In this document: positions 1 to 64,000 of the stretch, piece after piece
Layout of the letters: every line of letters starts with the position of its first letter
How positions within the stretch are numbered: position 1 is the first letter of the stretch
NCBI RefSeq assembly: GCF_018350175.1
Contig: NC_058382.1
Coordinates: forward strand, 50,902,001-50,966,000
Direction: 5' to 3'
Origin: Felis catus
Lineage: Eukaryota
Length of the DNA stretch: 64,000 nucleotides
Translations under genes and position numbers: made by a program
Notes under the pieces: generated by a model
The model's input: the letters and a program-made list of their open reading frames with translations, nothing else
Told to the model about the DNA's origin: nothing
The model's database searches: none

Positions 1-39
1 GGAAGCTGATTCTCTTAGGGATTGAATTTTTCTGCTTTC

Positions 40-465
40 CATCACAATGCAGTCTTAAGATGTCTTGCCACATTGAATATTCTGCAGAAAATACTTCGGT
101 CCATTATATTTATGACCTCATATTCATCTATTAAGCAGCAGTGAATACTCTAGATACCCTGATGGCAGGAGAGAAAGTATACAAAGATTCAGGAAATTGC
201 CAGCACATCCCCCGAAAGATAAAGGACAATTATTGCACATTGCATCTTTTACAACAAAGAAAGAACTGCACACAAGAGACTTCTTCATGTTCTATATACT
301 CTATGCTTGAGGATAATGCTCTGACCCACTTATTGGGTTATGCACAAGACTTTTAGTTTTGAGTGTGGTCCTGTGGACAAAAATATTTGCTGCAGTGATG
401 CAGGCTGAGGCACACAGAGCCCTGCCTCTTTAGCCATATGATTCAAGACCTCATGGTAATGAAGT
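40..465 (+). mobile_element. Degenerate ERVL-class (HERVL/HERV16-like) internal pol (reverse transcriptase) fragment
   Basis: 99-119 reads V-H-Y-I-Y-D-L, a decayed LVHYIDDI RT motif. Downstream blocks AAGGACAATTATTGCACATTG..ACAACAAAGAAAG, AGTTTTGAGTGTGGTCC and GCCATATGA follow the order I recall for ERVL pol. No intact ORF. Confidence 0.7.
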
Positions 466-589
466 ATCTATAATTAAAATTAAAAAAAAGACAACACTGT
501 AGTATATCCAGAAAGGCACAGAAATGAGTAACCATACTTGCAGAGGTAACTGACCCTAATCACAGGAGGACACTACTGACATCAACATG

Positions 590-965
590 ACTTTTCAATG
601 ATGATGCTAATCTTCATCAATGCCAGACTTCCTCACTGTGAATTTTCTCCCCTTCTCTTTCCATATTTTATTCTGTGGAAGCTAGTGAGGAAATCCAGCC
701 CACACGCAGCAGGAGGAAAATACTCAGATATTTATTTTTTGAGTTATAGCGAGATTCTGTCATAATTCATTTTGTTGCTCCCAATTTTCCAGCTTTAGCG
801 ACCGGGGGCTTTTCCAGGCTGACCCCTGTGTCCTTTTGGCATGCCTCAGGTTTTGATTTTTTGTTTTTTGCTTTAGCAATTCCTTGCTTTCTGGCACTAC
901 TAGCTTCCCCAGGCTCGTCTTGTATTTCCTGCCCCAGACCAAGAATCAGACATTTCCCCAAAGAG
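590..965 (-). mobile_element. Old L1 (L1MC/L1MD-type) 3' region fragment
   Basis: TGTTGCTCCCAATTTTCCAGCTTT...TTTCTGGCACTAC...CAGGCTCGTCTTGTATTTCCTGCCCCAG resembles the antisense L1MC/MD 3' UTR. Confidence 0.7.
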
Positions 966-2179
966 CTATAAGGCCAATTTCAAATGCGTTGTAGAAAATG
1001 GAATATGCCAAACAAGTTTGTATTTCGTAGAGTAATAAGCTTTTGTGGAGCGGGTCTCTGGGAAAATACTTATGATGCAGGAAGAGATCACACTCTGGCA
1101 TATAATTTGCTTCCTCTGGTCTCTTTTGTTTTTCTTTACTTTCTGACTTCAACACATACATTTTCATAAGTGCTTTTTATGGCTCAGTGGCAACTGAGAA
1201 CAGTAAGCAGACTTTGTAGATGTCCGTCATTCTTGCTTCATCAGAGTGAGTTAATGGTTATTCCTTGTTCAGTTATTGCTGGCAGCTGAAATGGTTAACA
1301 CTGAGGAGAATGGAACATCTTCACAATGTAATCTTTGTTGATTCCGTGGGAAACAGGGTAACTTGCTCTTCAGGGACCAAACAGAGGGGTAAGGGATGGA
1401 CAGAACGTCAGGCAGCTCCATCTTGGTCCATGGCGACCTTCCTTGATTTCAAGGGCACAGGAGACAGACCCAGGCATTGCACACCAGGCACAGAGGACAG
1501 GGACTAGAACACAGAGAAAGACCACACCTCTCCTTTCCGAGTACATCTGTTTACTGGCTTTTTGGCCCACGACAACAGTTTGATTACCTGTTTAGACAGT
1601 AGCTAAATGAACACATGCATTGGAAAGAGAAAGATTCCAGTCGTTTTCACTTTCAGACAAAGTTTACGCTAAAAAACTTAATGAACATTCAGACTAGAAT
1701 TTGTTTCAATAAAAGATTTCACAATCCATTTATGACTCTCACCTCCTCCTTGCCCTCTCTACAGGAACCGCTGCATTGTCAGACCCACACATTTTCTTGA
1801 ATACATTATGTAAATAAGGAACAGATAATTTGTTGAAAAGCTTTAGACTGGTGAGAATTTTTTTAATATAGCCACTTGGAGTTTTTACATGCTTGTATTA
1901 ATAATTGCTGGCTATGATAATTTATTTCTAAAACAGGGGCTATTTGTCTGAAAATGGACTCCTCTCCAGCAAGTCTCACTATTTAATTAATTTCTTGAAG
2001 ATGAAACTTCACGGCATCATTATAGATGCAGAGAAAAAAAATGCTTCCGTTAAATTAAAAGAAGTCAAAATGCAAAGCTTAATTAGTAGAATATATTTAC
2101 CAGTAAGAACTAATTAAATACACATTAATCAGTTAAAATAAATGTAGCGGTATTGTGCTCCTTCTATAGTTATATTCCT

Positions 2180-2630
2180 TCTGTTCTATACCATTTAGAT
2201 GCTTTCTCTGGTTTCTTCACTATCCACTCCTTCTTACTCTCCTTTGTGGGCTTATTCTCCGCATATGACCTCTGTTTGTCCCAAGGCTCTGGTTTCATCT
2301 TTCCGCTCCATCTATAGACTTTCTATATGAATGAATCAGGTCATAGCTTTAAATATTTTTACATTTCTAGCCCTGACCACTTCTCAAAGCTTGAGACTCT
2401 GAAATCCAACTTTGAAGGTGACTTCTCAGCTGCATTGTGTTTGACATCTCCCCACAGAGTCTCTAGGTGTACCTCTAGCCTTCCACCTCCCCCATGTTGC
2501 TGAATGGGCTCAACATCTACCTTCTTCCTTCGGCCAAATGTGAGCAGCTTTCCATAATCTTTGCTAGTATCACCTACATCGAATCAAGTGGTCTAGCTCC
2601 GAAATATTTCTGGAATTATCCTCATATCTA
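2180..2630 (+). mobile_element. L2 LINE fragment
   Basis: C/T-rich L2-type blocks (ATAGCTTTAAATA..TTCTAGCCCTGACC..ATCCAAC); highly diverged. Confidence 0.55.
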
Positions 2631-3060
2631 AATATGTGGTCTGAGTGCATCTGATTCCTTTAACTTGGCATGTTTTTGAGGTTCATTCATATGGCAGTCT
2701 ATATCTGTTTGTTCCTTTTTTGGTGAATCGTTTTCCATTGTATAAATAGATCACATTTGCTGATCCACTCAGTTGGACATGTGGACTATTTCCAATTTTT
2801 GAATATTAAGAATAATGCCGCTATAAACATTTGCAAAAAAGTCTTGGCATGGAAATACTTTGCTTTCCTTTACTTGGGTAGATTCCTAGGAATACAATTC
2901 CTGGGTTGTATAATAACCATTTACTTACCTTTCTAAGAAACTACCAAACTGTTCTCCAAAGTGGCTGGACTGTTTCACATTCCTGTTAGCAACGTGTGAG
3001 GTTTCCCATTTCCCTAGATCAGGGCCAACCCTTATTATTTTCGCCTATCCCAATCAGTTT
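2630..3060 (-). mobile_element. Old L1 (L1MB/ME-type) ORF2-end/3' UTR fragment
   Basis: TTTTGAGGTTCATTCAT...GGACTATTTCCAATTTT...AGAAACTACCAAACTGTTCTCCAAAGTGGCTG is typical antisense L1. Confidence 0.8.
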
Positions 3061-4419
3061 TGATTTAAACATGTCTAGTCAGTGAATGCTAATGGAAACC
3101 CTTAATTCACATACCAACTACATGTGAATGTCCTGTGACACTGTGTTTCTACTGAGTTGAAAAGAAAATAATGAATGAGTAAAAGGAAATTGTGAGTGGT
3201 TAGGCTGTTAGCAAGGACGGCCATTTCCCAGTAGAGCAGGCCAGCTAAATCTCTCATCTGGAGAGGTTTGCTCATTAAATGAAGTTAAAATGAACCTGCT
3301 TCCCTGTTGTAATCACATGGACTGCCAGGCTCTCTAGGACTCAAATACTCCCTTACTGTGTGTACATCGTAGGCAGGGGTGAGGTGAACCATTGCACAGA
3401 GAGAATGTAAAGTCAGAGACAAGAAGCCAGTAATTCAAATAATACTAAAAATTGACACCAATGACCATTTAAAAAAATAAAGGCAGAACCTAAAGAGCTT
3501 TCATTTGCTTCTGGGGAGTTGAACCCTTGTTCAAAACAAACAAAAAAAAAAAACAAGTGAAAGGGAATGATTATCTAGTAAACCATCAACTGTAGTTCAA
3601 GGTAAGGATGCAAAACTGATGGATGTTATATTTGAAGTGAATTATCAGCTTGAATTTTAACTGAGGTCAGTTTATATCTGTAAGACTTATTAGGGTCCTA
3701 GTTAACTTCTCCTATAATATCTGAATCTAAAATATCTAGAGTCTAAAATATCTGGCTGAAGAATAAACCCACAGGATGCCAAACTCTGCTAGGAGAGTTG
3801 GGGGTCATCATTTTCTGAGAATAACAAGGAAAAATGAAGATATCTTTCAGGACCTTCCAACAGCCATATGTGCACAAACTTTATGTTAACAGAGATGTTA
3901 AATTTCCCACTGCACGTGAACAGCATAAGAGAAGGTGAGAGGTCATTTATTTTATATTTTGGAATATTATACAAAGTTCAAGGGTATGATATGTGAATAC
4001 AGGGTAATAAATCATTTTGGGCAGAGGGTAATTAAAGAGATTAATAATATTAATCTTTTGCCTTGATATTGAAAAAAATGAGTTCCACATCTTCTTTATA
4101 TCTTATTGGTGTATTTCTCTTCCTATCACACTCATTACCTGTCTTATAGACAATAAATATATATTTTAGGATATAAATACAACACTTTCTTTTTCAAGTT
4201 TAGCATATTCTCAACAGCAAATATTTATGTGGCTATTATATTCATAGATTTTTTAAATTAAAATCAACTGACAAAACTCATTTATCATGAGCTTCCAAAG
4301 CCCTACAGAAATTATTACAATTATAATTATTCATAGTCTTATAATATGCAGAAAGGTCTTAATTCAACTAAATACCAACGTGACATTTCCAGCAGCCCAA
4401 ATAGCCCCTTAAATAGCTA

Positions 4420-4650
4420 CTGATATTCTTTAATGAGCATTTACTATGTTCCCAAGCACTATACTGAATCCTTTACATTGCCTAATTTAATCCTTCCTAC
4501 CATTCTATGAGTAAATACATGCACTCGCTGTTTTACAGGTAAGACAACACAGACTTCTTAAGTTTCACTATTTGCCCAAGATCACTTGGCCTCAAAATGC
4601 AGGATCTTGGATTTAAATCTTGGCATACCTGATTACTTAGCTTGGTGGCA
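4420..4650 (-). mobile_element. MIR SINE
   Basis: GAGCATTTACTATGTTCC..TTTAATCCT..TTTTACAG..TTGCCCAAGATCAC MIR core. Confidence 0.7.
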
Positions 4651-6748
4651 TAACTACTGTGCTCTCGTACCTCCTTCCTCACTCACTGTTGAAGAAGACT
4701 GTGCAGACAGACCCCGGAGTCACTTCAGTATTCAAGGTCCTCAAGCACACCATGGTCACATGGACCAGTATCCCTCCAGAGGATGCACCTGCAGGGTGGG
4801 ATCCCTGCTTGGGACAGCACCCAGAAGGGGGAGGAAGAGGATTTAAGGGAGAAAAGAGAATAGAGGCTGGGGACACACAGTCACAAGTCAACAAGCACCA
4901 CTGGAGATTTGGCCAGTACACGCTCTGTGAGGTACGTGCGTCTTTTTGTGCACATTTAGCTAAAGTGTCCTCACTCTTATGAATCCAGGAAGCACCACGC
5001 CTATCAATCGGGGGGGAGCTAAGAGTAGCTACCTCCACACGACTACCCGAAGCCAAGATCTTGCATGTCTCAGATTCTACTAACGTTTTCCGCTTTTCTA
5101 CTGGAAAAAAAAAGTGCCAGATACTATGAAATACGAAAGACGTCAAAACTACTGTGGGATCCTCTGGGAGATTACACCAAGAGAGATACATAAGGAATCC
5201 ATTGACTCCAATCCCCTGATTGAACCTACACTACTCAGGGGATGAGAATTCATATATAAACATTTCATCTAACCCCCCTTCAGAAAGCCCACACCTTGTC
5301 TGAGAACGAGTCACGCGGCCACACTTTGAATGTTGTCCACTGCACATATAATACAAAATGAACACACGGTGGCTGGTAAGCCAGTTCCCAGATTCACTTC
5401 CAGAAGACAACAGATATGACTGTCAAAGTTGCTATAGCATGCTAAATTTTCTAGAAATCACGGCCATAGGTGTGGGCTGAGGACGACTGTTCTAACCTTC
5501 ACCCATGAAAACACGCATGTGAGGTGTAACACGAGGGTACACGTGAACGGGCTCATTTCCTCATGTATCTTTCCAGCTCACCAGCATCTTTCCCAAAGTT
5601 ATGATCATCATATACAGTGGTGGTAAAACCAGGCTCTGTGAATATCATGAATTCTACATTAAAATATGTATTCCTGCATCTACCGGCTGAGATAATTCTA
5701 TGTGGCATTCCCCTATGGGGTTAATTTGCTTGATTTTGTGGGGTTTCTGTGGGAGGTGGAAAGGCCAGATGGATACGGACAACAGCACAATGGTCCATAG
5801 TATCACAGTCACAACTCTGAACTAAAGACCGGCCCGTCACACATTTTCTCCCAGGAAAGCTCCCAGAAAATCTTTAAGACCCTGGGGGTAAGGGAGGGAA
5901 CCTTGAAATAGTTCTGAAATTCCACTTCTAGACATCCCGAGATAGGATCACAGATTCAGTTTTCAAATGATTAGGGAAGTATTACATCATTTGCTCCACG
6001 ATATTGTGGAACAAATATCTGTCAATTACCTTGGCAAAGCTTTTCTAATAAGGACAATGTGTTAAGTGCCAAGAAAGGCATTACAATGTGCAGCTTTCAA
6101 AGAAAAGCAATGAGACTCAGCAATGGAAGGAGACAGTCAAAGTTCTTTAGTCACTGTTATTATATGCACAAAATCAATTAGGCCAAAAAATACTTGAGCT
6201 GCTTACAGAGCATAACACAATTCAAGTCGCTAATTTGCATCTGAATATTATTCACGGAACTCTAATATGTTTTTCAGGGACATATTCCTTGAAGAGAGGA
6301 CGGATGGATAGACGGAAAAAGGTATACTGGGATGTAAGCATGTAAGTAAATAGAAACATGGAAATAATTTCTGTCAGTTGTGGAACGCAATAAGGAATGG
6401 AAGTCATGATTCATTTCTGACTTTAGGTTTGCTATGTGACAGAAGGGGGGTTCATTGTAGGGTATGTATTAAATGCAAACCCTTCACACGGTGATACCAA
6501 GAGACAGAAAAGCTTCCATGTAGCCTCTTTAGGTCTGAACAGTTGAAAGATGATGGTCAAAGGGCAGCTTTTGAAAACATCTCCTATGTTTTATCGGCAG
6601 ATACCGTACATGGTGTCCCTACTCCAACGTGTGGTTGGCAGACTTCCTCTTTTTGGTATATGAGTTCCCCATTCAAAGAGAACTATAACCCTTTTATTCT
6701 GACAACTGAGGGAACGCCCAAAATGATGATATGAAAAAGTGTATGACT

Positions 6749-6921
6749 GGGGAGCCTGGGTGGCTCAGTCAGTTAAGCATCCGACTTCGGCTCAGGTCAT
6801 GATCGCACTGTACATGGGTTCGAGCCTGGAGCCTGCTTCAGATTCTGTGTCTCCCTCTCTCTCTGCCCCTTCCCCACTCATGCTCTGTCTCTGTCTTAAA
6901 AATAAATAAAACATTAAAAAA
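6749..6921 (+). mobile_element. CAN-SINE with internal deletion
   Basis: GGGGAGCCTGGGTGGCTCAGTC head, (CT)n, AATAAATAAA tail; imperfect TSD AAG(T/C)GTATGA. Confidence 0.92.
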
Positions 6922-7074
6922 CAAGCGTATGATCACTCGTGTGAAAATAAATATAACAGTTTCAAGAATACAATCATCCCTCTCTCGGAAATATCCCTAG
7001 TCTCTTGCCCCTCTGAGCATTATCAGAAGTTCAAGCAGGAAACGTTCTTTCTCCTAGAAAAAACGTGCTCTCTT

Positions 7075-7085
7075 ACACATGCAGG

Positions 7086-7132
<47 letters not shown>
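7075..7132. repeat. (CG)n(CA)n microsatellite
   Basis: Direct read. Confidence 0.95.
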
Positions 7133-7134
<2 letters not shown>

Positions 7135-7496
7135 TATTTTACGATCAAATGGAGAAAGAGGGACGCTTGCTAAGAAGTCACATAAGTATTTAAAACCAGT
7201 AAGACAAACAGTGGTACTAGCAGTCTGTTTATCAGGAAGTAGGCGTCTAGAGAGCAGGTTGGCTTTCGCTGATAACACTGGATAATTTTCTGGAGGTTGC
7301 CTTAGGTCAAATAGGCGATTGAAGGTGGGGGCGTGGTGACCCAGGAAAATCAACACAGAAAGGTGACATCCAACAGGAGATACCAGATTCTGGCCCTTGA
7401 CTTACTTCCTGGCGAACTGTGTCCTCTTAAAATGGATTAAATTAACACTAATAACTCCTCTCCTAACCCTTTTCCCATTATATAACTTGAACATTC

Positions 7497-7676
7497 TTTT
7501 AAGTTTATTTGAGAGAGAGAAGCGTGAGCACGCATGTGAGGGGAGAGGGGCAGACAGAGAGAGAGAGAGAATCTGAAGCAAAATCCACTCAGCGCAGGTC
7601 TCGTGAACTGTGAGATCATGACCTAAGTGGAAATCAAGAGTTGGATGCTTAACTGAATGAGCCACCCAGGAGCCCC
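7497..7676 (-). mobile_element. CAN-SINE
   Basis: Antisense TTTATTTGAGAGAG...GAGCCACCCAGGAGCCCC. Confidence 0.92.
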
Positions 7677-7888
7677 AAAAGAAAATTTTTAAGTGAGAGT
7701 CCAAGCCTTTCCCCTGCTCCAATTCTTATGCCTTATTATATAAATTGAGTCTTGTTGGTTTTAAATGAAAATCAGGTATCAAGCTTCTGAGCGGTCTGAA
7801 CATATTTATTCAATTATTTCAACGTTATTCTCTTCCTAAATAATTTATAGTGTCTAGGTTCACAAATCAAATAGTACAGCCATTCACA

Positions 7889-8100
7889 GGGCACCTGGGT
7901 GGCTCAGTCGGTTAAGCATCTGACCCTTGATTTCCGTTCAGGTCATGATCTCACTGTTCATTGGATCGAGCCCCGCTTTGGGCTCTGTGCTGACAGGTTG
8001 CAGCGTGCTTGGGACTCTCTTTCCCTCCCTCTGCCCCTCCACTACTTGTGCACCAGCCTTCTCTTCCCCTAAGTAAATAAGTAAACATATATATGCGAAT
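7889..8100 (+). mobile_element. CAN-SINE
   Basis: Full head and tail; TSD AGCCATTCACA at 7878-7888 and 8101-8111. Confidence 0.93.
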
Positions 8101-8154
8101 AGCCATTCACACAGGATGGACTTTTAAATTCAGGATGTGAAATGAGATGGGACA

Positions 8155-8390
8155 GGGGCGCCTGGGTGGCGCAGTCGGTTAAGCGTCCGACTTCAGCCAG
8201 GTCACGATCTCGCGGTCCGTGCGTTCGAGCCCCGTGTCAGGCTCAGGGCTGATGGCTCGGAGCCTGGAGCCTCTTTCCGATTCTATGTCTCCCTCTCTCT
8301 CTGCCCCTCCCCCGTTCATGCTCTGTCTCTCTCTGTCCCAAAAGTAAATAAAAACGTTGAAAAAAAACATTTAAATTAAAAAAAAAGAAA
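8155..8390 (+). mobile_element. Young felid SINEC_Fc-type SINE
   Basis: Diagnostic GGCGCAGTCGG..CAGCCAGGTCACGATCTCGCGGTCCGT, CpG-rich; perfect 16 bp TSD GAAATGAGATGGGACA at 8139-8154 and 8391-8406. Confidence 0.96.
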
Positions 8391-8631
8391 GAAATGAGAT
8401 GGGACAAGGGAAAACGATTCCTTTTATTTTGGTCAATAGTTTTTATTTACTTAATCCCACCCCACCCCCACAACACACAAGCACAGACATGCATCCCTGC
8501 TCTTCCTTGTTACTCTTTTCCTCCTCTTCCCATTGGGTCTGTGGGAGCAGATGGCAAAAGGTGGAGGGAGGAGAGCTATTAGTAACCAAGATCTGGCTCC
8601 CATCTAGCAGCTTTCTTTTCAAAATTGCCAA

Positions 8632-8674
8632 ACACGCACCCACGCGCATGTGCGGACATGCGCGCGTGCTCGCG

Positions 8675-8705
<31 letters not shown>

Positions 8706-8716
8706 AGTGTGTGTCT
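8632..8716. repeat. (CG)n/(CA)n alternating purine-pyrimidine tract
   Basis: Direct read: CGCGCGCGCGCG followed by (CA)n. Confidence 0.93.
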
Positions 8717-9446
8717 TTGTATGTGTGTTCATACATTTCAACAATCTGCTCCTTTCAGAGCTATGTTTAGAATATAGACACAAGCCATTACTATTTACTT
8801 TAAAAGTAGTATCTATTTATTGTCCCCTTTATCCATCATATTATGAACCACAAAAATTGAGGTGACTGTTTTTCTGAAAAGCGTATGACAAACATATACT
8901 ATTAAAAAACACGATTTCCTCTACCCAAACCTGAATAAGTACAAGAGAATGAGTATCAGAAAATAGAGGAAGAATAAAAACTTTGTCTTTGTTTATAAGC
9001 TACTCAGGAAAAAAAAAAAGAAGCTAAATGGTAAAGCCTCTTCTTAACTAACAGACCCCAATCTCATAGGTAACATTTTAAATGGTCTTTCTTATTTTAA
9101 GAACAAAATAAGCCGTTTCATCTTTTTTTTCCTAATTTCAAAATGCCCAGGGTTTCATTAGTTCTGTTTCTGGTGTTCTATTTCTGGAGCTGTGAGGAGA
9201 GCTATTTCACATCTTTAAGACGTGGTAGTGCAGAAATAACAGGATCTCCACACCCCAGATAATTTAAAATGGAAATCCGAGTGGCACTTCTGGGAGTGAT
9301 AAAGAGAAGCCATATGCACAGATATACTCTCTTGAGCCCCTGCAAACTTTTCTGACGTTTGAAAAGCACTGAAAGTAGAATTTTCTCTGGTAGAGCTATG
9401 CCAGTTTGACTCAATCTAATTTTATTCCAGAACAACCTACAGAAAA

Positions 9447-9485
9447 CCACACACACACACACACACGCACACATACACACGCACG
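9447..9485. repeat. (CA)n microsatellite
   Basis: Direct read. Confidence 0.92.
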
Positions 9486-9787
9486 TACGGGGGCGAATCT
9501 CTTAGATTCTGATAGCTCCTTGTAATTACGATGGGATGTCCATAAATTAACTACTTTATCTAAAAACTCACGTTTAATTTTAGATATACTACCATAGTCA
9601 GAGCCTAAGGGGAGATCTCACTGCTAACACTTGGGTTCCAGAATCCTTGTCAGCTACCACTGGCAGTCCCAGTAGGCTCGCCACGAAAGACAGAGGGGAC
9701 GGATGGCTAGAGAACCTCCTGAAGGTTGCTACTCTGAGGAAGGGGCAGCCTGAGTCACAGTTCAGCATTCCTTTCTATTTAAAAAGA

Positions 9788-9950
9788 TTTTTTTAATGCT
9801 TATTTATTTGAGAGAGAGAGAGAAGGAGGAGGAGGAGGAGGGGGAGAGAGAAAGGGAGACAGAATCTGAAGCAGGCTCCAGACTCTGAGCTGTCAGCACA
9901 GAGCCCGACATGGGGCTCAAACCCACGAACCACGAGATCATGACCTGAGT
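9788..9950 (-). mobile_element. CAN-SINE lacking its 5' ~40 nt
   Basis: Antisense body ends abruptly at ATCATGACCTGAG. Confidence 0.9.
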
Positions 9951-10259
9951 GCAAAGCGCTTTTCATCCCTTGCATAAAGCCCACAGCACCACTGGAGGAC
10001 CCACCTTGGGTACCTATTTCCCTGAGCTCGTCCTCCCAATGTCCTGGGCTCCCAGATCTCTTCATCTCCACACAGGGGCCTGAGCACCCAATGTGGCCCA
10101 TTCTCCTTGATCAAAACTCCAGCATGACCCCTCAAATGGATGTTCAATTCCCACATCATAAATCGTATGTTACAATTTGAAAAATCCCCATTTTGTATTT
10201 TTTCCCTTAAGTGTATTCACAGTTGCCACCTTGCTAATGTTTCTTAAAGGTAGGTTCTT

Positions 10260-10435
10260 GGGGCACCTGAGAGGCTCAGGCGGTTGAGCATCTGACTCTT
10301 GATTTCAGCTCAGGTCACGATCCCAGGGCCATGGGATTGAGCCCCGCATCAGATTGAAATTCTCTCTCTCCCTCTCTGCCCCTCCCCCACTCGTTCTCTT
10401 TCTCTCTCTCTCTCCTCTCTCAATTTTTTTTTTTA
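10260..10435 (+). mobile_element. CAN-SINE (older, shorter type)
   Basis: GGGGCACCTGAGAGGCTCAG..CTCTTGATTTCAGCTCAGGTCA; flanked by TTAAAGGT. Confidence 0.9.
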
Positions 10436-10770
10436 AAGGTGAGATTTTCATTCATCTATTCAATGTTATCCTCAGGATGTAGTACGGTATGTGACAATCA
10501 CTACTCAGTAAATATTACATTGAACAAATGAATTAAGTAATTTCTGAGTATTCAAATCAGCGAAAATACTGAGCGACCTGCCCCATGCGGAGGCCAGTAC
10601 GGTTCTCCAACCATGTAATGATGATGTCCTGAACCAACCTGACGAGATCTGGAATAAAAGGAAAGATTTGAGATATAGCTTTATTACTTCATGACTTCGT
10701 ATATACAGAGGGAAAGAAAGGGCTGCAAACAGAGACAGTATCACTCTGGGAGTTAAATACTGAGGGAACA

Positions 10771-10986
10771 GAGCATCTGGGTGACTCCGTCAGTGAAGTA
10801 TCTGACTCTTGATTTTGGCTCAGGCCATGATCTCACGGTCTGTGAGTTCAAGCCCCATGTGGGGCTCTGCACGGAGAGTTCAGAGCCTGCTTGGGGTTCT
10901 CTCTCTCCGCCCCTCCCTCGCTCACGTGCGCACACTCTCTCTCTCAAAAACAGCTAAATAAATTTAACGAAAATTAAAAAAATAAA
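10771..10986 (+). mobile_element. CAN-SINE
   Basis: 17 bp TSD TAAATA(C/T)TGAGGGAACA at 10754-10770 and 10987-11003. Confidence 0.93.
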
Positions 10987-12467
10987 TAAATATTGAGGGA
11001 ACAAAAGGAGGACAGGAAGAGTGTAGTAACTGAATAAAACCTGACACTAACTGAAACCACGTCACAGAGTTCTACCATTTTTGATGTAAATTACACACTG
11101 GTCCACTAAGAATGTACAATTTCTCACCGGATTTGCCCTGTGGGTTCACAAGCTCATGGAGGCTCAACTTTCAAAGATTTCCAGCTCCTTGCAAAGGGCA
11201 ATGAGGCAGGCAGAAAATCTCTGTGCAGCAAGATGAAGAGGAAACGTCATACGGAGATGTGTGTGGGGAAACCCTATGCCCACAGACACGGCAGGTTTGG
11301 AGGAAAACTCTGGCAAATGTGGTGATCCTACGTGACGGTCACTGGGAAACACACAAATGAAAGGATTCTTCTACAGGCTCTGGTGCAATCTCAGGGGCTC
11401 CATGTCCCACGACTGTGACACTACTGATCCATTTCACCTTCAGAGAAGTGAACCCATCAAGAGCACAACCCACCTTCCTCTAAGTGATACCGTACGCGTT
11501 CGTAAATATAGGTCAAATTGAACCCTTAAAGATAAAAGCATAAAGGGAAGAAAAGCTCCAGATATTTTATAGGCGGTGACTTCAGATCAGCCCCCCAGAT
11601 AATTCTGTGGAACGTGGGAGTTAAGAGTTCTTTTATCTCCTTCCTTCCTCCGGCTGGTTACATTTCTCAAAGGACACAGTAACATCCATCTCTAGCTTAT
11701 CTCTCACCTTATTTCCAGAGAAAAGGGAAAGTAGGTTAATGCTGAATTGGCTCAAGTTAGGGCCCCAAATATCATAGTTACTCTTCCTCAGAGTTTACTT
11801 TCCAAAGCAGCAGACTGTTGGGCAAGACTGATCTCCTTAAGTGGCTCTTATGTTTGGTCTTCAGTTATTTGCCCATGGAAACCTTAGATTGTGGAGAATC
11901 ATAATAGAGATCATGTATTTCAAAGAATTTCAAGTTTACCTTGGATGTTGATGACTAAACACCTGCCTATTTTTCGTAGAAGGACACATATTTTAAAACA
12001 CATCCCTACTCGCACTGCAAAAGCATATAAATAGATCAAAATGTCATAGGTTTACGTGATCTCAAATACAGAAAATGCTAGTTCAATATAATTATTCTGA
12101 TTGATAATTACAAGTTTTCAGGTAGACTCCAATACTTACTATCTGATTAAGGAAAACATGCCTGTTTTTGTGAAAGAGAAGGATATTTTCTGCTCCTGAA
12201 TTTTCGGACAAATTCACTGATGGAAGCCCTACAATTACCACATTTATGGTGCGTGCCATCAGGGAATGTGGTAGCACCCTTGATAAAGTGTGCCTGGGAA
12301 GGACAGACCCTTTAGTTCTCAAACTTGGGGTTGGTGGGGACTGGTTACATGACAATATTTCTTCATCACCATTCACACCCCATTTTCACCACGTAGGTAC
12401 AGTACAGAATGTACAAGAGCATATCAAGAAGAAAATTCAGTTCTGCGTAACTAAAAAAAAGTAGATA

Positions 12468-12680
12468 TGGACGCCTCGGTGGCTCAGTCGGTTAAGTGTC
12501 CAACTTCAGCTCGGGTCATGATCTCGCGGTTTGTGAGTTCGAGCCCTGCCTTGGGATCCATGCTGACAGCTCAGAGCCTGGAGCCAGTTTCAGATTCTGT
12601 GTCTCCCTCTCTCTCTCTCTCTCTGCCCCTCTCCCGCTCATGTTCTCTCTCTCTCAAAAATAAAATAAACATTAAAAAAA
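12468..12680 (+). mobile_element. CAN-SINE (SINEC_Fc2-like)
   Basis: Full head, (CT)n and A-tail. Confidence 0.93.
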
Positions 12681-15348
12681 TATATAAACGAACTAATGTA
12701 GCCAGAGGGTTTGTGATTGTATTTTCTCTTCCTAACAAGAATGTCCTTTTTTTTCCCTTTAAGGGATCATGAATGATTAAAACCTTGGTAATACAAAAAA
12801 AATTAATTACAAACACAGAAAGGAGATACGTTGGCTAATCATTACTTTAGTATAAGTGGCGTCAAATACAACAAGCGTTTTACTTCACTTTCATCAGTTT
12901 CATGTAGTGGGGCATTTCTTTGAGTGGGTCACAGGGTGCGTTCAACATATGCATAAGAACAGGTTCTTTTAGGCTGCTTGCTAACTCCTAATAAAAGTTG
13001 TCTAATGGAAAGCGCATCCCAACAGGACATATCGAGGATGTGTTAGTTCAGATGCATTTAGTTTTGCCACCTGCTAATCAGTTTGCATGTTTTCCAATTA
13101 AGTCCAATTTGTAAAGAGAACCTAGTTAATTACAACGCGTATTATGCTTAACTTCGCAAAATTTTCTTTTAATATAAACGAAACATGATCGTAGATAACA
13201 TAGTCCCTCTGCTTCTTAGACACATCTAATGATAATGTTGCCAAGAGTGAAAGGAAGGAAACCTAGCATGACAGTTGTTTAAAATGCATCTTAAATGGGG
13301 GCCTGCATTGTTAGGGGAAAAAAGTTGAAAGCAACAAAGCCATCTGAGACAGATCATATTAGAGAGCGAGTGCATTTCAGCAGTCCCTGCTTCTTACCAA
13401 CATGCTTCCACATATGTGAAGACAAAGCTTATAGCCAGATAAGCAAATCTTTAACAAACTCCAGTTTGATATTCTAGCATTAGACTTAATTATACTTTAA
13501 GAGAAGTTCTTGTTCTGTTTTCCCTCCTGAGATAAAATTAGCTAGGAACTTGGCAATGTTTCTGTGGCTTGAGGTCTTCTCCTTGTTTAATTTTTTGTAC
13601 TTACTGCTGCAGTGGTGGATGCATTCTAGGTTTTTGGTTGTTTTTTTTTTTCCGTGAGGAGGAATAAGAAACAAGCCAACAAAACAAGCTGGTAAATAAG
13701 GATACATCAGAGATTCAAGTGGGGATAAGTGAGCACACCAAGCGAACTCTTTATTATGAGAGAATGTTTCTAGCAAAGTGTTAAGCCATAGGCAGCCTCA
13801 GATAAAAACCATTGATGTCTTTCTTAGTAGATCCCTGCAAGCAACTAGAAGGTCAACAGAATCAATGGTACGTGCTGAATCTTCAGATATAAAATAAAAC
13901 GCGTAGATTTTTTTTCTAATAGTTTACACATGAGTATGAAAATATTAACCAGCGTTTATGGAGCACAAAAGCCCCTGGAAGCTTTTTGCAGGGGCTACAT
14001 TTGGGTGCAGTCAGATGAAATGGGGAACAAAGAAAGCCCGCCACATCAAGAACACAGCAGGTAGTGCTACTTTCTTATTCAGACTTTTCCTGTCCCATTT
14101 GGGTGATCAATCTGTAGTGATACACTATTTATTACACTGCACCTCTTTTTGCTGGAATTCTGAAGTCATGGAGACATTTTTTTTATGAGGTCTCAGTGGT
14201 GTTTTGAGTATAGAATTGTTACCATTGGGAAGACTTAAGAAAGCCTTAACCCACTCTTTACCTTTGAGTGTAAGCATCAAAAAATTTTTCACGGATCAAA
14301 CAGAAAAGTTCTACCCAGTTCTCCCCTTCCGGAAGGGCATGGAGCTTTCTTGTGCCTATCTCAGTCACTGATGGCTTTGTATCAGAGGTCTTCAAGCATC
14401 CCAAGTAGAGGACCAACACTCCCACATACAATGGAAACTGGTGGGTACAGGTTAGGATTCTCTGTGTGAAAGAGCGTGTGGTACAAATCCATTCTGGATA
14501 GATGTGTCAGAAAAAAAAGCATAAGGGCGTTTCTTGAGGTATCTACCCAGATTCCATAATTAAAACATGGAATCAATTCTCTCCCCTTCCATGTAAGTTT
14601 TAACATTACAATGGCTACTTGCCAGCTGCAAACCATGAATAAAGTATACGTCTCCATGAGTCCTAGGGCCTTGTCTCCCTAAGTTTGTGTGGGGGAAATA
14701 GGTTCTCCTTACATAAATGGGTTTAAAAAAAGCTTAGGGCAGAAAGCTGCCACCGTGGGGTCAAAGTGCCCGAGGTTAGCTAGCGAGATATTGTAATGGG
14801 ATCACGAGTAACTTGTTATATCACTTGCAGGAAGTTACTTCCCATGTGACACCAATATACTTTGATCACAAACTCCTCTTGCCCCCAGACCCTTTGCTTC
14901 TTACACACACACGTTAATGATCTCCTTCCCCATGGACCTCTACTGTAATTCCTCCCCTGAGTCAGACAGGAGACGTTATTGAAGAAGGGAGGGATATGGT
15001 ATTATCTTTCAGGACAACAAAAGTAAGAAAGACCACCAGTAAGAAGAACAGGACGTGAGCTTAAGGGAGACAACCTTTATGAAACACTAAGCACAGTACC
15101 CAGCAATGGCAAATGCTCCATACATGTGAGCCTCAATTATTTGCATGTGGGTTTTTTTTTTTTTTTAACATCATGTTAAGAGTTTACGTAGTGGCAGACA
15201 ACAGCCAATGTAGATGTTCAACAGCCTCACAGAGCTTGACTTCTAGGCCCCAAGGGATCGACTGGCACTGTGCACAGAGATCCATCTATTTTCAGAGCTC
15301 AGCTCAGCAGTTAGTATCTCTGCAACTCCGGACAAGTTATTGGACAGA

Positions 15349-15711
15349 CGTAGGAGTTGGCTTGGACCACCATAACAAAAGACTATAGACTGTGAGCTTA
15401 CTCAACAGAAACGTACCTTCTCACAGTTCTGGAGGCTCCACGTCCAAGAGGAAGGTGCCAAGATGGTCACGCTGTGGTGAAAGCCCTGCTCTTGGCTCGC
15501 AGATGACACCCCCTTCTCACTATGTCCTTGAGGCACGCACAAGAAAGGAATGAGCTCACTCTCTTCTTACAAGGGCACCAATCTCATTAGCGTTTTAACG
15601 CTAACTACCTCCCACAGGCCCCATCTCTAACTACCATCAGATTGGGGGTTAGGGCTTCAACATGGGAACTTTTTTGGGGGGGGGGTGGTCACGTACATTT
15701 AGTCTATAGCA
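15349..15711 (-). mobile_element. MaLR solo LTR (MLT1A-like)
   Basis: CTCACAGTTCTGGAGGCT..GTCCAAGA..TTGGGGGTTAGGGCTTCAACAT..TAGTCTATAGCA. Confidence 0.85.
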
Positions 15712-15879
15712 ACTGCTTTTCTAGTTTCAGTTTTCCCAGGCAAAGTGGGGACTTTAGAATGGGGAAATGAAGTCTCTTCCCTGGAATGTTGGGAAACTGT
15801 GTAAAGTGGTAGGTACACGAGTGTGGACTGTCCAGCAGCTCACACACGACGGGAGGTGAATAAATGTCAGGCTTCCTGC

Positions 15880-16040
15880 CCTGGGTCTGGGATACTGCAT
15901 CACTGGATCCAGTCATTCATCCCATGGGATCAGTAACACTGAGTCAACTAGGCCATTCATTTCCCTTCTCTGGACCTCAGCTTGTCCATCCGTATAATGA
16001 GGTCAGATCAGAGGTTTCCTAAAGTCCCTAGAGTTCTAAC
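15880..16040 (+). mobile_element. MIR fragment
   Basis: CTCTGGACCTCAG..ATCCGTATAATGAGG core. Confidence 0.6.
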
Positions 16041-16626
16041 ACCCTCTTCCCATCCTTGTTTCATGTTATTACTGACAGTGACTTCTTAAAATGATTGAGG
16101 TTTTACACAGTATGCGTAATTTTAGTTAAGAAGAAAAATATAAAGCCTAAATAAAGCTCTGAAAAAAATACTTAGAAACTGCTCTGATTGTGCTATTATC
16201 ACAAATTATGAAAGATATATTCTAGTATATCTCACCAATCTTCTGATCATTTTCATTAGAAACTATCTAGAGCTTATCAGAATGGTTCAGTGATTTTATC
16301 AAATAGCTAAAAATGATAGTGTGAGCACTCTTGAAAGTAGGACAGTTTAAGCAAATCACTCTAGCAACCTAAAAGAATCGTGCTAGTTTTGCCTAATTCA
16401 GAAAATAAAATTATTTAACAAATCGTTGTCAATTACCTAAGAACAGAAGAAAGAAAGGAAACAGACAGTTTCATGCAGCACATGAAAATTCAACAAGGGT
16501 CTCTCATAAACCCTGCAATTATTAGGCTAACACGTAAAACTGGCTTCCTGATGGACTGAAGCACTGTCATGAATAGTCATAGGTCAAGAAACCACAATCT
16601 TGGTTGTGCACACTGAAGACTAAAAT

Positions 16627-17671
16627 GACAAGGATTCCAGTTTCTCCACATCCTGGCCATTAGCCATCTTCACAGGTGTGAGGTGAGATCTCACGGTGGT
16701 GTTGATGTGCATTTCCCTGATGCTTAGTGACACAGAGCATCTTTTCTCGGATCTGTGGGCCACCTGTATGTCATCTTTGAAGAGTGTCTACTCATGTCTT
16801 TAGCTGATTTTCAAAATCAAGTTATAGCAGTTTTGTTTTTGTTTTGCTACTGAGTTGTAAGTGTTCCTTATATATTCTGGGAAATAACCCCTTATCTGAT
16901 ATATGGTTGGCAATGATTTTCTCCCATTCCGTAGGTTCTCTTTTCACTCATTTCCTTTGTCATACATAAGCTTTTTAGTTTGACCAAGTCCCCTTTGGAT
17001 ATTTTTGCTGGTGCTGCCTGTGTTTTTGGCGTCCTATCCACGAAATCATTGTCAATACCGATGTCACCACGGAGAACAGTATGGTTATTTATTTAAAAGT
17101 TATTAACAGGGCTACTTTATGATCCAGAAATCACACTTCTGAGTATTTATCAGAAACAGGTTGAAGTCAGCAAGTCAAGGAGATATTAGCACTCCAATGT
17201 TCAAGGAGGCACTGCAGCCAAGATGTAGAAACAAGCTAAATAGGCATTAACAAATGGATGGGTAGAGACAGTGTGGGACACACATACAATGGAATATTAC
17301 TTAGCCGTACAAAAGAGCCCTGGTGGTTTGTGACATCATGGATGAACTTGGAGGGCGTGATCCTAAGTGAAACAAGCCAGTCACAGAAAGACAACTACTA
17401 CAGGACTCCACTCATATGAGGTACCTAAAATAGTCAAACTCACAGAATCACAGATGTAGAATGGCGATTATCAGGGACTAGGGAAAGGGAAAATTGAGAA
17501 GGTGCTAATCAATGGGCATAAAGTCTCAAGTCTGCAAGATGAGAGTAAGTTCGAAAGATCCGCTGCACACCACTGTCTCCCTAGTTAACAACACTGCATT
17601 TTACACTTAGAAATTTGTTAAGAAGGTAGATCTCATGTTTAAGTGCTCTTGCCACAATAAAATAAAATACG
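16627..17671 (+). mobile_element. 5'-inverted (twin-primed) L1 of L1MA9/10-L1MB type: antisense segment ~16627-17067 plus sense 3' end ~17068-17671
   Basis: The two segments are adjacent in the L1 consensus. The element ends in AATAAAATAAAA and has TSD AGACTAAAAT at 16617-16626 and 17672-17681. Confidence 0.85.
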
Positions 17672-18733
17672 AGACTAAAATTAGCAGCTAGCTGCCTAGG
17701 ACTTTGAACATGACCTTGAATAAAAAAAAAAATAAAAGCAGTGAAGAAAGGAAAGAATTGGTTGTCTAATTAATAGGTCTGGAAGCTTTCATTTTCTTTA
17801 ATAATACTCCTTTGATACCCCAGCATTAAGTTGGCATAATCACAGAGGAGGATGGCAAATCCTTCTTTCCAGTTTTGCTCTGAATACTTTTCAACTGCTA
17901 AAATCTTTTAAGAGTATCTATCCAAGCATGGCTTGTGGAAAAGAGATAAAAAGCTAAAAAAAGAAAACACATTATGCAGCAGAACTCATTTGAATGATTT
18001 ATTTAAAAGTGTTCCTGAAGAAAAGAAAGAAAATTCTTCAGTATAGAGAATCTATCTCTGAAATCCTTTGGGGAGACACAAATTTATTTTGCTCACATAA
18101 TCTGGGCAATAAAATTATGGCATAATCATACAAACATTTTATAAAATAATGCCGGGGAACTGAGTAATGCAAATCAGTAGGCAATTTCCAGATCTCCATA
18201 TTATTTGCATATTTAGAACAGGCTACTTCTAGAAATCTATTTTGCAGAAGGACTAGGATGTGTGCACAAAGAAAATAATAGTTCTAAGAGTTATTGAGTG
18301 ATTACTAGGCCTCTGTGTTGATCTCATTTACTCCTGACAAATATTCTTTTCTACACATTCCTCCTCTCCCCACCAGTGTCCTCACAAGATGATTCTCAAA
18401 AGAAACCATTATCAAGAGGGAAGAAGGATTGTGCTTTGCCGTCTGTTCTCACCAGGATATCTAGGGAATAGTGGTACCTTTTGTAGAATAAGAGGGAGAT
18501 TTGGAGAAGTCCTGCTTTAAGAAATAATGTGACAAATTAAGATTTGGAACGATGTGTTTAAAGTCATGCTAAATAGCCTAAAATTTGATTCCTAGACATT
18601 TTTTTTAATATCCTCCTTTTAGAGGAAAATATCACAAGGATACAGAGGGTAAGAAGAGGTGAAGGTAAATCTAGGAAAGGTGAGTGTCGTAATTAATTGC
18701 AAGGGCAGAGGGATTTCTCAAGTTCAGGGCAGT

Positions 18734-19269
18734 GTATTAGTTTCTTACTGCTGCTGTAATAAATTCTCACAAATGTAGTCACTTAGCTCAAATTAACCAT
18801 CTTGCAATTCAAGACAGCAGAAATCTGTAATTTGAGTCTCATTGGACTAAAATCAAGGTGTCTGCAGTGTTGTGTTCCTTTTGGAGGCAGAGAAGCATCT
18901 CCTAGGGGAAAATCTGAGCGCTGTGTTTTATTTTGTTTTGTTTTGTTTTGCCTTTTCCCCCTACTAGAGTCTGTCTGTATCACTCGACTCATGGTCCCCT
19001 TCATCTCCAAGCTTGCAAATGCATCCCTCTAACCTCTGGTTCTGTAGTCCTATCTTCTCTTTGACTCACCTATCTCCCTCCTTCCCTTTTGAGAACACTT
19101 ATGATTACACTGGGCCTACCCAGATAATCCAGGATAATTCTCCTATCTCAGGATACCTAATTTAATCATATTTGCAAAGTCCCTTTAGCCATGTAGGGTA
19201 ACATATTCATATAGGCCGTGGGGATTAGACTGATGAGATATCTGAAGGGCCATTATGCTGCCAACCACA
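18734..19269 (-). mobile_element. MaLR solo LTR (MLT1D-like)
   Basis: TGTATTAGTTTC..GCTGCTGTAA..AAAATCAAGGTGTC..CCCAGATAATCCAGGATAA..TGCCAACCACA. Confidence 0.88.
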
Positions 19270-19599
19270 GTTATTAGCGCATACAGATACAGATAGTGAA
19301 ATTTCAAGATGGGAAGGGGAAGGTGTGGAGAGGAAGCAGAAATAAAGATGGAGATTCTCAAATAATTCATCTGCCTAAGGAAAAAGCAAGTTGAGTGAAA
19401 AGCTATCTCGGTTCCCCGTTTTCAATCATGAATTTTTCTTTTGGACTTAAGCGTCAATATACATTTCTAGNNNNNNNNNNNNNNNNNNNNNNNNNNNNNN
19501 NNNNNNNNNNNNNNNNNNNNNNNNNNNNNNNNNNNNNNNNNNNNNNNNNNNNNNNNNNNNNNNNNNNNNNNNNNNNNNNNNNNNNNNNNNNNNNNNNNN

Positions 19600-19845
19600 T
19601 CTAAGTAATCTCTTTACCCAACATGGGGCTTGAACTCACAACTCTGAGATCGAGAGTCTTATGCTCCACTGACTGAGCCGCCCAGGAGCCTGTTTGTTTG
19701 TTTCTTCCGTTCTTTCTTCTGTCCTTCCTTCCAAGTAGGCTTCACACCCAGTGTAGAGCCCAACACAGGCTTCAACTCATAGTCCTGACATTAGGACCTG
19801 AGATCCAGAGTCAGATGCTTGACCAACTGAGTCACCCAGGCGTCT
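19600..19845 (-). mobile_element. Two short tRNA-like CAN-SINE copies in tandem, next to a gap
   Basis: GGGCTTGAACTCACAAC..ACTGAGCC..CCAGG occurs twice (19600-19690 and 19730-19845). Confidence 0.8.
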
Positions 19846-20024
19846 CACCCCTAGTTTTTTCTAAGGTAAAATCTCCATTAGTGAAGTGCATGGATCTTAC
19901 AAAACGTAAAATCTGATGAGTTTTGGTAAATGTATGCACATGACTAACCAGCACACTAAACCAAGATACAGAATTTTGCAATTACTCTAAAATAAGATCC
20001 TCACAGATTTTATATTTCTGGCAA

Positions 20025-20205
20025 CATTATATACATATCATGTACATATATCAAGTATGTATGTGTGGGTGTGTATGTGTATATGTGTGTGTATACACAC
20101 ATAAATACATACATACTTGGTGTCTCGTAAGATTTATACATATACACATACATACATATACATACACAGATACACACACACACACCTACATACATATATA
20201 CTTCG
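20025..20205. repeat. Low-complexity (TA)/(TG)/(CA) tract
   Basis: Direct read. Confidence 0.9.
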
Positions 20206-21329
20206 TGTCTCAAAAGATTTCTACATATAGCTTTCCACCAGTGTACTCAGAAACTGTCAGAGGATAAGGGTGCTAACCTCCTAATCAGGCTTAGAAGACT
20301 GGCTTAGAATATTTTGATAAAACACCTCAGTTGAGTTTTTCCCCCCTACAGTGAGTTATTGATATTTACTTTTTAGGAAAATATATTTTAGTATATAGTT
20401 GAGATCTCTGAAGTGGAATCCTTGCTAGCATCGTATTCTACTGTCTTCCTCCTATGATTTTGCATGCCTATGTTTATCTATCTAAAGTGCCAGCAGCATT
20501 AATCGCAAGTTCCTGCTTTTAGTAAAATGTTTCTAGGCAATTTTGGTGTCTAAAGGAGACAATGAAAAATTAGCTATAAAGTTATCTAAGACATATAGTA
20601 GTTAATAAAAATCTGAAAAATGAGGATTGCACCAAGTTCAATTTGTATATTGAGCCTTAATAAATAAATCTAACTTGGCAAACAACAACAAAACCAAAAA
20701 ACAAAAAAACCACCAAAGCATTTCACCTAAAATTTTAGCAAAGGGCAGTAAGCATTTTTTGCATGGCTTGCAGGCAGTAATTGTAAAAAGGAAGTTCTAT
20801 GATCGGGTGGGTATCATGGAATCCTTGCGAATAGCCTGGGTTAGCACAGTCCTCACGACAGATCTTAGCAACAGTGAGAGAAAAGTGTTCCCACATAGAC
20901 AAAAAGAACGGACAGCACCAGATCATAGAGGGGGTGTCATTACTGAGCTACTCAAGAGAAACGCCTGGGCCAAAGTTCTGTGTAAACTGGCAGAAAAGGC
21001 AAAATCGATACAAATGACTTGCAGATCAAAAGTCAGAAACCCCGGCTGAGAGAGAGCGCTACGTATCACTCACAGATGAGGATGCGCTCAGACGCGGGTG
21101 CTTTAGTTTCAGGAGCTCACCGTGGGCAGAAGGGACTAACCTGCTACGTCAGTCACATGTTAGCTGTGTGTCCGGCTCCTTGAGGAGAGAAATGATTACA
21201 TTTAACCATTCAAGGTTTGGTTAGAGTCACGCAACACACTTTGGGACAAAATGGTGAGGGCTGCTTTTCCCAAGTTTTAACGTGCCTAAAAAAAATCACA
21301 TGAGGCGTGTTGTCCAGGAAGGGCTTTGG

Positions 21330-21530
21330 TGCCAGACGGTCCTGGCATTGAATTTCAGCCAGCCCCCGTATCAGTTCATATAAACAAGGATATACGACTT
21401 ATGTTTCCTAGCTTTGGCGTTCATTCTGTGTAAAATGGAGTTGATGTGCACCTCACAGGGGTTTCGTGAAGATTAAACATGATTACAGATTTAGAATGTG
21501 CTGCACGCCTCGCACAGTGCTCACTTCTCC
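21330..21530 (+). mobile_element. MIR SINE
   Basis: TGTAAAATGGAG..CCTCACAGGGG..GTGAAGATTAAA core. Confidence 0.7.
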
Positions 21531-23376
21531 TCCAGGGTCCAATATGTTATGGTGTATATCTTCCCTTCCTCCTTACGATCATTCTCAGTCATCCTTTGGT
21601 TAAAGGTAACAAACGCAAGATTCAACTCCAAACATTAAAAAAAGCAATGAGGCCCAGCAGTGTTGGAGGGGCCGGGGATGTTCTGTTAGCACAATTCTGG
21701 ACAGCAGACCTCAGGTTTACTCTGTGAAGAGGAGAACCACGGAACCATCCAGCAAGAGAGGGGACACTTAAGCAGTCCTCCTGGCTACCACGAAACACAA
21801 GCGATCCATTACGGGAGCCTGGGGCGATGAGCCGGTGAACACACGGAGTGGGGACGCCCTTCTGGCTGCTTCCACATCTTCTTATCCTGGCAGAAGTTTT
21901 GGGGCCAGGAACTCCCCATTTTCCAGGGATGACTGAAGCCGTCATCCCCAGGAGAACCGAAGAGAATATATTTCTATCTAGATATAAATGAGGCATTTCC
22001 TATGTGACAGTCTGTCTTCCAGCTGCTTGAATTTATCCTGATGTTCAGTTGACGTGGCTCCTTTATATAGAAATTGTCAAGTGATGTTCCTTTCCTTCCT
22101 TTTCAATTTTTTAATCAAGTTCATGCACAAATACATGTACATTACGTACGCAACTGTTTATATGATGGTTACAAGCCCAATTTAAAAACCCGAAGACAGT
22201 GGTATCCAACAGTGACTTAGGAAGCCAGAAATTGCTACAAGCACAATGTAAACACTTCAGTTGAATTCTCCAAGAAAACACCACCACTCGTAAGCAAACA
22301 CTTTTTAAAGAATGAAAACCTCTGCTTACAGATTTTATTGATTCTTCTTATATTTAATGGAATAAAGAAAGTTCTATTGTCATAATCCGGTGGGTATAAT
22401 TACAGCAGACATTTTATCACGTTGGCATTATGATTTAGCAGAATTTTAATGTTTAATTCTTAAATGTGCTCAAAAACACTGTTGAGAGTCCTCTGGGCAA
22501 TAACAATATATGCTACGGCTACGTGAGGAAAAAGAGAAAAGCTATTAGTGTTGAGGGTTGACGGCCATTTAAATCCTTCACACATCAGTGGAAGAACAGA
22601 TTTCTTAGTACTGGAAAGCACACTGCCTACTTGCATATTATAGATTTGCGATTAAATTAAATTTTCAAGTTTCACTGAAAACTTGTACAATTAACCTTTT
22701 TTGCAAATGTATCATCTTCATGCAGTAAGTAAAGCTTTATATTTTTTTTTCTGGTGATCTTTCTAATGGCCTTATTCTAGAACATTACATGGTATTGAGT
22801 TTTGAAATGGCAGCAAAGGACCAAGTCCCTTAAAAATCAATTCAATTGATTTCCATTCATGCAGATGTCTTAAGTTTTACCCTGGTTGATGTTCTTTCCA
22901 AGTAGACGAGAGTCAGACTGCAGACCAACTCTCTACATTCTGCCCAATCCTGCTTCCCACCCACATTTCCAAGACTTTCTCAGAATATTCCTGAACAAAC
23001 TACAAGGTAACATCTAACCCGTCAAGTGATTTGTTTTCTTCTCTAAAATGTGAGCATTGCTATAATAAGATGAATTACATTAATGATAAACTTCCAACCG
23101 TAGGAACATATAATAACCATTTGAGACAAGACTAAATGTGAGACATTTATTGAATATAAAGCAGAGGTACTTAAAGCATTTAAAACTAGGAAGAGATATG
23201 CCAGTTTCCAATATACGCAGAAAGGGAAGAGAGAAGCAGGTCAAAGCACATATTTATATTTCGTAAGTGTCTCTGTAAGGGTAACACGGCCTGTCGTATA
23301 CACAGTTGCAGGCAAGTCATGAGCCCCCACTCTCAGTCTTATGATACTTTGAGATCCTGACAAGTCAATTAATATC

Positions 23377-23605
23377 TTTTTTTTAACGTCTGTTGATTTA
23401 TTTTGATAGAGAGAGCATATGGGCACACGGGGGGTGGGGTGGCGGAGAGCGAGCGAGCGAGAGAGAGAAAGAGAGAGAACATCCCAAGCAGGCTCCACAT
23501 TCTCAGCACAGAGCCCGATGCGGGGCTTGATCTCATGAACTGGTGAGATGATGAGCCGATATCAAGAGTTGGACACTTAACCAACTGAGCCACCCAGGCA
23601 CCCCA
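23377..23605 (-). mobile_element. CAN-SINE
   Basis: Antisense full length; TSD CAATTA(A/G)TATCTTT. Confidence 0.93.
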
Positions 23606-23655
23606 TCAATTAGTATCTTTGACGATTTACTACTATATCTTGAAGACTTCAAAGT

Positions 23656-23657
<2 letters not shown>

Positions 23658-23696
<39 letters not shown>
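23658..23696. repeat. (CA)n microsatellite
   Basis: Direct read, ~19 units. Confidence 0.96.
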
Positions 23697-23699
<3 letters not shown>

Positions 23700-23719
23700 G
23701 TTTATTGAACTACTTTGTT

Positions 23720-24200
23720 GTCTCTGATGGGAAGTTCAATAGTCACCTCTAAATCAACATCTCCATTCAACCTGTCATTCTCCCTCAAGTCTGTAGGCTG
23801 GCTTTGATTGCTATTTTTTAACGAGCGGCATTATTACTTACCTCTTCTGCGTCTCTCAGCCTCTTGGGAGATCTTAGACATCTCCTCATATTCCACTCCC
23901 ATCCCTATTCTCCACCATTTATATTTGACTTATGGCCAAGCCCCAAAAATCTAATCCTACATTAATTTTCCAACCCATTTCTTCTTTTCCATTTAAACTG
24001 CCACTGCTTGAGATTGGACCTCCAACACCTCTTGTCTGGATTGCTCTGATGAGTTTATAATAGATCTTCCTGCCTCCAATCCTGTTTCCCTCCATTTTTT
24101 TCTTCATATTGTTGTCATGTCACCTTGGAAAATGAAATCTATCCCCCACCCCTCTCCATCCCTTGCTTAAAATCCTTACTTGACTGGCTTCCCTTAGAAT
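23720..24200 (+). mobile_element. L2 fragment
   Basis: CTCTTGTCTGGATTGC..CCTGCCTCCA..TGCTTAAAATCCTT..TGGCTTCCC L2 blocks. Confidence 0.6.
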
Positions 24201-24959
24201 TCAGAATAGTATTTCAGGATAAAGCAAGGAATGTCCCATTCAACTTTGATTGAAATAAAGAATAAATTAATTGCATTTCCCTCACCTTTGAAATGTTAAG
24301 ATCTCACTTGATCAACTTTAAGGATTATCTATCTTACAAACTCTCCCACCATCATGAAATTCTTCTGCCCGCGTTCCTAGCACCAGGACATCTTAGACAC
24401 TTGGCGTACAATGGAGAAGACAAAGACCAAAAGATTTATTGAGCCTTAGGAAAATTTTATGAAACCAAGAATGCTCTGGGAGCCATGGAAGGAGCTGCCC
24501 TGTCTCAAAGCACATTCCAGATGGAAACATTCACAAAGATTTTATAAGTGAACTCCAACCACATTGAGTGCATTTCCAGGGTCCTTTCTAGTCAGTCACT
24601 TTGTATCATTTTAACAACTCCTCTGTCACAATCAACAATTATCTTTATCAAAGAGGTGATAAAAGGGTTTTGATGTTTGTCCAAAATATTTCTCTTCTTG
24701 ACATTTCAGATAGCACATATAAGCAAGGGCCGCCAGCCCTCCCAGTGTGTGTCCAGGGGACTCCAATTAGCTTGAACCCCTGTTTGCCTGGCACGAAGCA
24801 TCTAAGAATCTACAACTGAAGATGATGCATTTAAAGAGAGGACAGGCAGACCTGTACAACTAGACAAATAAATAGATAAGGAATCCTCCCTGGGACAAAA
24901 AGATATAGAAAATGATACTGAGTAGGGCAGGAAAACTCAGATTCCTTTTACTCTGTTTT

Positions 24960-25170
24960 ATTCATTCATTTAATGAAGCATTATTCTTGCTGTAAGCCAG
25001 GAACTTGCTAAGTTATCTGCAAATATCAAATCATGCAATCTTCCTCATAAGTCAATGGCCCGGTGCTATGAATATTTCTATTTTGCAAATGTGAAAATGG
25101 AGGCTCAAAGAGATTCTTACTTGAAACAAATTCACATGGCTAATAACTGACATGAACTACAGTATGTGGC
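24960..25170 (-). mobile_element. MIR SINE
   Basis: ATTTTGCAAATGTGAAAATGGAGGCTCAAAGAG core. Confidence 0.65.
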
Positions 25171-26092
25171 TGGACGATCTGTGGTCCTGACAATTGTACC
25201 TTAAAAATATACACTAATGCAGATTGCCTGTCCAAGGCAAACATATCTCTGCTCAACATTTCTGTCTCACTTATGACACCAAATGTGACTTTTCCACACC
25301 AATCTGTTCTCCCGTTCTCCAAGGGCACCAGCTGGGCATCCTACAATTTAACTCAATTTTGACTCTAACTACCACAAGTTAACATGGAGCCCAAAGGTTA
25401 AGGGCTCAGTTCCTCAAGACTGCCTTCCTCTTCAGATGCGAATCACAAATAGTGGGTTACCAAGTTAACCACCCTTTTGTCTGACTTGGCTACAAACTGG
25501 GGATCACCATCACCCCTTCCCTCAAGCTCAATAATTTCCTATGATAGCACAGAACTCAGGGAAACATTTTACTTACTGTTCCCAGTTTAATATAAAGGAT
25601 GTCATAAAGGATACAAATGAATAAGCATTTGAAGAGGCACACAGAGCAAAGTCCAGAAGCAACCCGAACACAGGAGCTCCTGTCCCCCTGGTGTTGGTTA
25701 TGCCACCCTCCTGGCACATGGATGCACCCAACAACCCAGAAAGCTCTCCTGGATCCCTTATGTAGGGTTTTCATGAAGGTTCCATTATGTTGGCATGACT
25801 GATTAAATCATTGGCCACTGGCGATTAACTCAATCCTCAGCCTCTCTCCTCTCCCTGGAGATTGGAGGGTGGAGCTGAAAATTCCAACCCTCCAATTACA
25901 TAGTTGGTTCCTCTGGAAACCAGCCCCATCCTGAAGCTGTTGGGAGCATCTAGCCAGTCATCTCAGTAACATCCACACATGTCTGGTTGAAAGGGGCTTA
26001 TTATGGAAAACAAAAAGATGCCCCTATCACCCCTATAACTCAGGAAGTTACAATTCTGGCGCCAGGAACTGAAGGCAAAGACCAAATATATA

Positions 26093-26823
26093 CAGATCTT
26101 CCTCAACTTACAGAGGTTATGTCCTGATAAACCCATCCTGAGTTGAAAATATCTTAGGTCACGGGGCGCCTGGGTGGCGCAGTTGGTTAAGCGTCCGACT
26201 GCAGCCAGGTCACGATCTCGCAGTCCGTGAGTTCGAGCCCCGCGTCAGGCTCTGGGCTGATGGCTCAGAGCCTGGAGCCTGTTTCCGATTCTGTGTCTCC
26301 CTCTCTCTCTGCCCCTCCCCCATTCATGCTCTGTCTCTCTCTGTCCCAAAAATAAATAAACGTTGAAAAAAAAAAAAAAGAAAATATCTTAGGTCAAAAT
26401 GCATTTACTAGAACATCTAACCCACTGAACATCGTAGCTTGGTCTAGCCTACCTTGAAACTGCTTAGAACACATACTTCCATTAGCCTCCAGTTGGGCAA
26501 AATCATCTAACTTTAAGCTTACTTTATGATAAAGTGTTGAACATCTCACGTAATTTATTGAGTACTGTGCTGAAAGAGGGAAACAGAATCGGTTGCACGG
26601 GTGGAGAATGATCCTAAGTGTCTTGGGTGTTTACTCTTGTGATTGTTTGGCTGCCCGGAGACTGGGGATGCAACCACCTAGCATAAAAGAATATAAGATC
26701 GCATACCACTAGCCAAAAAGATCCAAATTCAAAGTAGAGTTTCTACTGAATGCCTATCACTTTTGTACCCACTGTAATGTCAAAACTGTTTAACTGCAAC
26801 CCTCGTAGGTTGGAGATCATCTG
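26093..26823 (+). mobile_element. Tigger5/MER47-family non-autonomous DNA transposon (TcMar-Tigger)
   Basis: TIRs CAGATCTTCCTCAACTTAC / GTAGGTTGGAGATCATCTG; TA TSD at 26091-92 and 26824-25; internal CAGTTGGGCAAAATCATCTAAC. Confidence 0.88.
26163..26379 (+). mobile_element. Young felid SINEC_Fc-type SINE inside the Tigger element
   Basis: Perfect 17 bp TSD GAAAATATCTTAGGTCA at 26145-26161 and 26380-26396. Confidence 0.96.
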
Positions 26824-28007
26824 TATTTCTTATTATATAATATTATACTTGGACATTATATTCAGCTCCTATATTAAACCCCCTAACTCCAAACATTGGG
26901 AAGTCCAGGCGTTTCCCACCTGTCTTAGGTCTGGTTCCCCATGGCAGGAATAAAAGAAACCTCCACAGAAGTGGATCTGGGGTCCGGGCGCAAGGCAGAG
27001 CTCAGACTACAAACCTTTCCTATACGCATGGGTCATCACAGCTTGGTTGGACCAGCCCCGCTGATGAGGCACAGGCTGATGGCTAAATACCTGATGACAT
27101 TTTATTTGTTGGTAAATCATTTATTTGCTTGAAAGGAAGACTGCCATTTCAAACCTACAACCTGTTTTTCAACATATTCGGTTGGCATCCCAGTGGGTAA
27201 GTCAAGGATGAGAAGGATGCCCACGTGAGGAGGAGAGTGAATGGTTACACATCAGGTCTTCAGCAGCCAGAGTCGCAACAAAGATGCGTGCTGATCCAGG
27301 GGTTGTCAAGAACCCAGGGACCTGCAGGGGAGCTCTGCTGAGCCCGGAAGCTGCTGCTTCAAGACACACGACAGAGACAAGACTTAGCGGGCTCATCAAA
27401 GGACAAAGAGAAGAGTGGAGAAGGCAGCTGAGGCCAGAGATACCAACAAAGACTGTCCTAAAGGCGGGAGGACTCCCACGTTACTCACATAATAGAGACC
27501 ACAAGGCACAGTCTTTATCTGGAAACTGGGAAATCTTGCCAACCTTGTGCCAGGGCCAAGAGCAGCAGCAGCAGCCAAAGGGAGCCCAAGACTGCTCGCG
27601 ATCCTCGCACAGTTCACGGGAAAGAAAACCACAAAGGAAGCAATGATTCCGTTTCAGTGCAGCTTAATGGACTTGCTGCAACCCCTTGCTGCAAAAGTAA
27701 TTTTTATGCTGACGTCTGTCCAATCCACATACTCACCTAGACACGCACATTTTTATCTCAATTATTAACAATTCTCTGTTCATTTGACTGACGCTCTCCA
27801 AATGGGAAAGAAAATTCATCTAATTACAGCTTAAGTCCCAATGCATTGTTATTCAAGCAAAGAGTGTTACAGATTTTAAAAGTTTGGTTTTAGATTTGAA
27901 GGGCTAGGATCAAGAAAGAACAGAGTAAATGTTTAAAAATGTGTTACATATAGTCATTTTAGGTACAGTGATACTAGTTTCTGAAGAAACAGTTTCTGTA
28001 TCATTCT

Positions 28008-28160
28008 TCTTTTAAATGTTTATTGAGAGAGAGAGAGAAAGTGTTCACCCGCACACACGTGGGGGGTGGGGGGTGGGGCGAGAGAGAGAGGGAGACAGAG
28101 AATCCCAAGCAGGCTCCGTGAGATCGTGACCTGAGTGGAAATCAAGGGTCGGACGCTTAA
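28008..28160 (-). mobile_element. CAN-SINE lacking its 5' ~25 nt
   Basis: Antisense body stops at GGACGCTTAA and abuts an L1 tail. Confidence 0.88.
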
Positions 28161-28450
28161 TTATATAATATTATTATAATATAAATTTTATATATATATG
28201 TAATTTACTGTCAAATTGCTTTCCATACAACACCCAGGGCTCGTCCCAACAGGTGCCCTCCTCAATGCCCATCACCCACTGTCCCCTCTCCCCAACCCTC
28301 CCATCAACTCTCAGTTTGTTCTCAGTATTTAACAGTGTCTTATGGTTTGCCTCCCTCCCTCTCTGTAACTTCTTTCCTCTCTTCCCTGCCCCCATGGTCT
28401 TCTGTTAAGTTTCTCAGGATCCACATATGAGTGAAAACATATGGTATGTA
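28161..28450 (-). mobile_element. Felid/carnivore L1 3' UTR (5'-truncated)
   Basis: GTCAAATTG..TCCATACAACACCCAG..GTGCCCTCCTCAATGCCCATCACCCA..GGATCCACATATGAGTGAAAACATATGG. Confidence 0.9.
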
Positions 28451-28617
28451 TCACTTTTCTGAATGAAATTACATACTGGCATTTGACCATGATCGCCTCC
28501 ACCGGCAAATGTATAGTTATCAAAGGATAGGGGACAGAATAACAGACTGGGCCCTGATGGTTAGCTGGGACCAATGATTGTTAAAGTGGCCGAGGCCTAC
28601 TGTGTCCTCCTCATTGC

Positions 28618-28710
28618 CTTATTCATTCATTCATTCATTCATTCATTCAACAAATGGTTGTCCTATTATATGTAAGACACTGTGTGACACGTAGTAGGAG
28701 ATAGAGAAAA
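28618..28710 (-). mobile_element. (TTCA)n with L2 3'-end remnant
   Basis: ATTCATTCATTCAACAAAT, then TATGTAAGACACTGTG. Confidence 0.65.
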
Positions 28711-29476
28711 AAACAAAAGATCAAATTTACTTTTTAGAAAGTCTATTCATGAACTTCAGTCCTAAGCCACTGCAAAGATACTACAGAATATAATATGATT
28801 TCACGCTATGAATACTATTAACCCACAGGATTATTTGAGAGTTCTTTCAGCTTTGTGCAATTATTACTTGCAGATAACTCAGTTGGAAAAACTTATGACT
28901 TTAACCCCAGAACTAAAAATTAGAACCAATGAGATAATTTGCACATAAAAATCAATCTTCATTTTGTTTCTTCTAGCAGCCCTTAAACAGTTAATAGCAC
29001 ATATTATAACAATGAGTACATGACGTTTGACAATCTGGTTTTGTTTTCTTGTACTTCTTATTTAACACATGCTATTAATTCTCTCAAGGGTATGAGAATA
29101 TGCTCATCACTAATGAATAAGTAATATTCAAATAAAATTAAGTACATTTTTCGGATTCTCCTCAACTATTTCCTATCCTATTTATCCCCAAAGAGAGTAA
29201 ATAATAACCAAAAAAGGCTCGCGAATGTGTTTTCCAATATCCGTACTCTAGTCATTTGGGATTGCAGTCTTTATTAGGGTAAGATGTTAATTTGTTAACT
29301 TCAAAAACAGTAAGGCAAAGCCATGCAGCTCTTAGTGGAAAAGTTAATTCTAACACAGAACAAATTAGCACTCTTAAGCAAAGCAGCTTGGAGAAGGTTC
29401 TAAGCGTTTATAGGAAAAGGACCCACTGGTGCAAAGGGAGAAAAAGGCGACAGAAGATAAAACCTAGATTGGCTCA

Positions 29477-29700
29477 GGGCACCTGGGTGGCTCACTCAAT
29501 TAAGCGTCTGACTTCGGCTCAGGTCATGATCTCACAGTTCGTGCCCCGTGTCGGGCTCTGTGCAGATGGCTTGGAGCCTGGAGCCTGCTTTGCATTCTCT
29601 GTGTGTCTCTCTCTGCCCCTCCCAGACTTGTGTGCATGCACACACCCACTCTCTCTCTCTCTTTCAAAAATAAATAAACATTAAAATAAAAAAAAAAAAA
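29477..29700 (+). mobile_element. CAN-SINE
   Basis: Full length; imperfect TSD CTAGA(T/C)TG(G/A)CTCA. Confidence 0.93.
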
Positions 29701-30755
29701 CTAGACTGACTCAACATTTTGCTTGGGAGTGGAAGCTCTTGTAAGATGTGCGCAGGCGCAGCCTGGTTTGCCTAAGTTATTTCCGGTAGCATTTAATCTT
29801 GTCAAGTTTCCTTTTGAAAGTTGAACATTTGACATCTACAGCAGTAAGAGTGACAGAAATTCAGTCAGCATTTTTGTTTAACTCCTAATGATGTTCTTTT
29901 CTTTTCACTGTATTTCATTCGTTTGCTGGAGAGAATTCTATTTTATGTAAAAAAGCAGCATGCTGAGCCTTTTAGGGAAAGTATGTAAGAATATTGTTTG
30001 TTGCCAGTCACAGTATGCTTTTTATAGGAGGATATAAACTCGTCCTTCTGTCCATGGAGTGGAACAAGAGAAATAGCTTTACTGCATAATTTATTTCTTT
30101 GGCACACGCTCTCAACAGTGACTGTGTCACTGCTATCCAGCAGACACATGAGTAGTTTCCTTAGAGTTTTGTTATCCTTTGGATCATTAAGCAATTCAGT
30201 CAGCATTTTCCCTGGGCAACAGAATATCATGTGTGCATCTGAGTTGGGTTTGTGAACATACCAACGACTCATTAAAAAGGGCAATTCAAAAGTCAAACTT
30301 AAACACTGCTGAATGTTTATTTATTGAAGTGAACACCAGACGTGTGTCTGCAGCACCGTGGGGCGGGGCAGGATTCATCACAACTACATCAACTGTGTGG
30401 TCTTTTGGAAAACAACGTATTTAACCGCAAATCACCTGGAAGTTTGCAGTCTGCGCGTTCCATTCAACTGAACTCTTTCAACTCTGTCCACAATGATCGA
30501 TTAGAGACTAGTCAACGCCGATACCAGTAAATCACCCACATGTCAAAGCATACATAAGGAACACAAGTTGTAAGTCTTCTGTGCTAAACATTCTGACATA
30601 TCTCAAATGCTGAGGACTTTGGAAGGATGCTCAGGGAAGAGTTGAAATACACCATCTATTCTAACAGGAACTGGCCTGGATGCTCTGTGTGTGCTAACAC
30701 TACAATCCCAACAACGTTCCGGAAAAGTACTTTTAGTCCTACGTTAGAGATGAAG

Positions 30756-30793
30756 ACAACAACAACAACAATGACGACAACAACAACAACAGC
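30756..30793. repeat. Imperfect (AAC)n microsatellite
   Basis: Direct read. Confidence 0.85.
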
Positions 30794-30867
30794 AAACTGA
30801 GTCAGAAGATCAGGAATAACATGTGCACTGAAAACCAAGGAATTAGATTAGAATTCAAGCCATAATT

Positions 30868-31070
30868 GGGGTGCCTGGGTGGCTCAGTCGGTTAAGTATC
30901 CGGCTCTTGATTTCAGCTCAGGTCACGATCTCAACGGTTTGTGGGATTGAGCTCTGTGCTAACAGCATGGCACTTGCTTGGGATTTCTCTCTCCTTCTCT
31001 TTCTGCCCCTCCCCGCACACTCTCTCCTTCTCTTTCAAAAGAAATAAGCATTAAAACAAACAAAAAACCC
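30868..31070 (+). mobile_element. CAN-SINE
   Basis: Head and tail present; TSD AGAAT(T/C)CAAGCC. Confidence 0.92.
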
Positions 31071-31559
31071 CGCAAGAATCCAAGCCTGAATTTATTTCAC
31101 TCAAAACCTTCTTATTTCTATGCTGTCTCTCATTTGAGTACAGTAAGTGTCTTTTTTTTTTTTTAATGCCTTTAAAATCCAGAGCCTAGAGCCTAGACAG
31201 AAAAGGATTCCTCTTTTCTTACTAAGTACTACAGAGCCCTTGGAATCCAGTTCTCTAACTTAATAGCCTCTTAGCAGATTGTTATAAACCTTCACCTTTA
31301 TGAATCATTTATACCGTAGGGCGCCATCAGGTTTTAGACGTAGCTCATTTATTCTTTTGGTTCAATAATTATTGGGAATACCTACTATGTGCTAAACACG
31401 ATGCCAGGCCTTGGGAGATGGATAGGGTCCCTGGCTTCATTAGGCTAATCATTAAGAAAAATACAAAAATTTGAATTTGTGGCTCTCACCTTGCAATCAA
31501 CCATGGAATGATAAAACAACATTTTTTTTCCTAACAAAAGCAAAACAACCCCCACCTAA

Positions 31560-31860
31560 ACAGCAATCAGGAGTAGACTTCCTAAATAAGGCCCCAAAGC
31601 TTGAAACCATGAAAGAGAAGGATTGAGTTTTTTGACTTGGTACGAGCTAAAAATATCTATGTGGGGGAAAAAAAAACCCATAAAAATTACATGACACGTG
31701 CAAAACCAGGAAAGATATTTCTAACTTACGTTAGAAAAATGATTTAAAAAATGCTAGAAAATGGGGCAAAGGACAGAAAGAGCTATTTCAAAAAGAAAAT
31801 TTAAAATGCCAGTAAAAAAAATAAGTAACAAAATAAAATGCCAGCAAACTCATGAGACTG
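31560..31860 (+). mobile_element. Old L1 ORF2 fragment
   Basis: TTCCTAAAT..AAACCATGAAAGAGAAG..GAAAGATATTT..GAAAATGGGGCAAAGGAC. Confidence 0.6.
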
Positions 31861-33094
31861 CGTCTTACTTCCACAGCAAGCAAGGACGGGGCAATGAAAC
31901 CAGTGGCTCTATCAGCGTGGATGGGGTCTGAGACCCCTGCTCTAGACCAGGGCCTTCATTTGGGCATCGGTTGCCATTTTTTTCTTTTGGATCCACACTG
32001 GAGAGTCCAACTCACTGACAGGGTATTTTTTTTTTTTTTGTAGCTCCTGAAAACCCAGGTACTGTTTTGTCCCTCCAGGTAAGTTCTGGAGGGAGCAGAC
32101 ACTGAGCGGTGGGCCCCATCTTTCTCTCTGCCGATCAACTTACAACGCTCACCTCTGGGTGTTCCTTTCTGCAACCGCATGTGGGTAGAGACTCGGCAAA
32201 GGGAAGCACGTAACGGTGCACATACCGAAGTATCTTCCAAGCTCAGAAGGTGCCTCCCCTCTTTCTCACCCAGGCCTGAATTTCCAGGTCACAGGACTTA
32301 AATGTAAACACCCCCATGCAAGTCAACATTCTTTAAGGTTACCGAAGAGAAATTATGTTGAACTTTTAACAACTTTTCAAAGCTGTTGGCGTACGTTTTC
32401 TGCAGAGCAGAAATCCATGTTACGCATCACCTTCGTTGGCGTTCCAGTCTCAGGCACTGTCAACTCATCGCGAAAAACAGTTGTACTTATCACAGTCTGG
32501 GGTCACACAATCTGAACAACTACTCGCTATATTATGATCGTTGCAGCCGGAGGGGGTAAAGCCTTCTGTCAATTTATCTGCTACCCAAATGTTCAAAGTT
32601 GTAATTAATTAGGAGCAAAAGTAGGAAAAATACATCTCAAAGATAAATCTAGTCACTGAGTAGTTCAGCATGCCTTCTAATTTTCACATTTCTATAGCAA
32701 CTGCCAAATTCATGCCTGTCTACCAATTTGGAAACAGAAGAAATCATAGAAGGGGATTTTAAAAACCGGGCAGCAAGCCGGAAAAGGCTATCTTCCATTT
32801 GCATATTTATCATCATGTGCCAAAAAGCTTCTACGACACTGCTGGACTCAAGAGGGTTAGAAAGCCCCAGACTCCTATCTGTGGAGATTCATTTTACTGA
32901 GCCACCGGGAGAAGACAGAGGGCAGGCCATCCTGCCTTCACTGGCCCAGAACTCCCCAGAAGTTCAACATCAAAGAATCCTGGTGCTTTATATCAAAAAG
33001 GCCAAACTCTGATGTTCCCACCCCTCTGTCCTCCCCATACCATTTCATTAAACCACTCTTTATTTGGGTACTCAGGCACAACCCCCTTAGAAAT

Positions 33095-33500
33095 CTTTTT
33101 TTGGGGGTGGGGAGAGAGGGAGGGAGGGAGGGAGGGGGCCCAGAGAGAGAGATGGAGATACAGAATCGGAAACAGACTCCGGGCTCTGAGCTGTCAACAC
33201 AGAGCCTGACGTGGGGCTTGAACTCAGGAACCGTGAGATCATGACCTGAGCCGAAGTCAGAGGCTCAACCAACTGAGCCACCCAGGCGCCCTAGGAAATC
33301 TTTTTTTAAAAAAAATGTGTATTTATTTCGAGACAGGTGGGGGGGAGGGTCAGATAAAGGGGGACAGAGAGAATCCTTAGCAGGCTCAGTGCTGTCAGCA
33401 CAGAGCCCAACATGGGGCTTGATCCTACAAACTGCGAGATCACGACCTGAGCTGCAATCGAGAGTCAGGTGCTTAACCGCCTGCGTCACCCAGGGACCCC
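33095..33500 (-). mobile_element. Two tandem CAN-SINEs (33095-33291 sits in the tail of 33300-33500)
   Basis: Two antisense heads; the flank T(A/G)GAAATC recurs at each junction. Confidence 0.92.
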
Positions 33501-33504
33501 TCCC

Positions 33505-34280
33505 TTGGAAATCCACCTTAATCTCTTTCCTCCCTCCTTGTATTCAGTCTATCCATAGGTCTCGCCTGTATAATGCCTCCTAAAAAAATCCACATAGAAA
33601 CATTTCTCACTACCTTCCTTCCAAGCAGCCTATGTGAAGCTGCCACATTATTACCAATTATTACCACAGCCTATGTGAAGCTGCCAATTATTACCACAGC
33701 CTGTGTAACGGGACTCATCCCTTCCAGTGTTTCCCCCCTAGACAAGCCATCTCAAAAGAGGTTTTAAAAGCAAAAACTGGGTATCATCCTCCTGTCTGAA
33801 ACCATGCAGTGGATTCTCATCTCCTGGTGGCCCCTGTGGGTTTTCCCTGGACTCAGTTCTCTTTCCTTTTCTCAGGATGGATCACACACATGGGCTTTCT
33901 AACGAGTCTTTAAGCCTAGCTTCTTCGCAGCCTAGCACTTCTGCGTCCTTCCCGCTGCCCAGAATACACTCTTCCCAAATACTCAGGAGATGCGCTTCCT
34001 TTCATCACAGAGGTCTCCGTTCACATCTGTGTCCCTTTAAACGAACTTTCTCTCCTTATCCTGGTTAAATCCCCCTCATTCCTCAGTCTCGTTTTCGTTC
34101 TAGCACGTGGCCCTACTTCAATTACCTTATTGTTGCCACTTGTCTTTTCGTTACTGGTCTCCCTCATGCTAGAATGAAGCCTCCATGGCAGGAGGGCCTC
34201 CTCTGCCTTCTTCCGCGGCTGTATTCCACCTCCCCGACAGGCATGGGATATACTTGGTCCTTGAGAAGTATTGATGAAAT
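33505..34280 (+). mobile_element. L2 fragment
   Basis: CTGCCCAGAATACACT..TTCCTTTCATC..AGGTCTC..TTACTGGTCTCCC..CTAGAATGAAGCCTCCATGGCAGG. Confidence 0.7.
33626..33705. repeat. Local ~30 bp tandem duplication
   Basis: CAGCCTATGTGAAGCTGCCA(C)ATTATTACCA twice, plus an extra ATTATTACCA. Confidence 0.92.
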
Positions 34281-34589
34281 CAGCGATGCTCTCGGTTTGA
34301 CACATGAGACATCACAGCCTCATGGAATGTACAAAAATCGAAGTCTTGCTCCTAACAAATACAGGATGGAAACCCAGATTCCCTGACTCCTGTTCCAGGG
34401 CTGTGGCAGTCAACCAGACTGGCTTTTTTATCACTCGACTCATGCGAGCATTCCCATTTTTGGAGTGTTCTCATAGAGGTCTCATGAGATTTCAACAGAT
34501 CTTAGGGGAGGGTGATTCTCTGCATCCTTCCTGAGATCTGTGAATTGACGAGCCCAGAGCCTCCTTGATCCATCCTGTTAAAAACCCCA

Positions 34590-34775
34590 ACAATGAAGAC
34601 AAGAGCCTAAGAGCAGAATTCAGTAATACAGAACTCCTGGTCCCAAGGTACCCAAATTCAAATCTATCCACCTTGGACTTCCCAATCGTGTAAATAAAAA
34701 AGTATTTTGTTCCCTCCTAATCTGTGTTTTGGAATCCGTTGCTTGCAGTCAAAGAATTTTGGCCATGTATTTAAC
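34590..34775 (+). mobile_element. Old MLT1-type LTR 3' fragment
   Basis: CTTGGACTTCCCA..AATAAA..GTTGCTTGCAGTCAAAGAA. Confidence 0.5.
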
Positions 34776-34830
34776 TTTGTAAATAGGAGGACACTGTACA
34801 TGAAAAGAATCACATATTTTGGAAGAGTCC

Positions 34831-35052
34831 GGGGCGCCTGGGTGGCTCAGTCGGTTGAGTGTCCGACTTCGGCTCAGGTCATGATCTCGCAGTTCGTGAG
34901 TTCGAGCCCCGCGTCAGGCTTTGTGCTGACAGCTCAGAGCCTGGAGCCTGCTTCATATTCTGTGTCTCCCTCTCCCTCTGCCCCTTCCCCACTCATACTC
35001 TGCCTTTCTCTGTCCCTCAAAAATGAATAAATGTTAAAAAAAAATTTAAAAA
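34831..35052 (+). mobile_element. CAN-SINE (SINEC_Fc2-like)
   Basis: Full length; TSD CATATTTTGGAAGA. Confidence 0.94.
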
Positions 35053-36489
35053 ACATATTTTGGAAGATTAAAATGTTTATCATCTCAGTGAAATTCTATC
35101 TGGTATGATTTATAGTGATACGATAGGTCTTCAGTCCTTGGCATGTGTTTCCAGGTGGTTTTATTCTATTCAACTTAGTGACTGACTGTTTGAGATACTT
35201 CTTCACTCATTGGAAATTCTCAGGCTGAAATCAACCCTGATAAATTAGTAATATCTGTGTGATCATTATATTTACAAGGAATATACAGTTTATTTTACTG
35301 ACCACAGGAAAAGATGAAACAACAGAAACATGCTAAATGCATGTGGTCCCTGATCTAAATACTCTCGTCAAGAAGATATTTTCATAGTTATAGGACTCAG
35401 GAAAGGTGATCTTCAATTTCATTCTAAGAGACAAGGCTCAATTTCATCAAAAAAAAAATAATAATAATTGTAAATCCTGATAATAAATCTCCCAGAAGAG
35501 TTTTCTTATTCAATACTTCAAGGCAACTAGTGTTCTGCCCTCAATTTTATTTTTATTGTTTTTGAATGATTAATATACAGGCATTGACTAATAATTTCTT
35601 TTGCAGAATTGAATTGCAATGTTATTGATGGGTTTGGAAATGGGACCTGAAGATATATTATCATAACTATAGAGCTTAAAACATTAAGCCAATGGGGTCA
35701 AAAAAAAAACATTTAAGTATATCTAAAGCTGAACTTCAAAATAAAAATTATGTATGACTATTTTGACAACAGATGACAAATCCTTATTGGCAGTGGTGCT
35801 CAGACATTTATAAAAGTCTCATCCAACTGGAAAACTAGAAGGGATATAAACTACAACCAGATCTTCTTTTATGTGCTCTCTATTTTCCAAACAAATCGGG
35901 TGTGAGGCAAATGATGGGAGTAATGTTGCTTCTCATAAGAGATTGATTTTAAATGGATTTTCTGGTACGATTCCAAAGACGAAGTGCACACCGCCAAGAC
36001 TTAGGGAGACTCCAAGTGCCTCGGGCTCCGAAAGGATTCTTGAGCTCTCTGGCCTTAAGCCAAATGATATGTCAAAGAATAATCAAGATTACATTAGAGC
36101 TTTTCCTAAAGTGAAGGTAACATTCAAAGTTGGGATGACCGATGTCTCTTCGGAGAAGTTCATTAGGATTTTATGTGATGGGTGCGGGGGACACAGTTTT
36201 TCATTAAAAAGAACGGGCGGTCAAGAGTCTATTTCCCCTAGGCATCAGACAATACACCATTGAAAGTGAGAACAATGTAATTAATAATGATATTAAGAAT
36301 GCGTCACAATGGTGTCACCTGTGCCCCTTTATCCCATAGAGAGGCTATTACAGCAGAGAGGCAAGGGCACACAGTATTTTAAACAGGTACTTGAAAGAAT
36401 ACCACCATAAATTCAGCCCCATACTTTTCTTCCCCCAAATCCTCAGCTGTAATCAAGCAGAACATATTCAAAAACCAAGGTCATCTCAT

Positions 36490-36660
36490 GGGTGCAATAC
36501 CAGTTCAGGAGCCAACAATCTGAATCCCAGTTCCTGATACTCTGCAACTAACTTACTCACATTACTGCTAGGGCTCAACTTTTTTCTCTGTAAAATAAAG
36601 AACGCTGAGGAGATGATTTTTACTATCCTTTATGTTCTAAGAGTGGCCTGATTCTATAAC
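36490..36660 (+). mobile_element. MIR fragment
   Basis: GAATCCCAGTTC..CTCTGTAAAATAAAG. Confidence 0.55.
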
Positions 36661-37657
36661 ATAACTGTAAAAACATTTACTAGAGAGAGATGTTGTTCTA
36701 GAATGTAGACAGACAAGCAAATCGAAATAATCTCACAAGATGTAAAGATTTAAAACCAAAAGAACTGAGTTGTTCTCAGATCTGTGAGCTTTAGGCTTTG
36801 GCTGGGGAAGGGGGCGTTTCTCAGACCTGCCTCCATACTTCCCTGTCTTACTATTTTTTAGCCCATCTGAGGAACAAAAAAGTAATCAGAGCCTAAAATC
36901 CTGACTTGTCTAAATTCTTAAACTGAACTGAAAGATGGCTTTCATTTTGACGTAGCACCACTGTATACTGGCATAAAAGTATTGTGTTTGTTCATTTATA
37001 TGTAGTGATGTTGAAGGAGGCGCTAGCTTTGGGCAGATTGCTTTTTTCATTAATTATCATCTATGATCTATTTCAGATAAATTAACGCAGAGTAGAGGAA
37101 ATCTGGGCCAGTCACTAAATATTTATAAATAAACTTGAAAAAATCCTGCCACTGCAGAGGATGGAACTTCAAAGAAGAATAAGATATTTCAATACTCTCA
37201 AAATGTGTTTCTTGTTAATCACAGAAAGAAGAACTATAGTAGCTTTCCAGCATAAGTACCCGATGGGCACTACCTTAACCAGATGGTCAAAGTTAACATC
37301 TCCAATAATGAAACAAATCGACTTTATTTCCTTCTCATACAGAGAAAAACACATCACTTCTGTGGTGTTCCTGCCCAGAATGCATAATGTGAATCTAATC
37401 ATGGGGAAACATCAGGCACATTCAAATGACCCGCCCGTACACATCCCAAATTTCAAAGTCATAAAAAACAATGAAAAGCTGAGGCACTGTTGTAGACTGA
37501 CAGATAATAAATAGACACAACTAAATGGAATGCGTGACCCTGAATTAGATCGTGGAGTGAGAACAAAAAAAAGAACACCTTAAGGACATTCTGGAGGCAC
37601 ATGGTGAAATCAGATAATAGACTAAGGATTAAATAACACTGCATCAGTGGTTAATTT

Positions 37658-37874
37658 CTTTTTTTGAAAATTTTTATATGTTTATTTATTTTTAGAGAGA
37701 GACAGAGTGTGAGCAGTGGAGGGGCAGAGAGAGAGGGAGACACAGAATCCGAAACAGGCTCCAGGCTCTGAGCTGTCAGCACAGAGCCTCACACAGGGCT
37801 TGAATTCACGAACTGTGAGATCATGACCTGAGTTGAAGTCGGACACTTAACTGACTGAGCCAACCAGGTGCCCC
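37658..37874 (-). mobile_element. CAN-SINE
   Basis: Antisense full length; flanks GT(T/C)AATTTCTT. Confidence 0.93.
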
Positions 37875-38022
37875 AAGAGTCAATTTCTTGATATACACAC
37901 TCACAGTGGTTATTTGACACAATATACTTGTATTTATAAAATACACAGATAAAAGGGCATACTTACAACTTGCTCTCTACTAAGTGGCCAAATGAAATGT
38001 GTGTGCTGTGTTAAGAAAGAGA

Positions 38023-38030
38023 AACACACA

Positions 38031-38062
<32 letters not shown>
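38023..38062. repeat. (CA)n microsatellite
   Basis: Direct read. Confidence 0.93.
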
Positions 38063-38066
<4 letters not shown>

Positions 38067-38839
38067 GGGGGTGGGGAATGATGAGGCAAAGGAAACAAAA
38101 TATTAACAATTAGTGAATTGGGCTACGGTAGTTCCTTGCATCATTCTTACGTCTTTAATTTTCATACCTTTTACACCTTTCTGCACTTAAACATTTACTA
38201 GAACAACCATTAAAGCTCTTTTCTAGAGAAAAGTAGCAAAGCAATTTTGGTCACTGCGATGCACTTTAAGGAGCTAAATGCTTTCTCCACCAAAAACAAA
38301 CCCGCTAAGCTAAAGGAAAGGGCTCAACCTTTCTCAATAATATTCACAATTTAGAAAAAGATGCTACAATATTGAGTACAAAATCAGCTCGAGGCTGTCT
38401 CAGAAAGGCAATTTAAGTGGGGAGAAACATTTTAGGCATAAACAAACATTTAGGCTACTTTATCAGAAAATAAAAGTAAGTCTCCATAGTGAATCAAGAC
38501 AAAGATTTAAATCCTGGGTGGCATCTCTTCTCACCCCCCCTTCTTCTCACTCCCCTTCTCACACCCCTCACGCCCATCTTCTGCCACACTGTCCCAAATC
38601 CAGCACAACTCAGTTCTGGGTGTAAAAGTAAGTATTCAATCAACTGGACGTGACCGCAATCACTGGACTCTTAAACGAAAAAGCACGTAACTGAACACGA
38701 GCTAGCTATAGGTAGACGTAGTGAGAAAATTAAGTCTTCAAAAAATAAAGACCACACCTACCCACCCCCAACACGTGTAACTACATGTAGCCTTGAAAAT
38801 AGCTGCCATCCTACTATAGTATCTCTGACAGGCTGAACA

Positions 38840-39370
38840 ACATGTAGAATTTGGGATTTAGGGAACGTCGCCTTTGGCGATGTATCTAAATTTGTGGACG
38901 TCAGATTGCTCTTCTGTTAAATTTGGGTAATAATATTTAACTTGGAGAATTACAATAGAGGAGAAAAGCCTACAGCTCCTGGACCACGTGCCAGCATTCC
39001 GCTTACCAATACGCACAGATTACCTCATTTAACGCCATGAACATCCCTACCAGACTGGCTCAGTTACGATGTTCCATTTTACAAGTGAGTTGAGTAACCT
39101 GTCCAAGGTGACAACTCTGGTAAGAAGCAAAGCGGAGTGTCAAACCCCAACTTAGACGGCTCCAAACAGTCAACAAAGACTGGTGGTTAGGATGCACCAC
39201 GCGCAGAGCTGTGCTCCCTGGGTCTGGAGGCTCGCTCTAGCACCTGGCAATGCCACAACATTGGCCAAGTCATTTCAGTTCCCTGTGCCTTTCTTTCTTC
39301 AAAATTGCAATCATAGTAGCAGCAACATTCTGATGAAGAGTAAAAAATATTCACGGATGATGCATTAATT
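38840..39370. mobile_element. Cluster of MIR fragments in mixed orientation
   Basis: CCTCATTTAA..CCATTTTACAAG..GAGTAACCTGTCCAAGGTGAC; TTGGCCAAGTCATTTC. Confidence 0.6.
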
Positions 39371-39574
39371 CAGATATTAAAGAGAGGCTTTATATTGAGA
39401 AATGACGTTTATATTGAGAAATATCAGATGGAAATGACGGTAAGCTTCATGGATTTTACTAAAGACAGCAGAATTACATGAAAGTCTGTTAACCATGATA
39501 AATACATTGTGTGTGTATGTGTGTGTAAAATAGGCTCTTAGATCCTGCTAGGCTCTGCGCCAAACATGATTATA

Positions 39575-39624
39575 TCTACACATATATATTACTATATATA
39601 TACTATATATATACTATATATATT
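39575..39624. repeat. (TATATATAC)n-type AT repeat
   Basis: Direct read. Confidence 0.85.
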
Positions 39625-41606
39625 AGTTTGGCATTAGAAATACAGTGGTGTTTCGCAAGAGCTGGCATGATCTAAGAACCTCAATGGAGTTATCTATTGT
39701 TATATGTAAAATATACAGTAGCTTATCAATAAATGGTTATCACTTGTAATAAATTCAACTGAGAAAAAGTGCCTAATTTTTACTTAAGTTGCGGAAGCCT
39801 GAAAAAAAAAAACAACCCTGCAGCTATGAAGATAATATTACGCAGATTTACATTATTCCAGGGCATTAACTTAACATCTACTAAATTAAATGCAGCAGTG
39901 CCAACGCACGAGACAGAGTCTGTGATTAAATAAAAGGCACAATAGACAGTAACTGTTTTGAATGTCTTGTGATGCTTTTAAAGCTCTTTAGATGTACCCA
40001 GCCACAGGACACTAATTTTAAATGATCAACTCTTATAGAGTAATTGGAGTATAGTCTTAACTCATTTAATATTACTTACAGAGCTGACGGCTTCTGTGTC
40101 AGCTAAGCATACAGGTTTTTATGGAGCTATTTTGTACATACTTTGGAGTTTTCTTTTTAATGCCTCTATATAATTATAATTAGTTCAGGAGGCCCAGTAA
40201 CACTTTGAGATAATTGTGCATAAATTAATTGCTAAAGGGCACAATTAACTTTTTATTAACGTTTGCAATAATAAACATTCAACTCGGTTTCTAATATTTC
40301 ATAAATTATATTCCATATTTTAATTGCTCCTATAGCAAGTTTTATTACTTAATGTCCTTGAATATTTGCCTTGGGGACCAAAGCAAGCACTCCAACATGC
40401 TTAATCCCAAAGAAAACCTGTGTTCAATTAGACAGCAGGAGTCAAGCAAGCACTGAATGAAATCCCCCTCTGCTGCAAGAAAGAGTTACAAAGAGGCATT
40501 CCTTCGCAGGAAACTTCTCTATGGGAAGATAAGCCAACGATAAGAGTAATGCTTTCATAAAATAATACAACTGACCTCTTTAAGGAAACTGGGCTTTTTT
40601 AACCACAGAAATTAAGCATCACCCTGAGCCACCCAGGCGCCATGTTACAATTCAGGGCATTCAATCACGAATCAGGTTCACCAATGGTGTGGTAGGCTTG
40701 TTCCTTCTCAGGACTCACAGTGGAAACCATGCATTCCGACTCTGAGTAAGCCTCCCACCCCATAGAGAAAAAATAATACTTAATTTCCCAAAGAGGCATC
40801 CTCCAAGCTCTCTGCTTTGGGGTTACAAATCTGGCTCCAGAATACTGGGAGAGAGTATTGGAATCTCTCTCTCCACGAGGAGAGAGATGGGATCTCCACG
40901 TGTACTTAGCGGACATTCACACGATCTAGTGATTTTCAGTAAAATTCCTTCACCTCGCTGACCCTCATTTGCACCTGATGTTTTATGACCAAAAGCTTCT
41001 CTTGAATGTCGTTATTAAATATCCCCGAGACCAGGAAGCACTTACATGATTGGCTGATTTAAGGATGGACTCTATTTTTGACATCTGGAACCACTCCCCC
41101 AAAGCTTCTGTTTTAAGGTCTCTTGAAAGCTTTGTTACTCCACAGTTGATGAACAGAGGAGCCTTCAAATATAAAAAGGCTGTGGGCTTTCCTCAGAACC
41201 AGAACAGAAGGATTCATGGAGAACCTTACTCTCCGCACAGCCTGGGCTTAGAGTAGCCCTCACAGGCAAGAAAGAGAAGCTGGATCCTCTGGAGGTCACA
41301 GAGAGGAAGACAAGAGCGGGACGGGGCAGCCTCTGACATGCCCTTGGAGTCAAGCAGTAGAAACATGGAGTAGGCTCCACCACTTACGGTCAAGCTAAGG
41401 GATGCTCTGTAGGTACCAAATGGCGGTCTTTGCCGAGTCTCCTCGTTCCATTATATATTTAAGTGGGGGGGGGGGGGCGGGGGAGCAAATATAGAAAAGT
41501 GTATTTGTTTAAAGATTTCCATTACATACTCTGTAAATGAAAAGGCAAATTGCAAAACTTGATCATGTATTTTGATTTCATTTTGTGTTAGAAAATAGTT
41601 TGATTA

Positions 41607-41815
41607 GGGGCGCCTGGGTGGCTCAGTTGGTTGAACATCTGACGTGTGATTTTGGCTCAGGTCATGATCCCAGGGTTGTGGGATCGAGCCCCAGGTTGGG
41701 CTCTGCACTGGGCATGCAGCCTGCTTGAGATTCATTCATTCATTTTCTCTCTCTCTCTCTCCTACTCTCTCACATGCTCTCTCAGAAAAGAGAGAAAGAG
41801 AGAGATAAAAGAAAG
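41607..41815 (+). mobile_element. CAN-SINE within an old L1-like 3' fragment
   Basis: Head present; imperfect TSD AGAAAA(T/C)AGTT..ATTA. Confidence 0.9.
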
Positions 41816-42000
41816 AAAACAGTTCAATTATGTGTACGCATATGTGTTTTTAAATGCCAAAGAAATATCTTGACTCTCAGGAGAGGAGCTGGAGTTGCAG
41901 GAAGATAAGGCAATGGAAGCTTTTTGGTTATTACTGAATTATTTCACTTTATTTTTACTTATATTATTTTACTTTATCCTTCAAAATCATTTTTGTGTAA

Positions 42001-42573
42001 GAGAAATATAATGGAAGCCACATATAGGATTTAAAACAAAATTTTTTTAAGTTTATTTATTTTGAGAGAGACAGAGACTGNNNNNNNNNNNNNNNNNNNN
42101 NNNNNNNNNNNNNNNNNNNNNNNNNNNNNNNNNNNNNNNNNNNNNNNNNNNNNNNNNNNNNNNNNNNNNNNNNNNNNNNNNNNNNNNNNNNNNNNNNNNN
42201 NNNNNNNNNTGCCAGCACAGAGCCAGACATGGGGCTTGAACTCATGAAACCACAAGATCATGACCTGAGCTGAAACCAAGAGGTGGGCTCTTAACCACCT
42301 GAGCCACACAGATGCCCCTAAATTATAATAGTCACGTTAAAAAAAAAGAAAAATGTATCCTAATATCTATCATTTAACCTAATATATCAAAAGCATTATC
42401 ATGTCAGTATACAGTCAATACAGAAGTATTGAAATGTTGTACATCCTCTTCGTGCAAAATTTCTGAAACTCATTGTGTATTTTACACTTACAGCAGATCT
42501 CAGTGTGAACTAGCAACATTTTCAGCATGCAACAGCATCATATGGTTAGTATCTACCAAACTGAACAATACAG
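42001..42573 (+). mobile_element. MER33 (hAT-Charlie) element interrupted by an antisense CAN-SINE (42041-42318, containing gap 42081-42209)
   Basis: GAAATATAATG..CACATAT, then TGTGTATTTTACACTTACAGCA..CTAGC..ACATTT..ATGGTTAGT. Confidence 0.8.
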
Positions 42574-42780
42574 TTTCATACTACTTAAGTTATTACAGTG
42601 AGCACTTTTACAAAAAATAGTAATAAAATCATATACTGCAAATGGCTATGTCCAGGTAAAATAGCTAAATTTCCTAACTACCCTATTTCTTTATATTGCT
42701 AAGAATATATCTGAAAAGCAGATCACTTTCTCATTATGTCATTAAGTTAATCAAAGCAGATCACCTTCTCTTCAAGGCCT

Positions 42781-43385
42781 TGTGAAACAGAACAAAGAAA
42801 AACTTCATTTAAAACAGAGTTGGGAGGGCGCCTGGGTGGCTCAGTCGGTTGAGAGGTTGACCGTCATGGTTTGAGCTTCCCCCAAAGTCCTCAGGCTCTG
42901 TGCTGACTGCTCAGAGCCTGTAGCCTGTTTCAGATTCTGTGTCTCCCTCTCTTTCTGCCCCTTCCCTACTCTCTCAAAAATAAATAAACATTAAAAAAAA
43001 TTAAACAGAGTTGGGAGGCCAGAGGTGAAAGCTGCCATGACCCAACAACTTGGAGTCAACTGCCAATCCCAACAGGAGGAAGTGAAATTTACCACCATGG
43101 CAGGAGGAAGGAAGAATTTTTCCTTGCCTGGCAACAACCCAGCCAATGAGCAACTGTCACCATCCTCAACTCTCACTTTCCTCCAATGGATTTGCAGGCA
43201 AAGCAGCCCCTCCCAACTTCCGCCTTTCTCTCTACAAATGTGGTAACACTGCTCTCCTCTGTTTTCTAGATTTGCCTGTGGTTTTGGCACAGTCTGTGTG
43301 GCCCAGAACTGCAATTCCTTTGCCATTTCCGAATAAACCCATTTTGGCGGTAAAATAACTGGCTGTCTTATTTTCAAGATCAACA
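42781..43385 (+). mobile_element. Solo ERV1-class LTR (family not assigned) with an internal SINE
   Basis: TG...CA ends, CCAAT boxes, AATAAA at 43332, 3' end CTTATTTTCAAGATCAACA; host TSD not clear. Confidence 0.7.
42826..43002 (+). mobile_element. CAN-SINE inserted in the LTR
   Basis: TSD AAACAGAGTTGGGA at 42812-42825 and 43003-43016. Confidence 0.93.
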
Positions 43386-44585
43386 GTCGAAACCCACCTC
43401 GATGACACATAACAGTATCGCTTTTGATCTCTTTCATCTCAAGCACTTGCTCCAATAAGCAGGCATAGTACTCATTAATATTCATAAATTGTGAAGGAAA
43501 TAAATCACAATGCCTGTGCTTTGTAAACAGCGTGGAGCATTAAAAAATGCTACTGCATCCAGAGGCATGAGGCCAACTGAAGTGTTATTAGCAAGACCAA
43601 TGTGAGGGCACTGGGGAAGAAAATTTGCTGGTAGGAGTGAGATATGAAGTTTAACATGGGTGGAACCTGGGCCGGAACAGGTTGAAACACGGACATGACT
43701 GAATTACGAGTAACTAGTTTCTCACTTCTAAAGAAACAGTTAATCTCATTGTGGATCAACAGAAACTCCTGGTGTTCTGTTCAACAAGAGCACATGTTAC
43801 TTCACTTTCTGTGACTGAGCCACCCATGGGGAAAAAAAAAATAACTAAAACTAGGAGATATTCCCATTGAGACTATTTTCCTCCACGCCCAGAGAGGTCC
43901 GGTCTTGCTGTTTTATAATAAATAGCCACCTTCTTCTTCCAAAGAAACACCTTCTTCCCCAACAGCAGGGCAAAGCTAAGGGAAAAAGCAAGGGGGGGAC
44001 ACGTTTCTCAAATCATTTCCAAGAATGTGAGTCTATTCACGTTGTTCCAAACTCCAAGCTCTGTAGTTGTCCTGAAAATCTTATGAGAACAGAGAATCCA
44101 CAGTTTCCCCTCCACTGTAAAGGGATCAGAGCTGTGGCACCACTTTCCAATTGAAGCCCGTTTGACTCGGAACTGGTGGGTGAACCCTTACACCCACTAT
44201 ACTCACACATAAGTTTCAGCACACACTTACACACACACACCACTCAAAAGTAACACAACGCACACCACAGACACAAACACATTCACATAAATACTACGTA
44301 CAACACACACACACATATTTGCAAATATAAATACTCAACTTATGCTATATTTGTTTTATTGAGTCACTTACTTGTAAATTTAACATTAGAACTTGTCTGA
44401 TATATAAAACAAGTCATTTTTTTAAAGGGCTGCATCTAGGCTTTCAAAACATTATTGTTGTTGATTTGTATTTATTTTTCCTTTCTGTGTCATATCTTCC
44501 CCAAGTTTTTAGTTCTGCTGTCCTGCTATCCTAGTTTTTCTTGTCATTTTCTTAAGTATAATAGTTGGGAAAACATCGTGGCACA

Positions 44586-44770
44586 GGGTGGCTGGGTGGC
44601 TTAGTCGGTTGAGCATCCTACTCTTGATTTCAGCTCAGGTCAAGATCCCAGGGTCATGGGATTGAACCCCGTGTCGGGCTCCACGTGCTCAGCATGGAAC
44701 CTGCTTGAGATTCTCACTCTCCCTCTGCCCCTTCCTCACTCACACTCTAAAAATAAAATTTTTTTTAAAA
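44586..44770 (+). mobile_element. CAN-SINE (older type)
   Basis: Head with CTCTTGATTTCAGCTCAGG; AATAAA tail. Confidence 0.9.
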
Positions 44771-46281
44771 ATGCATCTCAGCATAATTTTCTGAGTGTTT
44801 AAAGTAACCAGCTCCTCATTGTATATAGGATATATATGATATAAGATAAATATATAAAACATCACATATAGCTGTATATATTGTATAGACAGATCTCAAA
44901 AAGAATAAAACAACTCTTCCAGTCAATTTTGAATACTGATAAGCTGGGGGCATTTCTTGCTCTTCTTTTTTCTTTTCCTTTCTTTCTTTCTGTTTTTTTT
45001 TTTTTTCCCCTTCGGAGTGAAGGAGAAAACACATCTGTTCCTGACTTGCGCATCAGAACTCTTTCAAGTCACTTTAGCAACATTAGCTCTTGTTGCTAGG
45101 CGAGAGATCTTTGATCCTCCTGAAAGGAGCTACCTTATTTGAGGACATGACAAGGCTCACAAAAAAGTACAGCGTAAACAGTGTCATGTGAATGGCATGA
45201 CGTTTTTACGCACTGGTGTTGAGACGTGACCTGCGTCAACTCTGGAATATGCCGCGCGTTGTTTGTCGCTTCATCAATATTTCTCTTTGGATTCTCAAAA
45301 GCATCAGTTGAAGTATGCGCTCTTCTCTTTCTGACACAAGGACGTGAAAACGTGTGTGCCCGCAAGGATGATTTCCTCCTGCACACTCCCATTTTGCCTC
45401 CTCTGCACAAACCCCATCAATGGAGACCTTCCTACTTATTTCTCTGGGTTGCTTCTTCTCTATTTCGGCCACACTTTCTGCTGCAGTGCGATACGAATGC
45501 ATGCATGTGATGAGTGATGGATACAAAGAGACAGACCTTGTCCTAGATAACAGTTTCTCGGACTTTGTTGGACAAAGCGTACCTAGGAAGTTCACTCTTT
45601 TTACCAGAAACCTATGCCAAATTGGTATTTTACATCCACATTTATTGTTGATGTTTAGGTGATACAGGAGTCACGTAAAAGCCCCAATCCATATGTGTGG
45701 GATGTATTTGTGATAGACTCTCGAAGACTTGACAAGCAATTGTTGTTACTGCGGGTTTATTCAAAGAAAATAACTTTCCTTCTTGTATGTGGAGAATACA
45801 AGGCAAAATTCAGTAAGGCTGTCTTGCTGGGAGTTCAAGACTGATAAACCCATTCAGGAGGCAGAAGATAAAGGAGTCAAGTGAAGAAACCTCGGGGGGC
45901 TCATTCTCAGAAATAACCTTTGTAATTTGGGTTTTGTCAGCTCTGTCGAGAACAAGGACAGAGCCTTTATACTAGATGACTGTAAAGTGACAGATAAATC
46001 CAAGTTAACTCAATCAGATCCAATCTTACTAATTATTAATCAAACGCATTAATATATTCAGAACAGTAGTAATTAAATAGGCATTGTCCCCCTTGCAAAC
46101 GTTTGTACCTGGAGTTAAAAATCTATCTATAGCTTCACTGATTTCGCTCTTTCATGGCGTAGGAGAAGAAACTAATGCGTGTTCCAAAAACAAAAACTAT
46201 AATGCTATGATTAGCTACAGATACAGATGGAGATACATGTAATATACACCTGTGTAGGTAAATTATACATGTAGCTACGTG

Positions 46282-46282
<1 letters not shown>

Positions 46283-46322
<40 letters not shown>
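46283..46322. repeat. Perfect (TA)n microsatellite
   Basis: Direct read, ~20 units. Confidence 0.97.
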
Positions 46323-46328
<6 letters not shown>

Positions 46329-46509
46329 ATGTTCATATCAATTCTGCGATACATTTCATTCATTGTACACATAATGATCGTAACTTAAAAACCACTGTAC
46401 CCAATTCACTAGTTGATAGAGAGAAAACAATACTCTTCTGAGCACTGACTATGTGCAAAATATATTCCCATATGTGATTTCATTCAAGGCTCAAAAATTC
46501 TTATGAATA

Positions 46510-47000
46510 AAATGGCCGAGTAAGGAGCTGGAAAAAAACTCTCTCCCTAGCAAAACAGCAATTTGTCTGACAAGCATTTTAAATATCATTTTAATTCTCT
46601 GGAAATTGTCCTAAGAGCACACAGTAAAGGGAGAAATGTTCTTTCAACACAGGGCAAAGCCTTACCGGCACAATAGGCTGACACACAAATTCTGACCACA
46701 TATTGACCGAACAGCAAGCAACTCTGACCCAGAGGGAACAGATAGGAATCAGGTTTCAGAATAAAATCATACTCGTCCTCGGAAGTCTGGAAGACTCTGT
46801 GCATGCTCCAGCCTGTGTCCTCTGAGAGGGACCTTCCAAGTTCATAGACCCTGGCTCAAGAGAAGGCAAACAATGTAAACCCCTGAACTGCGATAATATT
46901 CTCCAAGCCACAGACACGTCCAATGATAAAGGGTAAACATCAAATTGGCAAAGACTATTTAATCATAATATTGGACTGCCCTAGGTAGCCAGGCTCCAGG
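46510..47000 (+). mobile_element. Possible old L1M 5'-region fragment
   Basis: AATGGCCGAGTAAG..CATTTTAATTCTCTGGAAATTG..GAGAAATGTTCTTTCAA resembles L1M 5' ends. Confidence 0.45.
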
Positions 47001-47538
47001 ATTATAAGAAGGGAATGAAACACTTTCAGCGGAACAAGAGACCTTTGGGGGTGTGTGTGGAGGCCGGGGCGGGGGTGGGGGAGGAAACTTCCCAAAATTA
47101 GTTCAAGCGGTCCCTAAGCCAATAAACAACAGAGCAGGAAAGAAGCAGCCAATAACAACAGCCTTCGATAGGACCGACACTGCTGAAGCCCCTCTGGGTG
47201 AGTGCAGTAAGGAGAGCTCTCAGATGTACCAAAGCAGAGTCCAATGGCAAGTTCTCTATCCCAAAACATCGTATTAGAGAAGGTGAAAACTGCACACAAA
47301 AGAACTGCAGCTCTACTAGATACTTAACCAAAGGAGGAGACAGAGGGAAAGTTTCTTTTCTAGGCTCTGTGCTCACTGTCCACAACACCAACTCTGTACA
47401 AGATCACCACTGTCTGCTTCACCTTACAATCTAATTCCCCCTTTTTTTCCCCTGCTAGCAGTTGTGTGTGTGTGTGTGAGCTCAACCCAGGTTTGCTTGA
47501 GACATGATACTTCCAGTCAACAGAAGAGGATTTGGATT

Positions 47539-47750
47539 AGGGGCACCTGGGTGACTCAGTTGGTAAAGCATCTGACTCTTGATTTTGGCTTGGGTCACAA
47601 TCTCATGGTTATGTTTCATGAGTTTGAGCCCCACATCCGGCTCTGCTCTGAAAGCACAGGGCCTGCTTGGGATCCTCTCTCTCCCTCGCTCTGTGCCCCT
47701 TTCCTGCTCGTGCTTTCCCTCTCTCTCAAAATAAATAAACAAATTTTTTA
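47539..47750 (+). mobile_element. CAN-SINE
   Basis: TSD AGGATTTGGATTA on both sides. Confidence 0.93.
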
Positions 47751-47844
47751 AAAAAGGATTTGGATTAAAAACTGCAGTTTAACTAGAAAAAATAAGAAAA
47801 CACATTATAAGTTAATGCTATCTATTATACATAATACAAGTGTG

Positions 47845-47895
47845 TGCACATACACACACACACACACACACACAAATGTATATACACACACATAT
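47845..47895. repeat. (CA)n microsatellite
   Basis: Direct read. Confidence 0.9.
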
Positions 47896-48479
47896 ACCTT
47901 TAGTAATTAAGTTATTTCCAACCAGCCTCTTGATGAAATGGCTCTCACCCTTTAAAGTATAAGAAAACTATCTAAACCACTTTTCTAAGATTACTAGATT
48001 TCTCGGCCACACTGGGCTGAAATCCTAACATTATCTTTTTGCCCAGTGCTTAAGGCCAACTTCTCTGGTCTATTAACTGACTTGTAGAAAGGAAGAGTAA
48101 ATTGTCCTTGACTGCACAAACACCCTGATTTTTTTTTCCATGAATACAAATGGAAGATTTTTAAAGTTTGGCAGTTTGCAAACATGACTCCCAAGACAAA
48201 TTAAAGATCATGAATACTTCCTCCCCGCACCCCCCCCCACCCGCCATAGTTTGATTTTTTTTGGAAGTAACCTTGGCTGTGATGAGGATTCTGACACTGT
48301 TTGGCAATCTTAGGAAAGCCAAATAATCTCTCCAGACACATTTTTTTAATTAATTAAAAAAGTGTGAATTTGATGTAGGAAGCAGAAACCAGACAACCTC
48401 AAATACTTTCCCAGTTTAAACAACTGAGTGTTTCATAATTTAATATGCATAGAATTCATACTCTCCTCCTCCTGGACTT

Positions 48480-49520
48480 CTAACAGACGTTCCCACCATA
48501 TGTTCCCCCCATGCTTTCTGCAGTGATCCGCTGTAGCAATTATTTGATTGTATTGAAATTTTGTTTTATATATTTGTCATCCCAGTAGCTTCTTCACTTC
48601 TTGAGGCCAAGGCCCAAGTCTGAAATCTTTTTCTTTTTTCCCCATCTCCATACTCTAAGTTCTATAGATCTAGCTTAGCACCAAAGTGATTCTAAACATG
48701 GAATCAAGTGAACTGAAGAAATGAATAAATTGATAGTATTAAGTCATTAAAATTTATCTCCTTCTAGTTCCTTACTTCTACTTTAGAAAATAAAGAGTGT
48801 ATCAGGTGTGACCCTCACAAGAAGCAGCCACCTGGGGAGGGGGGGGGGGACATATTCCAAGTGGACTGGTCCAATGTTTCCTACCTTAATATGCAAGCTC
48901 TCAAGCCCATGGACATGTTCCCAACATATCCATGTAGATGTTACATGCTTTGGTCCTCAAGAGTAACTTGGGAAAGTACAAATATCTTGGTAAGACAGAA
49001 TAGAAGGTACTCATTAGAAAGCGCTAAAAGGGGCTAAGAGCAGGCATGCTGTGGGCCAAGAGGAATCCTGGATGAGGGAAGACACAGAACAGGACCCTTT
49101 GCTTCCTTTACTCCTGGTTTGCCTACCATATGCCAGACACACAGTAGACCCTGGTCCACATGCATCTTAAGGGCTGGCGGGGAACAGGGATTATTAAGCA
49201 AGAAGTGTTGCCACAGAATGATCAGTCCTGGGTTTAGGTAAAGGCCAGGGGGATGACTTAGAATTGGGGAAGGCTTCCAGGAGGTGGCGGCCTCTCTGTT
49301 GACATCTGAAGAGCTACAGAAGTGAATGAGATAAAACACGGGGAAAACACGGGCCATGCGGTGCCAAAAATGCACATAGAGGAGAGAGAGTATTCAGCAG
49401 TTAATGTAAGATCCATGTTGCAAGGTTTGGAATGCTCAGGGGAGGAGGGGACAGAGAGAGGAGGCTGCAAACTTATCCAAGAGTTCTTTGTAAACCATGT
49501 AAGACCTGAAAGCTGCATTT
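48480..49520. mobile_element. L2 fragments (~48480-48730 on +, ~49110-49520 on -)
   Basis: CTTGAGGCCAAGG..GAATGAATAAATT; CCTACCATATGCCAGACAC..GGAAGGCTTCCAGGAGGTGG..TAAACCATGTAAG. Confidence 0.6.
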
Positions 49521-50318
49521 AAGAATTCCATCTTAGGATCACAGAGTATTCCTAACTTCAGCATCCATCGGTCAATCTTGCCTACAACACAGATTGTTGA
49601 TTATTGTGACGACGGCATTTGCAACTTCTCTCTGAAGTAAAAAAAGAATATATATATAATATACTGCTTATGGGAAAACCAAGGTTCCCGTCTCTTTAGG
49701 ACTTCGTTGGCACATTACTAACAAAAATCGATTTCCTTCTGTGGAGGTAAGTTTTAACTTACCAGACAGATGGGCAGGCAGAGGGCAGTCGCGGTGGACA
49801 TAACAACCGTCGGACATGTTGGAAATGCTAGAAACGCTTTGCTCAGAGCAGGGACGGCAGACGCTGAGACAAGGCAGGTGAAAAACACCGTCTCCAGGGT
49901 GTCCCAGAGGGCAGTGCGGCAGCCACAGGTGGAGGCAAAAGTCATTTGACCAAACTCTAGAAGATTCAAGGGAGGCTGTTTCTTTCCTCCTGGCTCACCT
50001 GTGCCTTTACGACGAGATGGGGGGCATCTCTGCAGCCAACACGCAGCATGCGAAGGGGGGCTGGGCTGAAAAGCAGAGGACGGAGCAGAGACAGAGAAAG
50101 CATCAATGTCTCTGAAGAGGTCAGTGACGGGCTGACCAGTCAAACTGCAGGAAAACCACCCCCAGAGCAACTGTCATGTTGGAGAATCACCTGCTCACCA
50201 CCGCACTGGGCATTACAGTAAGGATAGGGTCTACCTGAGGCCAAAATCATCCTGACAAAGGAAGCCCAGCACAGCCTCAGTGAATGGAGTTTCAGAGAAG
50301 CAGCCCGGGGAACAGGTG

Positions 50319-50670
50319 TCACTTGAGCCCATCAGAGCTTAATAGAAGGTAATGGAAAACACACGCCGCAAGCCTGATTTATCGCAATCTCCCTAGAGGT
50401 GTATTTCACACTACTTCCAGCCTCAGAATATTACGAAACACCCTTTACAATTTCAGATGGAGCCTACGGCTCTATTTGCTTTATAGCCCACAAGATTCCA
50501 CAGACTTCACGTGATTATTGGCTCTACTTTCCTCATTGTTCGCTTCCTGCAACAACTAAAACTCCACTTCACATCTAATCACCATTTCGGGTTTGAAGCC
50601 GCTGCCTGGTGTTGACACTTCGTAGATGTCGTATGGCTCTTCTATGTCTCCATTTACTGATGAGGATCTT
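50319..50670 (+). pseudogene. COX3: COX3 3' half (NUMT pseudogene)
   Basis: Mitochondrial-code translation [73 protein letters not shown]; +1 frameshift near 50489; AGA at 50493 and 50502. Confidence 0.96.
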
Positions 50671-50739
50671 ACTCCTTTAGTATTAATCAGTACAGTTGAC
50701 TTCCAATCAACCAGTTTTGGTATAATCCAAAAAGGAATA
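50671..50739 (+). pseudogene. MT-TG: Mitochondrial tRNA-Gly(TCC) copy in the NUMT
   Basis: 69 nt between COX3 and ND3; anticodon arm GTTGA-CTTCCAA-TCAAC with TCC at 50702-50704. Confidence 0.93.
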
Positions 50740-51082
50740 ATAAATATCATTGAGCCCTACTTACTAACATGCTATTATCTACTCTACTCATGTTAATTGC
50801 ATTCTGATTACCCCAATTAAATATTTATGCAGAAAAAGCAAGTCCCTACGAATGCAGATTTGACCGACTAGGACTGGCCCGTCTACCTTTCTCCATAAAA
50901 GTTTACCTAGTCGCCATTGCATTCTTACTATGTGATCTAGAAATAGTACTAGTCCTGCCTCTACCCGGAGCTTCACATATAACCTACCAACTACACTCAC
51001 CATAGTACTACTATTAATTTCATTGTTGGCCGTAAGCCTAGCCTATGAATCAATCCAAAAAAGTACTAGAATGGACTGAAGA
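50740..51082 (+). pseudogene. ND3: ND3 (NUMT pseudogene)
   Basis: ATA start; [43 protein letters not shown], with several indels. Confidence 0.95.
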
Positions 51083-51152
51083 TGATAATTAGTTTAAGTC
51101 AAAAACCAATGATTTAGACTCATTAGATTATGGTTAATACTATAATTATCAA
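51083..51152 (+). pseudogene. MT-TR: Mitochondrial tRNA-Arg copy with mutated anticodon (TAG instead of TCG)
   Basis: Located between ND3 and ND4L; acceptor stem TGATAAT/ATTATCA; anticodon arm AATGA-TTTAGAC-TCATT. Confidence 0.9.
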
Positions 51153-51442
51153 ATGTCTATAGTGTATATTAGTATCTTCCTGGCCTTCATGATATCTCTA
51201 ATAGGATTGCTAATATATCGATCCCACCTAATATCATCCCTTCTATACTTAGTAGGGATGATATTATCTATATTTATCATAATAACCATAGTAATCTTAA
51301 CCACGTCACACTAGCCAGAATACCTATTATCCTACTAATATTTGCTGCCTGTGAAACAACACTGGGCCTGTCCCTCTTAGTAATAGTATCTAATACATAC
51401 AGCCCTTATTACGTACAAAACCTAAATCTCCGACAATGATAA
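51153..51442 (+). pseudogene. ND4L: ND4L (NUMT pseudogene)
   Basis: [71 protein letters not shown]; internal deletions; 7 bp overlap with ND4. Confidence 0.95.
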
Positions 51443-52003
51443 AAATCATTCCAAATGCAGGGCGCGTGGGTGGCTCAGGCGGTTGGGCGGCTGACTGGCT
51501 CAGATCATGATCTCGCAGTTCTTGAGTTCAAGACCCGCGTCGGGCTCTGTGCTGACAGCTGAGAGCCTGGAGTCTGCTTCGGATTCTGTGTCTCCTCCCT
51601 CTGCCCTGCCCCCATGCACACTCGCTCTCTCCCTCCCTATTTCTCTCAAAAACAAATAAACATTAAAAAACAGTTTTTTTAAATCATTCCAACAATAATA
51701 GTACTGCTAACATGCTGTCAAAACTCAACATAATTTGAATTAACTCAACAGCCTACAGCTTACTAATTACCCTCATTAGCCTCACCTACCTCAACCAATT
51801 CAAAAGTAACAGCCTTAGCTTCTCACTACTATTTTTCTCAGACTCACTCTCAGCACCCCTCCTGGCATTAACAGCACGGCTCCTCCCACTAACACTTACA
51901 GGCAGCCGATCGCACCTATCAAAAGGGACCCTGCCCCCCAAAAAACCTTTCTATCACAATACCCACTCTTCTGCAACTATTTCCAACCATAACCTTTACC
52001 ACT
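51436..52003 (+). pseudogene. ND4: ND4 5' fragment (NUMT pseudogene), SINE-interrupted
   Basis: ATG at 51436; after the SINE reads NMIWINSTAYSLLITLISLTYLNQF..FSLLFFSDSLSAPLL..SHLSK..; truncated at ACCTTTACCACT. Confidence 0.94.
51460..51680 (+). mobile_element. CAN-SINE (SINEC_Fc2-like) inserted in NUMT ND4
   Basis: TSD AAATCATTCCAA at 51443-51454 and 51681-51692. Confidence 0.94.
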
Positions 52004-52571
52004 GGCCGCTATCTGGTCCAGGCAGCTTAGATATCATCGGATCAAAATGTGTCCCACGTGCTTTCAATTACTGCAAGCTGGAGACAGAGTGAGCAAGAGA
52101 GGGGAGAAAGCTGCCATGTTTTGAGTGAGAATAAACGTATGATCGCCACAGGTGAACCCCGGCTAATAAAACGGAATTCTTCCTTCTCTAATTTTATAAA
52201 ACATTTATAACTACGCATGTATGAAACATGTTCCACTTAAGTTTAAAGGCTAGAACTTTCTTGGGTCCTCAGTGATGCAACACGAGGATTTACACGCTAG
52301 GAGTGGACGACATCACACAGCAGCTCTCCCGAGTTCCAGGACAGGGAAGAGTCTGCCCCCTCCCGTAATCATCTACCCTGCTGCAAATGCACCCCTTGTC
52401 CGAAGGGCACAGAGAGGAAGGGGAAGCTGGACCAAGCCGATCTGTGTGAACTAGTAAGTGAAAGTTTCTCCAGGTTCAGAGAAGTCGGCCAGGGGTCCTA
52501 TTTATTCCACAGTTCTTTCCTCCTTCTAGATCCTGAATGTTCATATATACACAGAAATGCACACATTGTAC

Positions 52572-53454
52572 GGGGCGCCTGGGTGGCTCAGTAGGTTAAG
52601 CGTCTGACTCTTCATTTCTGCCCAGGTCATGATCTCACGGTTTGTGACAGCAACCCCACTTTGGGCTCCATGCTGACAGCAGTATGGCCTGCTTGGGATC
52701 CTCTCCCTTGCTCTCTGCCTCTCTCTCTCTGTCTCCTCTCTCTCTCTCTCAAAAATAAATAAGAGTTAACATTAAGAAAAAAGAAATGTACACATATTAA
52801 CTTAGGGAAATGGAATACTTTTAGATATTACGTAGAGAAAGATTTTATTTTTGATGTTTATTTTTGAGAGAGAGAGAGACAGAGTGCAAATGGGGGAGGG
52901 GCAGAGAGCGAGGGAGACACAGAATTTGAAGCAGGATCCAGGCTCTGAGCTGTCAGCACAGAGCCCGATGCAGGGCTAAAACTCACAAACTGTGAAATCA
53001 TGACCTGAGCTGAAGGATACTGAAGTGACTGAGCCACCCAGGTGCCCCACATGTTAGGAAGGATTAATAAACTTTAAAAGACGGGGTGGCTGGGTGACTC
53101 AGGTCATGATCTCACGGTTTTTGAGTTCGAGTCCTGCATCCAGCTCTCTGCTTACAGGGTAGGGCCCCCATCAGATCCTCTCTGCCCCTCTGGCTCACGC
53201 CCTCTCAGTAAACATTTTCCTTTTCTTTTTTTTAATTTTTTTTTAATGTTTATTTATTTCTGAGACAGAGAGAGACAGAGCATGAGTGGGGGAAGGGCAG
53301 AGAGAGAGGGAGACACAGAATCCAAAGCAGGCTCCAGGCTCCGAGCTCTGAGCAGTCAGCACAGAGCCTGATGCGGGGCTTGAACTCACAAACTGTGAGA
53401 TCATGACCTGAGCCAAAGTTGGTCGCTCAACCGACTGAGCCACCCAGGTGCCCC
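52572..53454. mobile_element. Four CAN-SINEs in alternating orientation (+52572-52782, -52843-53048, +53083-53215, -53216-53454)
   Basis: Heads and tails read directly; TSDs AGAAATG(C/T)ACACAT and TAAACATT. Confidence 0.92.
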
Positions 53455-54836
53455 TAAACATTGTTCTTTAAAATAAGCTTTAAAAGACCGAGTTTTCCTT
53501 TAAGTAGTCAGTATTTCTTTGTTGGATGACGGGAGCAATACAAATAGAGAGGAGGGGGAGGTACGGGTGTTTTACTGAGAATCTGATGAAAATCTGAAAA
53601 GAGCTCAGCTCTCGTCCAGCCGCGCCTTCCCTGAAAGCACAGGCAGAGAGGTGCCCCATTATTCTGGAGGCAAAAATGTCAGATGATACAAGTTGAGGAA
53701 GAGAATGGATACAACGTGGTTCTGATGTATAAAATTCATGGACACACAATCACCACGGCTAGCAACCTGGAGCACCTGCCCCCCACGCGGGAGATAGTTT
53801 GTAACCAAGAGCTTTTCTTCCATAGAGATCTGAGCGATCACATAGTACAATCATCTTGTGAGTCTCACTATATTCTACACTGTATCCTCTAAGTGGTCAT
53901 TCAGCCTAAACCCAACACAAGGGATCTGGGGCGGGGGTCGGGGGTGAAGAAAACCGGCAGTTTCTAAGCCTGGCTCCTAAAAAAGAACCTCCCCAAGACG
54001 GCGGGGACACGCACTTGTTCTCAGACAAGCCTGCTCTCTGCTGTTCCCCACATCCACACCAATGGTATTACTATTCGTTATAGTATGGACGTGATATTCA
54101 AATCACAAATGACAATGGATCACGCTCAGGCCGAGCTTACAAGGTAGCTCCCAAAGAGTCTGAGATCAGGGAAAAGGAAAACCTAGCGACTCATCTTTGT
54201 GTAGGATTTGAACTTACAAACCGTTTTCTCCAGCATCTCACCCAGCCAAGAAACCCAACGACAACAGCACAGCGTGGTGAGGGGAGGTCAGTTTCTTCAC
54301 GGCCACACTGGAAGGTGAATGCCATGTTCACAGCCTGAATACCGGCCACTTTCCACTCACTGCAAAATCCTGGTGCTCCAGGCACAGACACCGCATTGCT
54401 TAAGGTCACCTCAAACAGACTCTGACCTTGTGTAACTTCCCAGAGACAAAACATCAGATTAAACTACATCAAAGTTCAGAAACAAATTTAGCCAGTTACT
54501 GATTGTTCTCTCTGAGTCGTGCTTCCCTTTCAAGCCTGACTTCCAAATGCCTGTGTGGGAGACTGTGGGAATCAAAGGCCCCAGAGGAAAATGGGATTCT
54601 TGGGAGCGTTAGGATAACAAATGCTAATACCCAACACCGCCATGGGCTCCTGAGGCAGAGGGTTGAGTGAGGAAAACAACTGCTATATTCATGCCTTGGA
54701 TTGGTTGCTTTGCTTACATATTTACTGCAGCTAGTATCATCTGCTCAATATGCAGCCAATAAAAATAGGATTCTGTTAACACTGTTAACGCGGAAGTTCT
54801 TTATAGACAAAACCATTTTTAAGAATAAATGATGAT

Positions 54837-55537
54837 GGGGGTGCCCGGGTGGCTCAGTCGGCTGAGCGTCCGACTTCCGCTCAGGTCCTGAGCTTGTGAG
54901 TTCGAGCCCCGTGGCGGGGTCTGTGCTGACAGCTCAGAACCTGGAGCCTGCTTCAGATTCTGTCTGTCCGTCTGTCTGTCTCTCTCTCTCTCTCTGCCTC
55001 TCCCCCACTCATGCCATGTCTCTGTCTCTCAAAAATAAATAAACATTAAAATATTTTTCTTAAAAAAAAAAGAGTAGGGGCGCCTGGGTGGCACAGTCGG
55101 TTAAGCGTCCGACTTCAGCCAGGTCACGATCTCGCGGTCCGTGAGTTCAAGCCCCGCATCAGGCTCAGGGCTGATGGCTCAGAGCCTGGAGCCTGTTTCT
55201 GATTCTGTGTCTCCCTCTCTCTCTGCCCCTCCCCCGTTCATGCTCTGTCTCTCTCTGTCCCAAAAATAAATAAACGTTGAAAAAAAAATTAAAAAAAAAA
55301 AAAAAGAGTAAATGATGATGATGATGCCTGGGCGGCTCAGTTGGTTAAGTATCCAACTTTGGCTCTGGTCATGATCTCACCATTCCTGAGTTCAAGCCCC
55401 ACATCAGGTTCTGTGCTGACAGCTCAGAGTCTGGAGCCTGCTTCAGATTCTGTCTCCCCCTCTGTCTCTGTTTTTCTCCGGCTCATGCTCTGTCTCTCTC
55501 TCTCTCTCTCTCAAAAATAAATAAACATTAAAAAAAT
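54837..55537 (+). mobile_element. Three stacked CAN-SINEs (54837-55071; young SINEC_Fc 55077-55305; 55323-55537)
   Basis: Target motif TAAATGATGAT recurs at the junctions; inner TSD AAAAAAAAAGAGTA. Confidence 0.93.
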
Positions 55538-56639
55538 AATAAATGATGATGATTTCATAGTTAGGAAGCAGTGACTCCTTATTTACTTTTCACTGTGGGA
55601 CCCTACATTATATTTGTAAGAAATATTATAACTAGATGAGGGATGCGTGGGTCACAGGAAACCAAAGGTTGTATGCTTCTCATTGGCACAGCTCTATTCA
55701 GAGGAAATTCACAGATAATTTCATCTGTTCAGACTGTGTAAGGTATTTTAAAATATTTTAAAATTCATGGGAATAATCAACACTCAGAAGAATTACATCT
55801 TTGGCAATGAAAAACACATTGAAAGGTTTTAGAGCCTTTGGAAACTGCCACTCAAGCTTATTATTTATGAACTCTTTGCTCTTTAAAATTGAGAACAAAG
55901 CAATTAACTACAATTTCACACCTTCAGAAAGACTAAGAACACAGTCTGCTATCTATTGTAAATTCCAAAGTGTATTCTTTCACTTAAATTTATAGTTCCA
56001 TTGCGTAGAAAATTTCCTCTTATTCAAAAGAAAGTTCGAAAGTGAATCTTTTTTTTTCACTGAAAATGGGCAATGCATACCAATTTTGTTCTTAAGAAAA
56101 TAAGCTTAATAGACTCCATTGTAAAAATAATTGAGAAGCCAATATTTAAGAACACAATACACACAGCAGACCATATCAAGTGGGATAATGTGCTCCTTGG
56201 TTTGTTCACTGAATGTGGTGATCAAAATTTGGTAAATGCATGCCGTGATAACAGGGTGGGTTCTAGTTACTGAGCATGAGCTCTTACTGGGGGTCAGGTC
56301 CTTAATCCCCACAGCGGCCCTGCTGTACTCACACGGCTACTAACCTCACATTCACTTGAATCAGTGAGACTGGGGAGGGGCACACAGGTGGGGAGGCATG
56401 GATTTGAACCCAGGTAGTCAGGTGAGAACTTGAGCACCCCTGTATGCACGTATGTGTATCCAGCAGGTGCTATGAAACGCTACACAGGATCAGTGGCGTT
56501 ATACCAAAATACTACAACTCAACCCCTGTCCCACCAAATAGGAGTTCCTTTTTGAGAATAAAAATAATGAAATCACTCTCCTGATTTTCAGACTTTAGAT
56601 CCGCTCAAAGAAAGAATTAGAATTGAACTGGCATTCCCG

Positions 56640-56900
56640 TGGTCTTTAGACCCATCATCTCTGTCTTCTCTGCCTACTGCCTGGGTCAGGCCCCTGCTGC
56701 CTCCTTCTGAACTGTTCTAGGAGATTCAACATCATCTTTCCAACCTCAGCCTCCTGCTCCATTACATTGTTCAGAGTGGCTCTGCTCCTGACCAGTCTAC
56801 TGCTCAAGGAACCTTTCAATGGGTGCTCCTGAGTATGTGATAAAATGCGTACAACCGAGACTTCTTGTGTCTGGGTCCCAACTGGGCTCTCAACACTCCC
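56640..56900 (+). mobile_element. L2 fragment
   Basis: CTCCATTAC..AGTGGCTCTGCTC..TTTCAATGGG L2 ORF2-like blocks. Confidence 0.5.
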
Positions 56901-57829
56901 CTTCCTTCTCCCCTCAGGAAGTAACCGCTGACTCTCTGATTCAACGGTTTCCATGTAATTCCTCTCCCCCACCCCAGCCCCAGGACTATTCTACGCATAC
57001 TTACCAAGGTCCTGCTGCCTTTAGTGGTCTGTGCCCAGCGGGCACCCTGAGAAATGCAAACAAACTGTACATGGATCCTGCCCTCAGGGCACAGACATTT
57101 AGGGCTCATGTGGCCCATGCACACACCCCGCTAAAATAAAGTAATTCACAAGAATGCGTACAACTTCGGAGATTTTATCTAATTCAGCTGGGAACTGTGT
57201 TTTTAGCTCAGCTATTTTAGTTGTCTTAACAACTGAAGCAAATGAACATACCTCGTGTGGAAAAGGGGGCTGGATTTCAGACTGGAGGAGATGAGGGTCA
57301 TGGTGTTGACCTTCAAGCAGAGAAACGCACAGTGATTTTTTTGTCCTCTCTTCTGATTTCACTTCTGTACTTATTTTCAAATTTGCCCCAAATATACTTT
57401 CTTACTTTCCCACTACTGGTCCCACAGTTTTCCTGCTTTACAAGAACTGTTTCCTTCCCTCTGCCCATTCAAAATACATAATACCATTACTATTCTCATC
57501 TACAAAGCCGCGCATGAAACCCAGCTCAGGGTAAAATGGCCGCTCCCTTCTGGGAGGTCCCCCAGCTCTGAGCCCTGGGGCCACACTTCCTTCACGATGG
57601 GGCGCCCAGAAAGCAGTGTGTTTCCTCCATAACCAGGTCAAGATGAATATATCCTCAGTCTTGTCAGAGCCTAGATCAGGGCCCTCAAAACGTGTTGTTC
57701 AACAAATATTTTCCCCTCAAAATTCTCCTGGGTCATATTCTTTTTCCTCAATATATTTCCTTTTAAAATTAACTTACCTTTCATTTGCTTTTTCTTTACA
57801 TTTACAAAATATTTTTCCACCTGCCTTTT

Positions 57830-57950
57830 CCATGTCAAGTGCTTCAAACATTGAATCTGTTAAGCCTCCGTTCCCTCACGTGTAGATTGGAGATAACAGT
57901 GTTATCTAAAATACAAGGTTATTAGGGGAACCGATTGAAACAATGATGGA
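57830..57950 (+). mobile_element. MIR fragment
   Basis: AAGCCTCCGTTCCCTCACGTGTAGATTGGAGATAACAGT. Confidence 0.6.
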
Positions 57951-58691
57951 CAAGGTGAGCACCTGTCAGCAGCAACTGAAAACTGGCGCGAAGCAGAACG
58001 ACAAGCCAGACTCTAGGCCGGGAACACAAAAGGAAATGTACTACTGCCCTCAGGGATACTGCTGTGTCACAGGGCAGGGAACTATATAGACAGAACGTAA
58101 TAACATGGAAAATATTAGTAGAGAGATCAGTACAGATGAGAAGAGTCTTTCCATTCAAGATGAGATTATGTTGGATGTTTCACAAAAGCAGAGTATGTGG
58201 ATTCTAGCATCTGAGGTTGTTTCTGGTTTACTTTTGCCTTGACAAGTCCTTGGATGACATATGGGGACTGAAAAAAATGTGAGGTTCCCGTAACAGTGGA
58301 AACCACACTGAATGGATTCTGGGAAGGGCAGCCATTCTGCACACGCCTGTACGTGGAGCCTGGAGCTGAGGTAGGAGGAAGACTGATAAACTGGTAGCAG
58401 GCAGTCCTTTCTGCACAACGGAAGCCAGCGACTCTACCCTGGAAAGGGATCCCAGTCATTCACCCCAGAGGCGAGTTATCACCATGCGCTGACCACATCT
58501 GTTTGCAATAAAATGCATGAGGGACCAACAGTAAATGGTCCTGTCTTCCCATTTCCCTTTCATTTTCCTACATACATAAATAATCCAACAGGTGCCTATG
58601 TGTTCTAGAGTGATCCCCATTCAGTGTCAGGAAAGGAAAATTTCATCAATGCATCTCCTTCCTCACAGAGCAGTACTGGAAACATCCAGGG

Positions 58692-60365
58692 ATAGAACAG
58701 AATAGAGAACCCAGAAATGGACCCAGAAATGTATGTCCAACTGATCTTTGACAAAGCAGGAAAGAAGAGCCAATGGAATAAAGACAGTCTCTTCAGCAAG
58801 TGGTGCTGGGAAAACTGGACAGCGACATGCAGAAGAATGAACCTGGACCACTTCCTTACATCATACACAAAAATAAACTCAAAATGGATAAAAGACCTAA
58901 ATGTAAGACAGGAGCCATCAAAATCCTAGAAGATAAAACAGGCAACAAACTTTCTGACCTCGGTCGCAGCAACCTCCTACTTGACGTGTCTCTAGAGGCA
59001 AGGGAAACAAAAGCAAAAATGAACTATTGGGTCCTCATCAAGATAAAAAGCTTCAACTGGGCTAAGGAAACAACCAACAAAACTAAAAGGCAACCGACGG
59101 AATGGGAGAAGATATTTGCAAATGACCTATCAGATAAGGGGTTAGTATCCAAAAATCTATAAAAAAGCTTAAACTCAACACCCAAAACACAAATACCCCA
59201 GTGAAGAAATGGGCAAAAGACATGAATAGACACTTTTTTAAAGAAGTNNNNNNNNNNNNNNNNNNNNNNNNNNNNNNNNNNNNNNNNNNNNNNNNNNNNN
59301 NNNNNNNNNNNNNNNNNNNNNNNNNNNNNNNNNNNNNNNNNNNNNNNNNNNNNNNNNNNNNNNNNNNNNNNNNNNNNNNNAGATGTCAACAAGGATGCAG
59401 AGAAAGAGGAACCCTTTTGCACTGCTGGTGGGGATGCCAACTGGGGCAGCCGCTCTGGGAAATAGTATGGAGATTCCTCAAAAAATTAAAAATAGAACGA
59501 CCCTCTGATCCAGCAATTACACTACTAGGTATTTATCCAAAGGACACAGGAGTGGTGTTTTGAAGGGCCACATGCACCCCAGTGTTTACAGCAGCACTAT
59601 CAACAACAGCCAAACTATGGGAAGAGCCCAAACGTTNNNNNNNNNNNNNNNNNNNNNNNNNNNNNNNNNNNNNNNNNNNNNNNNNNNNNNNNNNNNNNNN
59701 NNNNNNNNNNNNNNNNNNNNNNNNNNNNNNNNNNNNNNNNNNNNNNNNNNNNNNNNNNNNNNNNNNNNNNNNNNNNNNNNNNNNNNNNNNNNNNNNNNNN
59801 NNNNNNNNNNNNNNNNNNNNNNNNNNNNNNNNNNNNNNNNNNNNNNNNNCAAAAAGAATGAAATCTTGCCATTTTCAACCACATGGATGGAACTAGAGTA
59901 TATTATGCTAAGCTAAATAAATCAGAGAAAGACAAATATCATATGATTTCACTCCTATTTGGAATTTAAGAAACAAAACAAATGACACTAAGGGAAGGGA
60001 AGCAAAAAAAATGTAAGAACAGAGACGGAGACAAACCATAAAAGACTCTTAAATACAAAGAACAAATTGAGGGTTGCTGGCAGGGTGTTGGGTGGGGGGA
60101 TGGGCTAAAGGGGTGATGGGCATTAAGGAGGGCACTTGTTGGGATGAGCACTGGGTGTTATATCTAAGTGTTGAATCACTAACTTCTACTTCTGAAATTA
60201 TTATACTATATGTTAACTAACTTGGATTTAAAAAAAAAGAATCATTCTCAGAAGCCCTTACTACCACTTTATAGCATCTCCCCAATGTCTATCACATTAC
60301 CACGTATTATGTAAATTATCATTATATCATTACCTGAAAAAAACAAAAAAAACAAAAAAAACAAA
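58692..60365 (+). mobile_element. 5'-truncated carnivore L1 (ORF2 C-terminus and 3' UTR) with a 3' transduction
   Basis: ORF2 peptides [33 protein letters not shown] and KTKRQPTEWEKIFAN; 3' UTR to ~60238; extra segment 60239-60336; second A-tail; TSD GAAACATCCAGGG at 58679-58691 and 60366-60378. Contains two N-gaps. Confidence 0.93.
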
Positions 60366-60545
60366 GAAACATCCAGGGGGAAATAGGCTCTTAAAAAGAA
60401 AAAGATTTGTTTTTATTTGCCAGTGTAATTATTTTTAAGTAACTTTAATCTATTTTGAAATAGTTAATGTATATTTGTTATTATCAAAGACACAAGTGGG
60501 TTTAATAAGGTTAGGAACAGGACTGCAAAACTTAGAGCACAGACC

Positions 60546-61142
60546 GTGAGTTTGCCCTCGCTGTGTGCTCCATGAACACAACCTTAGCTGCTTAAACCAG
60601 GACATATTTATTTCCGCCCCCCCCCCACCGTGGACACGGGTCAGGAGTCTGGCCACAGCTGAGCTGGTCTTCTGCCCATGGTCTCACGGAGCTGCAAACG
60701 AGGCACCTGCTGGCCTGCGTTCTCACCCGGAGGCCTCCCTGGGAAGAAGCTGCTTGCACACGTTCAGTGGCTCATTCGGGTTGTGCTCAGAGACAACCCC
60801 TCGCAGCCATGGGAGTGCCTGGCTCTTCGCGGGCGGTAGGACTGAGGGTCCCGGGGGCTGCCCACAGCTCCTAGAAACCTCCTACAGGTCCTCACCTCAG
60901 GGCCTTCTCAGACATGGCCACTTTTTTCCATCCGGTTCACCAGGGGAGACCCTAGCTCCAGTCTGCCTGGACAGAGTCTTCTACAACCTAAGATAATCAC
61001 AGCAATGACATCCCGTTGTGTTTGCTCTGTTGGTCAGAAGCACAGCACAGGTCCTGCCGATGCTCCAGAGGGGCCGCACAAAGGCACGAACGTCAGGGAT
61101 TGGGACTCCTTGGGGATCACGGTAGGGTTCGTCGGCTACACT
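60546..61142 (-). mobile_element. MaLR solo LTR (MLT1E-like)
   Basis: GCTTAAAC..GGGTCAGGAGTCTGG..GGTCTCAC..GGACTGAGG..TTGGTCAGAAGCA..CAGGTCCTGCC. Confidence 0.75.
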
Positions 61143-61199
61143 AAGTCACAGGGATAACCTGTAAAAACACGTATGTGTCCATTATCTCAATTACCTAGA

Positions 61200-62335
61200 A
61201 TTAAAGGATCGAGAGAATGACTGAGAAGCTAGGCTTCACTAAAATGAGAAACTTCTGCTCTGGGACAGACAATGTCCACATAATGAGAAGACCAGCCAGA
61301 GACCAGAAGAACATATTTGCCAAAGACACATAGGATAAAGGACTGTTAGCCAGTATACGCAAAGAACTCTTAAAGCTCAATGTGATGAAAAATGGGCCAA
61401 AGACCTTAACAGACACCTCACCAAAGAAGGTATACAGATGGGAAATAAGCATACAAAAAATGCTTCCTATTATAGGTCATCAGGAAAACTCAGAACAGTG
61501 AGATACAACCACACACCTGTTAGAATGACAAAAACATGGAACACCGACAACAGCGAATGCTGGCAAGGGTGTGAAGCAACAGAAACTCTCACCCACCGTT
61601 GGGTCAGCGGCACAGGATGTGAAACAGTGCAGCCACTTGGGAAGACACATTAGCAGCAGCTTACAAAAGTAAATATACTCTTATAATATGATCCAGCCAT
61701 TATGCTCCTTGGTATTTCTTCCAGAGGAGTTGAAAACTGTGTCCACACAAAACCCTGCACATGGATGTTACAGGAGCTTTATTCATAAGTGCCTAAATAT
61801 GTAAGTAGCCACGATGTCCTTCAGGAGGTATGGATAAATTAACTGTGGTACATCCAGACAATGGCATATCACTNNNNNNNNNNNNNNNNNNNNNNNNNNN
61901 NNNNNNNNNNNNNNNNNNNNNNNNNNNNNNNNNNNNNNNNNNNNNNNNNNNNNNNNNNNNNNNNNNNNNNNNNNNNNNNNNNNNNNNNNNNNNNNNNNNN
62001 NNNNNNNNNNNNNNNNNNNNNNNNNNNNNNNNGATGAAAAGAGGAGCACAGAGGATGTTCAGGGTAGTGGAAATACTCTGTAGGGTATCATAATGATGGA
62101 TATATGTCATTATACATTTGTCCAAACCCACAGAATGGCCAACACCAAGAGTGAACCCTAATGTCACCTATGTCCTTTGAGTAATTATGATGTGTCAACA
62201 AAGCTTCATCAATTATAACAATGTACCATTCTAGGGGGGGTGTCAACAATGGGGCAGCAGTAGGGAATACATGGGAAATCTCTACTCCATCTACTCAATT
62301 TTGCTATGAACTTTAACATTCTCTAAGAAAATAAT
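61200..62335 (+). mobile_element. L1MC1/2-type 3' fragment (gap 61874-62032)
   Basis: AAATGGGCCAAAGACCTTAACAGACACCTCACCAAAGAAG..TTTGTCCAAACCCACAGAAT..AGAGTGAACCCTAATG. Confidence 0.88.
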
Positions 62336-62340
62336 TTATT

Positions 62341-62563
62341 TTTTTTTAATTTTTTTTCAACGTTTTTTATTTATTTTTGGGACAGAGAGAGACAGAGCAT
62401 GAACGGGGGAGGGGCAGAGAGAGAGGGAGACACAGAATCGGAAACAGGCTCCAGGCTCTGAGCCATCAGCCCAGCGCCCGACGCGGGGCTTGAACTCACG
62501 GACCGCGAGATCGTGACCTGGCTGAAGTCGGACGCTTAACCGACTGCGCCACCCAGGCGCCCC
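62341..62563 (-). mobile_element. Young felid SINEC_Fc-type SINE
   Basis: Perfect TSD AGAAAATAATTTATT at 62326-62340 and 62564-62578; CpG-rich. Confidence 0.96.
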
Positions 62564-62591
62564 AGAAAATAATTTATTTTTAAAAAATTAT

Positions 62592-63030
62592 AGGGGTGCC
62601 TGGGTGGCTCAGTCGGTTGAGTGTCTGACTTCGGCTCAGGTCATGATCTCACGGTTCATGGGTTCGAGCCCCGCGTCGAGCTCTGTGCTGAGAGCTTGGG
62701 GCCTGGAGCCTGCTTCAGATTCTGTGTGTGTCTCTCTCTCTGCTCCTCCCCTGCTCACACTCTGTCTCTCTCTCAACAATAAATAAAGATTAAAAACATT
62801 TTTTTTTGAAAAAAAAAATTATAGGGGTGCCTAGGTGGCTCAGGTGATTAAGCGCCAACTTCGGCTCAGGTCATGATCTCGCGGTTCGTGAGTTCGAGCC
62901 CCACCTCGAGCTCTGTGCTGACAGCTCAGAGGCTGGGGCCTGCTTCAGATTCTGTGTCTCCCTCTCTCTCTGCTCCTTCCCCACTTGTGCTCTTTCTGTG
63001 TCTCTCAAAAATAAACACTAAAATTTTTTT
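62592..63030 (+). mobile_element. Two tandem CAN-SINEs (62592-62818, 62824-63030)
   Basis: Both are preceded by AAAAATTATA(G). Confidence 0.93.
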
Positions 63031-63629
63031 TTTAATTATAAAGGATTGATCAAGTCATTTGGAGTAATACCCGGTGTCCCCATTTCACTGTGATCCATAT
63101 AAATGTTATTTAAGTTCTCAAATCAGATATCCTCATAATAAGAAACTTTTAAATGTAATGAAAAATAAAGAACTTTAAAAACATTAAGTTTCCTGATTAT
63201 GTTTACATCTTCGTCATGGAATTTTTCACTCAAGAATTAACACTTTAGTGAACCTTATTTTTTTTCTAAATTGCTTCTGGAGACTAAAATAAAATCATAG
63301 GTGATAAACAAAAATAGAATCATAGCCTTTTATATGGGATGAAGACAGCTGCTCAAAATTCAATCTTAACTTGCAGCCAGCAGCGATATTTGAATGTCAG
63401 GGACTAACCTGGGGAGTAAACAAGTAAATAGTATATTCAATGACTGCAAATAGTATTTTAAAAAAATTCTTGAAACATAATTTGATTTCCAAATAGAAGC
63501 TTATATATTCAGATCAAAAAGTTTTTACAAAGTCCCTAGTATAAAAAGCAAACACTCCATTCACTTATTCTTTTAAGCCTTTACTAAAATCATTTATATA
63601 TATCAGACCTTATTGTAGGCATTGGGAAT

Positions 63630-64000
63630 TGTATTAGTTATCTATTGATGCATAACAAAATAAATTCCAAAACTCTGCAGCTGAAAACAGAAAACGTTGA
63701 AGATCAGGAATCTGAGAGCAGTGTAGCTGGGTCGTTCTGACTCAGGGTCTCCCACGGGGTTGCCATCAAAATGGAGTCCAGGATTTTGGACATCCGAAGG
63801 TGTAAAACACCTCCCTGGTGTTTTACAATCTTCTTCTAAGGCCACTCATGTGACTACTGGCTGGAGGCCTCAGTTCCTCACTGAGTATGTCCCCTCCATA
63901 GAGCTATTCATGACATGGCGGCTGACCTTTTCTTCCCTGAACGCGCAATCCAAGAGACAGCAAGTACACCACCAAGACAGAAGCAGCAGTTATTTACGAC
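63630..64000 (-). mobile_element. MaLR LTR (MLT1F/G-like), runs off the window
   Basis: TGTATTAGTTATCTATTGATGCATAACAAA..TCAGGAATCTG..CTCAGGGTCTC..CTGGAGGCCTCAGTTCCTCA. Confidence 0.8.

Follow-up and report, generated by a model that had tools for sequence, protein, structure and literature searches.

The DNA analysed here, a window of 64 kb (positions 50,902,001-50,966,000 of the 62-Mb chromosome-scale contig G000:C39), carries between 50319 and 52003 a copy of part of the mitochondrial genome. As reference mtDNA we used the 17,009-bp mitochondrial contig of the same genome (G000:C71, hereafter C71), whose ND3, COX3, ND4L and ND4 proteins are identical to Felis catus mitochondrial entries. 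By blastn, the homology to C71 is collinear, on the same strand and in two pieces, window 50319-51450 corresponding to C71 9929-11072 (900 of 1147 positions identical, 78%, E=0) and window 51708-52003 to C71 11098-11393 (224 of 298, 75%, E=1e-51). An earlier note, made from the letters alone, had described an mtDNA-derived segment in mitochondrial gene order with frameshifts and stops, and blastn, Pfam and Rfam bear it out: the end of COX3, tRNA-Gly, ND3, tRNA-Arg, ND4L and the start of ND4 follow one another (Table 1), and three of five stop-free pieces matched Pfam families, namely COX3, ND3 and ND4-N. The collinear mtDNA homology, the nuclear setting and the lost coding constraint identify the locus as a nuclear copy of mitochondrial DNA (NUMT). 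Rfam matches to CRISPR and snoRNA families in the window were discarded as chance (E 1.8 and 3.7).

Table 1. Features of the COX3-ND4 NUMT (positions in the window; identities to C71)
Feature	Position	Strand	Evidence	Lesions and remarks
COX3 3' part, pseudogene	50319..50670	+	271/351 identical to C71 9929-10282; Pfam PF00510 E=3e-15	+1 frameshift and 3-bp deletion (one each); AGA stops at 50493, 50502
Mitochondrial tRNA-Gly copy	50671..50739	+	64/69 identical	anticodon TCC kept
ND3 pseudogene	50740..51082	+	266/342 identical; Pfam PF00507 E=4e-6	-1, -4 and +1 indels; AGA stop at 50856
Mitochondrial tRNA-Arg copy	51083..51152	+	60/69 identical; Rfam RF00005 33.9 bits	anticodon TCG to TAG; one extra base
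ND4L pseudogene	51153..51442	+	232/290 identical	-4 and -3 deletions
ND4 start	51436..51454	+		left SINE target-site duplication (51443-51454) at its end
CanSINE inside the NUMT	51455..51680	+	12-bp duplication 51443-51454 / 51681-51692	
Right duplication copy and ND4 pseudogene, to codon ~112	51681..52003	+	Pfam PF01059 E=5e-12	-1, -1 and +2 indels; end sharp

With three clear in-frame AGA stops, nine frame-breaking indels in its coding parts and an altered tRNA-Arg anticodon, the element is dead. It differs from C71 at 41.8% of third codon positions and 10.6% of second positions. At sites invariant in 10 functional mitogenomes, 26 of 260 first positions (10.0%) and 35 of 366 second positions (9.6%) have changed, 61 of 626 in total, evenly over both positions and along the length, and such even change is the pattern of neutral nuclear decay. 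This makes it the most decayed of nine overlapping NUMTs tested, the other eight ranging from 2/329 to 12/192. Selection on the tRNA-Gly copy was considered and rejected, its 5 changes in 69 bases matching the prediction of 7-10% neutral decay.

How did the segment enter the nuclear genome? Both ends are sharp and the flanks are non-mitochondrial. We found no target-site duplication at the ends, the longest word common to both junctions being 5 nt. The 5-6 kb to the left and to the right hold no additional mitochondrial pieces (all scores lay under the shuffle maxima); the earlier note had been right on both the missing duplication and the nuclear flanks. NUMTs are known to enter nuclear DNA by end-joining, and the lack of a target duplication would fit such an event at a broken chromosome of an early feliform.

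Searches of the genome returned 14 and 6 matches, the window and C71 included, and ten other NUMTs were projected on C71. Eight of the nuclear matches were used in IQ-TREE and three in the ladder model described below; shortness or high divergence kept out the remainder. For outgroup mtDNA we drew on a scan of metagenomes that yielded 22 loci. Exact ND3 look-up assigned nine of them, none feliform, to dog, Weddell seal, cattle, sheep, pig, dolphin, rabbit, buffalo and an ibex-type animal; 10 of the 22 entered IQ-TREE and 6 the custom model, and those left out comprised nine near-duplicate or incomplete copies, an overlap of 72 bases and two distant contigs that do not look mammalian. Mammalian mtDNA in viral contigs gave 0 hits. 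In the resulting DNA trees (IQ-TREE, 20 rows), which hold no feliform mitogenome from outside Felidae, the NUMT falls in one group (99.8/97) with the mtDNA of the cat and its other NUMTs, a group to which dog plus seal is sister, and plain IQ-TREE joins it with NUMTs C11 and C13 (95.8/74). We also fitted a custom model in which each NUMT leaves the mitochondrial tree and then undergoes nuclear decay equal at all codon positions. With CpG-prone sites removed, this placed NUMTs C16, C17, C47a and the present one on successive rungs of a ladder along the cat line. Their depths, as fractions of the distance back to crown Carnivora, are 0.08, 0.37, 0.57 and 0.68, and nuclear decay rises with depth (0.004, 0.030, 0.039 and 0.062, respectively). 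The ladder and a clade of this NUMT with C47a are about equal (RELL 2450 vs 2391 of 5000), and the bootstrap 95% range for the depth of this NUMT is 0.58-0.84 (62 replicates). Insertion before the cat/caniform split, outside Carnivora, was rejected, being 14 log-likelihood units worse (RELL 0.014).

In these trees, then, the NUMT lies with the cat (feliforms) rather than with the caniforms, and below Felidae; having branched off after the split from dog and seal, it would be the fossil of a feliform ancestor. The earlier description of an old fossil of an ancestral carnivore mitogenome thus stands as far as age is concerned, but the IQ-TREE grouping and the RELL value for an outside position point to a feliform rather than a general, pan-carnivore ancestor. 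With crown Carnivora dated at 46.7-52.7 Mya and crown Feliformia at 31-34 Mya (dates given in PMC7886153), the depth converts, under an assumed clock, to about 32-36 My (range 27-44), and on the same assumption insertion is likely to have taken place some 30-40 million years ago, near the base of the living feliforms. Taken together, we consider it very probable that a single COX3-ND4 piece of mtDNA, now dead, was end-joined into the genome of an early feliform around 30-40 Mya, and then decayed neutrally and gained a SINE.

The encoded residues tell much the same. Where feliforms differ from dog and seals, the ND3 of the NUMT has the feliform residues, and its ND4 keeps pre-felid (non-felid) states at 9, 14, 40, 67 and 105, positions at which nearly all of 11 felid proteins agree. 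Among the three residues that the earlier note had cited as ancestral, only the ND4 motif IPTMM holds, being common to two other old NUMTs and the seal. The COX3 proline, present in seal, bat and cattle and absent in dog, panda, a viverrid and NUMTs C17 and C47a, is a toggling site, and the ND4 phenylalanine (TTC), one transition away from the leucine codon CTC of C47a, may be a nuclear change.

Did the donor lie on the direct line to cat mtDNA? We favour a donor that would have been close to that line. An alternative, which we regard as unlikely, is that the donor mtDNA belonged to a lineage split by several million years from the cat's ancestral mtDNA, whether that of an extinct feliform or one left behind by a later replacement. 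A non-zero mitochondrial side branch was indeed preferred in every fit, with a length of 0.17 of that of the cat line (bootstrap median 0.175, 95% 0.001-0.45), although 5 of 62 bootstraps lacked it. The likelihood ratio was 15.5 and 13.2 with three partitions, 6.9 and 5.9 when four-fold and two-fold sites were split, and 7.7 and 4.7 when three more NUMTs were added, so a better model, and the breaking of the branch by other NUMTs, bring it down from 15.5 to 4.7. None of 57 null simulations reached the restricted observed value of 4.22 (maximum 4.15), but these simulations carry the faults and assumptions of the model itself. Private changes are more frequent at third (41/229) than at second positions (40/422), whereas no clear excess is seen among transversions (11/229 vs 25/799). 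The grouping with other old NUMTs in IQ-TREE would also fit a side branch; changes in common with other NUMTs lie mostly at CpG-type sites. Moreover, NUMT C47a gives a like signal in single-NUMT fits (10.1-12.7, then 2.7-4.7) that is mostly gone in the ladder, and ancestral polymorphism, saturation or missing feliform mitogenomes could yield the same signal. The synonymous excess is weak and model-dependent, and at most hints at a side-lineage donor.

The same test logic, a synonymous excess on the NUMT stem, has been applied to human ps5, a NUMT from a divergent mtDNA lineage (PMC9140377); there, unlike here, the stem was isolated by orthologues in three species and the result was highly significant. 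A literature search found no published ghost-lineage reading of cat NUMTs. Should the side-branch signal hold under full taxon sampling, the sequence would attest to a feliform mitochondrial lineage now extinct. In the fuller version, which we regard as likewise unlikely, the NUMT would hold mtDNA from an early feliform side lineage that died out and had been separate from the line leading to cat mtDNA for some 5-10 My; it would record hybridisation, or a replacement of mtDNA, among the cat's Oligocene ancestors, and the NUMT series would provide dated snapshots along the bare felid stem.

The NUMT is also independent of the other cat NUMTs. The distance of this NUMT to each of the others is 0.18-0.23, with the differences concentrated at third positions (0.34 at third vs 0.13 at second positions in the case of C47a). 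Because the third-position excess is found against every other NUMT, the donors must have diverged as working mtDNA, which makes these separate insertions; the earlier claim of an insertion distinct from the tandem Felis Numt and from the other overlapping NUMTs is thereby upheld. Both this element and the tandem Felis Numt are mtDNA in the cat nuclear genome, but the latter is a young, tandem 7.9-kb array on chr D2 that begins in the control region (bioRxiv 10.1101/2023.06.19.545568), whereas the present element is single, 1.4 kb long and 78% identical to C71. At otherwise invariant sites NUMTs have at most 5 changes in common, several of them in CpG-type contexts. Two observations would fit a secondary nuclear duplicate of another NUMT, a reading to which we give very little credence: this NUMT, C47a and C13 all have a deletion of 4 bp near mt 10590, and five private changes are common to C47a where about 1.4 were expected. 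However, the deletion lies within a tandem 4-mer and is absent in C11, C2 and C17, distances of 0.18-0.23 with a third-position excess are produced by mitochondrial evolution only, the SINEs of this NUMT and C47a have unlike target duplications, and the 14 and 6 matches include no second copy with common flanks and frameshifts, so that a duplicate origin is largely refuted. As for a recent NUMT or an assembly chimera, the identity of 78% and 75% to the animal's own mtDNA (near-identity would have been the mark of a recent NUMT), with a piece 22% away making a chimera very unlikely, the old SINE inside, the presence of the same element with a SINE-sized gap in a published cat assembly (PMC10764098), and the recovery at word level of 0.95-0.98 of the 31-mers sampled from 50000-52300, a stretch spanning both junctions, in 20 of the 24 runs listed (9 studies; 2 of these runs may be the source of this DNA) leave it next to no probability.

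The distance from living mtDNA also bears on the suggestion that the element might contaminate ND3/ND4L PCR or read mapping, a risk that turns out to be low. Its longest exact match to the cat's own mtDNA is 29 nt and its best 100-mer has 9 mismatches; 87 of 1268 20-mers lie within one mismatch of own mtDNA, and none of 1228 100-mers lies within 5 mismatches, compared with 384 of 569 for NUMT C1 and 338 of 865 for NUMT C16. These two NUMTs, 95.5% and 93.6% identical, respectively, span COX3-ND3 and are the realistic contaminants for COX3/ND3 work.

After insertion, the NUMT would have taken up the CanSINE, which sits with its 12-bp target duplication in the first ND4 codons. The SINE is 8.3% (non-CpG, 109 sites) from the local majority of the 43 SINE copies compared. 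It lacks the subfamily I motif, matches neither published 7-mer exactly and the subfamily II 7-mer only with a mismatch, and its A box has T rather than the G of IIB; the motif match being inexact, it is likely to belong to subfamily IIA, which arose about 35 Mya or later (PMC4084570). In C47a, another old NUMT, a CanSINE (L017:9669-9884, G000:C47 ~33.376 Mb) likewise sits at the ND4 start, the two mitochondrial positions lying no more than some 25 bases apart; as the target duplications differ, these are independent insertions at an A/T-rich target. In this window, three tRNA-Arg calls by ARAGORN (33202-33287, 34836-34920 and 62598-62683) are CanSINE heads, not tRNA genes.

The element is already catalogued as Fcat_numt224/225 by Uvizl et al. 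(PMC10764098, Table S3), whose numbering equals that of C71 minus 865 (9929-11072 becoming 9064-10207). Fcat_numt224 is listed as mt 9064-10207, COX3-ND3-ND4L-ND4, + strand, 79.1% and 1131 bp, and Fcat_numt225 as an ND4 piece, mt 10233-10500, after a 258-bp gap. The latter row ends 28 bases earlier than our second piece, and the two table rows come without age, tree position or description of the SINE. In the same catalogue the striped hyaena has a block, Hhya_numt256-258 (scaffold PEQU01000639.1, about 267.5-269.2 kb), that starts at mt 9066 (9064 in the cat), runs COX3-ND3-ND4L and then ND4, and is 71-77% identical to its own mtDNA, a divergence similar to that of the cat element. Unlike the cat NUMT it extends to 10904, which takes it some 400 bp deeper into ND4; it also has deletions inside, and where ND4 starts there is no gap the size of a SINE (PMC10764098). 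Judged from these table coordinates, the block is a candidate orthologue, although 9066 is the start of another hyaena NUMT as well, so that the common start may be an alignment edge. Orthology would fit the age proposed here and place the SINE later, that is, the SINE would have arrived after the cat/hyaena split; it would also imply that the right end of the cat NUMT, which may be a later deletion, is a deletion edge and not the original end.

Liu et al. (PMC12491944) describe cox1 NUMT clades from feliform and carnivoran ancestors, and their ancestral-Feliformia clade in cats is of like age, but consists of cox1 segments and not of COX3-ND4. Annotation of the cat genome listed 430 NUMT hits covering all mtDNA (PMC4138527), and eight dog NUMTs are reported as common to cat (PMC11507379). 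As one catalogued piece among 446 (PMC10764098, Table S2), the element itself is ordinary and matters little. It may serve as a presence/absence marker for early feliform branching, through the NUMT, then the SINE and then the possible right-end deletion, and it is one rung of a ladder of NUMTs sampling cat-line mtDNA where there are no living species.

Besides this element, the genome has at least nine further NUMTs over COX3-ND4, 77-96% identical (on G000:C17, C16, C1, C47, C13, C11 and C2; L019, L020, L021, L017/L018, L022-L024 and L030); their decay rises with depth, so that they form a series of snapshots. Probably older still are the NUMTs at L026:4270-5004 (G000:C39 ~61.379 Mb) and L027:1175-5103 (G000:C18), which show 65-72% identity and are split by later insertions, and a compound NUMT at L025:5090-6165 (G000:C47 ~30.619 Mb) joins COX3 (mt 9640-10088) and CYTB/control-region sequence (mt 15838-16401) placed 70 bp apart. 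Within the window itself, 20135-20201 and 23654-23695 weakly match the control-region repeat of C71 (E 4e-5 to 6e-3); simple purine-pyrimidine repeats, not NUMTs, are the most likely explanation.
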